DNA of 64,000 nucleotides from Candidatus Aenigmatarchaeota archaeon (GTDB lineage: Archaea > Aenigmatarchaeota > Aenigmatarchaeia > QMZP01 > QMZT01): contig CAVSBQ010000002.1 in NCBI GenBank assembly GCA_963726265.1, positions 160,001 through 224,000 on the forward strand, written 5' to 3'. The notes beneath the pieces are model-generated. The model did no database searches, had not been told where the DNA came from, and worked only from the letters and a program-made list of their open reading frames with translations. Positions 1-64,000 of the stretch are shown piece by piece (position 1 is the stretch's first letter; each line of letters begins with the position of its first letter). The translations under genes were made by a program, and so were the position numbers.

Positions 1-3512
<3,512 letters not shown>

Positions 3513-3552
3513 CACAATAAAGATATTAAAGTTTTGACAGCATTTTATAATC

Positions 3553-4323
3553 ATGACAGGACCTGATAATCCTGATTATTTAACTGACGATGAAAATGAT
3601 CCGGATGTTTTGAAAAGTTTATCAGAATTGAAGCGTGACCTCAGAAGACTCAAATGGACCGCTGGTGCTTCATTGCTTCTCGTGGCTGGTAGCGGGTTTT
3701 ATTTTTTCAACAGACTTGAAAACAAACTCGACAACCTCACAAATAAAATGTTAAGTGAAATCAATATACTGGAAGACGCAGTGCAAATGTTTGCAGATAA
3801 ATCAAACGGGTCATTTGTTGGAATGAAAAAAGCGGTTCTTGATGTGAAAAAAGCGGCAAGAGAAACCATAGACGGGCTCGACAGGACCGAAAGATATGTT
3901 GGTTCGTTCACTTACAGTATTTACAGTAAACTGTACGGGTTTGAGCAGAATCCTGCAAAGTGGGCCATCCTGGGAATTCCGGCAGGTTCGCAGCTGAAGC
4001 ATGACCGTGTTTTAACCCCGGTTGAAAGCGATACGTTCGATTTCACTCAGCCCATTCAGCCAGTAACAGAAGGCAACCCTTACCTGACGGGAATACGTGT
4101 CGGGAAAGGCTGGTACTGGGCCGAAGCCGGCAAGCCGATAAATGTAAAACTCTTGGGGGATGAGATGCGGGCACTGGAAAACGGCTTCGAAATTCCATAT
4201 CAGGTAGCTTGCGTCCAGGCCGGGCCCGGAGGCCAGGAAAAGATAGTCGCTTCTTACAAAGGCGGTTTCGTAAGCAGCGGCAATGCTCCATGGAGGGCTG
4301 CGAATTCCGTGGCGGAATTATAG
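3553..4323 (+). CDS. Hypothetical protein with one N-terminal TM segment and a coiled-coil-like region
   Basis: 256-aa ORF with hydrophobic WTAGASLLLVAGSGFYFF; visibly more AT-rich than its neighbours. Confidence 0.7.
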   Translation: MTGPDNPDYLTDDENDPDVLKSLSELKRDLRRLKWTAGASLLLVAGSGFYFFNRLENKLDNLTNKMLSEINILEDAVQMFADKSNGSFVGMKKAVLDVKKAARETIDGLDRTERYVGSFTYSIYSKLYGFEQNPAKWAILGIPAGSQLKHDRVLTPVESDTFDFTQPIQPVTEGNPYLTGIRVGKGWYWAEAGKPINVKLLGDEMRALENGFEIPYQVACVQAGPGGQEKIVASYKGGFVSSGNAPWRAANSVAEL

Positions 4324-4410
4324 ATGCAGTTTTGCCGCTTTGCAGCAGCCGTTTAAACATTTACCATCTTTTTAAGCCTCCGAAATAAACCCTATATTGT
4401 GGTGGGGGGC

Positions 4411-6924
4411 ATGGAGGTCAGCAAGGAATTCCTACTTTTAGATATAGACCACATAATGATAGACGGCAGGCCCGTCATCCGCCTGTGGGGCAGGGCCAGC
4501 GACGGGAAGACGATTCTAGCGAATGACCGCGCTTTCAGGCCATATTTTTATCTCGAGCTCGATGAGAAGACGGACAGGAAATTCGACATGAAGGGCTTCA
4601 TGGAGAAGCTCGACGCACTGGAGGAGCTGAAGAGCGCGGTGGAGAAAATCGAAACCGTGGAAAAAAATCTGTTAGGCGAGCCGAGGCATTTTCTCAAGAT
4701 AAGCATGAGCTCGCCCGCAAGCATAAACGAGCTGAGGTTCGTGGTCGAGCGCTGGCAGGGCATAAAGAAGGCGTATGAATACGACATCCCCTTCTACAGG
4801 CGCTATCTCATAGACAAAGGTTTATCGCCGGCTGGCTGGGTTTCGGTTACCGGCGAGATGAAGAAAGGCGGCTCTGGCGCGCATGTGCATGAGGAAATCG
4901 AAATCGGCGACGTAAACCCCAGCGGCGGCGCGGGCCACACGAGCCCCAAGGTTCTCAAGGCCGTCGCGCTTGACATCGAGGTCTACGGCGACGAGGTCAT
5001 AATGGTCTCGCTATTCGGGGAAGGAGTGAAGAAAATCCTTACGTATGGCTGGAAAGAGCCCATAAACGGCAGGCTGCTCGAGGCGACGGAAATCATGAAG
5101 GACGAGCGAGGCATGCTGATGCGCCTGATAGAGGTGCTGAAGGAGCTCGACCCCGACATCATCGTCACCTACAACGGCGACATGTTCGACTTCACCAAGC
5201 TCAAGGAAAGGGCGAACCTGCATAACATTCCGCTGGACATCGGAAGGAATGGCAGACCGCTCGAATTCGTGCGGCGAGGCCGGGTATTCTGCGCTTTCAT
5301 CTCTGGAAGGGCGCATGTCGACCTCTACACGTTCATCAACAACATCTTGGGCGATTCGCTGCAATCAGAGACGCTCACGCTGGATATGGTCTCGAACGAG
5401 CTGCTCGGCTTCGGCAAGGAGCCGCTCGACTGGAAGGAGATAGAGAAGCTCTGGAAGGAGAAGAAGAACCTTAAGGCCGTCGCGGAATACTGCCTGAAAG
5501 ACTCGGAGCTGACCATGAAGCTCGCTGAACGCCTTCTTCCGCAGGTCTTCGAAATCTCGCGGCTCGTCGGCCAGACCGTTTTCGACACGTCCAGAATGAG
5601 CTACTCGCAGCTGGTCGAGTGGCTGCTGATAAGGAACGCCTTCAAGAAAGGCGAAGTCGTTCTTAACAGGCCGGACTACGACGAGATAAAGAAGAGGAAA
5701 GAGGCGTCGCCCTACACCGGCGGCTACGTGCTCATGCCCGAGTCCGGCATACACGAGAACATCGCGCTGTTCGACTTCGCGAGCCTGTACCCGACAACCA
5801 TCATCACCCACAACATCTCGCCCGAGACGCTCGACAGGGACGGCGAAGGCAAGGCTAAGAACGTCGTCCCTGAGAGCGACCACTACTTCTCGCTGGAAAA
5901 GAAGGGCTTCATCCCGGGCATCATAAAGGCGCTCGTGGAGAAAAGGAGCGAGATAAAGAAGGAGATGAGCACAGCCGAACCCGGTTCTTCTCGTTATCGT
6001 GACCTCTACAACAGGCAGTATGCCATGAAAATAATCGCGAACGCGAGCTACGGCTACTACGCCTACGCGGGCTCGCGCTGGTATTCGAGGATATGCGCGA
6101 TGTCTATCGCCGCATTCGGCCGCTACTACATACAGAAAGTCATAAGCTTCGCCAAGGAGAGAGGCTTCGACGTTATCTACGGCGACACGGATTCGCTGTT
6201 CATCGCGGACTGCAGCGAGGCGAAGGCGAAGAAATTCACGGACGCCGTCAACAGCATGCTGCCCGGCGTGATGGAGCTCGACCTGGACGGGCTTTACGAA
6301 TCCGGCATTTTCGTGCCCGCCAAGAGCGGGGCTACCGCGAAGAAGCGCTATGCGCTGCTCGGCAGGGACGGCAAGATAACGATACGCGGGCTCGAGAAAG
6401 TCCGCCGCGACTGGTGCAAGATAGCGAAGGACACGCAGGAAAGCGTGCTGCTCGCCATACTCAAGGACAGGGACGAGAAAAAGGCGGTGGAGATAGTCAG
6501 GGATATAGTAGGCAGGATAAACAAGGGCGACATCGACGTCAAGGACCTGGTGATATACACGCAGATAACCAGGCCGCTGGACAAATACGAGCAGATAGGC
6601 CCGCACGTCGCTGCCGCCAGGAAATACGTGAAACACGGCCAGCCGGTCAGGGAGGGCTCGATAATAGGCTACATAATAACGAGGGGCGACGGCTCGATAT
6701 CGAACCGCGCCGAGCCTTTCGAATATGCAGAGAACTACGACCCCGATTATTACATAAACAACCAGATAATGCCCGCGGCCATGCGCATTCTCTACGGCCT
6801 TGGATTTTCGGAAGACGACGTGCTGGGCAGCGACGACAAGAGCCAGCGCTCGCTGGACGGGTTCATGAAGAAGGCCGCCAGGAAGAAACTGCGCAAAAAC
6901 TTCGAGAAGTTCAAAGCGGGATAA
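4411..6924 (+). CDS. polB: Family B DNA polymerase (archaeal PolB)
   Basis: Exonuclease motifs DIE and TYNGDMFDF; polymerase motifs DFASLYP, KIIANASYGY and YGDTDS; no intein seen. Confidence 0.96.
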   Translation: MEVSKEFLLLDIDHIMIDGRPVIRLWGRASDGKTILANDRAFRPYFYLELDEKTDRKFDMKGFMEKLDALEELKSAVEKIETVEKNLLGEPRHFLKISMSSPASINELRFVVERWQGIKKAYEYDIPFYRRYLIDKGLSPAGWVSVTGEMKKGGSGAHVHEEIEIGDVNPSGGAGHTSPKVLKAVALDIEVYGDEVIMVSLFGEGVKKILTYGWKEPINGRLLEATEIMKDERGMLMRLIEVLKELDPDIIVTYNGDMFDFTKLKERANLHNIPLDIGRNGRPLEFVRRGRVFCAFISGRAHVDLYTFINNILGDSLQSETLTLDMVSNELLGFGKEPLDWKEIEKLWKEKKNLKAVAEYCLKDSELTMKLAERLLPQVFEISRLVGQTVFDTSRMSYSQLVEWLLIRNAFKKGEVVLNRPDYDEIKKRKEASPYTGGYVLMPESGIHENIALFDFASLYPTTIITHNISPETLDRDGEGKAKNVVPESDHYFSLEKKGFIPGIIKALVEKRSEIKKEMSTAEPGSSRYRDLYNRQYAMKIIANASYGYYAYAGSRWYSRICAMSIAAFGRYYIQKVISFAKERGFDVIYGDTDSLFIADCSEAKAKKFTDAVNSMLPGVMELDLDGLYESGIFVPAKSGATAKKRYALLGRDGKITIRGLEKVRRDWCKIAKDTQESVLLAILKDRDEKKAVEIVRDIVGRINKGDIDVKDLVIYTQITRPLDKYEQIGPHVAAARKYVKHGQPVREGSIIGYIITRGDGSISNRAEPFEYAENYDPDYYINNQIMPAAMRILYGLGFSEDDVLGSDDKSQRSLDGFMKKAARKKLRKNFEKFKAG

Positions 6925-6933
6925 ACGGCCGGC

Positions 6934-7374
6934 TTACAGCTTTTTCTCCATCACGAATCTCGTTCTCCTGTAAGCCATCTTTTCGTAGAGCTTCAGCGCG
7001 GGAACGTTGGTTTCCGTGACCTTGAGCTCCATCCTGCCGATATGCTTCGCTTTCATGTAATTTTCCGCATAAGACAGCAGCTGCTCCGCGAGGCCGCTCT
7101 GCCTGTGGCTTTCCTTTATGAAGAGCTGGTGCAGGAAGCCGTACCTGCCGCTGTAGCCGCTCGAGCAGCCGAACCAGATGTAGCCGATGACTTCGCCATG
7201 CCTTTCGAGAACGCGTATCCACTCAGGGTATCTGGCGGCGCAGGCGAGCAGGCGCCTCCTGAACTTCGCCTCGTCCAGCTCTTTGCCGGGAAAGCTCGCG
7301 CCCATGCTCTGCCTTTTGAATTCAATGATATGGGGCAGGTCTTCCCTCCTGAACTCCCTTTGCGTTATTTTCAT
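6934..7374 (-). CDS. GNAT family N-acetyltransferase
   Basis: LFIKESHRQSGLAEQLL acetyl-CoA motif and NVPALKLYEKMAY. Confidence 0.88.
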   Translation of the reverse strand: MKITQREFRREDLPHIIEFKRQSMGASFPGKELDEAKFRRRLLACAARYPEWIRVLERHGEVIGYIWFGCSSGYSGRYGFLHQLFIKESHRQSGLAEQLLSYAENYMKAKHIGRMELKVTETNVPALKLYEKMAYRRTRFVMEKKL

Positions 7375-7441
7375 GCTTCCGCCCGCGCAAACCGCAGAAT
7401 ATAATATTTATTAAAGGATAAGAATTATATTTATTAAAACT

Positions 7442-7570
7442 GCCGATGTGGCTCAGTGGCTAGAGCACCGCGCTCATATCTTTTTGAGTTATGAGATTCG
7501 AGACATTGGTTGAAGCCGTGTCTGTGAGAGGGAAACGCGGGGGTCGTGGGTTCAATTCCCACCATCGGCA
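7442..7570 (+). tRNA. tRNA with CAT anticodon (likely elongator Met); 56-nt intron at 37/38 (7479-7534)
   Basis: Acceptor stem GCCGATG/CATCGGC, anticodon stem CCGCG/CGCGG, T-loop TTCAATT. G1-C72 argues against initiator tRNA. The BHB motif is imperfect. Confidence 0.88.
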
Positions 7571-7631
7571 TGGAAGCGAAGGACGCGCGCATGGCGCGCG
7601 TCGTCATATCAGGATGTCAGGGTGATCTTAG

Positions 7632-8519
7632 ATGGTGAAGAAAAAGAAAGAGACGAGGGAGAAGGGCTACGAATCGCTGAAGGACAAGACCGGGCCCATC
7701 AGGAAGGAAAAGATAGACAAGGTCATACAGATGCAGGAAAAGAAGAGGATTGACGCGGTGACGCAGAAGAAGAAAGGCATACCCATAGCGTATGCCGCAC
7801 TGATAGTCATCGTCATCGCCGCGCTCGGCGCGGTCCTGCTTTTCGCGGTGCCGAGGTTCAACACCGCGCCCGTTAAGGCGGGGGACATGGTGCAGATAAT
7901 ATACGTCCTGAAGCTCCAGGACGGCTCTGTCTTCGAGACGGGCAACTTCTCGTTCAGGGTGAATTCGAGCGAAGTCATACAAGGCGTTGACGAGGCGATG
8001 ATAGGCATGAGAGTCGGCGACAAGAAAACAATCACCGTCACTCCGGACAAGGCGTATGGCTACTATGATGAAAGTAAAATTATGGATGTTCCTCTTGTCA
8101 ACGAGAGAAACATTACAATGGACATAGACATAGATGCTTTTAATGCATCTTTTGGTGAAATGCCAATTCTCAATAAAACCTACTATATAGAGGGCATGGA
8201 ATGGGACCTGAGAGTGATAGATATACAGAACAGCACAGTTAAACTTGAAGATGAAGTCCAGAATGGCACGACATTTGACATGAAAAACTACGCAGGTGAA
8301 ATTTACGCAAAGGGAACTGTTAACATAGAAGGTAATAAACTGATAATGACGACTCATCCTATAAAAGGAGGCATAATTTACGCCCCAACTTTATATGGTT
8401 ACGAAGCCGGCAAAATAGTTGACTTCAACGAAACACATATGAATCTTGACTTCAACAACCCGCTTGCGAGCAAGACGCTGACCTTCGAGATAACGCTGCT
8501 CAGCATGATTTCTTACTGA
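7632..8519 (+). CDS. Membrane-anchored FKBP-type peptidyl-prolyl isomerase with a large insert domain
   Basis: TM helix, then GDMVQIIY..DGSVFET, VIQGVDEAMIGMRVGDKKTITVTPDKAYG and DFNNPLASKTLTFEI. Confidence 0.9.
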   Translation: MVKKKKETREKGYESLKDKTGPIRKEKIDKVIQMQEKKRIDAVTQKKKGIPIAYAALIVIVIAALGAVLLFAVPRFNTAPVKAGDMVQIIYVLKLQDGSVFETGNFSFRVNSSEVIQGVDEAMIGMRVGDKKTITVTPDKAYGYYDESKIMDVPLVNERNITMDIDIDAFNASFGEMPILNKTYYIEGMEWDLRVIDIQNSTVKLEDEVQNGTTFDMKNYAGEIYAKGTVNIEGNKLIMTTHPIKGGIIYAPTLYGYEAGKIVDFNETHMNLDFNNPLASKTLTFEITLLSMISY

Positions 8520-8611
8520 AGCAGCGCTTCTTTTTATTTTTTCCTTTCTTTTGTTTGTTTTTAATTGAATATTTAAATAATTCTGTTTTATACTCACTTA
8601 TGAGTTAAAAA

Positions 8612-9526
8612 ATGGATTTTGGGCATGGAATTATTTACAGCCCTAAAACTGATAAATTTCATTACGTGGGAAATTTAGACGAATTGAAACTTAATGCACC
8701 ATTGACTGTTGTTGTTGAATTGCTCTATGACTGCAATTTATCATGTGGTTTTTGCATGAAATTGGATGATGTTAAAAGAATACCATCTTACGATGAAAGC
8801 GCATCTTATCTGGATAAACTTTCCTTTAATGACCATCCTATACGTACAGTAATATCGGGAGGAGAACCATTTCTCAGAAAGGATATTGAAAGGGTATTGC
8901 AACATGGGCATTCGAAAGGGCACATTCAAAATTTAGCTACCAATGGAATTCTTGTGAACCCCAATAAATCTTTGGTTGAATGTGTTAATGTTTTTGAAGT
9001 TGGGTTAGATGGTAATACATCTGAAACGTACAAGTCTGTCAGAGGTAGCGATGGATATGATGCAGTTGTTGCCAACATACAAAAGTTAACCGATTTGGGC
9101 GCAAACGTCAGGGTTACCTACTTATTGACAAAGAAAAATGCATCTTCCGCGAAGGAAATGCCTGAGCTATGCTCTAGGCTGGGTGTTTCAAAACTAAGGT
9201 TACAAAGATTTATTAGATATGGAAGAGGTGCAAAAAATTATCAGGAATTTGAGCTCAGTGACGAGGAATTACACAGGGTAGTTGAAGAAACCAAGGACGA
9301 TGCCAGCCGCTTTGGAATTGAATTACGAACTCCGCCAGCCAAACAGTACTATTATGGTGTTATTTTTATTACACCTCAAGGGGATATTATGTACAGAAAC
9401 GGAAGCGGAGATGAAGATAGTACACGTAGATTAGGTAACTTGAAAGAAACAGATTTGTCCGAAGTTTGGACGCCTGAAATGTCTGATGCGCATAAGAAGA
9501 TTATCTTTTTTCCAGATATGTTGTAG
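8612..9526 (+). CDS. Radical SAM protein (PqqE/SPASM-like scaffold)
   Basis: CNLSCGFC (CxxxCxxC), SGGEP and ATNG motifs; AT-rich. Confidence 0.88.
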   Translation: MDFGHGIIYSPKTDKFHYVGNLDELKLNAPLTVVVELLYDCNLSCGFCMKLDDVKRIPSYDESASYLDKLSFNDHPIRTVISGGEPFLRKDIERVLQHGHSKGHIQNLATNGILVNPNKSLVECVNVFEVGLDGNTSETYKSVRGSDGYDAVVANIQKLTDLGANVRVTYLLTKKNASSAKEMPELCSRLGVSKLRLQRFIRYGRGAKNYQEFELSDEELHRVVEETKDDASRFGIELRTPPAKQYYYGVIFITPQGDIMYRNGSGDEDSTRRLGNLKETDLSEVWTPEMSDAHKKIIFFPDML

Positions 9527-9553
9527 ATTTATAAGACCTTAAATCAAGGTCGT

Positions 9554-9748
9554 TTACTTCTTGAACTTGCCTATCTTGTCAATCATGTCAACGTGCGTCA
9601 GAAACAGCGAGCGGCAGCAGTATCTCTCGAGGCCAAGCGAGTCTAGGACCGTCTTCGGCGCGGTTCCGTCATGGACTTCCTTCTGGAACTTCTCCCACAA
9701 ATGGCCCACGGGCTTGCCGCAGGTCATGCAACGGATTGGTATTATCAT
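9554..9748 (-). CDS. rpoN: DNA-directed RNA polymerase subunit N (Rpo10)
   Basis: [12 protein letters not shown]...[17 protein letters not shown]. Confidence 0.96.
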
Positions 9749-10002
9749 GCGCATCACGAAGCTGCATTGCAAATCTTGGTGTCTTTATTTAACGCAAAGG
9801 GGCTTTAAAAGCTTATCCCCCGACACCCTCGTTCAAGAAATCCTTTACTTTCTTCCTCGTCTTTTCGGGCATCTTTATGATATCGGCCGTCTCCTTCGTC
9901 CTATTTATCTCGAGCATGTCTATGTTCCTCATTTTTTCCTTTAAGCCCATGAAAAAGACCTCTATATTTAATATAACTAACCAGATATAATAATACCCGG
10001 AT

Positions 10003-10171
10003 GGGGCCGTAGTGTAGTTAAACCCTTTTGCGCAGGTAAACGCGCAAAAGCGTTTACGGAAAACGTAAAGGGTTCTGCAATGGCCTAGTCAACCTCGAGC
10101 TTTTGAGCTTGACGCCATGATCATTCCAGCTTGGGGTGCTGGCGACCTGGGTTCAAATCCCAGCGGCCCCA
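10003..10171 (+). tRNA. tRNA-Pro(GGG) with two D-loop introns (10020-10080 and 10087-10119)
   Basis: Acceptor stem GGGGCCG/CGGCCCC, anticodon arm CCAGC-TTGGGGT-GCTGG, T-loop TTCAAAT. Removing both BHB-bounded inserts gives a 75-nt cloverleaf. Confidence 0.9.
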
Positions 10172-10207
10172 TCGAACCTTTTTTCGGACGCTTTTTCCAA
10201 AATGGCT

Positions 10208-10990
10208 TTAGCTCATCCTGACTATGCGGCCCGTCTTCTTAGCATACTTGAAAACAAAGTAGTATAGCGGCAGCGATAAAAGCACGTAAGCGAAAGCCGT
10301 TACGATGCTTATGCCCAGAAGCGCGCCGCTGGCCGCGCCGCTGCTTATCATTAAGCGGACGTTTTCAAAAACCGCCGTAAAGGGCATGGCCCATACCAGG
10401 GGCTGGATAACGGGCGGGTATATGGTCACCGGAAAGAACGGCGCGGAGAGCAGAAGAAAAAGCTGGTGCGTAGTCCACCCCAGGAAACCGTATTCTATGC
10501 CAGCTAAAAATATGATTGCGGCCACCATTATGGCGAGCCCTATCGATGCCATCAACGTTATCAGCGACAGCAGGAGTATGGGATAGAAATTCGCGGTTAT
10601 CAGGGTCAGGCCGAAGCCGTAGTAGGCCAGGCTCAGCATTATCGCTATCACCAGCAAGGCCACAACGGTCGATGATATTATCCTGGCGAACAGGTATTCG
10701 AATTCCGATAAGCCTGTTATCATTATCTGCTTCATGGAGCCGCTCCACGAATCCTCGTTCATCTGCATGTTAACGGTCGACTGCGCAAGGTATGCGAAGG
10801 TCCAGAATATGTTAACGACGAACACTACCAGGCCGGCTTCGAGTGCCATGTCTTTCACGAAATTCGAGAAAAGCCCCCACAGTATGACAGTCGTTATAGG
10901 GAAGTAAAGGAACTCGGCCAGTCTGCCTTTCGCGTTCGCGAAAATCTTGAAATCAAGATAGACCAGCGCCATGACCTTGTACATTTTCAT
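10208..10990 (-). CDS. ABC-2 type transporter permease
   Basis: About six hydrophobic segments and a SAPFFP..YP motif; overlaps the ATPase stop codon. Confidence 0.88.
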   Translation of the reverse strand: MKMYKVMALVYLDFKIFANAKGRLAEFLYFPITTVILWGLFSNFVKDMALEAGLVVFVVNIFWTFAYLAQSTVNMQMNEDSWSGSMKQIMITGLSEFEYLFARIISSTVVALLVIAIMLSLAYYGFGLTLITANFYPILLLSLITLMASIGLAIMVAAIIFLAGIEYGFLGWTTHQLFLLLSAPFFPVTIYPPVIQPLVWAMPFTAVFENVRLMISSGAASGALLGISIVTAFAYVLLSLPLYYFVFKYAKKTGRIVRMS

Positions 10991-11910
10991 GCTTCCGCCT
11001 CGCTCATTATTTTTACGAAATAATCATCCAGCGTCGGCTTCCGGGTTTCGACATACTTTGCCTTCAGGCCGCGGGACTCGAGCAACGAAAGGATTTCGCT
11101 CATGTTCTGGTCGTTGCTGACGGCTTTTGCTATCTTGTTGCCTTTTATCCTGAAGCCGTTTTTGAGCAGGAACTGCCTGTCTTTGATTTCCGCCAGGGTA
11201 ATTATGACCTCATACGTATCGAATTTTTTGCTTTTAACGTCTTTGATGCTGCCGATATCGACGATCTTGCCTTTGTTTATGAACGCGATGCGGTCAGCGA
11301 GTTCCTCGACCTCGTTCATGTAGTGGCTCGTGAGCAGGACGGTTGTTTTGAATTTTTTGTTGATTCTTTTTATTTCTTTCCTCACTTTCATGGCTATTTC
11401 CGGGTCAAGCCCCAGCGTGGGCTCGTCCATGAGGATTACCTTTGGTTTGTTCAGGAGCGCCTTCACGAGGACCGTTCTCATCGTTTCGCCGGTGGAAAGC
11501 GTGTAAAAACGCCTGCCGAGAAGGTGCTCAATGCCGAACGCTCTTGTGAGTTCCTTGAGCCTTTTTTTCCTCTCATGCTTTTCGATGTTGTATATCATGC
11601 CGTAAAAGTTGAGGATGTTCCCGACCGTGAGGGCCCAGTGGAAGCGGGCGTCGCCTGCGACGAAGTTGGTGCTTTCCATCACCGTCCTGTCCTTCCTCGG
11701 GTCCCTGCCCAGCAGCCTGACGCTGCCGGCGTCGGGGTCGAGGATGTTCATTATTATGTTTAGCAGGGTTGTCTTGCCCGACCCGTTTGGCCCGAGCAGG
11801 CCGAATATCTCGCCCTCGCGTACGTCGAAGGACACGTCGCGCAACGCGTAGAATTTCCTGCCCTGGTCCTTGAACTTCTTCGACACGTGGTCGATTTCGA
11901 TGACGTTCAT
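10987..11910 (-). CDS. ABC transporter ATP-binding protein
   Basis: Walker A GPNGSGKT, signature LSTGE, Walker B ILMDEP. Confidence 0.95.
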   Translation of the reverse strand: MNVIEIDHVSKKFKDQGRKFYALRDVSFDVREGEIFGLLGPNGSGKTTLLNIIMNILDPDAGSVRLLGRDPRKDRTVMESTNFVAGDARFHWALTVGNILNFYGMIYNIEKHERKKRLKELTRAFGIEHLLGRRFYTLSTGETMRTVLVKALLNKPKVILMDEPTLGLDPEIAMKVRKEIKRINKKFKTTVLLTSHYMNEVEELADRIAFINKGKIVDIGSIKDVKSKKFDTYEVIITLAEIKDRQFLLKNGFRIKGNKIAKAVSNDQNMSEILSLLESRGLKAKYVETRKPTLDDYFVKIMSEAEA

Positions 11911-11954
11911 AATAAATTAAATAAATTGTTGCGGGATATGAGGCAACAAAGCGA

Positions 11955-13202
11955 TTATTTTTCGTTTACAGTTCTCCACTCTTCCGCCTTCGCCGGGCTC
12001 TCGAGTGCTTCCTTAAGCTTCGCGAGGCCTTCCTTTATGTCGGGCAGGTCGATGCCTGAATAAGCGAGGCGGATGAACTCGCGGTGCTCGCCGTCCATCG
12101 GCGTGCCGAAATGACGGCGGGTACAGAAGGAGACGCCGGTCGTCTCGAGGACGTATTTCCTGAAGTCCTCGACGTCGGTGAAGCCGAGGCTGCGCATCGC
12201 GTCAGTTACGTCGGGGAACAGGTAGAAGGTCGAATTCGGCTTGAAAATCTTCACGCCCTTGATGCGCTTGAGCAGCCTTACGGCGAGGTTCCTGCGCCTC
12301 TTCAGCGTCCTGAGGATTATGCCCGTCTCCTTCTCCGTCGCCTTCAGCGCCTCCAGAGCGCCCCACTGAATAAAATGATTGGAGCAGGACTCGTCGTTGA
12401 CGTTCAGCCGGTTCATCTGCTCTGTCATCCATTCCGGTCCGATGGCCGCGCCGAGCCTCCAGCCCGTCATGGCGAACTTCTTAGAGAACGTGTAAAGTAT
12501 CATCGTCCTCTCGAACATGCCGGGATAGGAAGCTATGCTCCTGCCCTTGCCGTTGTAGTTGATGTCGAAATACGCCTCGTCGCTGAGAACGAGAAGGTCG
12601 TGCCTTATGCAGAGCTTCGCCAGCTCCTCCATCTCCTCCGGATGCGATTCCGCTCCCATGGGATTATGGTAGTTGTTGAAAATCAGGATTTTGGTATTGG
12701 GCGTGATGAGGCTTTCGATTTGCGCCAGGTCGAGGCTGAAGCCCTTCGCATCCATGAGGAAGCCGTAAGGCTTCGGGACGCCTCCATGGAAACGTATCTG
12801 CGATTCGTAGATTGGGTAGCCCGGGTTCGGATAGAGCACCTCGTCTTCGGGGTTCATGAAGGCAAGGATGAACTTCATTATAACGGGCTTGCCGCCGGGC
12901 TGGATGGAAACGTTGTCTTTCGTCAGGCTGATGCCGCGCTGGTGGCCCATCACCTTGGCCAGCTCCTCCCTCAGCTCCGGGATGCCCGCGCACGGGCAGT
13001 AGCCCGTCTTGCCCTCCTTCATGGCCTTCGCGGTCGCCCTGATTATTTTTTTCGGCGTTTTTATGTTCATGTCACCGAGGTGGAACGGGTAAATCTTCCT
13101 GCCGCTGCACGCGAGCTCGTGTGCCTCGAGCGAGACCGAGAAAGCGGTCTCTGTCCCGAGCCTTGACATCCTTTCTGCAATCCTCACAGACATAAAAATC
13201 AT
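11955..13202 (-). CDS. PLP-dependent aminotransferase class I/II
   Basis: NNYHNPMG, SDEAY and TFSKKFAMTGWRLG motifs. Confidence 0.92.
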   Translation of the reverse strand: MIFMSVRIAERMSRLGTETAFSVSLEAHELACSGRKIYPFHLGDMNIKTPKKIIRATAKAMKEGKTGYCPCAGIPELREELAKVMGHQRGISLTKDNVSIQPGGKPVIMKFILAFMNPEDEVLYPNPGYPIYESQIRFHGGVPKPYGFLMDAKGFSLDLAQIESLITPNTKILIFNNYHNPMGAESHPEEMEELAKLCIRHDLLVLSDEAYFDINYNGKGRSIASYPGMFERTMILYTFSKKFAMTGWRLGAAIGPEWMTEQMNRLNVNDESCSNHFIQWGALEALKATEKETGIILRTLKRRRNLAVRLLKRIKGVKIFKPNSTFYLFPDVTDAMRSLGFTDVEDFRKYVLETTGVSFCTRRHFGTPMDGEHREFIRLAYSGIDLPDIKEGLAKLKEALESPAKAEEWRTVNEK

Positions 13203-13224
13203 CCTGATGGGCTGGCCTCGTCTT

Positions 13225-14166
13225 TCATCTTTTCTTCCTCTTGAGCACGTCCTCTATCGCCCTGATTATGTCCGCGCTCTTCAGGTTGAATTCGGCCATG
13301 AGCTGGTCTGGTTCGCCGGATTCGCCGAAGCGGTCGAGTACGCCGACGCGCCTCATGGGAACGGGGTAATGCTCGACCACGAACTCGGCTATGGCAGAAC
13401 CGAAGCCCGCGTTGACCTGGTGTTCCTCCGCCGTCACTATCGCTCCGGTCTCCTTCGCCGCATCGATTATCGCCTTCTCGTCCAGCGGCTTTATGGTGTG
13501 CATGTTGACGACGCGGACGTCGATGTTGCGCTTCTCCAGCTCCTTCGCGGCGACGAGTGCCTCGTAGACCATCGGCCCGCAGGCGAAGACCGTGACGTCG
13601 CTGCCGAACCTGAATGTCTCCGCCTTTCCGAATGTGAACGGCGTCTTTTCCGTCGTCAAAACAGGGACCTTTTCCCTTCCAAAGCGCAGTACCATGGGCC
13701 CGTTGATGGAAGCGGAAGCGAGCGTTGCCTTCTTCGTCTCCCAGTAATCCGTCGGGACAACGACCTTCATGTTCGGCAGGACCCGCGAGAGCGCGATCTC
13801 CTCGAGCGACTGGTGCGTCGCGCCGTCCGCTCCGACGGACACGCCGCCATGCGCGCTCGCTATCTTCACGTTGAATTCGCCGTAAGCGACCGTCGTCCTC
13901 ATCTGGTCCCAGGCGCGGCCAGTGCAGAACACGCCGTAAGTGCTAACATAAGGAATCTTGCCCACCGCAGCCAGGCCGGCAGCGATGCCCATCATGTCCT
14001 GCTCGGAAATCCCGACCTCGACGAAGCGCTCGGGGTATTTCTCCCAGAACCAGAGCGCGCGGGTCGAATCCGAAAGGTCGGCGCAGAGGACGACGACGTT
14101 CGGATTCGTCTTGCCCAGCTCGACCAGGCCGTGGCCGTAGCCGTTTCTCGTGGGAATCTTCTCCAC
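13225..14166 (-). CDS. Transketolase, C-terminal subunit (start uncertain)
   Basis: ADLSDST, EVGISEQDM, DGATHQ, TIKPLD and EEHQ motifs. Confidence 0.93.
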   Translation of the reverse strand: MEKIPTRNGYGHGLVELGKTNPNVVVLCADLSDSTRALWFWEKYPERFVEVGISEQDMMGIAAGLAAVGKIPYVSTYGVFCTGRAWDQMRTTVAYGEFNVKIASAHGGVSVGADGATHQSLEEIALSRVLPNMKVVVPTDYWETKKATLASASINGPMVLRFGREKVPVLTTEKTPFTFGKAETFRFGSDVTVFACGPMVYEALVAAKELEKRNIDVRVVNMHTIKPLDEKAIIDAAKETGAIVTAEEHQVNAGFGSAIAEFVVEHYPVPMRRVGVLDRFGESGEPDQLMAEFNLKSADIIRAIEDVLKRKKR

Positions 14167-14253
14167 CTTGTCGAAAATATTGGCTGCGAGATGAAGCTCG
14201 GCGTTAAGGCCTGATTTTCTGCTGATGCGTGCTCTGTTTTGTTCTCTTCATGT

Positions 14254-15078
14254 TTATTCGCTGTCCTCCAGCTCCTTCAGCGCCTTCGCGGCTTCTTCCT
14301 TGGTCGGCGCCTTGCCGTGCCATTCCGCCTTGTTCTCCATGAACGAAACGCCCTTGCCTTTCACCGTTCTCGCAAGTATGACCGTCGGCTTGCCCTTCGT
14401 CCGCTTCGCTTCATCGAACGCGCCGACCAGCGAGCCTAGGCTGTGGCCGTCGACTTCGATGGCATGCCATCCGAACGCCTTCCACTTGTCCGCGAGCGGC
14501 TCGACGCCCATCACGTCCTTCGTGAAGCCGTCTATCTGCAGCCCGTTGACGTCGACGATGCCGCATATGTTGTCGAGCTTGTAGTGCGCCGCTGACATGG
14601 CGGCCTCCCATATCTGGCCTTCCTGCAGTTCGCCGTCGCCCATCAGGCAGTAGACGCGCGGGTTCTTCCTGTCCATGCGCAGGCCGATCGCCATGCCGAC
14701 CGCGATGGAAAGCCCCTGGCCCAGCGAGCCCGACGAGGTTTCGAGGCATCCGAGCTTGAGCCTGTGCGGATGTCCCTGAAGGCGTGAGCCGAGCTTCCTG
14801 AGCGTGAGCAGTTCCTCGGGCGGGAAGTACCCGCTGCGTGCGAGGGTCGAATAAAGGACAGGGCATACGTGCCCTTTCGAAAGGATGAAACGATCGCGAC
14901 CGTCCCACTGCGGGTTTTTCGGGTCGTGGTTCATGACGCTGAAATAAAGCGAGACCATGATTTCAACAGACGATAGCGCTCCTCCGGGGTGGCCGCTGCC
15001 AGCCTCGGCCGTCATGCTTATTATGTCCTTCCTGACGCTGTTCGCGACCTTCATCATGTCCGGAACTGAATACTTCAT
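14254..15078 (-). CDS. Transketolase, N-terminal subunit
   Basis: SGHPGG, DRFILSKGH and TPP-binding GDGELQEG motifs. Confidence 0.95.
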   Translation of the reverse strand: MKYSVPDMMKVANSVRKDIISMTAEAGSGHPGGALSSVEIMVSLYFSVMNHDPKNPQWDGRDRFILSKGHVCPVLYSTLARSGYFPPEELLTLRKLGSRLQGHPHRLKLGCLETSSGSLGQGLSIAVGMAIGLRMDRKNPRVYCLMGDGELQEGQIWEAAMSAAHYKLDNICGIVDVNGLQIDGFTKDVMGVEPLADKWKAFGWHAIEVDGHSLGSLVGAFDEAKRTKGKPTVILARTVKGKGVSFMENKAEWHGKAPTKEEAAKALKELEDSE

Positions 15079-15246
15079 AAGCGCACCGACGTTATCGGAG
15101 ATATAATCTTTGATTTCTGCAATTTAAGCTTTACGCTTTTGGCTTTTGCTCATTTCCTGGTTTGACTTTGCCGGCCTGTTTTCCTGCGCTTTTATTCGGG
15201 CCGCGACAAAAATAATAATATAGATGCAATTTATGGTGCAGTTTCC

Positions 15247-16287
15247 ATGACGCATACGAAGCCGGATTTTGCGAAAAGGCAGAAGAAGCTCAGGTCGATG
15301 ATGGAGAAGCAGAGGCTGCAGGCAATCCTGACCTCGGACGCGAACGACATCCTCTATTACACGGGCTATGCCGGCCTGAAGGACGACAAGCTGTTCATGC
15401 TTTTACACGCAGGAGGGAAGCCCGAGCTGGTCGTTTCCCCGCTGGAGAACGACGCGGGCACCAGATACCCGCACGTGACATACATAAGCGACACCAAAGA
15501 CTTCATCGCTCTGCTGAAAGGCTACAGGTCGCTGGGCTACAACGAGAAGTCGCTGAGCCTGCTGCTCTTCCAGGAGATGCAGAAGAGCCTGAAGGCAAGG
15601 CTTGAGCCCGTGGGCGGGATGCTTGAGGCGCCGCGGCTCGCGAAGGACGAATATGAGATCGCGCAGATAAAAAATGCAATCGGCATTACGGAAAAAGCCC
15701 TGAAGAAAGTCGGCGCTTCGCTTGGCGAAGGCGGGAAAAGCGAAAAACAGGTCGCCGATGCGATGGAGATGGAATTCATGAGGCGCGGCGTGAGCGAGGC
15801 TTTCGAGACCATTGTGTGCGCGGGAAAAAACACGGCGTTCGTCCACCACAGGCCGGAGGAGAAGAAAACGAAGGCTTCGGACGTTTTCCTAGTCGACACG
15901 GGCTGCCGCTTCAACGGCTACTGTTCCGACATCACTCGTATGTTTTTCGGGAAACTCGATTCCCGCCAGAGGAAAGTCTATGAAGACGTGAAATGGATCC
16001 ATGACGAGGTGATAGACAGGCTGCGCGCCGGCGTCGCCTGCAAGGAAATCGAGGAGCTGCACAGGCGCATGCTCGAGAAAAGGGGCTACAAGGTCGCACA
16101 CAGCTTCGGCCACGGCATCGGCCTTTCCGTGCACGAGCCCGCGGGCGACATCCTGGAGGAAAACGCCGTCGTCACGGTCGAGCCGGGCGTTTACATAAGG
16201 GGTTTCGGCGGCTTCAGGGTGGAGGACATGATAATAATCAAGAAAAAGGGGACAGAAATACTGTCCGAAGCGATACCTGTTCTGTAG
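15247..16287 (+). CDS. Xaa-Pro aminopeptidase/dipeptidase (M24)
   Basis: DTG..GYCSDITR, HSFGHGIGLSVHE, EPGVY and GFRVED motifs. Confidence 0.92.
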   Translation: MTHTKPDFAKRQKKLRSMMEKQRLQAILTSDANDILYYTGYAGLKDDKLFMLLHAGGKPELVVSPLENDAGTRYPHVTYISDTKDFIALLKGYRSLGYNEKSLSLLLFQEMQKSLKARLEPVGGMLEAPRLAKDEYEIAQIKNAIGITEKALKKVGASLGEGGKSEKQVADAMEMEFMRRGVSEAFETIVCAGKNTAFVHHRPEEKKTKASDVFLVDTGCRFNGYCSDITRMFFGKLDSRQRKVYEDVKWIHDEVIDRLRAGVACKEIEELHRRMLEKRGYKVAHSFGHGIGLSVHEPAGDILEENAVVTVEPGVYIRGFGGFRVEDMIIIKKKGTEILSEAIPVL

Positions 16288-16318
16288 CCGTTACGCCAAA
16301 CGCTGGTTTTTTCGGGCC

Positions 16319-16618
16319 TTATTCGTCGGCTTCGGTGTTTTCCTTTCCGGATTCCTCGTCAGCAACAGGGAGCGATATGTGCTTTATTATTATCACGTCG
16401 CCTATGGATTCTATCATGGGGAACGGGATAATCACCCCTTTCTTGCTGCCCAGCATCTTGGAGATGTAGGACTCCTTCGCGGCGCGCACGACAAGCGAGC
16501 GTATCTTGAACCTTTTGAGGTCGCATTCGATGTCCTCGACCTTGCCGCAGAACATCCCCTTGTTCGTGAAAACGTCCTTGCCATATGTTTCCGAAATGCT
16601 GGCAACTTTTATCGCCAT
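16319..16618 (-). CDS. PRC-barrel domain protein
   Basis: YGKDVFTNKGMFCGKVEDI...IIPFPMIESIGDVIII pattern. Confidence 0.85.
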   Translation of the reverse strand: MAIKVASISETYGKDVFTNKGMFCGKVEDIECDLKRFKIRSLVVRAAKESYISKMLGSKKGVIIPFPMIESIGDVIIIKHISLPVADEESGKENTEADE

Positions 16619-16737
16619 ATACCCACCTCTTTCGCTTTTTATGGAAAATTCAGTCTGATATCTAATTTACGGACAGTGTTTATAAAGTTTCCGAATTTAA
16701 GGCGCTGATATTTAAATCACGGCGTGCAAATTCAGCC

Positions 16738-17373
16738 ATGAGAAGGCTTTTTTCGCTCGATGCCGAAATCCTCGGCGAGGCGTGCGGCGTCTTCGCCGGC
16801 GACGGCGGCATCTACCATGCGGGCAGGAGCTACGCGCTCGAGGTAAGGTGCGCGCCTGACGACGCAGCGTATTACGAGGGCCATGTGAAGCCGCTCTTCG
16901 AGGAAGTCCTGAAGGCCAGGCTGAAAACGTGCAAAAGGTCATACCAGGGCGGCCATGCCGTATGCATCCGCTTCTGCGGGGCGCGGGCCATGAAAATTTT
17001 CCACGTCTTCCTCCAGTTCCCGCTCGGGAGGAAAGCGAACGCGCTACGCATGCCCAAGCTCGTCTTCAACAACCACGAATGCTGGAAAGCGTATGTGCGC
17101 GGCATGTTCGACTCGAGCGGCTCGCTATACCTCAGAAAAACTGCCGGAAAATACAGGAATCCCGTAATAGAAATTTCTTCGCCGTCCATCGCGCATCTGC
17201 TGCAGCTGAAGGAGATTCTGCGCGACATGGGCTTCGGCTTCTGGCTGGAAAAGGGGAACCGCAAGATACGTATCGCGGGCAGAAAGAACGTGGAAAGATT
17301 TTTTAAAGAGATAAACCCACATAATAATGCAAAACGGAAAAAGTTCGCTGAAATAATGCGGACGGGCAAATGA
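16738..17373 (+). CDS. Stand-alone LAGLIDADG endonuclease-like protein
   Basis: Two motifs, EACGVFAGDGG and YVRGMFDSSGS; no intein splicing motifs. Confidence 0.8.
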   Translation: MRRLFSLDAEILGEACGVFAGDGGIYHAGRSYALEVRCAPDDAAYYEGHVKPLFEEVLKARLKTCKRSYQGGHAVCIRFCGARAMKIFHVFLQFPLGRKANALRMPKLVFNNHECWKAYVRGMFDSSGSLYLRKTAGKYRNPVIEISSPSIAHLLQLKEILRDMGFGFWLEKGNRKIRIAGRKNVERFFKEINPHNNAKRKKFAEIMRTGK

Positions 17374-17385
17374 CGCAAAACAAAA

Positions 17386-17508
17386 GCTGAGATGGCCGAG
17401 TGGTTAAGGCGCAATAGCTTCCGGTGATTCGCGAGGGTTCCGGAAACTGCGCAAGGTTGCTAACCTTGTGTCCGAAAGGACGCGCAGGTTCGAATCCTGC
17501 TCTCAGCG
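17386..17508 (+). tRNA. tRNA-Ser(GCT) with a 40-nt intron at 29/30 (17415-17454)
   Basis: Acceptor stem GCTGAGA/TCTCAGC, spliced anticodon arm CAAGG-TTGCTAA-CCTTG, long variable arm GTCCGAAAGGAC. Confidence 0.9.
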
Positions 17509-17703
17509 TTACTTTTTACACCATACGCTGGTCTATAGGCGTATGAGTAATTGAGTGACGCACACACTCGTCATGTCGCCTGCCATTAATGCTTTTGTTT
17601 GATTCCCTGCCTTTTTGCATACAAAGCGTATCATGATTTAGCGTGGCGCTAATACTGGACTATTACCGATTTTGCCTTTGATGGGTAAAGGCAATAAAAC
17701 GCT

Positions 17704-17937
17704 TTATCTGGAAAGATAGTAGATTACGATTATCACGGCGATTATTATTAAAAAGATGGTCAGTCCGATTCCGATATTAATTCCATTATAACCAGCGTCT
17801 CTCAGCACTGACATGCCGGTTGAAGATCCCAGTTGAGCTATGGAGGATCCTCCAAAATAGAACAAAACAGCTCCTAACATCAACGCCACAAATATGGTTC
17901 CGGTTACCGTCACCCAGCTCATGAATTTTAATAGCAA
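17704..17937 (-). CDS. Small 2-TM membrane protein
   Basis: Two hydrophobic segments in 77 aa; start codon uncertain. Confidence 0.6.
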   Translation of the reverse strand: MLLKFMSWVTVTGTIFVALMLGAVLFYFGGSSIAQLGSSTGMSVLRDAGYNGINIGIGLTIFLIIIAVIIVIYYLSR

Positions 17938-17950
17938 AAATAGTTTTAAA

Positions 17951-18262
17951 TTACTTTGTATTGCTTAGAACCAGCGGTAAGCCCCTCTTCTTGAGCATTT
18001 CGATACGCTCTTCATGCGACAAAACCTTTGTTTTCCCCTGTTCCAAAACTTCTTTAATTTCTTTTTTGGTCCTGCCACATGCAGGGCAACTGGAATGGAC
18101 GTCTACTCTCTCCTCATGATAGACAGGTATTCGCTTCACCTTCCCGAAAGCCCGGGCGGCTTGAAAGCTGTAATAACTCTGCATTCTTGTCACGCTTATC
18201 TTCGCTTTACCGCAAAACGGACAGTCAACTTCTTCGTTAATCGAGACAGATAAATCGGTCAT
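17951..18262 (-). CDS. Zinc-ribbon-like protein
   Basis: CPFC...CPAC pairs; ATG at 18262 directly follows the upstream stop. Confidence 0.7.
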   Translation of the reverse strand: MTDLSVSINEEVDCPFCGKAKISVTRMQSYYSFQAARAFGKVKRIPVYHEERVDVHSSCPACGRTKKEIKEVLEQGKTKVLSHEERIEMLKKRGLPLVLSNTK

Positions 18263-18263
18263 G

Positions 18264-18434
18264 CTAAATTCCCATTCCAATTAATATGGCTCCAACGAAA
18301 ATCATAACTCCGCCCACAGGACCGGAGATAGTTATTGGAACCGGAATTTTCAAGACTGCTCTCACAGGTGGAACTACTCCAACGATTTCAATCAATATCC
18401 CCAACGCGAAAAGAGTGGCTCCAATAGTTCCCAT
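18264..18434 (-). CDS. 56-aa 2-TM protein, below the ORF-track cutoff
   Basis: Manual translation MGTIGATLFALGILIEIVGVVPPVRAVLKIPVPITISGPVGGVMIFVGAILIGMGI; fits exactly between the R-M stop and the Zn-ribbon start. Confidence 0.6.
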   Translation of the reverse strand: MGTIGATLFALGILIEIVGVVPPVRAVLKIPVPITISGPVGGVMIFVGAILIGMGI

Positions 18435-18438
18435 GTCA

Positions 18439-21419
18439 TCAATACTCCCTCAGCACCATCTCTTTCTGCCTCTCGTCGACATTCGGGAATGCGCCAAGTA
18501 TATGCTTCAGCTCTTCTTTCGTCACGCCATAAAGCTTCGCCACCATCACATCAAGTTGGGCGCGCGCGAGCGCGCGGTCGCTCTCGCTCGTCACCGGCTC
18601 GACACCAGTAAGCTTCTTGAGCTCGGCGAACTCGTCGGTCATGCAAACGAGCTGAGCCACTTTCCTGACTATGGCCTCAAATTCCTTCCCAGATGACAGG
18701 CGTGGAACGGGAGTTTCCAGGAAGTTGAACATTGTCACATTTGCGCTTACTTTCTGGCGCATGAAATAGTCAAATACAAAGCTATTCGTAACACCGCATA
18801 GGAAGCACAAATGTTTTAGGTCGGGCATTTTTACTATTGCAATAGAATGTCCGCACACATATCCGGGCGGAATTACCGCCGAGATGAACGTCCTGTAATT
18901 AGTTGAACTGGCAATCAAGCGATATGCCATCCAGTAGCCTTTATGATAAATCTTTTCCGGCTTTAGGTTGGCTTCTATATCCCTTTCCAATATTTTGTAT
19001 CTTGGCGTTGGTGCCTCCTTCCATTGATGGGTAAACTGCTCGATATTTTTACCTTCCAGCATGGGCACGCCGAACAGCCCATTCTTAAACAGGTGGCTGT
19101 CGTTGGTCATGTGGAAGCCGCTTTGCAGTTGGACGTTCCACGTTCCGGAAATATCCCTCCCGAGCGGTGGATGCCTGAGTAGCTTCTGAACGATTTCAAG
19201 GTCTTTCGGGCTTTTGATTTCGAGGACGCTCCATGATGTTGGCGAAGAGGAGCGCACGAAATCCACGTCCATGATAGTAGGGCTTTTGATTGCCCGCTCT
19301 AGGTCTTCCGGTGTGTGCAGGAAGAAGGCGCATGGGAAGGACTGCGTTTTGCCGCCTTTCTGGAATGACACCAAAGCGAATTTCCATCTTTGATCTATAT
19401 CAGGGAAGATAAACTTGCGATTTTCGAAGGAGTAAAGTTTCCTGAGCTGGCAATGTTCGAATAGCATAGTCCTCAAACCCTAGCACCGAGGTCGGTGTAT
19501 ATTCCGCTCGGCAGAACCAGCTCTGCTATGCCGCCGTTCTTGAGTAGCATGTGCGCTTTTTCTGTGAAGAGTTTGTAGAGGTCGAGGTCGCTCGAGACCT
19601 TCCGGCCTTCGCTCTCGGCGGACTGGAAATTGAAGTTTTCCCTGAAGTAATCGGAGAGCATGTCGTATTCATCGTTCTTGTGTTGCCAGCTTATCCTTAT
19701 AGATTTGCGCTTCAGAAGTTCCTCCATTTCCTTTTTCGCTTCCTGCGTTGGCAAACTCTTGAATCCCGGATAAAAACGCTCAAAGAACTCCTGCGAGTCC
19801 GGTTTTCATTTTTCCCACGGAGGGTTGCCGATGACGATGTCGAAGCCTCCCTGTTCATGTATTAGTGGGAAATCCTTTTCCATCCTTAAAGGCTCATGCT
19901 GCTTAAACATCCTTCTCATTTCGACGTCTACATTTCCAGAAACAAGCGAATTTCTTCTAATAATGTTAGGCCTAGGCAATTTCTTAGGCGTGCCTATAGC
20001 CCGCAGGAAAAGGTTCAGCTTCGTGAGCTCTACTGCCTTCTGGTCGATGTCAATCCCATAAAGGCATTTCTCGATAACATCATCAAGAAATCCGAAACCT
20101 GTCCGGCTATCAAATTCAGGACTTGCATCCGAATCGTCGCCGCCATTCTTGCGCTCGAACTCTTCAAACCACATCTTGAACTCTTCAAATGCTTGGACAA
20201 GGAACGTCCCGGAGCCGCACGCCGGGTCAATTACGCGTATTTTTAGCGCGTCGTCGGGCGTTCTGCATTTCTTGAGCCTCTCGCCAAGCGTTGAGCTGAT
20301 AAGATAATCCACTAAAAATTCGGGGGTATAATATATTCCTCCCTGCTTTCTGACGAACGCATCCTTCTCAATGCCTGTACGCTTCTCGGTCTGTGTTACT
20401 TTATAGGACAAATAGTTTTCGTAAGCATGGCCTAGTATGTCGGTTCCTATGGCTTCAAAACGATAGGTAAGCTTGGTTTTGTTGTGGACGTAAAAGGATT
20501 TCAATATTGGCACAAAATCGTCGTTCTTCAGACCGATTCCGTCTATTCTGTGCTCGTCGAATATCGTGCTGTCATATCTCTTCTTCATCGCCCGCCAGAA
20601 GTCGATTAGATATTCCTTGTAAAACTGAATGCGTTTGTCCGTACTTTCCCATTTCTCGATCACGTCCCTCAACCTGAACTCGTGGTTTGCGCTGTTGTCC
20701 TCCGCCATCCTGCAGAATATGATTCTGTCGAGAACGTGTTGGACACAGACGTCCAAGGATTTTTCTTCGTCCATGCTATCGTCCTCGAATAGGTCCAAGT
20801 TCTGCTCTTTCATGGCCTTCGAAAGCTTTTTCCTTATTTCAATCAGCTGGTCTGTGAGCAGGTCCTCAATGCTTTCGCTCTCTTTCCACTTCTTGTGCTT
20901 TTTAGCGTATTCATCCAGCGCAGGACCGCCGTTTTCCTTTGAGAAAAGCAGGAGCCATTTCATATATTCGGCGTTCTCAACACAGCCTCCAAGGTCGAAC
21001 TCGAACAATTCGGCATGTTCCGGCTCGTCATAATAATCAGAATTGAACACTCTCCACTTGGTAAAGTTTGTAAGCACTACCCATCGCATGCCTCCATTCT
21101 TGCCGTATTCCAGCGCCTGTTTTATGTGCTCGGGGTTGTGGAGATTGTCTGAAAACTTTTTTACCTCCATGTAAAACGAAGGCCTTATGTCGCCGGGCCG
21201 CTTGAAGGCGTAGTCCACCCTAGTTGTTTTTACGCCTGACCTGATTTTCTTTTGGGGCCTTACCTCTTTGCTAAGCCATTCCCAGCCCATAGCCTCAAAA
21301 AGATTCCTGATGAATTCTTCTGTGCGCTTTTCAGATTCAGTATTTTTATTTGGAAGCGAGTTATATTTCGCAAATAGTTTCCTAATTTCGATTTTTAAGG
21401 CTTCCTCTCTTTCTGGCAT
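18439..21419 (-). pseudogene. Type IIG (Eco57I-like) restriction-modification fusion, interrupted by an in-frame TGA (19806-19808) and a 1-nt frameshift (~19478)
   Basis: N-terminal nuclease-like VDY..MEVK and LTNF..W motifs; MTase YYTP, DPACGSG and NPPW motifs; C-terminal TRD-like part; ~990 aa if joined. Confidence 0.8.
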
Positions 21420-21681
21420 GCATTTATTTTTTATTCATGACTTAAAATCCTTGCGTTTAAACTTATGCGCATTATGGGCGAGCCCTGCGAGTAAAATATT
21501 AATAAACGCGAATAGATGAGATGAAAATATTGCCGATAATAATTTGCAAAATGGGCTCAAACAAAAATCTTTATAAGCATAAACAGCAATATATAAACAG
21601 ACCTACAGCGCTACGTTTTGCGTCGCTGGCTTGCTCTCAGCGTAAAAGGCATTATGTGGCGCTAAGCTTGATTCTCAGATA

Positions 21682-23562
21682 TTAAATGCCGATAACGATG
21701 CAGTCGTTTAGTGTATAGATTTCGACGTCAATCTGCTCCAGCTCCTGGGTCTGGTTCGACACGACGGCATCGATACTCTTTACTTCCATCCTTATGTCGG
21801 TCGTGTAATTCCCGTTGTATACCGGATAGGGGCCTCCCTCCTGCCATGTATATGCTTTTGTTCCGTTGAGGGTCTCGATGGTGAAGTAGGCCATTTCAGG
21901 CGGGCCACGGACGTAGCCGACCAGCTTTACCGTGTAATATTCATTCCCGAATCTCATGTATCGGCCAGCGCCTATTTGAGAAAGTTCCACCGTGCAGCCG
22001 GTTTCGTTCTTGCATATCCCGCTTCTGCAGCCCAGTGGACATTGGTAGTCGTACGCGCTATAGCCATCCGGATTCGTGCTGTTGCAGTAAAATTCCTTGA
22101 GCCAGCAGTTGCTTCCGAAACATTCTCCGGCGAGAATCGGCTCCCCGACGACGAAGAAGCATACGTCCATTTCTCCTATTTCTTCGTCATTCATATCGAG
22201 GTATCCCTTCTTGTAATAATCCTTGCCGTTGTCGGTATCCTCGCAGACCTTTTCCGTCTGGTTCTGAAGAATGCATCTGGCGTCTTCGCACTCGTAACCC
22301 TGCGGGCAGTTCACAGTTTCCACCTTTATCTCGTTGTTTTCGCAGTATTTCTCCGTCAAGGTTCCATCTTCGTTGCAGTAGTCCGTGAGCGACTGCGTAC
22401 CGAACTCGACCGTGCCTTTTACGTAATAGTTCTTACCGCTGTCCGAGTCTGTGCAGATGCTCTGACCGCCGCAGTCGATCGCGCACGTGTCTTGGGACTC
22501 GCCGATGTCCAGGGTTATCTGCACGGACTGCCCTTCTCCGGAATAGCTGGCAAACTTCAGCGGCATGCCAGAAACTTTCAACGTGCTGCCCTTCCCCATC
22601 TCCTTGCTCACGCCGTCGAGCATTATCACGACCGTGTGAGTGTAAGGTGCGAAGCTCGAAAACTTGACCGTGTGCGCATTCCCGTAAAAAGTGAAATTGT
22701 ATTCCTCGTTCAGCTGCAGGGTTTTTTCGATCGACTCGCAGACGCCGTCTCCGCAGCCCGCACAATGAGATCTGTCGACTATGTCCTTGCCTCCGCCGAC
22801 GAAATTCTCCGGTACCTTGCATTCCTCGGCCGTCGTCCACTCATAAGTTTCGCAGCACTTCACCATCTGGTCTCCGTAACCGTACGATTCGCAGCAGACC
22901 TTCTCTTCATTTCCTGTAGTCTTGCACGCGCCGCTCTCGCAGCCGTTCGCACAGTATTCTTTCTTGCTTTCCTTGTTGCTGCAGCTGTCATACCAGTAAA
23001 CATGACCTTCATAACATTTGATTTCCGCGTGCTTGATGCAGCCTTCCTGGCCGGCTGCCGCCTTGCAGAAGCCGTTTTCGCAGCCGTTCTGGCAATACTC
23101 CTTCTTCTCCTCCTTGTGGCCGCAGGCATCGAACCAGTAGACGTGCTCGCCGTAGCATTTCGCCTCAGCGTGCGACTTGCAGTCCGTTATCGGCTCGCCG
23201 GGCTTGGAGATGGTCTTGTTCAGGCCGCCGCCGTATTTGACCGCGCATTCGATGTTCTTCGTCTCCCAGTCTACCCAGGCAATCGCTTTCAGGCCGCTGT
23301 CCGGGTCGTCGATGCTTATCCTGTAATATTCCTTTGCTGTCATATAGGGGTTGCCGCATTCCGCGCTGATGTTCTCAAGTATCTGGCCGCTCTGCTCGGC
23401 GGTGAAATGGGTGACCGTTATCTTCGCGTTGGGATACTGCTCCATGAACTGTTTGACCAGGGGATTCGCCATAGCGAGCGCCTCGGGGCTGATGTTAAGA
23501 CAACCGGACAAAAAAACAACACAAATCAAAAGAGAACCTAAAACCAAATTGATTTTTTTCAT
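21682..23562 (-). CDS. Cys-rich, repeat-containing surface lipoprotein
   Basis: Lipobox-like VVFLSGC; duplicated HAExKCYxxHVYWxDxC..KKEYCxNGC module; CGDGVC; two CxD(S/T)DxGKxYYxKG repeats. Confidence 0.85.
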   Translation of the reverse strand: MKKINLVLGSLLICVVFLSGCLNISPEALAMANPLVKQFMEQYPNAKITVTHFTAEQSGQILENISAECGNPYMTAKEYYRISIDDPDSGLKAIAWVDWETKNIECAVKYGGGLNKTISKPGEPITDCKSHAEAKCYGEHVYWFDACGHKEEKKEYCQNGCENGFCKAAAGQEGCIKHAEIKCYEGHVYWYDSCSNKESKKEYCANGCESGACKTTGNEEKVCCESYGYGDQMVKCCETYEWTTAEECKVPENFVGGGKDIVDRSHCAGCGDGVCESIEKTLQLNEEYNFTFYGNAHTVKFSSFAPYTHTVVIMLDGVSKEMGKGSTLKVSGMPLKFASYSGEGQSVQITLDIGESQDTCAIDCGGQSICTDSDSGKNYYVKGTVEFGTQSLTDYCNEDGTLTEKYCENNEIKVETVNCPQGYECEDARCILQNQTEKVCEDTDNGKDYYKKGYLDMNDEEIGEMDVCFFVVGEPILAGECFGSNCWLKEFYCNSTNPDGYSAYDYQCPLGCRSGICKNETGCTVELSQIGAGRYMRFGNEYYTVKLVGYVRGPPEMAYFTIETLNGTKAYTWQEGGPYPVYNGNYTTDIRMEVKSIDAVVSNQTQELEQIDVEIYTLNDCIVIGI

Positions 23563-23647
23563 ATTAAATAGTTTGTCAAATATGTTAATAAACGTCCCGC
23601 ACGCGCCTGTTTTTTATTTATTAGGTGGTTCAGTGGAAGTATATAAT

Positions 23648-24022
23648 ATGATAGACATCAACTTCAAGGGGTTGAGCACCGAAGCGACGATAGCAAAAGT
23701 GCTTATTCTCGTGGGTTTGTTGCTGAAGGTAGTTGGAGTGATAGTGATATTCGGCGGCATCGTGCCGGTAACGAATGTCAGCATGACCCTCGGAATAGCG
23801 CCTTTCACGTGGGTGCTGGCAGGAGCCCTGACGGCGTTTGGCCTGCTCGGAATAGCGGGCATAATAGTCCTTTGGAAAGGCATGAGCAAATTCAAGGCAA
23901 AGGATTATCAGGGAGTGGCCATATTCGCGCTCATAGCAGCATTCCTTCCGCCCATCGGCGCACCGGAACTCATAGGAGCAGTTCTTCTCCTGATAAGCCC
24001 TGAAATGAAAAAGGGAAAGTAA
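23648..24022 (+). CDS. Small multi-pass membrane protein
   Basis: Hydrophobic 124-aa ORF preceded by a GGTGG element. Confidence 0.7.
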   Translation: MIDINFKGLSTEATIAKVLILVGLLLKVVGVIVIFGGIVPVTNVSMTLGIAPFTWVLAGALTAFGLLGIAGIIVLWKGMSKFKAKDYQGVAIFALIAAFLPPIGAPELIGAVLLLISPEMKKGK

Positions 24023-24152
24023 AGGCTTAACAGGACCGGAAAATAAAGGATTTGTTTACTTCTTTTTATTGACTGATTTAGCCGCTGGACCGTAAACCAA
24101 AAACCCTTTTATTATATTCTAGTATATTATAGTAGAACATTTCGCTGGTCAT

Positions 24153-24264
24153 GCGCCGATAGTCTAGCCTGGTAGGACACGGGCTTCCCAAGCCTGTAAC
24201 CCGGGTTCAAAAGGCGAATGACGCGGATTTCATCCGCGTCCGTCTGAAGCTCCCGGTCGGCGCA
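24153..24264 (+). tRNA. tRNA-Gly(CCC) with a 39-nt T-loop intron at 59/60 (24212-24250)
   Basis: Acceptor stem GCGCCGA/TCGGCGC, anticodon arm CGGGC-TTCCCAA-GCCTG, BHB with central helix TTCA/TGAA. Confidence 0.9.
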
Positions 24265-24272
24265 TCAGAAGC

Positions 24273-25199
24273 TCAGCCTCCGAGATAAGGCATGAGCCTG
24301 TTCTGCCTGGAGCCGTAACCTCTCATCGAGAGCAGGTTCTGCACATGCGCCGGCAGGCGCGCCCTGTCGATGGTGGGATCGTTCTCTACGGCGAATGAAT
24401 CGTATCTCTCCCCTCCGCCTCCGCAGCCGGATTCCTGTTCGGTGGCGAGTCTCCATTCCACGGCCTCGTTCTTCCTGATTTTCTGCTCCTCTATGCCCAT
24501 GTCACCTATCCTTTCCTCGCCGGTTTCCCTGTCTATTATCCAGTATTCCCAGTATCTCGCCTTCCCCGTGGCGGGGTCGATTTCGCCGTCCCTTTTCCCG
24601 TCTATCGAGGTCACGTAGGCGGTCCTGAACTTGTCATCATGTTTCGTTTCGACGCGCATGCCGTTGTAGGGCATGGCCTTTGTGGTGAGCTCGTAGACCG
24701 TCTCTTCCTTGCCGCTGCCCTCCATGAATACGCGCTGGTATGTCCACTGGTTATTGAAGAAGACGGGATCCTCGTATTTCACGTTCGTGACGTCCGGCCT
24801 GGCCGCAGCCAGCCGGGACTGCTCGTCTTTGTAGTCGACGTTTTCGGAAAAATTAAGAATTGCGTTGTCAATAAAACCCTCTTTCGTTTCCGGCGTTACC
24901 GAGCCCGCTGCCAAGAGATAGTCCACGACCTTCCTCTTGAAAACCTCCCGATAATCATTCAGCTCCTCGGCCTCTTCCTCCCATTCCACTTCATCTTCGT
25001 CCCTGCGGACGTAATCGGTTTTCTTCCTCTTTTTCTTCCTCGAGCCGAGCTCCTCTTTCAGCATCTCCACAAGAGCCTTGTTGAGTTCCATCGCGCGCGC
25101 TTTCGCCGGCGAAGCCTTGAATGCCAGCGCCTCTTGGAGGCTGAAACCTGAATCGGAAAAGTCATCGGACATGACATCAAGAAGCGATAATTTTCTCAT
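24273..25199 (-). CDS. Hypothetical protein with an acidic N-terminus and possible DUF4430-like C-terminal domain
   Basis: YVTSIDG...YWEYWI...G..EQKI..NEAVEW pattern; domain call tentative. Confidence 0.6.
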   Translation of the reverse strand: MRKLSLLDVMSDDFSDSGFSLQEALAFKASPAKARAMELNKALVEMLKEELGSRKKKRKKTDYVRRDEDEVEWEEEAEELNDYREVFKRKVVDYLLAAGSVTPETKEGFIDNAILNFSENVDYKDEQSRLAAARPDVTNVKYEDPVFFNNQWTYQRVFMEGSGKEETVYELTTKAMPYNGMRVETKHDDKFRTAYVTSIDGKRDGEIDPATGKARYWEYWIIDRETGEERIGDMGIEEQKIRKNEAVEWRLATEQESGCGGGGERYDSFAVENDPTIDRARLPAHVQNLLSMRGYGSRQNRLMPYLGG

Positions 25200-25303
25200 G
25201 CATTAAAAATGTTTCGCTGGTTTAAATGATTTGGTGCTGCCGGCGCAAATTTTCTTTTTATAATCGGACGCCAAAATTAAACCAGATAAAAAGGAGGTAA
25301 AAC

Positions 25304-25747
25304 ATGGCTGAATACGCGGGCGTATTGCACAGGATTCTGGCAGTGATAATAGACCACGTAATTCTGGGCATAGTGGCGCTTATCATAGCGATGCCGCTGG
25401 GCTTTTCCACGATGATGTTCTCGGTAGCCAGCGTTAACCCCATGGCCATGGCCGCGAACATGTTCTCGTGGATGGCGTTTGGAGTCGTCATATTCATAAT
25501 ATGGCTTCTCTACTTCCCCTACTTCGAGAGCAAGACGGGCCAGACTCTTGGCAAGAAAGTGATGGGCATAAAGGTCACGAAAGAGGACGGCAAGGCGCTG
25601 ACCTTCGGCGACGCGCTGATAAGGACTGTTCTGAGGATCATAGACGGCCTGGGCGGTTACGTGCTTGGACTGATAGTGATCCTGGTGTCGCAGAAGAAGC
25701 AGAGGATAGGCGACATGGCTGCCAAGACGATTGTGGTGAAGGCTTGA
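25304..25747 (+). CDS. RDD family membrane protein
   Basis: RILAVIID, GQTLGK and QRIGD motifs. Confidence 0.9.
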   Translation: MAEYAGVLHRILAVIIDHVILGIVALIIAMPLGFSTMMFSVASVNPMAMAANMFSWMAFGVVIFIIWLLYFPYFESKTGQTLGKKVMGIKVTKEDGKALTFGDALIRTVLRIIDGLGGYVLGLIVILVSQKKQRIGDMAAKTIVVKA

Positions 25748-25945
25748 TTTTTTGCCTTTTCCTTTAATTTTTATTTAGCATTAGCAGTGGTAATACTGTT
25801 TACTAAACAATATATTTAACTGGTTCTGTTCAATATATTATATTACAGGGGTTCGAAACCTGAAAACATAATCATCGAGTCTTGCTGAGGGCTTGGGGTA
25901 TTGGAGTGTCGGGGTAGCAGAGAAGATAGCAGAAAGGTGTTTTTT

Positions 25946-27802
25946 ATGCCGTTCAATCCGGACCTTCTTGAGAAAGAGGGCAGGAAAGTCGTGTTGCTTG
26001 GGAACGAAGCGATTGCGCGCGGCGCGATGGAGGCAGGCATGGGTTTGTGCGCCTGCTATCCGGGGACGCCGAGCTCCGAAGTCGGCATAGCGCTTTCTTC
26101 TGTCGCGAAGCAGGCCGGGTTCTATTTCGAGTGGAGCACGAACGAGAAAGTCGCGACGGAAGTGTGCATAGGGGCGGCATTCTCCGGCGTGCGCGCGCTT
26201 TCCGCCATGAAGCATTTCGGCCTCAACGTGGCGAGCGACTCGCTGCTGCCGATCGCATACACAGGCGTGCCGGGCGCGCTGGTCATAATGGTGGCGGACG
26301 ACCCGCTGGGCCACAGCTCAGCGCAGACCGAGCAGGATACCAGGTTTTATGGAAGGATGGGCAAAATCCCGACGCTGGAGCCGTCCGACACACAAGAAGC
26401 GAAAGACTACACGAAACTCGCTTTCGACATATCCGCCAAATACCAGCTGCCCGTGTTCCTGCGCACGACCACGATGGTTTCCCATTCCGTCGGGACGGTC
26501 AAGCTCGGGAAGATGCCTGCGGTGCGGAAGACGAAAGGGAGGTTTGTCAAGGACCTGGAAAGGTTCAACTGCATCCCGCCCAGGCTGCAGACGCTGCACC
26601 ATGCCCTCAACAAAAAGCTGGAGCAGATAGAAGTCGCCTACGAACATCTCAACCGGGCAGAAGGCGCGGGGACGACCGGGATTCTCACGAGCGGGGTTTC
26701 CTACCAGTACGCGAAGGAGCTTGGCTTGAAAGGAGTGAGGATAGGCAAGATAGGCATGACCTACCCGATATCGAGGAAATTCGTCCGGAACTTCATCCGC
26801 GGCCTGAAGAAGATCATAGTTCTTGAAGAGCTTGAACCAGTGGTCGAAAGCTTCGTGCGAATGCTGGCGAAGGACGTCAACCCGTCGCTCGAGATACACG
26901 GCAAGGATTTGCTGTCGAGGGTCGGCGAATACAATTCCGAGATTATCCTGAAGGCGATTGCGCCGATACTCAAAATAAAGAGCCCTGACTTCACCATGCA
27001 CGAGATGCACCTCAAGAAAGTAACGCTTCCTGTGAGGAAAGCGGTCCTCTGCCCGGGCTGCCCGCACAGGTCGACTTTCTACGCAGTGAAGAAGGTCATG
27101 GGCGAGCAGACCATATGGGGCGGCGACATCGGATGCTACGTCCTCGGCATACAGGAGCCTTTCAAGATGCAGGACTTCATAATCTCAATGGGCTCGAGCA
27201 TCGGCATCTCCCACGGCATACAGATGGTGAGCGACCAGAAAATCGCCCTGTTCATCGGCGACTCGACGTTCTTCCATGCCGGCCTTTCGGGCCTGGCGAA
27301 CACGAAAGCGCACGGCACGAAGCCGCTCGTGGTGATACTTGACAACGGCATCACGGCGATGACGGGCCACCAGCCGAACCCGGGCAGCGATTTCACGGGC
27401 ATGGGCGAGAAGAGGGAGCCGATGAAGATAGAAAATATTGTCAAGGCCTTCGGCATAGACAACATACGCATCGCGAATTCGTTCAGCCAGAAGGAGCTGC
27501 AGGACGCCATAAAGGAGCTGACATCGAAGGACGAGATAGGCGTGCTCATATCGCGCGGGCTGTGCAGGCTTTACATGCACCGCCTGCTGAAGAGGCAGGG
27601 CGGCGAGTTCACGAAGTTCCAGGTCGCGCCAGACAAGTGCAAGAAATGCCTGGCGTGCGTGCACCAGTTCGCGTGCCCGGCCATAATGCACGATGGCAAC
27701 AAGGTCTACATCAGGGAGGACATGTGCTGGGGCTGCGGGGTGTGCGCGCAGATATGCCCCACGGGAGCGATACTGCCGGCGCAGAGGGAGAAAAAAACCT
27801 GA
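25946..27802 (+). CDS. iorA: Indolepyruvate:ferredoxin oxidoreductase alpha subunit
   Basis: LLGNEAIARG, YPGTPSSE, CPGCPHR, GDSTFFH motifs and C-terminal ferredoxin Cys motifs. Confidence 0.93.
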   Translation: MPFNPDLLEKEGRKVVLLGNEAIARGAMEAGMGLCACYPGTPSSEVGIALSSVAKQAGFYFEWSTNEKVATEVCIGAAFSGVRALSAMKHFGLNVASDSLLPIAYTGVPGALVIMVADDPLGHSSAQTEQDTRFYGRMGKIPTLEPSDTQEAKDYTKLAFDISAKYQLPVFLRTTTMVSHSVGTVKLGKMPAVRKTKGRFVKDLERFNCIPPRLQTLHHALNKKLEQIEVAYEHLNRAEGAGTTGILTSGVSYQYAKELGLKGVRIGKIGMTYPISRKFVRNFIRGLKKIIVLEELEPVVESFVRMLAKDVNPSLEIHGKDLLSRVGEYNSEIILKAIAPILKIKSPDFTMHEMHLKKVTLPVRKAVLCPGCPHRSTFYAVKKVMGEQTIWGGDIGCYVLGIQEPFKMQDFIISMGSSIGISHGIQMVSDQKIALFIGDSTFFHAGLSGLANTKAHGTKPLVVILDNGITAMTGHQPNPGSDFTGMGEKREPMKIENIVKAFGIDNIRIANSFSQKELQDAIKELTSKDEIGVLISRGLCRLYMHRLLKRQGGEFTKFQVAPDKCKKCLACVHQFACPAIMHDGNKVYIREDMCWGCGVCAQICPTGAILPAQREKKT

Positions 27803-27825
27803 GGGGAAAAGCGGGAAGTGATTGA

Positions 27826-28413
27826 ATGCTGTGCAACATGCTGATTACGGGCGTGGGAGGCGAGGGAGTCCTGGTCACGTCCGTCATTGTATCGAGGGCG
27901 GCTAATTTCGAAGGTTTCGAAGTCAGGGGAACGCAACTGCACGGCCTCGCCCAGAGGGGCGGCGCTATACCGGCGCACGTCAGGTTCGGCACAAAGGTCT
28001 ACTCGCCGCTCATACCGCGCGGCCAGGCGGACCTGATTTTCGCGCTTGAGCCGCTGGAGGCTGCGAGGTTCTGCTATTTCGCCAGCAGGGAGAGGACCAA
28101 TTTCCTTGTGGACACGTATCCCATGATGCCCGTCTACGCGAACCTCTTCGACCAGCCCTACCCGTCATACGAAAAAATAAAGGCCATGATAAAGCCGTTC
28201 GCCAGGAAGGACATTTTCATCGACGCCTCGAACATATGCTTCAGCAAGCTCGGGGAAGCGGTCTACGGCAACGTGATGATGCTTGGCGTCGCGCTTGCGA
28301 AGGGTATGCTGCCGCTGAAGAAGGAATCTATCATCCAGGCGATAAAGGCGACGATCAAGGAGCCGGAGAAAGACATGCAGGCCTTCAGGCTGGGGCTGGA
28401 CTACAGGGACTGA
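27826..28413 (+). CDS. iorB: Indolepyruvate:ferredoxin oxidoreductase beta subunit
   Basis: GVGGEG, HGLAQRGG, ADLIFALEPLEA and NVMMLG motifs. Confidence 0.92.
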   Translation: MLCNMLITGVGGEGVLVTSVIVSRAANFEGFEVRGTQLHGLAQRGGAIPAHVRFGTKVYSPLIPRGQADLIFALEPLEAARFCYFASRERTNFLVDTYPMMPVYANLFDQPYPSYEKIKAMIKPFARKDIFIDASNICFSKLGEAVYGNVMMLGVALAKGMLPLKKESIIQAIKATIKEPEKDMQAFRLGLDYRD

Positions 28414-28458
28414 AGAATTTTTTTCTGAAAATACGGAAAAGGCAAATGCTTCTGGATT

Positions 28459-30783
28459 TTATTCCCTGAGGTAGCTCCATGCATGCAGCTTGTCGCTGTC
28501 CTCGACCCACCTGTCGCCGATGTCGTGCCTGTAATACATGTTGGGGATGAGGATGTTGCTTATCCTGTTGTAGACCTGGTTCTGGGCCTGCCTCATCGTC
28601 GAGCTCATGCCGACGGCGATGAGCACGACGCCGGAATGGCCGGTTATCAGCCACTCGCCGTTGACGAGCTTGACGTCCTCGATGTGGATGCCTTCCATGT
28701 TCGGCTTCTTGAAGACGACGACCGCATCCTTCGACGTCGTTTCAAACGCTTCAGTGTCGGTGAACGGGAACGGCGACGTCACGACGCGCACGCCGACCTG
28801 GAAGCCGCTCCTGACCTTCAGCTTCGTGCCGTTCCCCCTGGCGAGCTCGTGAAGGAACTGGCCTATGGGGGTAATCATGCTCTCCTGCTGTATGCTGATG
28901 GTCGGGTAGCCGAACCTCGACGTGAATTCGAGCGGGTACATGCCGTAGCTGTTGACTATGCAGTTGATGTCGATGTAGCCGACATACCCTTCCTCTTTCA
29001 GCTTCGGCTCCATCTTCTTGAGCGTCGCGTTGAAAATCTTGTTGGGCATGGACCAGAACATCGAGGTGTTGCCGCACCAGAAGGGCTTGCCGTTCCTTCT
29101 GACATACATTATATGGTTTTTCACCGTGGCGCAATAGACCTTCCCGGAATAAGCTATTTTTTTGACATCCCTCTTGTCTATCCACGAATCGAGTTTCCTC
29201 ACCCTTTCCAGGATTTCGTACTGGACGCCCGAGCAGTCGGCGAAATGGTCCTTTATCCATCGCTTCCCTTCGCGCTGCCTTTTCTTTATGATGCCGACTT
29301 TCCCGGTCTTCAGCAGGAGTTCCTGTATGCCGTCCGCCATGAGCTTCGAGCAGGTGTAGAATATCCTGAAGCCCTTCATCTGGGTGGCGTCGCCCAGCGC
29401 GAACCAGCGCAGGAAAATGTCAATCTGCCTCGGGCCCAGTTCCCTGACGAACGAAGGGACGTGCTTGTCATGAGCCTTGCCGAAGGCTTCGAGGTAGCTG
29501 TAAAGCTGTTTGTCATAAGCGTAGAATTCGCCGTCTCCCTTGGTGAAGCTGAAGGGAAGCGTTTTGAGCATTTCTTCTATCAACTCCGTTTTGCCGGCAG
29601 TCTTCTGGGCGATGCTTATCTTGCCGTAAGAGGCGGAGCCTTCCGCAAGCCAGATGCCCATGAAAGCAAGCCAGTCGTCCATTGGGATTTCCACATCGCC
29701 TGTCTGCTGGAAAACGACCTGTTTTCCGGAGTAATGGCCGACCGGAACCGACGGCAGGACAAAATACTGCTGCTCCTGGCCAACCCACGTGCCCGTCCTG
29801 GGTATGACCGACTGGCATTCCAGGTCGCGCGCCTTGACGAAGCCGAATTTTTCAGCCCTTTTCCTGGCATTCCATTGGCTGGCAACATACATGTTGTGGT
29901 CCGGTGTGACGGCGATGTCTAGGGTCTGATTCTGCACCGAAACCAGCTCCCTGTGGTGGCTGAAAGACACGATGACCTCAGGCCTGTGGAATTCTATCAC
30001 ATGACCCGAGGGGTTGAGCGTGCACAGCTCGTCATAATAATTCAGCTCCCTGAAGAATTTCCAGCCGTTCCTGGTGAGGACCTCGGTCTGGTCGTCATAG
30101 CATCCCATCTCGCCGGTCGATGGCCCGATGTTGCCGGGGAAGAGCTTCTTGTGCTCGAAATTGACGTTGATCGGATAGATGAATTCCTTGCCGTTGAAGA
30201 ACGCGCCTACAGCGACTTCGACGCCGGAAATCTTGCGCTGGAGCTGGAACACCTTGATGCGCTCGGACCATGCCTTCTTGTAGTGCTCGAGGACCTGGAT
30301 GACGTCCTTGCCGTCGTCCTCCTCGCCCACGAAGAGGAGCTGCTTGACGTTCTGCGCCTCGCCGCTCGGCTTTATCACGTATTTGCCGGGATGCTCCTGC
30401 ACGAAGTTTATGGCGTCGTCGAAAGAGGTGAAGTTCCAGCTCGGTATCGTCGTCACGCCGGCCTTCTTCAGCTCGTCCTGGCCGAAACCGCGATCATCTT
30501 CGAGCATGTCAGTGTACGGAGTCCCGCCGACGACGAGCTTGCCCTCCTGCCTGAGCTTCTGCGCCTTGGTCCCCTCGCCGAGGACGTCGTCGAAAACTAT
30601 GACATCCGCCCAGTCCACTTCCTTCTTCCAGTCGTCCGTCTTCGGCACGAAGCCGTCGGCGATTTCCTTCTCGCTGGGCGTCTCGATGAAATATTTGACC
30701 TCATGTCCCTCCTTCACGACCTGCCAAGCTATGTCGCCTATGAGGGCATCAATAGAGACAAAAAGAAATTTTTTCCTTTCCAT
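28459..30783 (-). CDS. PurD-like ATP-grasp ligase containing an intein (~429 aa after splicing)
   Basis: LEDDRGFGQ, VIKP, EHKKLFPGNIGPSTGEMG and LEFTSRFGYP motifs; lacks the canonical GSGGREH N-terminal motif. Confidence 0.85.
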   Translation of the reverse strand: MERKKFLFVSIDALIGDIAWQVVKEGHEVKYFIETPSEKEIADGFVPKTDDWKKEVDWADVIVFDDVLGEGTKAQKLRQEGKLVVGGTPYTDMLEDDRGFGQDELKKAGVTTIPSWNFTSFDDAINFVQEHPGKYVIKPSGEAQNVKQLLFVGEEDDGKDVIQVLEHYKKAWSERIKVFQLQRKISGVEVAVGAFFNGKEFIYPINVNFEHKKLFPGNIGPSTGEMGCYDDQTEVLTRNGWKFFRELNYYDELCTLNPSGHVIEFHRPEVIVSFSHHRELVSVQNQTLDIAVTPDHNMYVASQWNARKRAEKFGFVKARDLECQSVIPRTGTWVGQEQQYFVLPSVPVGHYSGKQVVFQQTGDVEIPMDDWLAFMGIWLAEGSASYGKISIAQKTAGKTELIEEMLKTLPFSFTKGDGEFYAYDKQLYSYLEAFGKAHDKHVPSFVRELGPRQIDIFLRWFALGDATQMKGFRIFYTCSKLMADGIQELLLKTGKVGIIKKRQREGKRWIKDHFADCSGVQYEILERVRKLDSWIDKRDVKKIAYSGKVYCATVKNHIMYVRRNGKPFWCGNTSMFWSMPNKIFNATLKKMEPKLKEEGYVGYIDINCIVNSYGMYPLEFTSRFGYPTISIQQESMITPIGQFLHELARGNGTKLKVRSGFQVGVRVVTSPFPFTDTEAFETTSKDAVVVFKKPNMEGIHIEDVKLVNGEWLITGHSGVVLIAVGMSSTMRQAQNQVYNRISNILIPNMYYRHDIGDRWVEDSDKLHAWSYLRE
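29068..30102 (-). mobile_element. Intein with a LAGLIDADG endonuclease domain (345 aa)
   Basis: Starts CYDDQTEVLTRNGWK, has block B VTPDH and motifs FMGIWLAEGS/FLRWFALGDA, ends YSGKVYCATV..WCGN followed by Thr. Confidence 0.93.
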
Positions 30784-30987
30784 GTTTCCAGAAACTCGCC
30801 GGCAAATTAATTACAATTTATATTATGTATGAACACCTTTAAAAATGATGATGTTTTACGGATGTAAAATATTGCAAAAATGCTGTGGAACGGGCGGCTG
30901 GCCGGAAAAAACGACACGCTTTTATAGCAAAAAACGGAAAAGATAATCTGAATGCTTTCATAAGGCGATAAAAGCGCCGGAGGTGTC

Positions 30988-32178
30988 TTGATGAAAAACC
31001 AGAAAAACAGGCTGCAGTTCCTCAAGGATGAGCTTGAAGGTTTGAAAAGGGAGAATCTTTTCACTACCCTGCCCGTGCTCAGCACGCCGCAGGGAGCGAG
31101 GGTGACAATAAACGGAAAAAAGGTCCTCACGCTTTCGACCAACAACTACCTGGGCTTCGCCAACCATCCGAGGCTGGCGGCGGCTGCGAAGAAGGCGATG
31201 GACAAGTGGGGCTTCGGCTGCGGCGCCGTAAGGCAAATTGCGGGCACGATGGAAATCCACAACGAGGCCGAGGAAATGCTGGCAAAATACAAGCATACCG
31301 AAGCATCGCTGATTTTCGTCGCAGGCATAGCCGCGAACCGCGGGACCATCCAGGTGCTCATGGGCGAAGGCGACGTCATAATAAGCGACGAGCTGAACCA
31401 TGGCAGCATAATCGACGGCGTGCGGCTTACGAAGGCGGACAAGAAGATTTACCTGCATCTTGACATGGCGGGTCTGGAGAAAGCCCTGAAAGAATCGCAG
31501 GGTGCCAGGCGCCGGCTAGTAGTCACAGATGGCGTGTTCAGCATGGACGGCGACATCGCACCGCTCGACCGGATAGTCGAACTCGCTGAGAAATACGACG
31601 CCATAACCATGGTCGATGACGCGCACGGCGACGGCGTGCTTGGAAAGGATGGGAGAGGCATAGTCGACCACTTCAACCTCCATGGCCGCGTCGACATAGA
31701 CATGGGCACGCTTTCCAAAGCCTTCGGATGCCTCGGAGGATATATAGCAGGCCGCCAGGAGCTGAGGGATTATCTCATCAACCGCGCCCGCTCGTTCATC
31801 TTCACCACGGCGCACCCGCCCTGCGTGACGGCCGCGATAATGGAAGCGCTCAGAATCGTGCAGGACGAGCCGCAGCATCTCAAGCGCCTTTGGGACAACA
31901 CGAAGTTCTTCAAGGAGGGCTTGCGAAACCTCGGCTTCAATATCGGGCGCAGCCAGACGCCGATCACGCCTGTCATAGTCGGCGAAAGCGCGACTGCGCA
32001 GAAGCTGAGCCGTTCGCTGTTCGAACACGGCGTGTTCGTGAAGCCGATATTATATCCGCTGGTCTCGAAAGACGCCGCCAGGGTGAGGAACATCGTCACG
32101 GCGGAGCACACGCAAGAAGACCTGCAGTTCGCGCTCGACGTCTACAGGAAGGTCGGCAGGGAAATGAAACTCATCTAA
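30988..32178 (+). CDS. kbl: Glycine C-acetyltransferase (2-amino-3-ketobutyrate CoA ligase)
   Basis: NNYLG, DELNHGSIIDG, DGVFSMDG, DDAHG and GTLSKA motifs; lies next to threonine dehydrogenase. Confidence 0.88.
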   Translation: MMKNQKNRLQFLKDELEGLKRENLFTTLPVLSTPQGARVTINGKKVLTLSTNNYLGFANHPRLAAAAKKAMDKWGFGCGAVRQIAGTMEIHNEAEEMLAKYKHTEASLIFVAGIAANRGTIQVLMGEGDVIISDELNHGSIIDGVRLTKADKKIYLHLDMAGLEKALKESQGARRRLVVTDGVFSMDGDIAPLDRIVELAEKYDAITMVDDAHGDGVLGKDGRGIVDHFNLHGRVDIDMGTLSKAFGCLGGYIAGRQELRDYLINRARSFIFTTAHPPCVTAAIMEALRIVQDEPQHLKRLWDNTKFFKEGLRNLGFNIGRSQTPITPVIVGESATAQKLSRSLFEHGVFVKPILYPLVSKDAARVRNIVTAEHTQEDLQFALDVYRKVGREMKLI

Positions 32179-32216
32179 AGTTTTATAACTTACCTTCACT
32201 TTATTTTCATAAAAGC

Positions 32217-32289
32217 GGGCCGGTAGTCTAGCGGTTATGACGTCGCGCTTACAACGCGAAGGCCGCAGGTTCGATTCCTGCCCGGCCCA
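32217..32289 (+). tRNA. tRNA-Val(TAC), no intron
   Basis: Acceptor stem GGGCCGG/CCGGCCC, anticodon arm TCGCG-CTTACAA-CGCGA, T-loop TTCGATT. Confidence 0.93.
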
Positions 32290-32323
32290 TTATCGCAAAG
32301 ATAATTATAAGGGGTTAGGTGGA

Positions 32324-33280
32324 ATGGCAAAAATTTTGGTTACAGGCGCAACGGGCCAGATAGGCACGAGCCTCGTGCCCGCCCTGAGGGAGAAGTATGG
32401 CAGCAGCAACGTAATCGCGACAGGCCACAGGAATATGCCTGATGAAGCTTTCATAAAAGCCGGGCCCTTCGAAATCGCCGATGCGACCAGCAAGGAAGCC
32501 TTGCGCGGCATGATAGAGAAATACCACATAAACACGGTTTACCACCTCGTCTCGCTGCTTTCCGCTACCGGAGAGAAGAACCCCGACCTCGCCTGGCACG
32601 TCAACATGACGAGTCTGAAGAACGTCCTTGACCTGGCTAGGGAATATGAAATGCGGGTGTTCTGGCCCAGTTCCATTGCCGCTTTCGGCCCGACGACGCC
32701 CAGGAACAAAACGCCCCAGGCGACCATACTGGAGCCGAACACGATGTATGGCGTGACGAAAGTCGCGGGCGAGCTGCTTTGCAATTATTATTTCCACAAA
32801 TACGGCGTCGACGTCCGAAGCCTCCGCTACCCCGGCATCATAAGCTACAAGGCGCTGCCGGGAGGCGGGACGACTGACTACGCCGTCGAAATATTCTACG
32901 AGGCGCTGAAAAACAGGAGATACAAATGCTTCCTGCGCGAGGACTCGACGCTCCCCATGATGTACATGGACGACGCGATACGGGCGACCATCGGCATCAT
33001 GGACGCGCCGCCGGAGAAGATAAAGACCCGCACCGGCTACAACCTGGCGGCCATAAGCTTCTCGCCGGGAGAAATCGCCGCGGAGATAAGGAAACACATC
33101 CCCGCCTTCGCATGCACCTATGAGCCCGACTTCCGCCAGGCCATCGCGGACTCGTGGCCGAAGGTCATCGACGACTCGCAGGCGAGGAAGGACTGGGGCT
33201 GGAGGCACGCATACGACCTCGCGAAAATGACGAGAGACATGCTTGACAAGCTGGGCACGAAACTGGGCGTAAAGTACTGA
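32324..33280 (+). CDS. SDR-type L-threonine 3-dehydrogenase
   Basis: GATGQIG, LLSATGE, PSSIAAFG, YGVTK, PGGGTTDY and RQAIADSWP motifs. Confidence 0.88.
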   Translation: MAKILVTGATGQIGTSLVPALREKYGSSNVIATGHRNMPDEAFIKAGPFEIADATSKEALRGMIEKYHINTVYHLVSLLSATGEKNPDLAWHVNMTSLKNVLDLAREYEMRVFWPSSIAAFGPTTPRNKTPQATILEPNTMYGVTKVAGELLCNYYFHKYGVDVRSLRYPGIISYKALPGGGTTDYAVEIFYEALKNRRYKCFLREDSTLPMMYMDDAIRATIGIMDAPPEKIKTRTGYNLAAISFSPGEIAAEIRKHIPAFACTYEPDFRQAIADSWPKVIDDSQARKDWGWRHAYDLAKMTRDMLDKLGTKLGVKY

Positions 33281-33369
33281 TGGGCATGTTTTGCAGGAGT
33301 TCGTGGCACAAAAACCTTTTTTAAGTCTAAATGTGATTTTTTTATTTACCGTGCGGGTTTGGGGTTTAT

Positions 33370-35382
33370 ATGGCCAAGGCGAAAATGACAAGGGAAGAAA
33401 CGCTGGAAAAGTTCAACAAGTTCATGGACGAGTTCTACACGAAAGAGCTCGCGAAGGCTGCGAATGACGGCAAGCCGCTTGTCATCGACTTCGCCAACCT
33501 GGACAAGTTCAATGCCGACCTTTCCGACATGCTGCTCAACCACCCGAACGCCTTCATGGAGCTTACGGGCGAGGCGCTGGGCCAGATGGACCTCGCCAAC
33601 ACCGTAAAGCTCAAGTTCCAGATGAGCGAACCGTTCAACATACGCGACCTGCGCTCCAGACACATAGGCAAGTTCATGTGCATCGAGGGCATCGTGAGGC
33701 GCTCCAGCGAGATAAGGCCTGAGATAACGGAAACGACCTGGCAGTGCCCGGACTGCGGCGAGATATTCCCCCAGCCGAGGAAGGCGAACTTCATCGCCGA
33801 GCCTTACCAATGCCCGAAATGCAGGAACAAGAACGGGCTAAAACAGATAGACAAGAAGATGATAGATACGCGATGGATAACGATAGACGAGCCCTTCGAG
33901 CTCACGGAAGGCGAGAGGCCGTCGCAACTCAATATTTTCCTCACGGAGGACCTGGTCTCGCCTGAGGGCAGGCGCATGACGGACCCGGGGAACCGCATAA
34001 GGATAAGCGGCGTCCTGCGCGAGATGCCCAAAGTCAAGTCCATGGTGAAACTTGACTTTTATTTTGACGCCAATCACGTCGAGCCGACCGAGATAGGCTG
34101 GAGGCAGATGGAGGTGACGAAGGAGGACGAAGAAAAGATAAAGGAATTCGCAAAAGATCCCATCATTTACGAGAAGCTCGTCGATTCCATCGCACCGTCG
34201 CTTTACGGCATGCGCGAGATAAAGGAATCCATCGTCCTGCAGATGTTCGGTGGGGTTCCTCGCACGCTGAAGGACGGGACTAAGTTCAGGGGTGACATAC
34301 ACCTCCTGCTCATAGGCGACCCGTCATCCGGTAAATCGCAGCTGATGAAGCTCATCCCCCAGATAGTCCCGCGCGGCAAGTATGTTTCCGGTAAAGGCGT
34401 CACAGGCGCCGGTCTTACCGCAACCGTCGTTAAGGACGAGCAGTTCATGGGCGGATGGGTGCTCGAGGCAGGAGCGCTTGTCCTGACCAACGGCGGGCTG
34501 CTCGCGATCGACGAATTTGAGAAGATGTCGCAGGACGACCAGGTCGCCATGCACGAGGCGCTCGAACAGGGAACGATATCGATAGCGAAGGCTTCGATAG
34601 TCGCGACGCTGCCTGCCCAGACTTCGGTGCTCGCGGGCGGCAACCCGAAGTTCTCGAGGTTCGACCCTTACATGCCCATAGCGAAGCAGATAAACATCCC
34701 GGATACCCTGCTCACGCGTTTCGACCTCAAGTTCGCGCTGAGGGACGTGCCTGACGCCGAGATGGACAGGAAGATAGTGGAGCACGTTCTCAAATCGAGG
34801 GAACATGATTTCGAGACGACCAAGCCGCTCATAGATCCCGCCTTCATAAGGAAATACGTGGCCTATGCGAAGAAACACTACACCCCCGTCCTTACCACGG
34901 AGACGGGCAAGACGCTGAGGAAGTTCTACATAAACATGAGGAAGCGCGCGGAAGAGCGCGGCGGCGCAGGCGGGCCAATCCCCATAACGCTTCGCCAGTT
35001 CGAGGCACTCATCCGTCTTTCCGAGGCGTCGGCGCGCATCCAGCTCAGCAACGAAATACGCAAGGAAGACACGCAGCGCGCGATAAGGCTCATGCGCTTC
35101 TCGCTGGAGCAGCTCGGCCTCGACACGAAAACCGGCGAGATCGACATAGACAGGGCGGAAGGCGCGACGACGACGTCGAGCGACAGGTCGAAGATAAGAA
35201 TCGTCTTGGACATAATCAGGGAGCTTTCCGAGAAGTCGAAGGAGGTCCCTGTCGCAGAGATACACAAGCTCGCGCTGAAGGGAGGGCTTGAAAGCGACGA
35301 CGAGGTCGATGACGTTATAGAGAAGCTCAAGCGCGAGGGCCTGCTGTTCGAGCCCAGCCCCAACTACGTGCAGAAGGTTTAA
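33370..35382 (+). CDS. mcm: MCM replicative helicase
   Basis: Zn finger CPDC..CPKC, GDPSSGKSQ, IDEFEKM, LLTRFD and TLRQFE motifs. Confidence 0.96.
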   Translation: MAKAKMTREETLEKFNKFMDEFYTKELAKAANDGKPLVIDFANLDKFNADLSDMLLNHPNAFMELTGEALGQMDLANTVKLKFQMSEPFNIRDLRSRHIGKFMCIEGIVRRSSEIRPEITETTWQCPDCGEIFPQPRKANFIAEPYQCPKCRNKNGLKQIDKKMIDTRWITIDEPFELTEGERPSQLNIFLTEDLVSPEGRRMTDPGNRIRISGVLREMPKVKSMVKLDFYFDANHVEPTEIGWRQMEVTKEDEEKIKEFAKDPIIYEKLVDSIAPSLYGMREIKESIVLQMFGGVPRTLKDGTKFRGDIHLLLIGDPSSGKSQLMKLIPQIVPRGKYVSGKGVTGAGLTATVVKDEQFMGGWVLEAGALVLTNGGLLAIDEFEKMSQDDQVAMHEALEQGTISIAKASIVATLPAQTSVLAGGNPKFSRFDPYMPIAKQINIPDTLLTRFDLKFALRDVPDAEMDRKIVEHVLKSREHDFETTKPLIDPAFIRKYVAYAKKHYTPVLTTETGKTLRKFYINMRKRAEERGGAGGPIPITLRQFEALIRLSEASARIQLSNEIRKEDTQRAIRLMRFSLEQLGLDTKTGEIDIDRAEGATTTSSDRSKIRIVLDIIRELSEKSKEVPVAEIHKLALKGGLESDDEVDDVIEKLKREGLLFEPSPNYVQKV

Positions 35383-35439
35383 AAATTAGTTTCTTTTAAG
35401 TGGTGAATATAATATAAATGTATTTGCCATAGAATAAGC

Positions 35440-36150
35440 ATGGCAAAGGTGGATAAGATATTCTATCTAACTCCCGGTACTGAAACTTTAGTTCATTATT
35501 TGAGCCAGGGCGTTCTAGAGTGCATGAAATTTGTCCCTGTCAAAATTTTTTATGGAGATTTGAGAGATCCGCTACATCGCATACAGATAGATGACGAAAA
35601 CGCTGTGCTGATATGGGGTGACGGGTATGACCACGGCATAACATATTTTTTCAGGCCCAGCGTCCCTTATCGCAAATCAGTCGACGACGCACACGGAGAT
35701 GCCGTCTTTTTCAGGAAAGGCCATAAGGTGGGCATGACAAATCACAATAATGCGCTCGCGGTTCTTGACCCAAACCTGATTGAACTGGAGGTTCTCGGAG
35801 TAAAGGAGCCGGGCCCAGACCGCATGTCTCCAGAGACGTTCTCAGTTAACGGCAAGGTCATAAGATTTTCTGACAAACTGAAAACCGGCTTCCTGCCACC
35901 GAAGGCGGGGATAGTCCACAAAAGCATAGATTTGGACGTCATAAAGGATTATTCGTGCTGTTATGCGTTTGACCGAGGCGAAAGCTCTTACGAAGATGTC
36001 AGGAGGTCTTTTGAAGAAGTTCTTGCAAACAACAGAGTTGTAAGATTCGATATAGGCGGGCTGGATGTTTACCAAGGAGTCAGGCAAAAAATCATGGATG
36101 GGATTAAAATCTACAGTGATTTGATAGAGCTTTATCTTGACAGCGCATAA
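35440..36150 (+). CDS. Divergent arginase/ureohydrolase-fold protein
   Basis: GDGYDH, DDAHGD and HKSIDLDV resemble the DAHxD and SxDxD metal-binding motifs. Confidence 0.6.
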   Translation: MAKVDKIFYLTPGTETLVHYLSQGVLECMKFVPVKIFYGDLRDPLHRIQIDDENAVLIWGDGYDHGITYFFRPSVPYRKSVDDAHGDAVFFRKGHKVGMTNHNNALAVLDPNLIELEVLGVKEPGPDRMSPETFSVNGKVIRFSDKLKTGFLPPKAGIVHKSIDLDVIKDYSCCYAFDRGESSYEDVRRSFEEVLANNRVVRFDIGGLDVYQGVRQKIMDGIKIYSDLIELYLDSA

Positions 36151-36210
36151 GGCGCTTTTATCTGATGTCCAGTAATCAACAATTTATACGTTTCAATCCA
36201 ATTACTTCTC

Positions 36211-36525
36211 ATGAACTGCCCCAAATGCGACGGAGGAGCTTACGTCTCGGAGGAAGAAGTGGTGAACGTCCTGGAGAACACGCTGCCCGTCAAGGTCATC
36301 CTCAAGGTCACCTACGTCTGCAAGTCGTGCAGCGAGCGCTTCTCGAGGGTCTTCTGGGAGGACGTGGAAGCGGCGAGGAAGAGGACTGAAGCAAAGGACA
36401 GGAAGGCCAGAGACTGGAGGCCATCGCCGGGCATGCCGACGAGCGAGTTCTCTGCCGGGTCTGAGGTTCAGTCGTCCGGCAACATCGAGGTCAAGGACAA
36501 GCTGAAGTTCCTCGACGACATCTAG
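36211..36525 (+). CDS. Small zinc-finger protein
   Basis: CPKC...CKSC pairs; codon usage typical of the host. Confidence 0.75.
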   Translation: MNCPKCDGGAYVSEEEVVNVLENTLPVKVILKVTYVCKSCSERFSRVFWEDVEAARKRTEAKDRKARDWRPSPGMPTSEFSAGSEVQSSGNIEVKDKLKFLDDI

Positions 36526-36868
36526 AACGAAACCTAGGTAGTGCGGATGGATGATAAGTGAATCGTTCGCCCCACATGTCTTTATACGCCTTATCCCTTT
36601 CCGTTTCTCCTAAAACAGGCGCGCCTTCAACTAGGGCACCATTGTTTAGTGGAAGCGTAGCACGAACACCGCTGTTTTCGTAACACCATGGCCCCTCAGG
36701 ATCTCTTTCCAGAAAAAGTCCGATGGCTTTAACATAAACTCTCCATTTTCCATCAAAATCATCTACTTTCGGCAGCTCGTCCACGGACGGTCCACACCCA
36801 TACGGGCCAAAGCCATTGCCTCCCGTGTGCTTTCCACTGCCCCTCGCATGCCTTCCATTGTCTCCCAT
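36491..36868 (-). CDS. Hypothetical protein
   Basis: GGGGTGA element before the ATG and an upstream TATA-like box; no recognisable motif. Confidence 0.45.
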   Translation of the reverse strand: MGDNGRHARGSGKHTGGNGFGPYGCGPSVDELPKVDDFDGKWRVYVKAIGLFLERDPEGPWCYENSGVRATLPLNNGALVEGAPVLGETERDKAYKDMWGERFTYHPSALPRFRSRCRRGTSACP

Positions 36869-37185
36869 ATGCTCTCACCCCTTTCATAGCGGAATTCTTG
36901 GAGAAGGAGATGCGATTCCCGGGCCCGCGAAGGCCCTGAAGCGACCCACACATAGTATATCAGCAAACATATAAATAGTTTCGCCGCTATCGGTTTAGGT
37001 AGAAAAAGCTGACCATGCTTTTCGCCCTTAAAATGCTCCTTGGGCTGAGGAGGAAGCAAAAAAGAACCCTTCAATAATTGTTTTGGGATGTTTATATTGA
37101 TTTCTATCCTGCAAGAATTATTTTCCAAAAAATATTTTCAGGCCGTAATTTGCCTGTTAGCCTTGCCTGTCAGTTTACCTGTTAG

Positions 37186-38013
37186 CTACCGGACCTTCAT
37201 GTCCATGCAGAACTTGAGGGTTTTCGGCCCGTATTCCGAGACCTTCGCTATCTTGACGCCCGTTACCTTCCTCTTCTGAGAGCGTATGTCGACGTCGGCG
37301 ATTTCCTTTATGTCGTCCAGCGCCTCTGCGGATGACCAGAAATAATAGTGTATCACGCCGCCCTTCTTCTTCAAGCATTTGGCGGCGAGCTTCAGGTATT
37401 CGTATGCTCCTTTTGGCAAAGGCATGACGACCCTGTCGCATGCGCCGAAATGCTTCGTGCATTCGGCTTCGACGTCGCCAAGAAGGGGGATGATCTTGTC
37501 GCCGGCCTTGTTTATCCTGACGTTCTCAACCATGTATTTGTAGGCGTCGGGATTCAGCTCGACCGCGTAAATCTTCTTCACTTTAGGCTGGCGCTTCGCG
37601 ATGGCAATCGCGTACGGACCGGCGCCCGCGAACATGACCATGACCGTCTCGCCTGTTCTGACCTGTTTCGCTATCCTTTGCCGCTCGTTCGCTTCGCGCG
37701 GCGAAAAATAGACTCTCCTCACATCCAGGCGGATGCGGTAGCCGTTCTCCTTGTGCTCCGTTTCTCTTTCATCGCCGTAAAGCAGCTTCATCTCGCGCAG
37801 GCGGTATGCGCCCTTGCGCTCGCTGCCCTTGCTGTAGACCGTTTTCACGCGCGGGTGGATCTCGAGCAGGGCGTCGACTATGTCGCGCTCCCTGTGCGCA
37901 AGCTCGTCGGGAATCTCGACTATCGCTATGTCCCCGACGATGTCGAACGAGCCTTTCAGCAGCCTGAGCTCATGCTCCGGCAGGCGCCTTTCGAGCAGCT
38001 CCCTCATGTCCAT
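37186..38013 (-). CDS. Trm5/Taw2-family SAM-dependent tRNA modification enzyme
   Basis: FDIVGDIA, HKENG, VYFSPR..ER, MFAGAGPY, ELNPDA and DRVVMPLP motifs. Confidence 0.9.
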   Translation of the reverse strand: MDMRELLERRLPEHELRLLKGSFDIVGDIAIVEIPDELAHRERDIVDALLEIHPRVKTVYSKGSERKGAYRLREMKLLYGDERETEHKENGYRIRLDVRRVYFSPREANERQRIAKQVRTGETVMVMFAGAGPYAIAIAKRQPKVKKIYAVELNPDAYKYMVENVRINKAGDKIIPLLGDVEAECTKHFGACDRVVMPLPKGAYEYLKLAAKCLKKKGGVIHYYFWSSAEALDDIKEIADVDIRSQKRKVTGVKIAKVSEYGPKTLKFCMDMKVR

Positions 38014-38103
38014 ACTTAATAGTGTGCGGTTTCCTATAAAAATTTGAAGAAGTTATTAAAGTCCCGCGGAATAAGAATACTATCTGATGGAGCGGTTGGG
38101 AAA

Positions 38104-38733
38104 ATGCGGAAACTGGACATCGAAACGGAGCGTGATTTCAGGGGCGATCTCAGAAGCGACATCAGCCTCGAGATGCTCAGCGAGGCGTTCCTGAAGGAGC
38201 TTGAAAAGGTAAGGCAGCTCGTGGACGACTCTGAATTCGAAGATGAGCCCGCGGATGACGAAAATGGCGACGATTCCGAATACTCGGAGGTCTACGGCGG
38301 GGACAAGGGCGACCTGAAAAAATACCAGGAGAAGTTCATGGCATACGCCGAGAAGCTGAAACAGGCCGTCGAGCAGCTCTACGGCGAGAAGCATGCGAAG
38401 GAGAGCGCCAATGAAAAGACAGAAAAGGCGACCGAGGAACAGATGAAAACGCCGTGGGAGCGCGGGCATAAGCTCGGCTGCGGCTGCCCTGGATGCAGCG
38501 CGTACCGAGAGTTCCACGGCATAAGGCTCGACGGGAAAAACCAGGGCTACATGGGCGGTGCCATGGCGATGAGGACGGCAGAGGGAAAGAAGGAGACGTC
38601 AAAATACGAGGAGGCGTCTTCGAAGCCGTGCGGAGGCAAGCTTTACCACCATTTCCACGGCGAGCGCGCCGAACTGAGGAACGTGTTCGGCCAGCAGACC
38701 AAGAGATTCAACTTCGGCCGCGCCGGGTATTAA
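38104..38733 (+). CDS. Hypothetical acidic protein with an H..GCGCPGC motif
   Basis: Long ORF with host-like codon usage. Confidence 0.65.
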   Translation: MRKLDIETERDFRGDLRSDISLEMLSEAFLKELEKVRQLVDDSEFEDEPADDENGDDSEYSEVYGGDKGDLKKYQEKFMAYAEKLKQAVEQLYGEKHAKESANEKTEKATEEQMKTPWERGHKLGCGCPGCSAYREFHGIRLDGKNQGYMGGAMAMRTAEGKKETSKYEEASSKPCGGKLYHHFHGERAELRNVFGQQTKRFNFGRAGY

Positions 38734-38779
38734 TCTTAATAACCAACACTAATTAATAGGAATTAATAATAATTGTGAT

Positions 38780-39976
38780 GTGATTACAGTGCTTGAACTG
38801 AAATTCGATGCTGAAAGAGGCGTGTGGGCCGACGCGGCCGAAACAGTGGAAAAACTGGCGAGCGATTTCTTCGGCGACAGGGAGAAGGACGTCGTAAAGC
38901 TCATGCCGGAGGAGGCGCTCTACCTCATGCTCTTCAGGAACGCGGTCGTGCACGACGGCGGCAGGGATATGAACTTCAACGACGTCGCAGGCCATTTCGT
39001 GAAGAAGGAGCCAAGGCTTTTCATCCGCTATAACGCCTACCGCGACTGGCGCGATCGAGGCCTTGTCATCAGGAGATTCCGCCTGAACATACAGGGCAAG
39101 CACTCCAAGAAGACGTACAAGAAATACCCTGCGCAGAAGTTCAGCGGCGACAAGATAAAGGCGAAGGCATTCTGGTATCCCGACTCATTGTTTTCCGTCC
39201 TCGACAACGAAGAAGCCGGCAGACAGCTGTTCGAAAGGTTCTGGCTCGGGCAATACGGCGTCTACAAGCAGGAGAGGGGGCAGCAGTCGAAGCTCGACTT
39301 CTTCGAGACCATTTTCATAGCCAAGCATCTCGGCGCCGAGATAATCAACAGCGAGAGCGGGAAGCGGATGACATACCAGGAGGTCGTGAAGGAGGTCGTC
39401 ACCAGACGCGAATACGCGAAGCAGCTGTACGACGTCTACGAGGACTGGCGCATGAAGGCATACGTGGTCAAGACCGGCTTCAAGTTCGGCTCGCACTTCA
39501 GGATTTACTTCCCGGGCGCTTCGCCTGTGAAGGAGGACGAGTGGATACATTCGAGGCACGTTCTCCACGTCTTCCCCAAGGAGCAGAAGCTGCTGATTTC
39601 GGAATGGTCGCGCGCCGTCCGCGTGGCGCATGGCGTCAAGAAGACGTTCATCCTCGGCGTGCCGGAGCTGACGAAGGACGACTACATCGACCTCCCTGTG
39701 GACTTCGTGGCCTACAGGAGGAAGAAGGGCGCGGGCGCATGGGTGCGCGAAACCCCGAAGGACAAGCCGAGATACATGCTCATCGCCGTATCGGAAGACG
39801 AGCACATCGGAGGCGTGGAACTCGCGTCGCTCCTTAACAAGGCGAAGGAGATGGGTCTCAATCTCCTTCTTTCGATCACGGACAGGGAAACCAGCATAAC
39901 CTATTACGAACTGAAGAAGATAATCCTGCCCAAGTCCAAATACGAATACTACGAGATAGAATGGTTCAAGCCGTGA
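38780..39976 (+). CDS. endA: tRNA splicing endonuclease with three-unit (epsilon-2-like) architecture
   Basis: LMPEEALYL..YRDWRDRG unit; catalytic unit VVKTGFKFGSHFRIY..HS..RVAHGVKK; C-terminal beta-like unit; 398 aa. Confidence 0.92.
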   Translation: MITVLELKFDAERGVWADAAETVEKLASDFFGDREKDVVKLMPEEALYLMLFRNAVVHDGGRDMNFNDVAGHFVKKEPRLFIRYNAYRDWRDRGLVIRRFRLNIQGKHSKKTYKKYPAQKFSGDKIKAKAFWYPDSLFSVLDNEEAGRQLFERFWLGQYGVYKQERGQQSKLDFFETIFIAKHLGAEIINSESGKRMTYQEVVKEVVTRREYAKQLYDVYEDWRMKAYVVKTGFKFGSHFRIYFPGASPVKEDEWIHSRHVLHVFPKEQKLLISEWSRAVRVAHGVKKTFILGVPELTKDDYIDLPVDFVAYRRKKGAGAWVRETPKDKPRYMLIAVSEDEHIGGVELASLLNKAKEMGLNLLLSITDRETSITYYELKKIILPKSKYEYYEIEWFKP

Positions 39977-39984
39977 GAGGACGG

Positions 39985-40332
39985 ATGTCTATGGCCCTGT
40001 TTGACCAGAATCTTCTCATTTATGCGATATACGTGTTTATAGGCTTCGTAGCCGGCAGGATACTTACGGCAGTCGAATACGCGGTCCTCAAGTCCAAGCA
40101 CGAAAGCTACAAAATCCTCAATGTCAGCGAAAGGTTTTCCCACTCTTTCAGCACTGCGAAAAGCCCGCCGGTTCCGCTCGATATCTCGCATGAGGTTTCC
40201 GGCAGCTCCGGAAGCTTCTACGTGCTCGACCCCAATTACTACAGGGAGCTTACGCCGCAGGAGACGGCCGCCAAATATTACATCGAGATGGAAAAAAGGC
40301 ACGCAGCCCATGCGTTCAAAAAAACGGCCTGA
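39985..40332 (+). CDS. Hypothetical protein with an N-terminal TM segment
   Basis: Hydrophobic N-terminus. Confidence 0.55.
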   Translation: MSMALFDQNLLIYAIYVFIGFVAGRILTAVEYAVLKSKHESYKILNVSERFSHSFSTAKSPPVPLDISHEVSGSSGSFYVLDPNYYRELTPQETAAKYYIEMEKRHAAHAFKKTA

Positions 40333-40388
40333 TAAAACGGGCGCTGCATTGCTTGCATGTTTTTAAAACCATCCGCGAAATAAATAGC

Positions 40389-40970
40389 ATGAAATTCGGA
40401 CTGCAAACCCTTACTGGCGGACTCGTGAAGGCTAAAGTGGATGAGCACCACCACACATCGCTTACCAAGCCATCCGTCAGCGAGATATCCATTTTCGAGG
40501 GCCATCTGAAAAGCCTGCATCCCAAGGCGGACACGAGCGTCCTCATACTCGGCTCCAGCCCGGAGCTGCGCGAGCTTGCGGCCAAGATGAAAGTCAAGGC
40601 GACCGTCATCGCGAACGACCTGGAAGTCATAGAGAGGACCGCCGTCCAGATGAAAAAGCGGAACAAGAACGAGCACTGGCTCGAGGGCACCATCATATCG
40701 CTTCCGCTGCAGAAGAACAGCTTCGACGTCATCTTCAGCGACCACGTTGTAGCCAGCATCTCGCCTTTCAACAAGGATGACTTCTACGTGAGAATGAAGG
40801 AAATCCTCAAGGACGACGGCTTTGTCGTCCTGCGCTCAATGGTGCTGAAGAAGACTGAAAAGCCGTTCGAAAACAGGGTAACCAAATACTTCACCATAGT
40901 CGAGAAGAAGTTCGGCAAGGAAGGCGTTTTCTCGAACTACTTCCCGATATACCTGATGAGGCCGAAGTGA
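40389..40970 (+). CDS. Class I SAM-dependent methyltransferase-like protein
   Basis: VLILGSSPE, LPLQKNSFDVIFSD and LKDDG motifs. Confidence 0.7.
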   Translation: MKFGLQTLTGGLVKAKVDEHHHTSLTKPSVSEISIFEGHLKSLHPKADTSVLILGSSPELRELAAKMKVKATVIANDLEVIERTAVQMKKRNKNEHWLEGTIISLPLQKNSFDVIFSDHVVASISPFNKDDFYVRMKEILKDDGFVVLRSMVLKKTEKPFENRVTKYFTIVEKKFGKEGVFSNYFPIYLMRPK

Positions 40971-40979
40971 ACGCGCCTT

Positions 40980-41690
40980 CTAGAAAAACAGCACCACGAG
41001 AACCGCCAGGACCATCATGTTGCCGAAGTCGGCGACTGACGTCGTTATCGGGATGAGGAAGTTGTTAGGATCCTCGCCTTTTTTGTAGAAATGAATGCCT
41101 GCGACGACCGCTATGACGAACAGCGCGCTCACGAGCACGAGCACGTCGGCGACGACTAGGAACAGAATCCTGAATATGAGCGAGGCGTCGACCGCGTATT
41201 CCGAAAACGAGGCAATCACGAGCGCAACGCTCGAGCTGAAGAGGGCGGTAAGGAAGGCGATGAATATGAGCTGCAAAAACAGCTTCCGCAACTCTAAATT
41301 CTTCCACCATGCGCTTTTTATTTTCCCCTCGTACAGCAACGTGGAGAATTTGGACGAGATAACCGTTCCGTAATTGCCTATCATGTCGTTGAGGACGGGA
41401 AGCAGTATGAGCAGCGGGATTATGGAAACGAAAAGCGTCTTTATGTTTTCCAAAGCGAGGCCGCCAAAGGAACTTATGAGCGAGGCGAGCAGGAGGATGC
41501 GTATGCTCTCCCTGATTATCGTCCTGGGCACGTTGGAATGAGGACCATACTCCTTGACGTAGAACAGCGTCTTCTTGGAAATGTTGTGCTTCTTGTGTAT
41601 CGTGTGTATGAGCGGGTGATAGTGCTTCCTCTTGAGTTTCTGCAGCTTCTTCAGATGCCTGTGCGCGGGATGATGCTTGATCCGTGTCAT
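40980..41690 (-). CDS. MgtE-like divalent cation transporter membrane domain
   Basis: PVLNDMIGNYG and DPNNFLIPITTSVAD motifs; His/Lys-rich N-terminus. Confidence 0.85.
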   Translation of the reverse strand: MTRIKHHPAHRHLKKLQKLKRKHYHPLIHTIHKKHNISKKTLFYVKEYGPHSNVPRTIIRESIRILLLASLISSFGGLALENIKTLFVSIIPLLILLPVLNDMIGNYGTVISSKFSTLLYEGKIKSAWWKNLELRKLFLQLIFIAFLTALFSSSVALVIASFSEYAVDASLIFRILFLVVADVLVLVSALFVIAVVAGIHFYKKGEDPNNFLIPITTSVADFGNMMVLAVLVVLFF

Positions 41691-42229
41691 ATTATCACCA
41701 GGGCGATGAGCAGCGAAACGATGCTGCTTATGTCGCCGGTCGACGTGACAAACGTGCCCATTATGTTGTTGGGGTCGTGGCCTTTCCTGAAGAGGTAAAG
41801 GGTCATGAAAAGCGTGAGCGGGATTTCGATCGCATTGGCGATTATCCCGGCGATGACGGGGAGGATGATTATTTGCAGGGTATATATCCCGAAAACGAAA
41901 AGGCTGAAGAGGAAGGCAATGGAGCCGAGGACGAACGTGAGAACAATGACCATGAGGAACGACGCGATGAGGTTGCCCCTGGTTATCCTCGTGTTGTATT
42001 TGTCCGGCCTGACCACTCCGAGGAACATCCCGGAACTGAGGCGGCACGCCATCGAGCCGCTTATGTTGCCCCTCATTTCAAGAAAACCCGGAAGAAGTAT
42101 GAGCATGCCAGGTATGAGCAGTATCTTGCCCGTGCATATGGCGAGGATGGTCCCCGCCACAAGGTCTATGAGCACGCACAACATCTGGGACGACAATATC
42201 TCCCCGAAGTTCCTGTCAAAGAACCCCAT
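41687..42229 (-). CDS. MgtE-like divalent cation transporter membrane domain
   Basis: PGFLEMRGNISG and DPNNIMGTFVTSTGD motifs. Confidence 0.85.
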   Translation of the reverse strand: MGFFDRNFGEILSSQMLCVLIDLVAGTILAICTGKILLIPGMLILLPGFLEMRGNISGSMACRLSSGMFLGVVRPDKYNTRITRGNLIASFLMVIVLTFVLGSIAFLFSLFVFGIYTLQIIILPVIAGIIANAIEIPLTLFMTLYLFRKGHDPNNIMGTFVTSTGDISSIVSLLIALVII

Positions 42230-42287
42230 AATATTATTTTAGAACCATTCTCAATATAATATTAATAAATTCAACTGGAGGTTGGCA

Positions 42288-42551
42288 ATGAAAGAGTTTA
42301 AAGGCATAAAGGAAGTCAAGCATGTCAGCACGGTGATGGAAGAGGTCAAGAAGCAGTCGCTTTCGCTGGTGACTGCGGCGTTCGGTTTCGTGGCGGCGCT
42401 GGTATGGAAGGACGCGATAACGGCATGGATGGCGCCTCTTTACCAGAGCGCGAACGGCGCCATGAGCCTGACCATCGCAGCGTTTGTCGTGACCATCGTC
42501 GTCGTAATCGTGACCATCGTCCTGGCAAAGCTGTTCGCTCCGAAGAAATAA
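42288..42551 (+). CDS. Small 2-TM protein (DUF5654-like)
   Basis: LVTAAFGFVAALVWKDAI pattern. Confidence 0.75.
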   Translation: MKEFKGIKEVKHVSTVMEEVKKQSLSLVTAAFGFVAALVWKDAITAWMAPLYQSANGAMSLTIAAFVVTIVVVIVTIVLAKLFAPKK

Positions 42552-42671
42552 CGGCAATCAAGCGGGCATTATATGCAGGGAAGCTTGGCTGGATACTGCT
42601 TATTCTGAATTTTCAATTCCAAGTAGCCAAAATTCAAAATCAATTTTATTAGGTCCTGACAAATATTAAGC

Positions 42672-44012
42672 ATGGCTTTGCTCAAGAGCAGGTTCCTGGC
42701 CGAGGACGTGAGGCCCGGCAAGGTTGTCAGCAGGCTGGCCGACCACATTCTCGTCGACGGCTTCCACCTTGTCGTCGATCTGGAACGCTCGCGCGGCAGC
42801 TACATGGTGGACGCGCGCAACGGAAAAAAATACCTCGACATGTACACATACTTCGCCACGCTGCCCATAGGCCATAACCACCCGAAAATGTTCGATAAGG
42901 ATTTCCTGCGCGAGCTGCAGGCTGCGGCGCTTGAGAATCCGGCGAATTCGGATGTTTATACCGAGTCATTCGCCAGCTTTGTCGAAATTTTCACCAAGTA
43001 CGCGAAGCCGCGCCACATGAAACACTTGTTCGTCGTGGCTGGAGGCGCGCTCGCCGTGGAAAACGCCCTGAAGACGGCGATGGACTGGAAGATACGCAAG
43101 AACCTTGCCGCAGGTGTAAAGGGGGAGAAAGGCTCGCAGGTCATGCATTTCAAGGAGGCGTTCCATGGTCGCAGCGGCTATACGCTGTCGCTCACCAACA
43201 CCGCCGAAACCAAGATAAAGTACTTCCCCAAGTTCAAGTGGCCGCGCATCATAAACCCGAAGCTCAGCTTCCCCGTGACGCGCGAAGTCCTCCGCGACGT
43301 GATAAAAACCGAGGAGAAGGCGCTCCACCAGATAAACTCCGCACTGAAGAGGCACGGCAAGGATATATGCGGCCTGATAATAGAGCCTATACAGGGAGAG
43401 GGCGGCGAGAATCATTTCCGCAAGGAGTTCTTCCAGGACCTGGAAGCGGTTTGCAAAAAGAATGACATCATGTTCATCGTCGACGAGGTGCAGACCGGCC
43501 TTGGGGCGACAGGCAAGTGGTGGGCTCACGAGCACTACGGCGTGGAGCCGGACATACTAGCCTTCGGCAAGAAGACGCAGATCTGCGGCATAATGGCGAA
43601 CCCCAAGGTCGATGAGGTGAAGGACAACGTGTTCCACGTTTCCAGCAGAATCAATTCGACATGGGGCGGCAACCTGGTCGACATGGTGCGCGGGAAGCGC
43701 TACATAGAAATTATAGTCGAGGACAGGCTCCTGAAAAACGCCGAAAGGATGGGCAGGTATTTCCTGAAGCGCCTGAACGAGCTTGACGAGAGACGCGACG
43801 ACATCTCCAACGTACGCGGCCTCGGATGCATGCTGGCTTTCGAGATGCCGAACGAAAAGGAGCGCGACAGGTTGAGAATGCGCTGCTGGAAGAACGGCCT
43901 CGCTATCCTCTCTTCGTGGCCCAGGTCAATCCGTTTCCGCCCGCCGCTGACCGTGAACGAGGAAGAGATTGATGAAGCGATGGAGAAACTCGAAAAGTCG
44001 CTGAAAAAATAG
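42672..44012 (+). CDS. lat: L-lysine 6-transaminase
   Basis: PANSDVY, GALAVENALK, FHGRSGY, DEVQTG, FGKK and RINSTWGG motifs. Confidence 0.9.
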   Translation: MALLKSRFLAEDVRPGKVVSRLADHILVDGFHLVVDLERSRGSYMVDARNGKKYLDMYTYFATLPIGHNHPKMFDKDFLRELQAAALENPANSDVYTESFASFVEIFTKYAKPRHMKHLFVVAGGALAVENALKTAMDWKIRKNLAAGVKGEKGSQVMHFKEAFHGRSGYTLSLTNTAETKIKYFPKFKWPRIINPKLSFPVTREVLRDVIKTEEKALHQINSALKRHGKDICGLIIEPIQGEGGENHFRKEFFQDLEAVCKKNDIMFIVDEVQTGLGATGKWWAHEHYGVEPDILAFGKKTQICGIMANPKVDEVKDNVFHVSSRINSTWGGNLVDMVRGKRYIEIIVEDRLLKNAERMGRYFLKRLNELDERRDDISNVRGLGCMLAFEMPNEKERDRLRMRCWKNGLAILSSWPRSIRFRPPLTVNEEEIDEAMEKLEKSLKK

Positions 44013-44016
44013 AAAA

Positions 44017-45480
44017 TCATTTCGCTGGTTTGCCTTTCTTCTTCCTGCCTTTCGTTTCGTCTTTTACTTCGGCGTATTCTTCCTCAAGCTTTTTGGACGG
44101 CTCCTTGACGTGCTCGTCCGCGAACTCGTCGAGCTTGACGTCCTTGAATTTTTCATGGAATGCCTGCTTGACCTTTTTGGGGGCCTCTTCCTTTTTCTTT
44201 TCCCATTCTCCCGTTCCTTTCTTCGGTAAAGGCAAATTTACACTCATCTCCTGGACCTTCTTGCTGCCCATCACGAGAGCGACGATGGTAGAGAAAAGGA
44301 TGGAGAACATTATGACCAGGAAGATTATGTTCATTATCTGGTTGCCGGCTGCTACCGCTCCGGCACCGATGAGCGTCGCCGCGACAAGCGGCGCTAAAGC
44401 GGCCTCAGAGTCGCCTTTCGGCGCGATGAAGCTCATGACTAATATGTCTTTCTTCGTGTAGCTACTCCTTTCCTTCCCCAGCAGCGGTATCACGAAGACT
44501 GGCCTGACAAGGAACAGTATGAGGAAGAAAGCGAAGCCGAGGAGAAGCTGGTTCACGTCCAGGATAAGCATCACCTGCGCTCCCAGAAGAGTGAAAATTG
44601 AAATCCTGAGCATCTCGGAAAACTGGTCGTCAAATTTGTTCACCCCTTCCCTCTCCTTTTCCGGAAAGCCGAAATTCCCTGCCATCAGGCCGCAGACTGC
44701 GACCGCGAGTATGCCCGAGCCGCCGACGTTTTCGGCAAGCGCATAAGTTATCAGGGCTATCGCGAAAAGTATGAGCGATGAATATTCGCTGAGCATCCTT
44801 TTCATGAGCTTCGATACCGCCAGGCCGACTACGATGCCTGTCCCGATGCCGGCGACTATCATCAGCCAAAGCTGGCCAGCGTACGCGAGGGGCTGGAATA
44901 ACGCTCCAGGTTCCATCGTCACCATGCCCAGGAAAAGCAGCAGGAACACTGCGGCGAAAGGCGAGTTGAATATCGATTCGACGTTTATCACCGTTAGCGA
45001 ATTCTTGTATTTCGCGAGCGAGTCCTTGAACGTGAGTATTACGCCTGTGCCTGTCCCGCTTATGGTCGCCCCCAGCAGCAGCGCATAAATCGGGTTCATG
45101 CCGAACATTAAGTGCGCGACGAGGCCCGCGAAGGCCGTGTTGAATATCACGCCGACCATCGCCAGGTTGATGGAGATGTTGGAAAACTTCTTGAAGACAC
45201 TCAAGCGCAGGTTGAACATCGCGACAAAGACGGTCAGTATGATGGCAAGCGTCCTCAGGAAGTCGGGTATCGCGCCCATCGCGCTCACGTCGACCAGCGT
45301 CAGGTTCACGTACTGCTGGACCGCCGGGTTCATGAAAACGGTCGGGCCCAGCACGAGGCCGAGCAGGAGCAGGAAGAAGGCGTCAGGTATCTTCCTTTTT
45401 TTCATCAGGTTCGCTATTATGACGCCGAAGCCGAGAAGGAAGGCGAAATAAGTGACGGTCAGCGTGAGGTCGAAGGCCAT
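44017..45480 (-). CDS. Cation:proton antiporter (CPA1/NhaP-like)
   Basis: About 12 TM segments; ESIFNS, GGSGILAV and APKG motifs. Confidence 0.85.
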   Translation of the reverse strand: MAFDLTLTVTYFAFLLGFGVIIANLMKKRKIPDAFFLLLLGLVLGPTVFMNPAVQQYVNLTLVDVSAMGAIPDFLRTLAIILTVFVAMFNLRLSVFKKFSNISINLAMVGVIFNTAFAGLVAHLMFGMNPIYALLLGATISGTGTGVILTFKDSLAKYKNSLTVINVESIFNSPFAAVFLLLFLGMVTMEPGALFQPLAYAGQLWLMIVAGIGTGIVVGLAVSKLMKRMLSEYSSLILFAIALITYALAENVGGSGILAVAVCGLMAGNFGFPEKEREGVNKFDDQFSEMLRISIFTLLGAQVMLILDVNQLLLGFAFFLILFLVRPVFVIPLLGKERSSYTKKDILVMSFIAPKGDSEAALAPLVAATLIGAGAVAAGNQIMNIIFLVIMFSILFSTIVALVMGSKKVQEMSVNLPLPKKGTGEWEKKKEEAPKKVKQAFHEKFKDVKLDEFADEHVKEPSKKLEEEYAEVKDETKGRKKKGKPAK

Positions 45481-45528
45481 GTTTATAATTTGGAAGGGTT
45501 AAATAAATCTTTTTGCGAAGAATAGAGC

Positions 45529-46491
45529 ATGAAGCTGAAAATGGACGGGAAAACAGATAAACAGCTGAGGAAAGCGAAATACGGCGTGTTCAACCACTCT
45601 GCCGTCCAGATATGCGCGTGGACCAAGAGAAGCCTGCATAACGACGGCGTATGCTACAAGCAGAAATTCTACGGCATCCCCACGCATCGCTGCATGGAGT
45701 TCTCGCCGGCTGCGGCGTTCTGCGAGAACAACTGCGTCTTCTGTTGGAGGCCGACGGAGTTCATGCGCTTCAGGCGCATGAAAGCGAAGGAAGCGGATGA
45801 GCCGGAAACCATATATGAGAATCTGATAACGGAGCGGAGAAAACTGCTGTCCGGTTTCCCGGGCGACGGCAATACGGACATGAAGAAACACGCTGAAGCC
45901 ATGCTTCCCATCCATTTCGCCATCTCGCTTTCAGGCGAGCCGACTTTGTATCCCAAGCTCCCGCAACTGGTCAAATTCCTTAAGGCGCTGCCGCAGACGA
46001 AATCCGTTTTCATCGTCACGAACGGTCAGGAACCTGATGCGCTGGTCAAGCTGGCGCACTCGCCTCCAACTCAGCTTTACATCTCGGTTAACGCGCCTGA
46101 CAGGACGCTATTCAAGCGCATAAACTGCCCGGTGTATAAGGACGCATGGGACAGGTTTTTGAAATCGCTCGGAATCCTCAGTCGGATGAAAACGAGGCGT
46201 ATCCTGCGAATGACGATGATAAAGGGCATGAACATGGATGCCAAGTTCATAAGCGGCTACGCTTCGCTGATTCGCAGGGCGAAGCCGCACTTCGTCGAGG
46301 TGAAGGCATACATGTGGATCGGCTTCTCGCAAAGGCGCCTGAAAAAGGAGAACATGCCATTCCACAAGGACGTCCGCGCCTTCGCGGAAAAACTGGCGAA
46401 AGAGATTGATTTCGAGATAACCAACGAGACGACCGATTCCAGGGTCGTGCTGCTGAAGGCGAAAAGCCCGCACATCAGGACACTTATTTAA
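45529..46491 (+). CDS. taw1: 4-demethylwyosine synthase (radical SAM)
   Basis: HSAVQICAWT, CYKQKFYGI..HRC, CENNCVFCWR, SLSGEPT and EVKAY motifs. Confidence 0.93.
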   Translation: MKLKMDGKTDKQLRKAKYGVFNHSAVQICAWTKRSLHNDGVCYKQKFYGIPTHRCMEFSPAAAFCENNCVFCWRPTEFMRFRRMKAKEADEPETIYENLITERRKLLSGFPGDGNTDMKKHAEAMLPIHFAISLSGEPTLYPKLPQLVKFLKALPQTKSVFIVTNGQEPDALVKLAHSPPTQLYISVNAPDRTLFKRINCPVYKDAWDRFLKSLGILSRMKTRRILRMTMIKGMNMDAKFISGYASLIRRAKPHFVEVKAYMWIGFSQRRLKKENMPFHKDVRAFAEKLAKEIDFEITNETTDSRVVLLKAKSPHIRTLI

Positions 46492-46514
46492 AAACGGTTT
46501 TCCAATATTGACAC

Positions 46515-47015
46515 ATGAATAAAAAAATGGCAGCGGCCAACTATCTCGGAATTGTCCTGATAATTCTCAGCATAGCGCTTTTCTTCATAATGTTCAACTT
46601 CTCAAACGAGATGCTGCAGCTCATAGACAGCGAGCACGGCGGCTCGTGCTCGACATACGAGGGCTGCCCGCACGTCGCGGTTCTGAACCAGGCATACATG
46701 GGCTACGGCCTTTCCGCGATAATCTTCGTGATAGGCGTTTTCCTTTTTTTCTACGGCGGCAGGCCTGCTGTGAGCGAGACGGGCATAAGCGGCAACAAAA
46801 AGAAGTGGGAAGATAACACCAAGACCCTGACAGGCGACGAGAGGAAGGTCTACGAAACCATAATGGCCGCGAACGGCGTGATGTTCCAGAGCGAGCTCGT
46901 CGAAAAGTCAGGCTTTCCCAAGGCGAAGGTGTCGCGCATCCTTGACAGGCTCGAGGCGGGCGGACTCGCCGAGCGGAAACGACGTGGAATGGCGAACGCA
47001 ATCGTGCTCAAGTAG
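46515..47015 (+). CDS. Membrane-anchored winged-HTH regulator
   Basis: Two TM helices flanking a C..CPH loop, then QSELVEKSGFPKAKVSRILDRLE..G..ERKRRGMAN. Confidence 0.82.
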   Translation: MNKKMAAANYLGIVLIILSIALFFIMFNFSNEMLQLIDSEHGGSCSTYEGCPHVAVLNQAYMGYGLSAIIFVIGVFLFFYGGRPAVSETGISGNKKKWEDNTKTLTGDERKVYETIMAANGVMFQSELVEKSGFPKAKVSRILDRLEAGGLAERKRRGMANAIVLK

Positions 47016-47034
47016 CCCTGAAGGATTCTGTTTT

Positions 47035-47080
47035 TGAAACCGGCCTGAAACTAGGGCGACCGATGCTGAAACCAGTTTCA
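47035..47080. promoter_or_regulatory. Putative operator: TGAAAC half-sites plus the palindrome TGAAAC-CA-GTTTCA
   Basis: TGAAAC at 47035, 47046 and 47067; inverted copy at 47075-47080. Confidence 0.5.
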
Positions 47081-47118
47081 CACAAGGGATTATATGCCGT
47101 TCCAGCCAAGAAAGGAGC

Positions 47119-47319
47119 ATGAAATGCATCGTTTGCGGAAACCCCCTCACGAGCTATGCGCTGATAGGCAAAAAGAAGGATATGAAAGTTGCCTTCTGCG
47201 CAGGGCATCTTCCCGACTGTGCGGCATGCGACTCGTGCGATCTGCGCTGCATAAGCTGCGGGAAGGAGATTGAACTGGAGGGCTCGGCAGATGGGAAAGC
47301 AAAAGGAGCGATAACATGA
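47119..47319 (+). CDS. Small Cys-rich metal-binding protein
   Basis: CIVC, CAGH, CAAC, C..C and CISC in 66 aa; AGGAG before the ATG. Confidence 0.65.
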   Translation: MKCIVCGNPLTSYALIGKKKDMKVAFCAGHLPDCAACDSCDLRCISCGKEIELEGSADGKAKGAIT

Positions 47320-47561
47320 AAGGAGTGACGAAACTGGCAATGGCCTTCGCAGTGCTTGCCGTCGTGACGGCAGCGCTCTTCGTGACCGCGCAGCCGATAA
47401 AGGCGGATGTCGCCTCACCGGCAAACAGCCTTACAGGCGAAACGGTCAACGAAAATAGCGCTTCGTCTGCGAGCGGCAGCTGCGGCGGTGCCGGCGGCTG
47501 CAAGGCGGCTTGCGGCTGCGGATGCGGCGGAAACCCCAACCTTTGCGGATGCGGCCGATAG
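47316..47561 (+). CDS. Secreted peptide with a Cys/Gly-rich tail
   Basis: Signal-like N-terminus; tail SCGGAGGCKAACGCGCGGNPNLCGCGR. Confidence 0.65.
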   Translation: MKGVTKLAMAFAVLAVVTAALFVTAQPIKADVASPANSLTGETVNENSASSASGSCGGAGGCKAACGCGCGGNPNLCGCGR

Positions 47562-47671
47562 GCCGCCCGCCCTTTTTTATTCAGAAAGGGGCAAATGGCG
47601 AAAAACGATTATTAGGGAGAAAACGAAATATTCAATAAGGCTTAAAAACCTGGCTGACAGAAGAATATAAT

Positions 47672-48610
47672 TTGATAATTATGATATGCATAATAGCGCT
47701 CGTGGTCTTCAGCGTGCTCGGAATTTTCAGCGCCAAATACAGGACCATCGCCAAGGAAGCGTTTGACTGCGTCTTCAAACGGCTGACCCTTCGAAAATGC
47801 ACGACTGGCCTTGACAAGCGCCTGAAGTCCCAGATAACCGGCAATATCATGCGACGCCATCCGAGATTCGGAGCGGCGGTATACAGGCATTTCGAGGCGA
47901 TATCGTGGGCTTTCACCATAGCCATGATACTGAGCCTCGGCTACTCGGCATACAGCATAGGCAATCTTTTTGTTTACGGCAACTGCAACGGCCCGATACC
48001 CGATGCCTTCTGCGTCTTCGATCCGCTGATTCACGGAGGGACGCAGGACCAGTGCACCGTAGAGGGAGCGAAGCGCGAGATAATAGGCGTTCTCAACGTC
48101 ACTGCGAACGACCCGGCCATTGGGCCAGACACGGCGAAAGTCACTATAATTGAAGCAGGCTGTTTCGTCTGCCCTTACACAAAGCAGGCCGTGCCCACGA
48201 TGCAGCAAATAATATCTTATTACGGCGACAGGATACGCTTCGTCTACAAGGACTTCCCGCTCAGCTCGTCACATTCAGGTGCGCAGGAGGCGGCCGAAGC
48301 TTCGCACTGCGCGCGCGAGCAGGGCGAATACTGGGAATACTTCGATCTCCTGTTCGATAACCAGGGCAAGACCAGCAACGACGACCTTATCGGCTACGCC
48401 AGCCAGCTCAATCTTGATACTGCGCAGTTCTCCGAATGCCTTTCGACGCACAAATACAAGGCGAAGGTCGACGCGGACTTCGCAGAGGGATTCAAGATAG
48501 GCATCTACGGCACGCCGACGTTCTTCATAAACGAGCAGGTCGTGGTCGGGCCGAAGAACTTTGATGAGTTTAAACAGATAATAGACGGCGAGCTGGCAAA
48601 AGGCGGTTAA
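47672..48610 (+). CDS. Membrane-anchored DsbA/thioredoxin-fold protein
   Basis: GPDTAKVTIIE, CPYT, YKDFPL, AAEASHCA.EQG.YWEY and GTPTFFIN motifs. Confidence 0.88.
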   Translation: MIIMICIIALVVFSVLGIFSAKYRTIAKEAFDCVFKRLTLRKCTTGLDKRLKSQITGNIMRRHPRFGAAVYRHFEAISWAFTIAMILSLGYSAYSIGNLFVYGNCNGPIPDAFCVFDPLIHGGTQDQCTVEGAKREIIGVLNVTANDPAIGPDTAKVTIIEAGCFVCPYTKQAVPTMQQIISYYGDRIRFVYKDFPLSSSHSGAQEAAEASHCAREQGEYWEYFDLLFDNQGKTSNDDLIGYASQLNLDTAQFSECLSTHKYKAKVDADFAEGFKIGIYGTPTFFINEQVVVGPKNFDEFKQIIDGELAKGG

Positions 48611-49668
48611 TCCTGTCTGATTAACTGGCTTATCTCTTTGGCCATCCCTTCACTGATGTTATAGCTGTTCGCCCATTTCGCATGCGCACTCCACCCATGA
48701 AAGCTTCTGGCAAGCTCATCGTAGTCCATTTTCCCGCGGGCGAAGAGCGCTATCCTGCCTCTCATTTTTCTTATGCTTCTTTTTCTTAGAAGCCTGAAAT
48801 GATAGAAATTCCTGAAGCCCACGAAGTCGACGCCTCTCGATAACGGAATCACCCTTGATTTCTCGGGATGAAGTTCAAGTTTCAATTCATCTTTCAGGAA
48901 TCCGTTAATCTGCTTCTTCCATTTCTCAAGTCGCGATTTTGATGTATGCAGGATTACAAAATCGTCGACGTATCTTATGTAATGCTTTGCCTTTAACCCA
49001 TGTTTTATGAAATAGTCCATTTCATTGAGATAGACATTGGCGAAGAACTGCGAGGTCAGGTTGCCGAGAGGCATGCCCTTGCCTTTTGTTTCGCCGGGAT
49101 GGTTTTCCAGAATCCGTTCAACCAGCCATATTATCCTTTCGTCCTTTATTCTTTTTCCGATTATTCCTGCCAGAATTTTATGGTCGACCTCCCGAAAATA
49201 GTGCCTTATGTCCGCTTTCAGGCAATAGCCCCGAACATAGTTCTTATCGCCGAAATTGTTCGGCAGAACCCTGCCGTTTCCCGAAACCTTTCTCTTGAAT
49301 TTGTCAAAGCGCTTTATGGCGAACAGGTTTCCTTTGCCTTTTCTGTTCGCGCAGGAATCGTAAATGAAAGTTCTGTCGAAAAGCGGCTCTATGATGTTGC
49401 ACAGCGCATGATGGACTATCCTGTCCCTGAAATCCGATTTTGATATTTTTCTCGTCTTCGGGTCATGGAGGATGAAGGTTTTCAGCGGCAGGGGCTTGTA
49501 AGTCTGATTTTTCAGTTTTTCTCGAAGTTTAAGCAAGTTGCCAGCCAAGTCCCTTTCAAATTCGATGACATAGCGCCTTTTTGTCTTGCTCTTTCTCGCC
49601 TTGCTCCACGCAAGAACCAGATTGTCCATCGAATAGACCCGTTCGTAAAGGTTTTTGCAGGTTTTCAT
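48607..49668 (-). CDS. DGR-class reverse transcriptase (353 aa from MKTCKNL)
   Basis: PKTRKI, FRDRIVHHAL, LKADIRHYF, GMPLGNLTSQFFAN (DGR-type LGxxxSQ), YVDD and FVGF motifs. Confidence 0.95.
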   Translation of the reverse strand: MKTCKNLYERVYSMDNLVLAWSKARKSKTKRRYVIEFERDLAGNLLKLREKLKNQTYKPLPLKTFILHDPKTRKISKSDFRDRIVHHALCNIIEPLFDRTFIYDSCANRKGKGNLFAIKRFDKFKRKVSGNGRVLPNNFGDKNYVRGYCLKADIRHYFREVDHKILAGIIGKRIKDERIIWLVERILENHPGETKGKGMPLGNLTSQFFANVYLNEMDYFIKHGLKAKHYIRYVDDFVILHTSKSRLEKWKKQINGFLKDELKLELHPEKSRVIPLSRGVDFVGFRNFYHFRLLRKRSIRKMRGRIALFARGKMDYDELARSFHGWSAHAKWANSYNISEGMAKEISQLIRQD

Positions 49669-49695
49669 ATCAGAATGTCTTGGCATAATCCGGGC

Positions 49696-49785
49696 TATTC
49701 CAACGAAACGGCCATTGCTGTTGAGGTCGTTGTTGCCGTTGAGACCATTGTTGTAGTCGTTGCCAACGTACAGCAGACGGCCGTT
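49696..49785 (-). repeat. DGR template repeat (TR)
   Basis: 90 nt with nine AAC/AAT triplets; matches the VR at all non-A aligned positions. Confidence 0.95.
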
Positions 49786-49986
49786 TAGTAGCTCTTTTAC
49801 CGAATGCAACACCGCCGCTTCATATTTCGGCAAAGCCTACTTAATGTCGTGGCTGAATTTCATGCCCGCCTGTTGCAGGGCTATAAAAGAGCGTGTAGCC
49901 CGGACATCGCCCTGATTTCAGGGCAATGCCAAGACAAAAATAGTATGATTAGGCGGCTTATAAAATTTGTTCATACGACGCGTTTA

Positions 49987-50697
49987 CTATTTTTCACGTA
50001 CCCCAACGAAACGGCCACCGCTGCCGAGGCCGCCGCCGCCGAGACCATCGTAGCCGCTGCCAACGAACAGCAGACGGCCGTGTGGTTCGTTCGGTTTGGT
50101 GGATAAATCGTCAGAATACCAGATGCTTATCCTATCTCCCTTGACTTTTTTGTGTCTCTCCAAATATCTTTCAGCTCTTTCCTTCCCGCCGAGGAATGGT
50201 TTTGTCTGCGGATGCGTCAGCGCCTGGCCAACAGGAATTATTCCTCTCTGAGAATTCATCAAAGCATCATGTCCGATTGCAAAGACTTCTTCGTCATCTG
50301 CCATGTCCAGAAGCCTTTGAAACTCTTTCTGGGGCATTATCCCGGCGCCGTTGACCAGTCCTTTATTTATGGCTTCCATTATGTTTTTTGGTTTATAAAA
50401 ATGAGTAGGAACGTGAGCATAAACGACGAATTCCGTTCCGCCTTTATGGGACGCGTTTGTTGATGCTCCTCTTCCTGCCACCCTCACGCTGGGGCTATCA
50501 AACCAAACCTGCCAGATTCTGTCCCCCTTGTCTGCCGCAATTCTCGCCTCGGCGATTTCCGGCATGAACAACGGCCTGTACGCCGTGTTTAGACATTCTT
50601 TCAGCGCGTCTGGAATGCCATAATTGCGTCCGCTTGTTTCACGATAAAATTCCCTTGCCGTTGTTCTGATGTTTATGGGGAACGTGTTTTCTGCCAT
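49987..50697 (-). CDS. DGR target protein (probable CLec-fold C-terminus)
   Basis: VR lies at the extreme 3' end: HGRLLFVGSGYDGLGGGGLGSGGRFVGV. Confidence 0.92.
   Translation of the reverse strand: MAENTFPINIRTTAREFYRETSGRNYGIPDALKECLNTAYRPLFMPEIAEARIAADKGDRIWQVWFDSPSVRVAGRGASTNASHKGGTEFVVYAHVPTHFYKPKNIMEAINKGLVNGAGIMPQKEFQRLLDMADDEEVFAIGHDALMNSQRGIIPVGQALTHPQTKPFLGGKERAERYLERHKKVKGDRISIWYSDDLSTKPNEPHGRLLFVGSGYDGLGGGGLGSGGRFVGVREK
49999..50082 (-). repeat. DGR variable repeat (VR)
   Basis: 84 nt; 16 substitutions versus TR, all at TR adenines, plus two 3-nt gaps. Confidence 0.95.
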
Positions 50698-50798
50698 GCT
50701 TTTTATATGAAGATAAGCTTTATAAACCTTTGGTTTGTTGCCACCGAAGAGATGTAAATTAACGATAATCAGTGACCAACCAGTGGCAAAGATTTATA

Positions 50799-50836
50799 TA
50801 TTACTTTTTGTAATAATATTATTACATAAAGTAATA
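50799..50836. promoter_or_regulatory. 38-bp near-perfect palindrome, putative autoregulatory operator
   Basis: TATTACTTTTTGTAATAAT/ATTATTACATAAAGTAATA with one mismatch, abutting a TTTATATA box upstream of the MNT gene. Confidence 0.7.
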
Positions 50837-50849
50837 ATTAGGGGGATTT

Positions 50850-51416
50850 ATGAAGAGCGACATAGCGATACTGAAGCTCCTGCTCGGCAGGAAGGATGAG
50901 AAATTCACGATTAAAAAAATAGCCGAAGCCCTGAAAATCAACTACAGGATAGCTTATGAGCAGGCCATGGCGCTGGAGAAAGGAGGCCTGCTCAAAATCA
51001 CGAAAACGGGCAATTCCAACTTTTGCGAGTTCACGTATGCGTTTGACAGCAGGGTTTTCGAAGCGGAGTATGCAAGAAGGAAGGAGCTTCTGAAAAACAG
51101 AGACTTTCTTGTGCTCCATAACAGGCTGGCGGAGCTCAGGTTTCCTTTCATCGCCTTGCTGTTCGGCTCTCATGCAAAGGGGGTCGCTGACAAACATTCA
51201 GACATTGACATTCTAACGATTGGCGGGGATGCAAAGGAGATAAAGGCGGCAGTTTCGCTGCTGCCATACAAAATTCATCTGACATCCGTGGACTACGAAA
51301 ACTTCATCGCCATGGCAAAAAGCAGGGAATTCACGGTGGTGAGCGAAGCGCTCAAAAACAATGTTATATTAATCGGGATAGAAGAATATTACAGGTTGCT
51401 GTCAAATGCTGGATGA
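50850..51416 (+). CDS. HTH-fused minimal nucleotidyltransferase (MNT antitoxin-like)
   Basis: N-terminal FTIKKIAEALKINY HTH; LFGSHAKG..SDIDIL motif. Confidence 0.88.
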   Translation: MKSDIAILKLLLGRKDEKFTIKKIAEALKINYRIAYEQAMALEKGGLLKITKTGNSNFCEFTYAFDSRVFEAEYARRKELLKNRDFLVLHNRLAELRFPFIALLFGSHAKGVADKHSDIDILTIGGDAKEIKAAVSLLPYKIHLTSVDYENFIAMAKSREFTVVSEALKNNVILIGIEEYYRLLSNAG

Positions 51417-51939
51417 AAAGAGAGTGAAGGAAGCCGGAGATAATGTCAGGTCCTACCTGGAAGAAGGCCTGCTCAGAAAAACGGCCGTGAACAGGCAGGT
51501 AATGGACATTCTGATAAAAAACGCTAGGGAAAGCCTGAGGGTAGCGGAAGAAATCCGGCAAAAAAATCTGTCGGATTTGTGGGTTATCGTATGCTCGTAT
51601 TATGCAATGTTTTATTACGCAAATGCCGTTCTCCTGAAACTCGGCTACAAGATGGGGGACAAGATTGTCCACAAGGTGACTTCGGACTCGATGATTGTCT
51701 ATGTCAGAGGGAAGCTGAAGGAGTCTCTGATAGAAGATTACGAGCAGACAAAGGAAGAAGCGCTAAACCTTGCCGGCATGAAAGCGGACTCGCTGATTGA
51801 ATCATTCGAGTTTGAAAGGAACAAACGAAGATTAATCCAGTATAAAACCATAGAAGTCGAGAAGCAATCCAAAGCCAAAACGTCGCTGCAGAGAGCTAAG
51901 GAATTTGCAAAGGAAATGGATAAATTGCTTGCTGTATAA
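51406..51939 (+). CDS. HEPN domain protein (toxin-like)
   Basis: SYYAMFYYANAVL, KIVH and RRLIQY motifs; overlaps the MNT gene. Confidence 0.85.
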   Translation: MLDEKRVKEAGDNVRSYLEEGLLRKTAVNRQVMDILIKNARESLRVAEEIRQKNLSDLWVIVCSYYAMFYYANAVLLKLGYKMGDKIVHKVTSDSMIVYVRGKLKESLIEDYEQTKEEALNLAGMKADSLIESFEFERNKRRLIQYKTIEVEKQSKAKTSLQRAKEFAKEMDKLLAV

Positions 51940-51978
51940 ATTATGGCAACAATAATTATAATGAAGAATGGTGGCTGA

Positions 51979-53190
51979 ATGGGCTTGAACGTCGAAAAGA
52001 TACGGCAGGATTTCCCAATCCTGCAGAAGACTGTAAACAACAAGCCGATAATTTACCTAGATAATGCGTGTATGACCCTCCGTCCAGTGCAGGTCATCGA
52101 CAAGATAAGGGAATATTATCTCGAATACCCCGCCTGCGGAGAACGAAGTCTCCACAAGCTCGGCAGGCGCGTCGACGAGGAAATCGCCAAGGCAAAGGAG
52201 ACGCTGAAGAAGTTAATCAACGCGAAGGATGCGAAAGAGCTCGTTCTCACCAAGAACACGACCGAGGGCATAAACCTGGTCGCCAGTTCGTTTCCGCTCA
52301 AAGCGGGCGACATCGTGCTCGGCACGGACAAGGAGCATAACTCCAACCTGCTTCCCTGGCAGAAGCTCGCTGCAAAAGGCGTGGTTTACGATTATGTCGA
52401 AGCTGATGATGACGGCAGTTTTTCAATCGAGAACTTCAAACGGAAACTCAACAAAAAGGTCAGGCTTGTCGCAATGGTCATGACGTCCAACATGGACGGG
52501 ACCAGCACACCAGCGAAGGAAATCATAAAAATAGCGAAGGACAACGGCTCGCTCGTCATGCTCGACGCTGCGCAGGCGGTGCCGCACAAGGAAATCGACG
52601 TCAGAAAGCTCGACGCTGACTTCCTTGCCTTTTCAGGTCACAAGATGCTCGGCCCGACAGGAACGGGCATTCTATACGGCAAGGAGCGCGCGCTTGAAAT
52701 GCTTTCCCCTTTCATCGTCGGCGGCGGAACCGTCATCGACTCGACGCATACCACAGCGAAGTTCGAGGAGCCGCCCCACAAGTTCGAGGCAGGGCTTCAG
52801 AACTACGCTGGTTTAATCGGCCTCGGAGAGGCAGCGAACTACATAACGAGGATTGGCAGGGATAACGTGGAGAAACATGAAACCATGCTCAACAAGATCG
52901 TGACCGAAGGCCTCGCTGGCATGGTTGACGTGATCGGACCGAAAGACGCGGAAAAGCGCGGAGGCATCTTCAGCTTCAACTACCGCGGCGTCGATCCTCA
53001 CGAGATCGCGATGATGCTGGATCAGATGGAGAACATATGCGTCCGCTCGGGCGCGCACTGCGTCCACTCCTGGTTCAACGCGCACAACCTGCGCGGCAGC
53101 GTGCGCGCTTCTTTCTACCTCTACAACACGCCGGAAGAATGCAGACAGTTCGTTGAAACGCTCAAAATGGTAATGAAAATCGTGAAATAG
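51979..53190 (+). CDS. sufS: SufS-like cysteine desulfurase
   Basis: YLDNA, NTTEGIN, EHNSN, DAAQ, SGHKMLGPTG and RSGAHC motifs. Confidence 0.9.
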   Translation: MGLNVEKIRQDFPILQKTVNNKPIIYLDNACMTLRPVQVIDKIREYYLEYPACGERSLHKLGRRVDEEIAKAKETLKKLINAKDAKELVLTKNTTEGINLVASSFPLKAGDIVLGTDKEHNSNLLPWQKLAAKGVVYDYVEADDDGSFSIENFKRKLNKKVRLVAMVMTSNMDGTSTPAKEIIKIAKDNGSLVMLDAAQAVPHKEIDVRKLDADFLAFSGHKMLGPTGTGILYGKERALEMLSPFIVGGGTVIDSTHTTAKFEEPPHKFEAGLQNYAGLIGLGEAANYITRIGRDNVEKHETMLNKIVTEGLAGMVDVIGPKDAEKRGGIFSFNYRGVDPHEIAMMLDQMENICVRSGAHCVHSWFNAHNLRGSVRASFYLYNTPEECRQFVETLKMVMKIVK

Positions 53191-53356
53191 CGAACGCCTG
53201 TCAAAACGATTTAAACTACGGAAACAAGATTTATTCAGGTAACCAAAATATGGAAACCCCTCCCGTGAAATACGTAAGGATATTGCTTAAATAGCGCAAA
53301 GGCAATTGCTGGTTTTGCGTTTTCGCGCAAAGGTATTTATATAACAGTGTTATATA

Positions 53357-54545
53357 ATGTCTATGAAAATTTCTCGTATTGTCTACCTGGACAACGGCAA
53401 GACGACGAAAGTCGACGCTGCTGTCCTCGAGGAGATGAAAAAATATTTTGTCCAGCATTACGGCTCGCCTTCAGCGACGGAATACGGCCATTCCTTCGGG
53501 CTGAAGACGAGGGAGGCGGTAGATAAGGCGAAAACGGTCATCGCGAAAAAAATCAACGCTGACCCCTCCGAAATCGTCTTCACCTCGGGCGAGGTCGAGA
53601 ATGACAACCTCGCGATAAAGGGCTTCTGCTTCGCGCAGGATCTGGGCAAAGGCAAAAACCGCATAATCACCACTAAAATCGAGCGCAAACCCGTTCTCGA
53701 CGTTTTCAAAATGCTCGAGTCCATGGGCTGCTACGAAGCCGTCTATGCGGACGTTGACGGTGAGGGCTTCGTGAAGATGGACGCACTGGAAAAGGCGATG
53801 AACGAGAAGACGCTGCTCGTCGCGGTGCAGCACGCAAATCAGGAAATCGGGACGCTCCAGGACATCGCGCGCATAGGCGGGCTGTGCAGGCGGAAGAACG
53901 CGATTTTTTACGTTGACGCGACGCAATCGTTCACGAAGGCGCCGATAGACGTAAAGAAGATGAACATCGATTTGCTTTCGGTTTCTTCGGACAAGATACA
54001 TGGGCCGAAGGGCGTGGGAGCGCTTTATGTCAGGAACGGCATACGCCTCCAGCGCCTGTTCGAGGGCGGAGAAGCGGACGAGGCAAGGCCGGCTGGGATT
54101 CCCAACGTGCCCGGCATAATGGGCTTCGCGAAGGCGGTCGGGCTCGCGAACGAGAAGCAGAACGCGCAGATGCTTAAGATGAGAGACTATCTCATAACGG
54201 AGCTGCTCAAAATACCCGACACGCGGCTGAACGGTCCGAGGAGCGAACGCCTCTGCAGCAGCGTCAACGTTTCGTTCAAGTTCATCGAGGGCGAAAGCCT
54301 GCTCATGCATCTAGACGCGAAAGGGATAGTCGCGACGACGGGCTCCGCATGCTTCAGCATCGAACCTCCAGCCCAGCCATGTCATACTCGCGCTCGGCCT
54401 GGCGCACGAGGACGCGCACGGCTCGCTGCGGTTGACGCTATCGAAGTTCAACACCATGCAGGAAATGCGCTACGTCGTGGCTTCGGCGAAGGAAATGGTC
54501 ATGCGCCTGCGCGAGATAAGCCCGTTCAGCGCAACTAAAGGATAG
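53357..54545 (+). CDS. iscS: IscS/NifS-like cysteine desulfurase with a 1-nt frameshift near 54359
   Basis: YLDN, KIHGPKG and TGSAC motifs; the shifted frame continues NLQPSHVI..AHGSLRLT..LREISP. Confidence 0.85.
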
Positions 54546-54588
54546 ATAAAAATAAAGCCAATAATAGTATAATGGCAAGGTTTTTCTT

Positions 54589-55641
54589 ATGAAAAATTCG
54601 AAGGGGAAGGAACATGCGTGTGCTGCCTGCGCCGCTGAAGCGAAAAAATGGTATAAGGAAAGGGTATTCATAATTTTAGCGTTCGCGGCGGCCTTGCTGG
54701 CTGCGGCTTACGCGTTCGAAGCGACAAGGCCGTTCACCGTCGCCTTCTTCGACTACATCGGGATGATATGGTGGGCGCTGCTGCTGGGCTTCCTGCTCGG
54801 CGGCCTGATCGAATACTACGTACCGAAGGAATACATCCAGAAATATTTTTCAGTCCACAAGAAGAGGACGATATTCTACTCGGTCGGCCTGGGATTCCTG
54901 ATGTCTGCCTGTTCGCATGGCATACTGGCGATATCCATGGAGCTTTACAGGAAGGGCGCTTCGACGGCGTCTGTAATCGCGTTCCTGCTCGCTTCGCCGT
55001 GGGCCAACCTTCCCGTCACCATCCTGCTGTTCGGCTTCTTCGGGCTCAAGGCCCTTTACATCGTGATATCCGCGATAATAATAGCGATAATAACCGGCCT
55101 TATTTACCAGGTCCTGGACAGGAGATGCATAATCGAATGCAAGAGCCACAACCTGAAGGTCGACGAGAAGTTCTCGGTCAGAGGCGATATAAGCAGGAGA
55201 TTCGGAGGCTACAAGTTCACCGCGGCCAACCTGAAAACCGACTTCAAAGGGGTCATGAAAGGCTCGTGGGCGCTCACCAAAATGATCATGTGGTGGATAA
55301 TACTGGGCATGCTCATGGCCAGCTTCGCGCGCGCGTTCGTGACGCACGAGCTGTTCATGATGTATCTCGGCCCGACCGTTCTCGGCATGGCCTTGACGCT
55401 TGTCGTGGCGGCGGTGATAGAAGTATGCTCCGAAGGCTCGTCGCCGCTCGCCTTCGAGATATTCAAGCAAACAGGCGCCTTCGGCAACGCCTTCGTCTTC
55501 CTGAACGGGGGCGTCGCCACGGACTACACTGAAATCGGCATCATATGGTCCAACATAGGGAAGCGCGCGGCCATTCTGCTGCCCATAATCACGGTGCCGC
55601 AGATACTGCTTCTCGGATACGTGTTCAACGTGTTTTTATAG
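54589..55641 (+). CDS. DUF318/ArsP-like permease
   Basis: Multi-TM; ACSHG, AFLLASP and VCSEGS motifs. Confidence 0.82.
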   Translation: MKNSKGKEHACAACAAEAKKWYKERVFIILAFAAALLAAAYAFEATRPFTVAFFDYIGMIWWALLLGFLLGGLIEYYVPKEYIQKYFSVHKKRTIFYSVGLGFLMSACSHGILAISMELYRKGASTASVIAFLLASPWANLPVTILLFGFFGLKALYIVISAIIIAIITGLIYQVLDRRCIIECKSHNLKVDEKFSVRGDISRRFGGYKFTAANLKTDFKGVMKGSWALTKMIMWWIILGMLMASFARAFVTHELFMMYLGPTVLGMALTLVVAAVIEVCSEGSSPLAFEIFKQTGAFGNAFVFLNGGVATDYTEIGIIWSNIGKRAAILLPIITVPQILLLGYVFNVFL

Positions 55642-55748
55642 AACTTTTTATAGAGCCTTTTGCTATGCTGCAGCGCACCAAAGAAAGCTTTATAAAGCCA
55701 ATTATTTAACACTTATTAGTAGTAATTATTTAATAATAAGTGGCTCTT

Positions 55749-56123
55749 ATGAAGAAAGGAACTGACATGATGATAGCAAGCGGGGTTCTGATGTGCGCAG
55801 TTATAGCCACGCTTTTTTATTCCATAAACCAGCCGACCGGCTACATGAGCGCGGCGCCTGCGGATGAAAGGACGGATGCGTTCGTCAGCTGCGTTTACGA
55901 GAGCGGCGCGACGCTTTACCTTTCGGACAGCTGCGGCCCGGAGTGCGAAGAGCAGAAGGCGCTTTTCGGCGACAGCTTCGGGACAGTGAAAATCATTTTC
56001 TGCGAAGGCGCATGCGCCAGGAGCGACGTGACGAAATTCCCCACGTGGATGATAGACGGCGGGAAATACGAGGGCGTTCTCTCCCTGGATGAGCTGGGCC
56101 AGCTGACGGGCTGCAAATTGTAA
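55749..56123 (+). CDS. Small exported thioredoxin-like protein
   Basis: TM segment, C.PECEEQKALFG, FPTWMIDG and LTGC. Confidence 0.72.
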   Translation: MKKGTDMMIASGVLMCAVIATLFYSINQPTGYMSAAPADERTDAFVSCVYESGATLYLSDSCGPECEEQKALFGDSFGTVKIIFCEGACARSDVTKFPTWMIDGGKYEGVLSLDELGQLTGCKL

Positions 56124-56186
56124 GCCGGCGCATGCCTGCATCCTGCTTTTTCCAGACATTTATTAATTTGTCGGACAATTATTCTT

Positions 56187-56585
56187 ATGGTCAAAAGCTA
56201 CGCGCGCGGCAGGCGCTTCGAATACCACGTCGTCGACAAGCTTGCGAAAAGCGGCATAAATAGCAGGCGCATCATCCTTTCGGGCCGCCAGCCGGCATGG
56301 GGCCAGCAGCCGGTTTCTGACATTCCCAACTGCGACATAATCGTCGAGGGAAAATTCAAGGGCAAGGCCAAGACGACGAAGGCGAAGAAATACGTCTCGT
56401 TCCCGGAGAAGGAGATACTCGAGCTCGAGAAAGGCGACATAAACTTCCTTGTTTTCAATTATTCGAGAACGAATCCGTTCGTCGTGATACGCTTCGAGGA
56501 TTTCGTCGAGCTGGTGAAGATGTGGAAAGAGAAAGACAAAGCCGGGACCACCCAGGCTAGTCAACCTTCTTCTCAATCTCCATGA
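56187..56585 (+). CDS. Hjc-like PD-(D/E)xK nuclease
   Basis: YARGRRFE, SG, PNCDIIVEGK and VVIRFEDF patterns. Confidence 0.7.
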   Translation: MVKSYARGRRFEYHVVDKLAKSGINSRRIILSGRQPAWGQQPVSDIPNCDIIVEGKFKGKAKTTKAKKYVSFPEKEILELEKGDINFLVFNYSRTNPFVVIRFEDFVELVKMWKEKDKAGTTQASQPSSQSP

Positions 56586-57297
56586 TCCTTCTGAGATAGT
56601 CCTCCTTCAGCATGCCCAAGGATTCTGACATCGCCTTCTCCTTCGGGTCGGCGCATTCCCTCATCCTGGCAAGCATCCTGTTTATGTCAACCACATGATT
56701 CTCGCATATGGCCGTTTCCAGCCTGCGCACATACGGAACCGGGTACGCCTTGTGCGCCCATATGTCGTCAAGCATCCCGTCCGTCTTCGGGTCGCTGCCT
56801 ACCACGTATTCGTCGACATCGACCGTGAAGGCGTATTTTTTCGCCAGCTTCTTCGCCTTCCCCAGGATGTAGAAGTTGTAAATCTCGAAAAACCTGGACA
56901 CGACCCTGAATCTGCTTATCACGAAACCGATGACTATCACGAAGAATATGTAGTAGTTTATGAACAGGAACGAGTATATCAGCGCAACGAGCGACGGCAG
57001 TATCCATACGAGAAAGAAGGTCGAGCCCAGGGTCCACAGCGCAAGCACCAGGTAAGGGACTAAATAAACCCTTATGACCCTTATGGGCTGGGCAATCTCC
57101 CTGTAGTTCCTGAAGAAATAATGCGCGACAACGAGGCTGGAAGCGCAGTAAAAGATGCTGAGCCCGAAGAAGCTGAAGGACTCGAATTTCGCGAAGTCGA
57201 AGAAGAATATCCCTGCCGCGAGCGAGAAGACGGCCATGGAGAAAAAAAGATAATGAAATGTTTTCAGGTAATATATACTCACGTAAATTCTTTGCAT
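56557..57297 (-). CDS. Hypothetical membrane protein
   Basis: About four N-terminal TM segments. Confidence 0.7.
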   Translation of the reverse strand: MQRIYVSIYYLKTFHYLFFSMAVFSLAAGIFFFDFAKFESFSFFGLSIFYCASSLVVAHYFFRNYREIAQPIRVIRVYLVPYLVLALWTLGSTFFLVWILPSLVALIYSFLFINYYIFFVIVIGFVISRFRVVSRFFEIYNFYILGKAKKLAKKYAFTVDVDEYVVGSDPKTDGMLDDIWAHKAYPVPYVRRLETAICENHVVDINRMLARMRECADPKEKAMSESLGMLKEDYLRRIMEIEKKVD

Positions 57298-57306
57298 GGC
57301 AACCCT

Positions 57307-57816
57307 TCATCCTCCGCCGAAGACGGCGAGGACCCACTGCATCCCGTAATAGCCGCCCAATGCAAGGGAAAGATTGAGGATGAGCTTTCCCGCAAGAGAG
57401 GCGATGAAAAACTTGCGTATGTCGTATTTTATCGCGCCGCAGAATATGCCTACCACGTCGTCCGGGAGCGGCGTCGCGGCGAATATCACTATGACCGTGA
57501 ACGCCCTGTATTTCTCCATCCACGCGTTCGCCCTCTTCAGCCATTTGTCGTGCTTCTTCTCAAGCGCCTTCTTGCCAGCGAGGCCTATGCCATACCCCGT
57601 GAGCTCGCCGAGAGCGCAGCCCAGCGCAGCGGAAACGCCGACCAGCCAGGGATTTAGGACCGCGCCAAAGGTGAAGACGATTATGAACGAGGGGAAGGGC
57701 AAGATGACCGTCGCCGAGCCGATTAGGTTTATTATGAATATGCCCAGATAGCCCCACGCGGAGGCGACGGAACTGGACCATGCGGAAAACGCGGCGAGGA
57801 GCGAAGCGAAATCCAT
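57307..57816 (-). CDS. DedA/VTT family membrane protein
   Basis: LPFP, GCALGELTGYGIG, ATPLPDD and GK motifs. Confidence 0.88.
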   Translation of the reverse strand: MDFASLLAAFSAWSSSVASAWGYLGIFIINLIGSATVILPFPSFIIVFTFGAVLNPWLVGVSAALGCALGELTGYGIGLAGKKALEKKHDKWLKRANAWMEKYRAFTVIVIFAATPLPDDVVGIFCGAIKYDIRKFFIASLAGKLILNLSLALGGYYGMQWVLAVFGGG

Positions 57817-57849
57817 GTAAAATATTTATCCTGAAGTTAATATAATACA

Positions 57850-58122
57850 ATGAGCTACGGCAAGTCGCCCTGGATAGCGGCCTTCATGAACTTCGTGGTC
57901 TGGGGTTCGGGCTACATATACATAAGGCACAGGATGGTGCTTGGCGCGGGCCTGCTGCTGGTCATGTTTTTCAACGTGTCGATACTGCTGACCATCCCGG
58001 ACGTCATTATTCTCAGCAGCTCGGAGCTTTTCTTCCTATGGATTTCCTTTTTCTGGGTCGCCCTGAGCGTGCTTTTCGCGATAGACGTATACAGGGAAAC
58101 GCAGGAGCTTAACAGGATTTGA
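57850..58122 (+). CDS. Small membrane protein
   Basis: KSPWIAAFMNFVVWGSGYIY pattern. Confidence 0.7.
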   Translation: MSYGKSPWIAAFMNFVVWGSGYIYIRHRMVLGAGLLLVMFFNVSILLTIPDVIILSSSELFFLWISFFWVALSVLFAIDVYRETQELNRI

Positions 58123-58419
58123 AAGCGGCGAGGGGGAATGCGAATTTTCTGCCCAATATTTATATGAATATACTATTCCAGGCTACCCCGTCCGGACCCA
58201 CCCCCCTTCCCGGAACATTAACCGTTTGTTGGAACGACCTGAAAATCAACTAATTTTTTACACGGATGTCCTATTTATTCGGTGCATTAAGCAGTTCGCT
58301 GAACGTCATCCTGTCCGGCAGAATCCATGTTATCATTTTTGAGCAGAACGGGGTCGTTTTAACCTATATAAAGTTTCGGCCCGAAAAAATATTTATCGCG
58401 TCACTGCAGCAGGTGCAAA

Positions 58420-58563
58420 ATGGACAAATGGAAATGCAGACGGTGCAATTACATTTTCGTGGGGAACGAAACGCCCAGGATGTGCCCCAACTGCGGTCAC
58501 AAGACGGAGTTCGACCTTTTCGTCGACATGCTGCCGCCTTTCTCGGAATTATACGACGAATAG
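58420..58563 (+). CDS. Rubredoxin-like 47-aa protein, below the ORF-track cutoff
   Basis: Manual translation MDKWKCRRCNYIFVGNETPRMCPNCGHKTEF...; AGGTG upstream. Confidence 0.75.
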   Translation: MDKWKCRRCNYIFVGNETPRMCPNCGHKTEFDLFVDMLPPFSELYDE

Positions 58564-58627
58564 AGGCATTTCTGCAGTAAAAATCAAAGCACGAAAGAAA
58601 ATATAATTTCATTTATGTTTGCTGTGT

Positions 58628-59860
58628 TTAGCCGCACTGCGAAGCCGAACCGCTGCTGGCTGATCCGGATCCAATCGGGCCCAGTCCGGCGGCTTCCGCG
58701 GACGCGCTCAGCTGCGTGTTGCATTCCGCTGGCGGCGTGTTGAAGGCGGCGCATATGGCCTGCTTTATGGCTTCGGGCGATCTGTTGACGCTGACCTCAG
58801 CGCCGTTAAGTATGAACGTCGGCGAGCCGCCGACTCCGTATTGCTCGGCCAGTGCCGCTTCGACCGGGTATGCCGGGTAATTGCCCGTGCTCTCGTTGAA
58901 GGTCTTCCTCACCTGATATTGGGCATCCACAGCGTTGAAGCAGGTGTCAAGCTTCGTGCTGTCCACGCCCGCCACGCCGATGCATCTGGTGGCGTTGCCG
59001 TCCTCGACGAAGCACCTGAGATACTGCGTGAACTTGTCTTTCTGCTCCTTCTGGATGCAATACATCCTCGTGTTCTCAAGCATTTCCTTCTCGCCGTGCA
59101 TCGTGTATTGCACGAAGTTAACCTGGATGTCTGCCTTGCTGCCGAGCAACTCTATCACGGGAACGTATGCCTTCATGAACTGGAGGCCATAAGGACAATA
59201 TGACATTACGAAAGCATTAGCCACTGGCTTGTCGCTCTTCGTGACCTCGGGTGTCGTTTGAGGCTGCGTGATGTCCGCGGGCTGGAGCGTCTTGGCCTGG
59301 TTGCATATGTCCGTGTTCTTGGTGATGAGGCACACCTGCGTCTTGAGCGTGTATTCGCTGTCCATGCCTGTTATGGTGGAAACGTTCTGGTAGACGAGGA
59401 ATATGCCCGGGGTCTGCAGCTGCTGGCTGTAGCCCGTCTTCACGAAGGGGATGTTGAGCGTCTTTGCGACCTCCTTCGCAATGGGCTCCAGTTGGGTGCA
59501 ATTAGCGCAGCCCGGAGGTGAAATGAAAATGAGCTGGTCAGTGGTTTTCGCCATGCCGAAGCCTGCGAGCGAAGTCACCAGAAACCCGGCCGCGAAAAAG
59601 ACCGCGGCTATCGCAACAAGAGTAACGTATTTCATTGCCTTCGGGCTCAGCTTCACCGTTTTCTCATGATGTTCTGCGTGGTGCTCCGAATGCTCGGCAT
59701 GCTCGTGGTGTTCTGCATGGGCATGTTCGGCATGGGCGGCATGCTCGTTGTGCTCGTGATGAGCGTGCTCGTCATTGGCATGGTGCTCCGAATGCTCGGG
59801 ATGCTCAGAATGTTCGGAGTGCGCAGAACCTTCAACTTCGTTGTGGCGTCTCTTTGACAT
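58628..59860 (-). CDS. Membrane-anchored double thioredoxin/DsbA-fold protein with a His-rich N-terminus
   Basis: EHSEH/HAEH repeats, TM helix, CANC, FVMSYCPYG and GSPTFILNG. Confidence 0.82.
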   Translation of the reverse strand: MSKRRHNEVEGSAHSEHSEHPEHSEHHANDEHAHHEHNEHAAHAEHAHAEHHEHAEHSEHHAEHHEKTVKLSPKAMKYVTLVAIAAVFFAAGFLVTSLAGFGMAKTTDQLIFISPPGCANCTQLEPIAKEVAKTLNIPFVKTGYSQQLQTPGIFLVYQNVSTITGMDSEYTLKTQVCLITKNTDICNQAKTLQPADITQPQTTPEVTKSDKPVANAFVMSYCPYGLQFMKAYVPVIELLGSKADIQVNFVQYTMHGEKEMLENTRMYCIQKEQKDKFTQYLRCFVEDGNATRCIGVAGVDSTKLDTCFNAVDAQYQVRKTFNESTGNYPAYPVEAALAEQYGVGGSPTFILNGAEVSVNRSPEAIKQAICAAFNTPPAECNTQLSASAEAAGLGPIGSGSASSGSASQCG

Positions 59861-59990
59861 AGACTTAATTTTGGCTTTGATATTTAAATACTTGACGATT
59901 TGCTGCGGCTTTTCCCTGCTTTCCTTTCTGTTAAATTTGAACGCACTCGTCAGTAGTAACATTTATAAATATTCATTCCAATTCTATTTC

Positions 59991-60380
59991 ATGGGACTTG
60001 AATATTCAGCGAAGGAAAAATATCTGGGCGACCCAAACGACGTAATCATAGTCTTCAGAACACGTGGCGAAGTTAATTCACCAGACGGAGTTAATTTACC
60101 AGGCGGATATCATTGCGCCTTCAGGACTTTAGACACAAAAGCCTTTGACGCTACCTTAGAAATGCTGAGAGGACGAGGAATTCAGATAATCGATGCATTA
60201 ACCTCTCCCAACCGCGAAGCGCTCGATTTCGTTGATAAAGCTGTCCAAAAATATTCAAAAAGATTAAGGGACGCCATTAAAGATTCAGCACCCTCATCTA
60301 AAATTAGAGAAATGGATGACGGGCTGGAAAAAGAACTGACAACAGAACTTCATGAGTCTTCTTGCAAAGTTACTGGCTGA
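59991..60380 (+). CDS. Hypothetical protein
   Basis: AT-richer ORF following a TTTATAAA box. Confidence 0.55.
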   Translation: MGLEYSAKEKYLGDPNDVIIVFRTRGEVNSPDGVNLPGGYHCAFRTLDTKAFDATLEMLRGRGIQIIDALTSPNREALDFVDKAVQKYSKRLRDAIKDSAPSSKIREMDDGLEKELTTELHESSCKVTG

Positions 60381-60801
60381 AATACTTCCCGGCTTCCTCA
60401 GCGGTCATGTAGCTGAATTTTATGACGTCGCCGCTGACGGGATAGTAATAGTCGCATGCTACTGATGGCAGCTTGTCGTTGACGAGGAAAATCCACGTGT
60501 GCTCGCTGTCCTCCTTTATGCCGTTTATGCTCGTTATTTTAACGCTCGGTGCTACCATCCTATAGTCCGGGGTCGCCACCCTCTTGAGCGCGTCGAAGGC
60601 GGTTTCCATCCTGTTCAGCGTGACCTGATACGTTGAAGCCTTTGAGCCGTCGTCTATGACGACCTGGATGCCCTGGCTAGTCTGGCCTGCTGCGGCCGCG
60701 CCGCCGGTGATAGCAAAACCAGTGAACTGCGCAAGCTGTACGCCTGCTCCTATAACCAGAAGAACGGCCATTGCGGCCAGCACCAAAAACTTTGAGTTCA
60801 T
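60370..60801 (-). CDS. Exported DUF4430-like (transcobalamin C-terminal-like) protein
   Basis: Signal/TM segment, TAFDAL, ITSING, WIFLVND and GDVIKF motifs. Confidence 0.78.
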   Translation of the reverse strand: MNSKFLVLAAMAVLLVIGAGVQLAQFTGFAITGGAAAAGQTSQGIQVVIDDGSKASTYQVTLNRMETAFDALKRVATPDYRMVAPSVKITSINGIKEDSEHTWIFLVNDKLPSVACDYYYPVSGDVIKFSYMTAEEAGKYFSQ

Positions 60802-60890
60802 AGAGGAAGGCCCCTGTTTAGTTCTGGTATTTTATCTTTAAATCCGTATGTCACCGGAGAAAAACCTGAGCTGCCAATCGCTTATGCCGT

Positions 60891-61401
60891 CTATCTGTCT
60901 TTCCTTTTGCCCGTGATTTTCCTCTGGCCGGAATATTTGCCCGCGTAGCCTTCGCTCTCGCTGTCCAGCCTCATGAGTATCAGCTGGGCGAATCTCGTGC
61001 CCTTCTTTATTTTCACCGGGCAGCTGTTCGAGTTGAAAACGCTGAGCGTGAGCGTCCCCTTGAAGCCGGGGTCGACCCAGCCCGCGTTGTTGAAGATGAC
61101 GCCGATGCGAGAAAGAGAGCTGCGCAGCTTGGTCATGCCTCCGACGTCGTTCGGCAGTTCGACGTATTCGATGCTTCTGACCAGGACGTGCGTTTTTGGC
61201 GGAAGGACGAGCTCGCCGCCCTTTATCTTATCATATGCCTGCTCCGCGTCGAAATCGATCTCCTTCCCCTTTCAGAATGAGCATTTCGCCGGCAAGCCGC
61301 AGGTCGACCGAAGCGGGCTGGATCTGTTTCTGCTCCAGCGGCTCGATGACCAGCCTGCGCGAGCGCAGGAGCCTCTTTATGGTTTTTCCTGAAAGAATCA
61401 T
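60891..61401 (-). CDS. dcd: dCTP deaminase with a 1-nt frameshift in the C-run at 61266-61269
   Basis: MILSGK..IQPASVDLRL, then RSSLSRIG, AGWVDPGFKG, RFAQL and YAGKY. Confidence 0.85.
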
Positions 61402-61435
61402 GCCATCACTTTCCTGCGTTCCCTTGTGCAGGGCT

Positions 61436-61951
61436 TCAGTATTCGATGCCTTCCTGCGCCGCCTTGCCCTTCGCGTGCGGATGCCTGATTTCCTTCATCT
61501 CCGTGACCAGGTCCGCCTTCTCTATTATTTTCTCGCTCGCCCCCCTTCCCGTGAGGACGAGGTTCATTTCCTCGGGCAGGTCCTCCATCAGCTCCAGTAT
61601 GTCCGCGTCGTCTATGAGGCCTGCGGAGGCAGCGACGTTAGCCTCGTCGAGTATGATGAGATCGGGCCTGTAGCTGCCCGTCATGACTTTCCTGGCATAC
61701 ATGAGCGCCTCGATGGCGCGCTGCTTGTCTTCCTTGGCGGGGTTCTTCAGGTCGACGAAGTTCTCCGTCCCGAACTGCACGATGTCGAGGCCGGGCAGGT
61801 TTTTCTTAATCAGCAGCTCGCCCGTCTTCGTGCCTTTCAGGAACTGCACCACCACGACGCGCTTGTTGTGGCCTAAAAAGCGAAGGGCCATGCCGAACGC
61901 GGCGGAAGTCTTGCCTTTGCCGTTGCCCGTGAACACGCAAACCATTCCCAT
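61436..61951 (-). CDS. cobO: Cob(I)alamin adenosyltransferase (CobA/CobO/BtuR type)
   Basis: TGNGKGKTSAAFG, QFLK, ILDE, LVLTGR and ADLVTEM..HP..GIEY motifs. Confidence 0.92.
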   Translation of the reverse strand: MGMVCVFTGNGKGKTSAAFGMALRFLGHNKRVVVVQFLKGTKTGELLIKKNLPGLDIVQFGTENFVDLKNPAKEDKQRAIEALMYARKVMTGSYRPDLIILDEANVAASAGLIDDADILELMEDLPEEMNLVLTGRGASEKIIEKADLVTEMKEIRHPHAKGKAAQEGIEY

Positions 61952-62016
61952 ACCATCACCCTCTTCCGTATGCCTACACTCCTATTATATATACAGATAT
62001 TATATTCGCGTGTCGC

Positions 62017-64000
62017 TCAACTGCACTTGGAGTAGCCGCAGCTCAGGCATGTGTAGCAGCCTTCTGCGCAGTAGAGCTTAGCCTTGCAGACAGGGCAGTT
62101 CTCGTCGGATTCATCGAGCTCTTTCTTATCTTCCTCTGCCTTCACCATTTTCATCTTCTTTCTCTTTTCCTCGCCTATGTGTATAACCTGCACGGCCTTG
62201 CTCATGTCGCGGTATATCGTCACGCCTTTGCACTTCAGCTTGTGCGCGAGTATGTAGGCGTTCTCGACGTCCTTTATGCCCGCCTCGTTGCGCATGTTTA
62301 TCGTCTTGCTGACCGCGTTGTCCGTGAACTTCTGGAAGGCTGCCTGCATCTTTATGTGCCATTCGTAGTCGATGTCATGCGCGGTCTTGAACAGCTCCTT
62401 CGCTGACTTGGGGACGCCTTCTATGTCCTCGATGGAGCCGCTCTTCGAAATCTCGTGCATCAGCTCTTCCGTATAGAAGCCCTTGTCCCGCGCGTATTTT
62501 TCGAACATCCTGTTGACCTCGACCAGCTCGTCGCCGCTGAGGACGTTCTTCCTGACGAATGCGACGGCGAATAACGGCTCTATCCCGCTGGAGCAGTCGG
62601 AAATTATGCTTATCGTCCCCGTCGGCGCGATGGTCGTGACGGTCGCGTTTCTCATGTTTTTGTAGTCCTTCTCGTCCCACCTGCTGCCCTTGAAGTTGGG
62701 AAAACTCCCTCGTTCCTTGCCGAGCTCCACGGATTTGTCGCGGCCGGCCTCCGCTATTGACTTCATCACCTTCTCCCCGATCTTTAGCGCGTCCTCGGAA
62801 TCATAGCGTATGCCGAGCTTTATCAGCATGTCGGCGAAGCCCATGACGCCCAGGCCGATTTTCCTGTTGGCGTGCGTCATGAACTCTATCTGCTTTATCG
62901 GGTACGAGTTCGCGTCTATGACGTTGTCGAGGAAATGCACGCAGGACCTCGTAACCTTTTCCAGCTTTTCCCAGTCTATCTCGCTCTTGCCGTCCTTTTC
63001 CTTGACCATCTTGGAAAGGTTTATCGAGCCGAGATTGCAGGACTCGTAGGGCAAAAGTGGCTGTTCGCCGCATGGATTGGTCGCCTCTATCTGGCCTATG
63101 TGCGGGGTCTGGTTGAACTTGTTTATCTCGTCTATGAAGATTATGCCGGGGTCGCCGGTCTTCCAGGCCTGGTAGGTTATCATCTCCCAGACCTGGCGCG
63201 CGAACAGCTTCTTGAATGGCACGCCGGTCCTCGGGTTCAGCAGGTCGTATTCGCTTTCGTTTTCGAGCGCCTTCATGAACTTGTCCGTGATCGCGACGGA
63301 GATGTTGAAGTTCGTCAGCAGCCGGTTCTCGCTGTCCTTCGACGTTATGAAATCGAGCACGTCGGGATGGTCTATCCTCATTATACCCATGTTAGCACCA
63401 CGACGCCTCCCACCCTGTTTTATGACATCGGTCGCCACGTCGAACACACGCATGAAGGAAAGCGGTCCTGATGCGATGCCTTTCGTCGACTTGACCATGT
63501 CACCGTTCGGCCTGAGCTTCGAGAACGAGAATCCCGTCCCCCCTCCGCTCTGATGGATTATCGCGGTATATTTCAGCGAATCGAAAATGCTGTCAAGCGA
63601 GTCGCCTATGGGAAGCACGAAACATGCAGAAAGCTGACCCAGCTGAGCGCCCGCGTTCATGAGCGTCGGCGAGTTGGGCATGAACTCGAAGCTGGTCATC
63701 ATGGCATAGAATTCGTCCTCCCTTGCCTTCACCTCGCCCCACTTGTTCTTCAGTATCTCGAGCAGCTCGCTGAACGTGACCTTCATCTGCTTTCTCAGAT
63801 TCAGCCTCTGATACGCCCTGTGCAGCATTTTGACGTTGTGCATGGTCAGGCCGATTTCCTGCGCCTTTTTGGGCAGGCCGTCCAGCTCGGGCAGGTCTCT
63901 TATCCTCTGCTCCTTGCCCTTGTCGAAAACCAGATCATGATAAAGCATGTCTATCAGCGAGATATGGCGCGCGACGCGCCTGAACAGCTCGCCCGTCGAT
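62017..64000 (-). CDS. nrdJ: Adenosylcobalamin-dependent (class II) ribonucleotide reductase; 5' end lies outside the window
   Basis: PNSPTLMNAG, LSACFV, GGGTG, TNPCGEQ, CNLGS, TIAPTG motifs and C-terminal CxxC pairs. Confidence 0.93.
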   Translation of the reverse strand, partial: STGELFRRVARHISLIDMLYHDLVFDKGKEQRIRDLPELDGLPKKAQEIGLTMHNVKMLHRAYQRLNLRKQMKVTFSELLEILKNKWGEVKAREDEFYAMMTSFEFMPNSPTLMNAGAQLGQLSACFVLPIGDSLDSIFDSLKYTAIIHQSGGGTGFSFSKLRPNGDMVKSTKGIASGPLSFMRVFDVATDVIKQGGRRRGANMGIMRIDHPDVLDFITSKDSENRLLTNFNISVAITDKFMKALENESEYDLLNPRTGVPFKKLFARQVWEMITYQAWKTGDPGIIFIDEINKFNQTPHIGQIEATNPCGEQPLLPYESCNLGSINLSKMVKEKDGKSEIDWEKLEKVTRSCVHFLDNVIDANSYPIKQIEFMTHANRKIGLGVMGFADMLIKLGIRYDSEDALKIGEKVMKSIAEAGRDKSVELGKERGSFPNFKGSRWDEKDYKNMRNATVTTIAPTGTISIISDCSSGIEPLFAVAFVRKNVLSGDELVEVNRMFEKYARDKGFYTEELMHEISKSGSIEDIEGVPKSAKELFKTAHDIDYEWHIKMQAAFQKFTDNAVSKTINMRNEAGIKDVENAYILAHKLKCKGVTIYRDMSKAVQVIHIGEEKRKKMKMVKAEEDKKELDESDENCPVCKAKLYCAEGCYTCLSCGYSKCS

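Follow-up and report, generated by a model that had tools for sequence, protein, structure and literature searches.

AvpA-type diversity-generating retroelements (DGRs) have been known in DPANN archaea since 2015, when they were described from DUSEL4 Nanoarchaeota (Paul et al. 2015, PMC4372165; Handa et al. 2016, PMC5006420; PDB 5IOO); a first-pass annotation of the present locus rightly noted that DGRs occur in DPANN. The available text of both papers proposes Avd-like ORFs and leaves the RNA undescribed; there the AvpA extension of about 46 residues is disordered in the crystal (PDB 5IOO; PMC5006420). In Bordetella phage BPP-1 the order is mtd-avd-TR-Sp-brt, priming takes place in the 140-nt spacer that follows the TR, and Avd is required (PMC5703328; bioRxiv 10.1101/2023.10.23.563531). 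Wu et al. 2018 (PMC5758913) reported codon indels beside AAC repeats in about 7% of DGRs and left open a mechanism independent of Avd. The available main text of Weinberg et al. 2017 (PMC5737381) assigns only the RT-10 RNA to a DGR and speculates on others.

We analysed a 64,000-nt stretch of archaeal DNA (the window), whose relevant features are listed in Table 1. The A-only pattern of differences between TR and VR, the DGR-type RT, the AvpA-family target and the IMH/IMH* pair bear out the original identification, and the element is a DGR virtually beyond doubt. The target-TR-RT layout stands as first described, except that about 200 nt between the target and the TR are RT-16, a conserved RNA with a defined structure, which had been overlooked.

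Table 1. Features of the element and its surroundings, in window positions
Feature	Position	Strand	Details
Target gene, 236 aa, AvpA-family C-type-lectin-fold (CLec) protein	49987..50697	minus	ends 3 residues past VR
VR	50082-49999	minus	84 nt, encoding residues 206-233 of the target; shorter than TR by two in-frame 3-nt deletions
IMH GGGGTA, VR 3' end	50004-49999	minus	
Rfam RT-16 RNA (RF03019), 5' part of template RNA	49783..49934	minus	91.8 bits, gathering score 50; E 2e-15
Helix D0 5' strand, outer closing helix	49926..49936	minus	pairs with 49686-49676
Helix D1 5' strand and CAC	49893..49903	minus	49903-49896 pairs with 49690-49697
Helix P2 and enclosed stems	49791..49892	minus	49892-49884 pairs with 49799-49791
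TR	49785-49696	minus	90 nt; 14 variable codons; no intron-like insert
IMH* GGAATA, TR 3' end	49701-49696	minus	
27-nt spacer, TR to RT start	49669..49695	minus	most of the D1 3' strand, all of that of D0
DGR RT, 353 aa, intact	48607..49668	minus	PF00078; single copy in assembly
3.4-kb island: DGR and MNT-HEPN-like gene pair	48611..51969		GC 0.456 against 0.53
MNT-HEPN-like gene pair	50850-51416, 51406-51939		Pfam/NCBIfam matches mostly at or below cut-off
Imperfect 9-bp repeats flanking island	48602-48610 and 51970-51978		

The TR and VR sequences were found as quoted in the first-pass annotation, and its count was reproduced with its own gap placement: 0 of 62 non-A positions and 16 of 22 adenines differ. 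Because one additional A may be included at the 5' edge, the latter count can also be given as 16/23. The second gap can be placed equally well over GGC, in which case 18 of 24 adenines and 0 of 60 non-A positions differ. By chance alone, adenines would account for every one of the 16 mismatches with a probability of 1.2e-12. All 16 changes are indeed at A, but two of them make up the invariant GG in the IMH and are not mutagenised sites, the change from A to G being found there in 77 of 79 related TR/VR pairs; hence the mutagenised count in the original alignment is 14/19. At their 3' ends, the VR carries IMH TGGGGT and the TR carries IMH* TGGAAT, both matching PMC4372165. At VR position +1 of the related pairs, A is kept in 54/54 and G follows the TR in 24/25. 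This position is not mutagenised yet tracks the TR, a behaviour that pairing of the primer strand with the IMH would produce; shared ancestry may also be the source of the covariation. The coding capacity of the TR is about 4e13 protein variants, a stop codon being never reachable. Codon indels next to AAC repeats were observed in 11/79 related pairs.

Both RT motifs named in the first-pass annotation, LGNLTSQ and YVDD, were located (GMPLGNLTSQ at residue 198, YVDD at residue 233). The likely start is ATG 49668 rather than TTG 49833, because an ORF from the latter would traverse the RNA; the resulting 408-aa RT was rejected for this overlap with RT-16. The closest solved relative is the DGR RT 8ub7 (E 8e-48), other RTs matching at 1e-19 or weaker, and the best phage match is the RT of the ANMV-1 DGR. 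In a quick tree of top hits, constructed with neither an AU test nor a group II intron or retron outgroup, the RT nests among Nanobdellota RTs (SH-aLRT 98). The phylogenetic placement proposed earlier was thus obtained in part: DGR RTs rank best, and given the missing outgroup the assignment to the DGR clade rests on this ranking. One could instead suppose a group II intron remnant or a retron beside a chance repeat, since the top NCBIfam match is a group II RT/maturase and the closed 5'-3' helix has retron-like geometry. However, this match (TIGR04416) scored 141.5 bits against a cut-off of 300, with intron domains scanned over 49600-50100, and the retron model NF038233 scored 42.3 against 235, and the looped-out template, a TR, has its own cognate VR. 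Together with DGR RTs as the best structure and phage matches, the A-only repeats and the AvpA target already refute this supposition, and its remaining probability is negligible. Neither a second RT nor remote targets were found in the genome by tblastn, blastn, an A-tolerant scan and a profile search.

The target had been described as a hypervariable binding protein without an assigned function. No family is recognised in Pfam and NCBIfam; it is nevertheless a homologue of the structurally solved AvpA (5IOO; phmmer E 6e-52, 46% identical). The CLec fold, suggested earlier as a check, was found in the predicted structure and is of the AvpA subclass (pLDDT 93.7; Foldseek TM 0.83/0.94, rmsd 1.6), and by this model and by homology the VR sits in the C-terminal binding site. 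The AvpA motif GxxVVVYAH appears as GTEFVVYAH, with one substitution, and HPxxxPFxG and RFxGV as HPQTKPFLG and RFVGV. Among 50 target homologues found, the four with a taxon name are all from DPANN. The post-VR extension of AvpA is absent here; it is also missing in some homologues, with tails of at most 10 aa in 15/79 related pairs. The earlier claim that there is no TM segment held, as no hydrophobic segment was found (maximum 19-residue Kyte-Doolittle mean 0.66). The target is presumably cytoplasmic; tentatively, it might bind variable ligands in the cytoplasm and serve the cell in conflicts, be it with viruses or with partner cells.

The RT-16 match spans the whole model, positions 1-158. 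Helix D0 is predicted with pair probability of 0.89-1.0 for 9 of its 11 pairs, and the fold has a z-score of -6.2. P2 ends 5 nt before the start of TR-VR homology and is a candidate stop for cDNA synthesis. RT-16 exceeded the gathering score in all 15 complete AvpA-TR-RT loci, the AvpA locus (L062) among them, and was found in 0/3 target loci lacking an RT. A search from the RNA motif alone yielded a related RT downstream in 63 of the 67 metagenome loci having at least 500 nt of downstream sequence. Viral contigs gave 0 matches to the RT-16 pattern, and neither ANMV-1 nor vir525 has an RT-16 match. In the literature we found no published link of RT-16 to DGRs and no intron-like TR inserts. An antisense 100-aa ORF (49804-50106) was rejected as a gene, as it overlies the RNA and has no Pfam match. 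Scanning for sigma-70 promoters and terminators gave results at chance level with models unsuited to archaea.

Helix D1 was assessed in 117 non-identical loci, which are related rather than independent and in which the invariance of ACA and AAT is built in by the motif filter. Pairing was observed in 90.6% of cells against 77.4% (maximum 80.7%) for shuffled partners and fell to 25-50% when the strands were slid; the six best mutual-information pairs were all in register. The tool count on 16 loci gave 92.5% against 76.7%. The cognate end-to-end duplex has -22.9 kcal/mol compared with -14.5 kcal/mol for swapped partners, yet the cognate is the best duplex partner in only 24/117 loci. The end pattern of D1 (A:U, Y:R, frequent mismatch, G:C) recurs in the SpA56 primer duplex, as read in Bordetella phage BIP-1. 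RT-16 pairs with the approximately 27 nt behind the TR, and an A is thereby placed opposite the TR 3' end, as the BPP-1 primer does, though here it comes from the upstream side. The D1 covariation and a comparison of its geometry with that of the Bordetella phage spacer point to A49896 as the candidate nucleotide for priming.

We consider it probable that this is a working AvpA-type DGR of the order target-RNA-TR-RT, with no accessory gene and RNA-primed from the upstream strand. A single transcript would comprise RT-16, the TR and the short 3' spacer. Its two ends would pair via D0 and D1, so that the TR would be looped out between P2 and D1. The RT would bind the folded RNA without Avd, prime in cis from the D1 5' strand, most likely at A49896 or alternatively at A49894, and copy the TR toward P2, misreading adenines; cDNA synthesis would end at P2. 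The RNA-cDNA would pair with the VR at the IMH and replace codons 206-231 of the soluble CLec-fold binding protein. For transcription, priming site, stop and Avd independence taken together, the balance leans towards this account.

The primer might also come from nicked target DNA, the transcript 3' end or another RNA, with RT-16 binding the RT and fixing the TR boundaries. Priming at A49896 needs an extra assumption (bases not transferred, or selected), as the first two template bases are A and the VR has G in 77/79 pairs; the G at IMH -1 and -2 is thus not as expected from copying at A49896. Moreover, D1 resembles the 'cPRT Stop' duplex, which pairs sequences from either side of the TR, and UACACG, a weak 6-mer match, occurs within the BIP-1 thumb-ring segment. 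Against this, D1 is oriented and placed as a template:primer duplex would be, with terminal pairs mirroring those of BIP-1, and on the 5' side P2 already bounds the homology. We regard such an external primer as improbable.

The avd gene, present in 74% of DGRs and not defining for architecture A, was not found above the cut-off in the genome of the window, whose completeness is 88%, so that an Avd encoded elsewhere could be missed; a candidate at E 0.05 (13.9 bits) was rejected. Avd was above the cut-off in none of the 16 genomes with the cassette (this one and 15 others), and the Avd profile matched none of the ORFs of at least 60 aa in 16 target-RT spacers. One match under the cut-off in another genome (G044, E 1e-5) was discarded, being a 126-aa ORF beside a 16S gene at a locus without an RT. 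In 7 of 51 RT-selected loci an Avd-like gene lies between TR and RT, six of them also having RT-16, and a rule that RT-16 replaces Avd was rejected because both co-occur in these six. Avd is optional in the lineage. These sister loci, the incomplete genome, the requirement of bRT for Avd (bioRxiv 10.1101/2023.10.23.563531) and the Avd-like ORFs marked between target and RT in the available text of Paul 2015 (PMC4372165) speak for a conventional DGR, with Avd supplied in trans by a gene that escaped assembly or recognition, a BPP-1-like primer 3' of the TR, possibly within the RT coding region, and RT-16 only as a leader or stabiliser. This is unlikely in view of the negative Avd searches in cassette-bearing genomes and spacers and of the median TR-to-ATG gap of about 27 nt, mostly occupied by D1 and D0; the 27-nt spacer here can accommodate neither an avd gene nor a 140-nt Sp RNA of the BPP-1 type.

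A second VR allele was found on a sediment contig (X1, covering 49903-50166), with four differences, 4/4 at TR adenines (P 4e-5); it is one contig of depth 6.2, from a run that is possibly the source of the window, with the TR centre uncovered. No differences were found in six other near-identical X1 pieces (1511 nt) and four X2 pieces (655 nt), and about 1.5 kb of DNA flanking the VR is identical between the sources of the alleles. The A-restricted VR variation predicted by the first-pass annotation is thus observed, in this one contig, and the DGR has very likely been active recently. In a decaying copy, past homing after loss of the target tail and post-VR hairpin and after the VR deletions, the second allele would represent old variation. 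The tail of 3 aa, the two deletions and the identity of the A positions between them in both alleles fit such decay, as does the absence of the post-VR DNA hairpin, common in DGRs and not universal: no perfect stem of at least 4 bp was found in the 70 nt after the VR. A hairpin at 49926-49907 was rejected as the DGR DNA cruciform, lying 70 nt away from the VR within the RT-16 RNA. However, the GC-rich hairpin, present in 60/79 related pairs, is likewise missing in 19/79, short tails recur among these pairs, the RT is intact and free of slippery runs, TR and VR have no non-A mismatch, and the alleles differ at TR adenines only between identical flanks. Decay is accordingly very unlikely.

The insertion point of the island coincides with the final codons of a DsbA-like gene, and the empty site is found in three genomes of the same genus (G002, G003, G004). 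The host is probably a member of Micrarchaeota, and the DGR was probably acquired from a Nanobdellota-like donor.

In other DGRs of the host phylum, the TR contains inserts missing from the VR in 22/22 cases with an alignable VR, mostly of bulge-helix-bulge (BHB) intron shape. In the RNA studied here, four geometric BHB candidates each had a pair probability of 0.0 and were rejected. Simple hairpin bypass is disfavoured as the origin of the relatives' inserts, because the VR retains the 5' strand of the central helix. If spliced, the inserts would give archaeal splicing endonucleases a new class of substrate and would conceal these DGRs from repeat-matching surveys. An EndA of the epsilon2 type is encoded at 38780-39973. 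A wider reading is about as likely as not: in DPANN DGRs the 5' RT-16 would bind the RT, prime, and close on the template 3' end, with the RT working without Avd, and Micrarchaeota TR RNAs would carry BHB introns, whose excision by the host tRNA-splicing endonuclease would have to precede copying, tying hypermutation to RNA splicing in the host. The present element, as intron-free, Avd-free, active and recently acquired, would then be the simplest to reconstitute.

The sole solved DGR complex depends on Avd together with a spacer downstream. A system of two parts, a 353-aa RT and an RNA of about 260 nt, with a predicted primer nucleotide, makes the question of Avd-free priming testable and would be a smaller mutagenesis tool; the orphan Rfam family RT-16 would gain a predicted function.

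The DGR itself is an ordinary member of the family known since 2015. It shares with DUSEL4/AvpA the target-TR-RT order, IMH TGGGGT, IMH* TGGAAT and a 46% identical CLec-fold target, and with the AvpA locus an RT of about 54% identity and the RT-16 RNA. It differs from DUSEL4/AvpA in that its host is probably from Micrarchaeota, it is a single cassette without remote targets, its target has neither the 46-aa tail nor the GRA-loop hairpin, and the VR has two codon deletions. A-specific mutagenesis, IMH/IMH*, a TR looped out by long-range helices and, at the 3' end of the TR, a short duplex with A:U as its last pair are as in BPP-1 (PMC5703328; bioRxiv 10.1101/2023.10.23.563531), whereas here a structured stretch of about 150 nt precedes the TR, 27 nt follow it, and Avd was not found. 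In the Rfam RT-16 model the 5' strand is paired locally, while in the present RNA it forms the long-range D0 and D1 with the far side of the TR. With codon indels and no avd, the element resembles architecture A1 (TR-RT, no accessory gene; Wu et al. 2018, PMC5758913), and its RT-16-TR RNA may explain, within one lineage, how DGRs work without Avd.

The diversity-generating retroelement (DGR) is real and probably active. Both repeats quoted in the first-pass annotation were found (table), and the recount agreed with it: TR and VR agree at every aligned non-A position, whereas 16 of the 22 aligned adenines differ, or 18 of 24 if the second VR gap is placed over GGC. The probability that all 16 mismatches land on adenines by chance is 1.2e-12. 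In 79 related TR/VR pairs 53% of adenines are changed (to G 640, T 323, C 47), and non-A bases at 29 of 4320 positions. Codon indels beside AAC repeats occur in 11 of these pairs, and in about 7% of DGRs according to the available part of PMC5758913. The RT and the target are each single-copy in the 1.13-Mb assembly (88% complete), in which no remote VR was found. The predicted A-restricted polymorphism of the VR appeared in X1, one of the two listed sequencing runs having contigs that match the window (X1 and X2). One X1 contig spans 49903–50166 with four differences and no gaps; all four (50018, 50022, 50024, 50054) fall on TR adenines (P = 4e-5). Six further X1 pieces of near-identical sequence, 1511 nt together, and four X2 pieces (655 nt) showed no differences. 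This polymorphism is seen in one contig, from a run that may be the window's own source.

Features of the window, with their positions
Feature	Position	Strand	Remarks
tRNA-splicing endonuclease	38780-39973	+	398 aa; nearest Atlas clusters mostly Microcaldota (Micrarchaeota)
TR	49785-49696	minus	sequence as quoted in the first-pass annotation
VR	50082-49999	minus	sequence as quoted; two 3-nt deletions vs TR
AT-rich palindrome	50799-50836		in front of the nucleotidyltransferase/HEPN-like pair
HTH-nucleotidyltransferase and HEPN-like pair	50850-51939	+	divergent from the target; same island

The RT (353 aa, start ATG at 49668) carries GMPLGNLTSQ, which includes the LGNLTSQ noted earlier, and YVDD. 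Its top solved relative is 8ub7 (E 8e-48), the bRT of phage BPP-1, with other listed RTs at 1e-19 or weaker, and its top phage match is the RT of the ANMV-1 DGR. Its scores against the group II and retron family models fall well short of the cut-offs. Seven of 16 related RT genes are broken into two frames (loci L003, L024, L044, L053, L054, L063; RT residues ~190–250), with a run of ~7–10 G at the break in six of the seven, a possible on/off switch or a sequencing artefact; the longest single-base run in the window's RT is at most 5. Loci L209 and L254 encode DGR RTs of ~570 aa with a C-terminal extension and have target and RT-16 upstream on the opposite strand; many similar frames of 550–620 aa were seen.

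The target has no match in Pfam or NCBIfam. Its homologues number 50, and the four that are taxon-named are all from DPANN. AvpA (PDB 5IOO), described in the accessible text of PMC5006420 and PMC4372165 as the CLec-fold variable protein of DUSEL4 DGRs, is matched by the target profile (E 9e-111) and by the single sequence (E 6e-52). The structure model (pLDDT 93.7) aligns to 5IOO with TM 0.83/0.94, which bears out the suspected CLec fold. Translation of locus L062 yields the VR and tail of AvpA; the window's target, compared with AvpA, ends three residues past VR. The GNA-loop hairpin present in 60 of the 79 related pairs is absent from the window's copy. Several Nanobdellota genomes have 3–5 AvpA paralogues (L002, L003, L013; L043, L047, L049–L051; L031), most without an RT inside the flank examined, consistent with remote targets.

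In three genomes of the same genus (G002, G003, G004) the DsbA-like gene directly adjoins the cysteine desulfurase-like gene; in the window they are separated by 3.4 kb of lower-GC DNA containing the DGR and the MNT-HEPN-like pair. DNA related to this pair was found elsewhere in G003 and in another genome, G029. The window's RT was found in none of four same-genus genomes. A quick tree built from 75 RTs (top matches per phylum, those with fewer than 270 aligned residues excluded) places it in a clade of 43 rows (SH-aLRT 98), together with Nanobdellota RTs and L209; the other RTs of the host phylum, probably Micrarchaeota, lie outside. On this tree, the DGR was likely transferred from Nanobdellota. 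Elsewhere in the window, gyrase A is apparently split into overlapping ORFs (950–1447 and 1380–3509, +), possibly by a frameshift or assembly error. A lower-GC stretch at 19809–23562 (−), with an N6-methyltransferase-like ORF beside a 626-aa ORF without Pfam match, is a possible restriction-modification island.

TR inserts that never reach VR were found in 22 of the 23 host-phylum DGRs with alignable VR (L189, L191, L200, L202–L207, L210, L212–L216, L218, L220, L221, L223–L226), the exception being the window, whose TR has no such insert; among Nanobdellota DGRs with alignable VR they occur in 2 of 23 (L227, L252). Each insert-bearing locus has 1–3 segments of 15–58 nt. On both sides of the inserts each VR still matches its own TR at non-A positions, so their removal is ongoing; it also looks obligatory, since the aligned length of 16 of the 50 is not divisible by 3. 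The inserts could be lost by RT jumping between their two A-rich bulges. The bulge-helix-bulge geometry of an endonuclease junction (4-bp helix, 3-nt bulge) fits 36 of the 50, where random positions gave 1.5 (maximum 7) and other bulge lengths no more than 13; most of the 14 that fail this strict test have three of the four central pairs. The outer helix is weak and several cut offsets are compatible. The template RNA looks as if it were spliced in the manner of tRNAs, and removal of the inserts by the host endonuclease is the simplest reading and a rather probable one. The window's splicing endonuclease groups with Microcaldota (Micrarchaeota) enzymes and fits the size of the broad-specificity epsilon2 enzyme, 387–390 aa, which cuts relaxed motifs (PMC3239211). 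Many of the genome's tRNAs have ARAGORN intron calls, of which some are probably false.

The target–TR interval is Rfam RT-16 (91.8 bits). In the 19 of 64 loci covered, all 15 complete AvpA-TR-RT loci had RT-16 above the gathering score; it was absent from the other four, namely three target loci without an RT and the collapsed locus L046. An RNA-only pattern found at least 120 metagenome loci. Among those listed, a related RT follows in 63 of 67 having at least 500 nt downstream, mostly 105–145 nt on, and an AvpA-like target is present in only 9 of 56; the RNA therefore accompanies the RT lineage, not one particular target. From the RT side, the profile found the RNA in 46 of 51 loci with more than 700 nt upstream, the window included (two on the opposite strand, not scored as matches), and an Rfam search added L201, L234 and L245. 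Folding of the complete 282-nt unit gives z = −6.2. Two helices missing from the Rfam model connect the RNA's 5' part with 27 nt behind TR. For one, D1 (5' strand 49903–49896), 90.6% of cells are paired across 117 non-identical loci; shuffling the partners lowers this to 77.4%, and sliding to 25–50%. These loci were selected for carrying both search motifs, which by itself fixes the ACA and AAT columns, and the related ones among them are not independent. The top six mutual-information pairs are all in register, and a second count in 16 loci gave 92.5% against 76.7%, with two-sided changes at 7 of 10 pairs.

Profiles NF033474 and PF22296 detected no Avd, the DGR accessory protein, above cut-off in the window's genome or 15 genomes with the same cassette; two of three control relatives have it, adjacent to their RT. 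ORFs of at least 60 aa, nearly all antisense, occur in 10 of 16 target–RT spacers, and none matched an Avd profile built from seven sequences, which suggests that the 'Avd-like ORFs' in Fig. 3 of PMC4372165, as far as its available text goes, may overlie the RNA. An Avd-like gene lies between TR and RT in 7 of 51 loci, six of them also with RT-16; Avd is thus optional rather than replaced by RT-16.

AvpA-type DPANN DGRs, the Avd-less architecture and codon indels are already published. The RT-16/DGR link was not found described in the searched literature; Paul et al. 2017, the Weinberg supplement and the cryo-EM paper as published in its journal, all outside that literature, may bear on it and on the TR introns. 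In the portions available, RT-10 is the one RNA that PMC5737381 ties to a DGR, with speculation on others, the survey of RNAs in the cryo-EM preprint (bioRxiv 10.1101/2023.10.23.563531) concerns DGRs with Avd, and PMC8867640 and 10.64898/2026.09.22.753630 have nothing on the RT-16 link or TR introns. Among the papers that the searches listed, none described bulge-helix-bulge introns in DGR templates; PMC7289037, from its available part, is unrelated to Micrarchaeota DGR introns. The element is ordinary, yet through its RNA the priming of a DGR without Avd becomes open to direct test, and spliced templates are suggested by its relatives.

We infer that priming would occur from the 5' strand of D1, at A49896 or else A49894, and that helix P2 (49892–49884 with 49799–49791), which ends 5 nt ahead of the TR–VR homology, would stop cDNA synthesis. 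In 77 of 79 pairs G occupies IMH positions −1 and −2, and position +1 is never mutagenised yet tracks TR, which makes IMH a fixed recognition site where the primer strand could pair. One point speaks against A49896: a start there would copy the two IMH* adenines first, which calls for trimming or selection at these positions unless A49894 is the primer. In BPP-1, according to the available parts of bioRxiv 10.1101/2023.10.23.563531 and PMC5703328, spacer nucleotide A56, held in a duplex with the 3' end of TR, serves as the primer; a second duplex halts synthesis, and IMH is a better pairing partner for the primer strand than IMH*. The primer duplex read from phage BIP-1 ends in A:U, C:G, a U-C mismatch and G:C, and D1 in A:U, Y:R, C:G or C-A (29 of 117) and G:C. 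D1 has the same polarity as the BPP-1-type duplex, but its primer strand lies upstream of TR.
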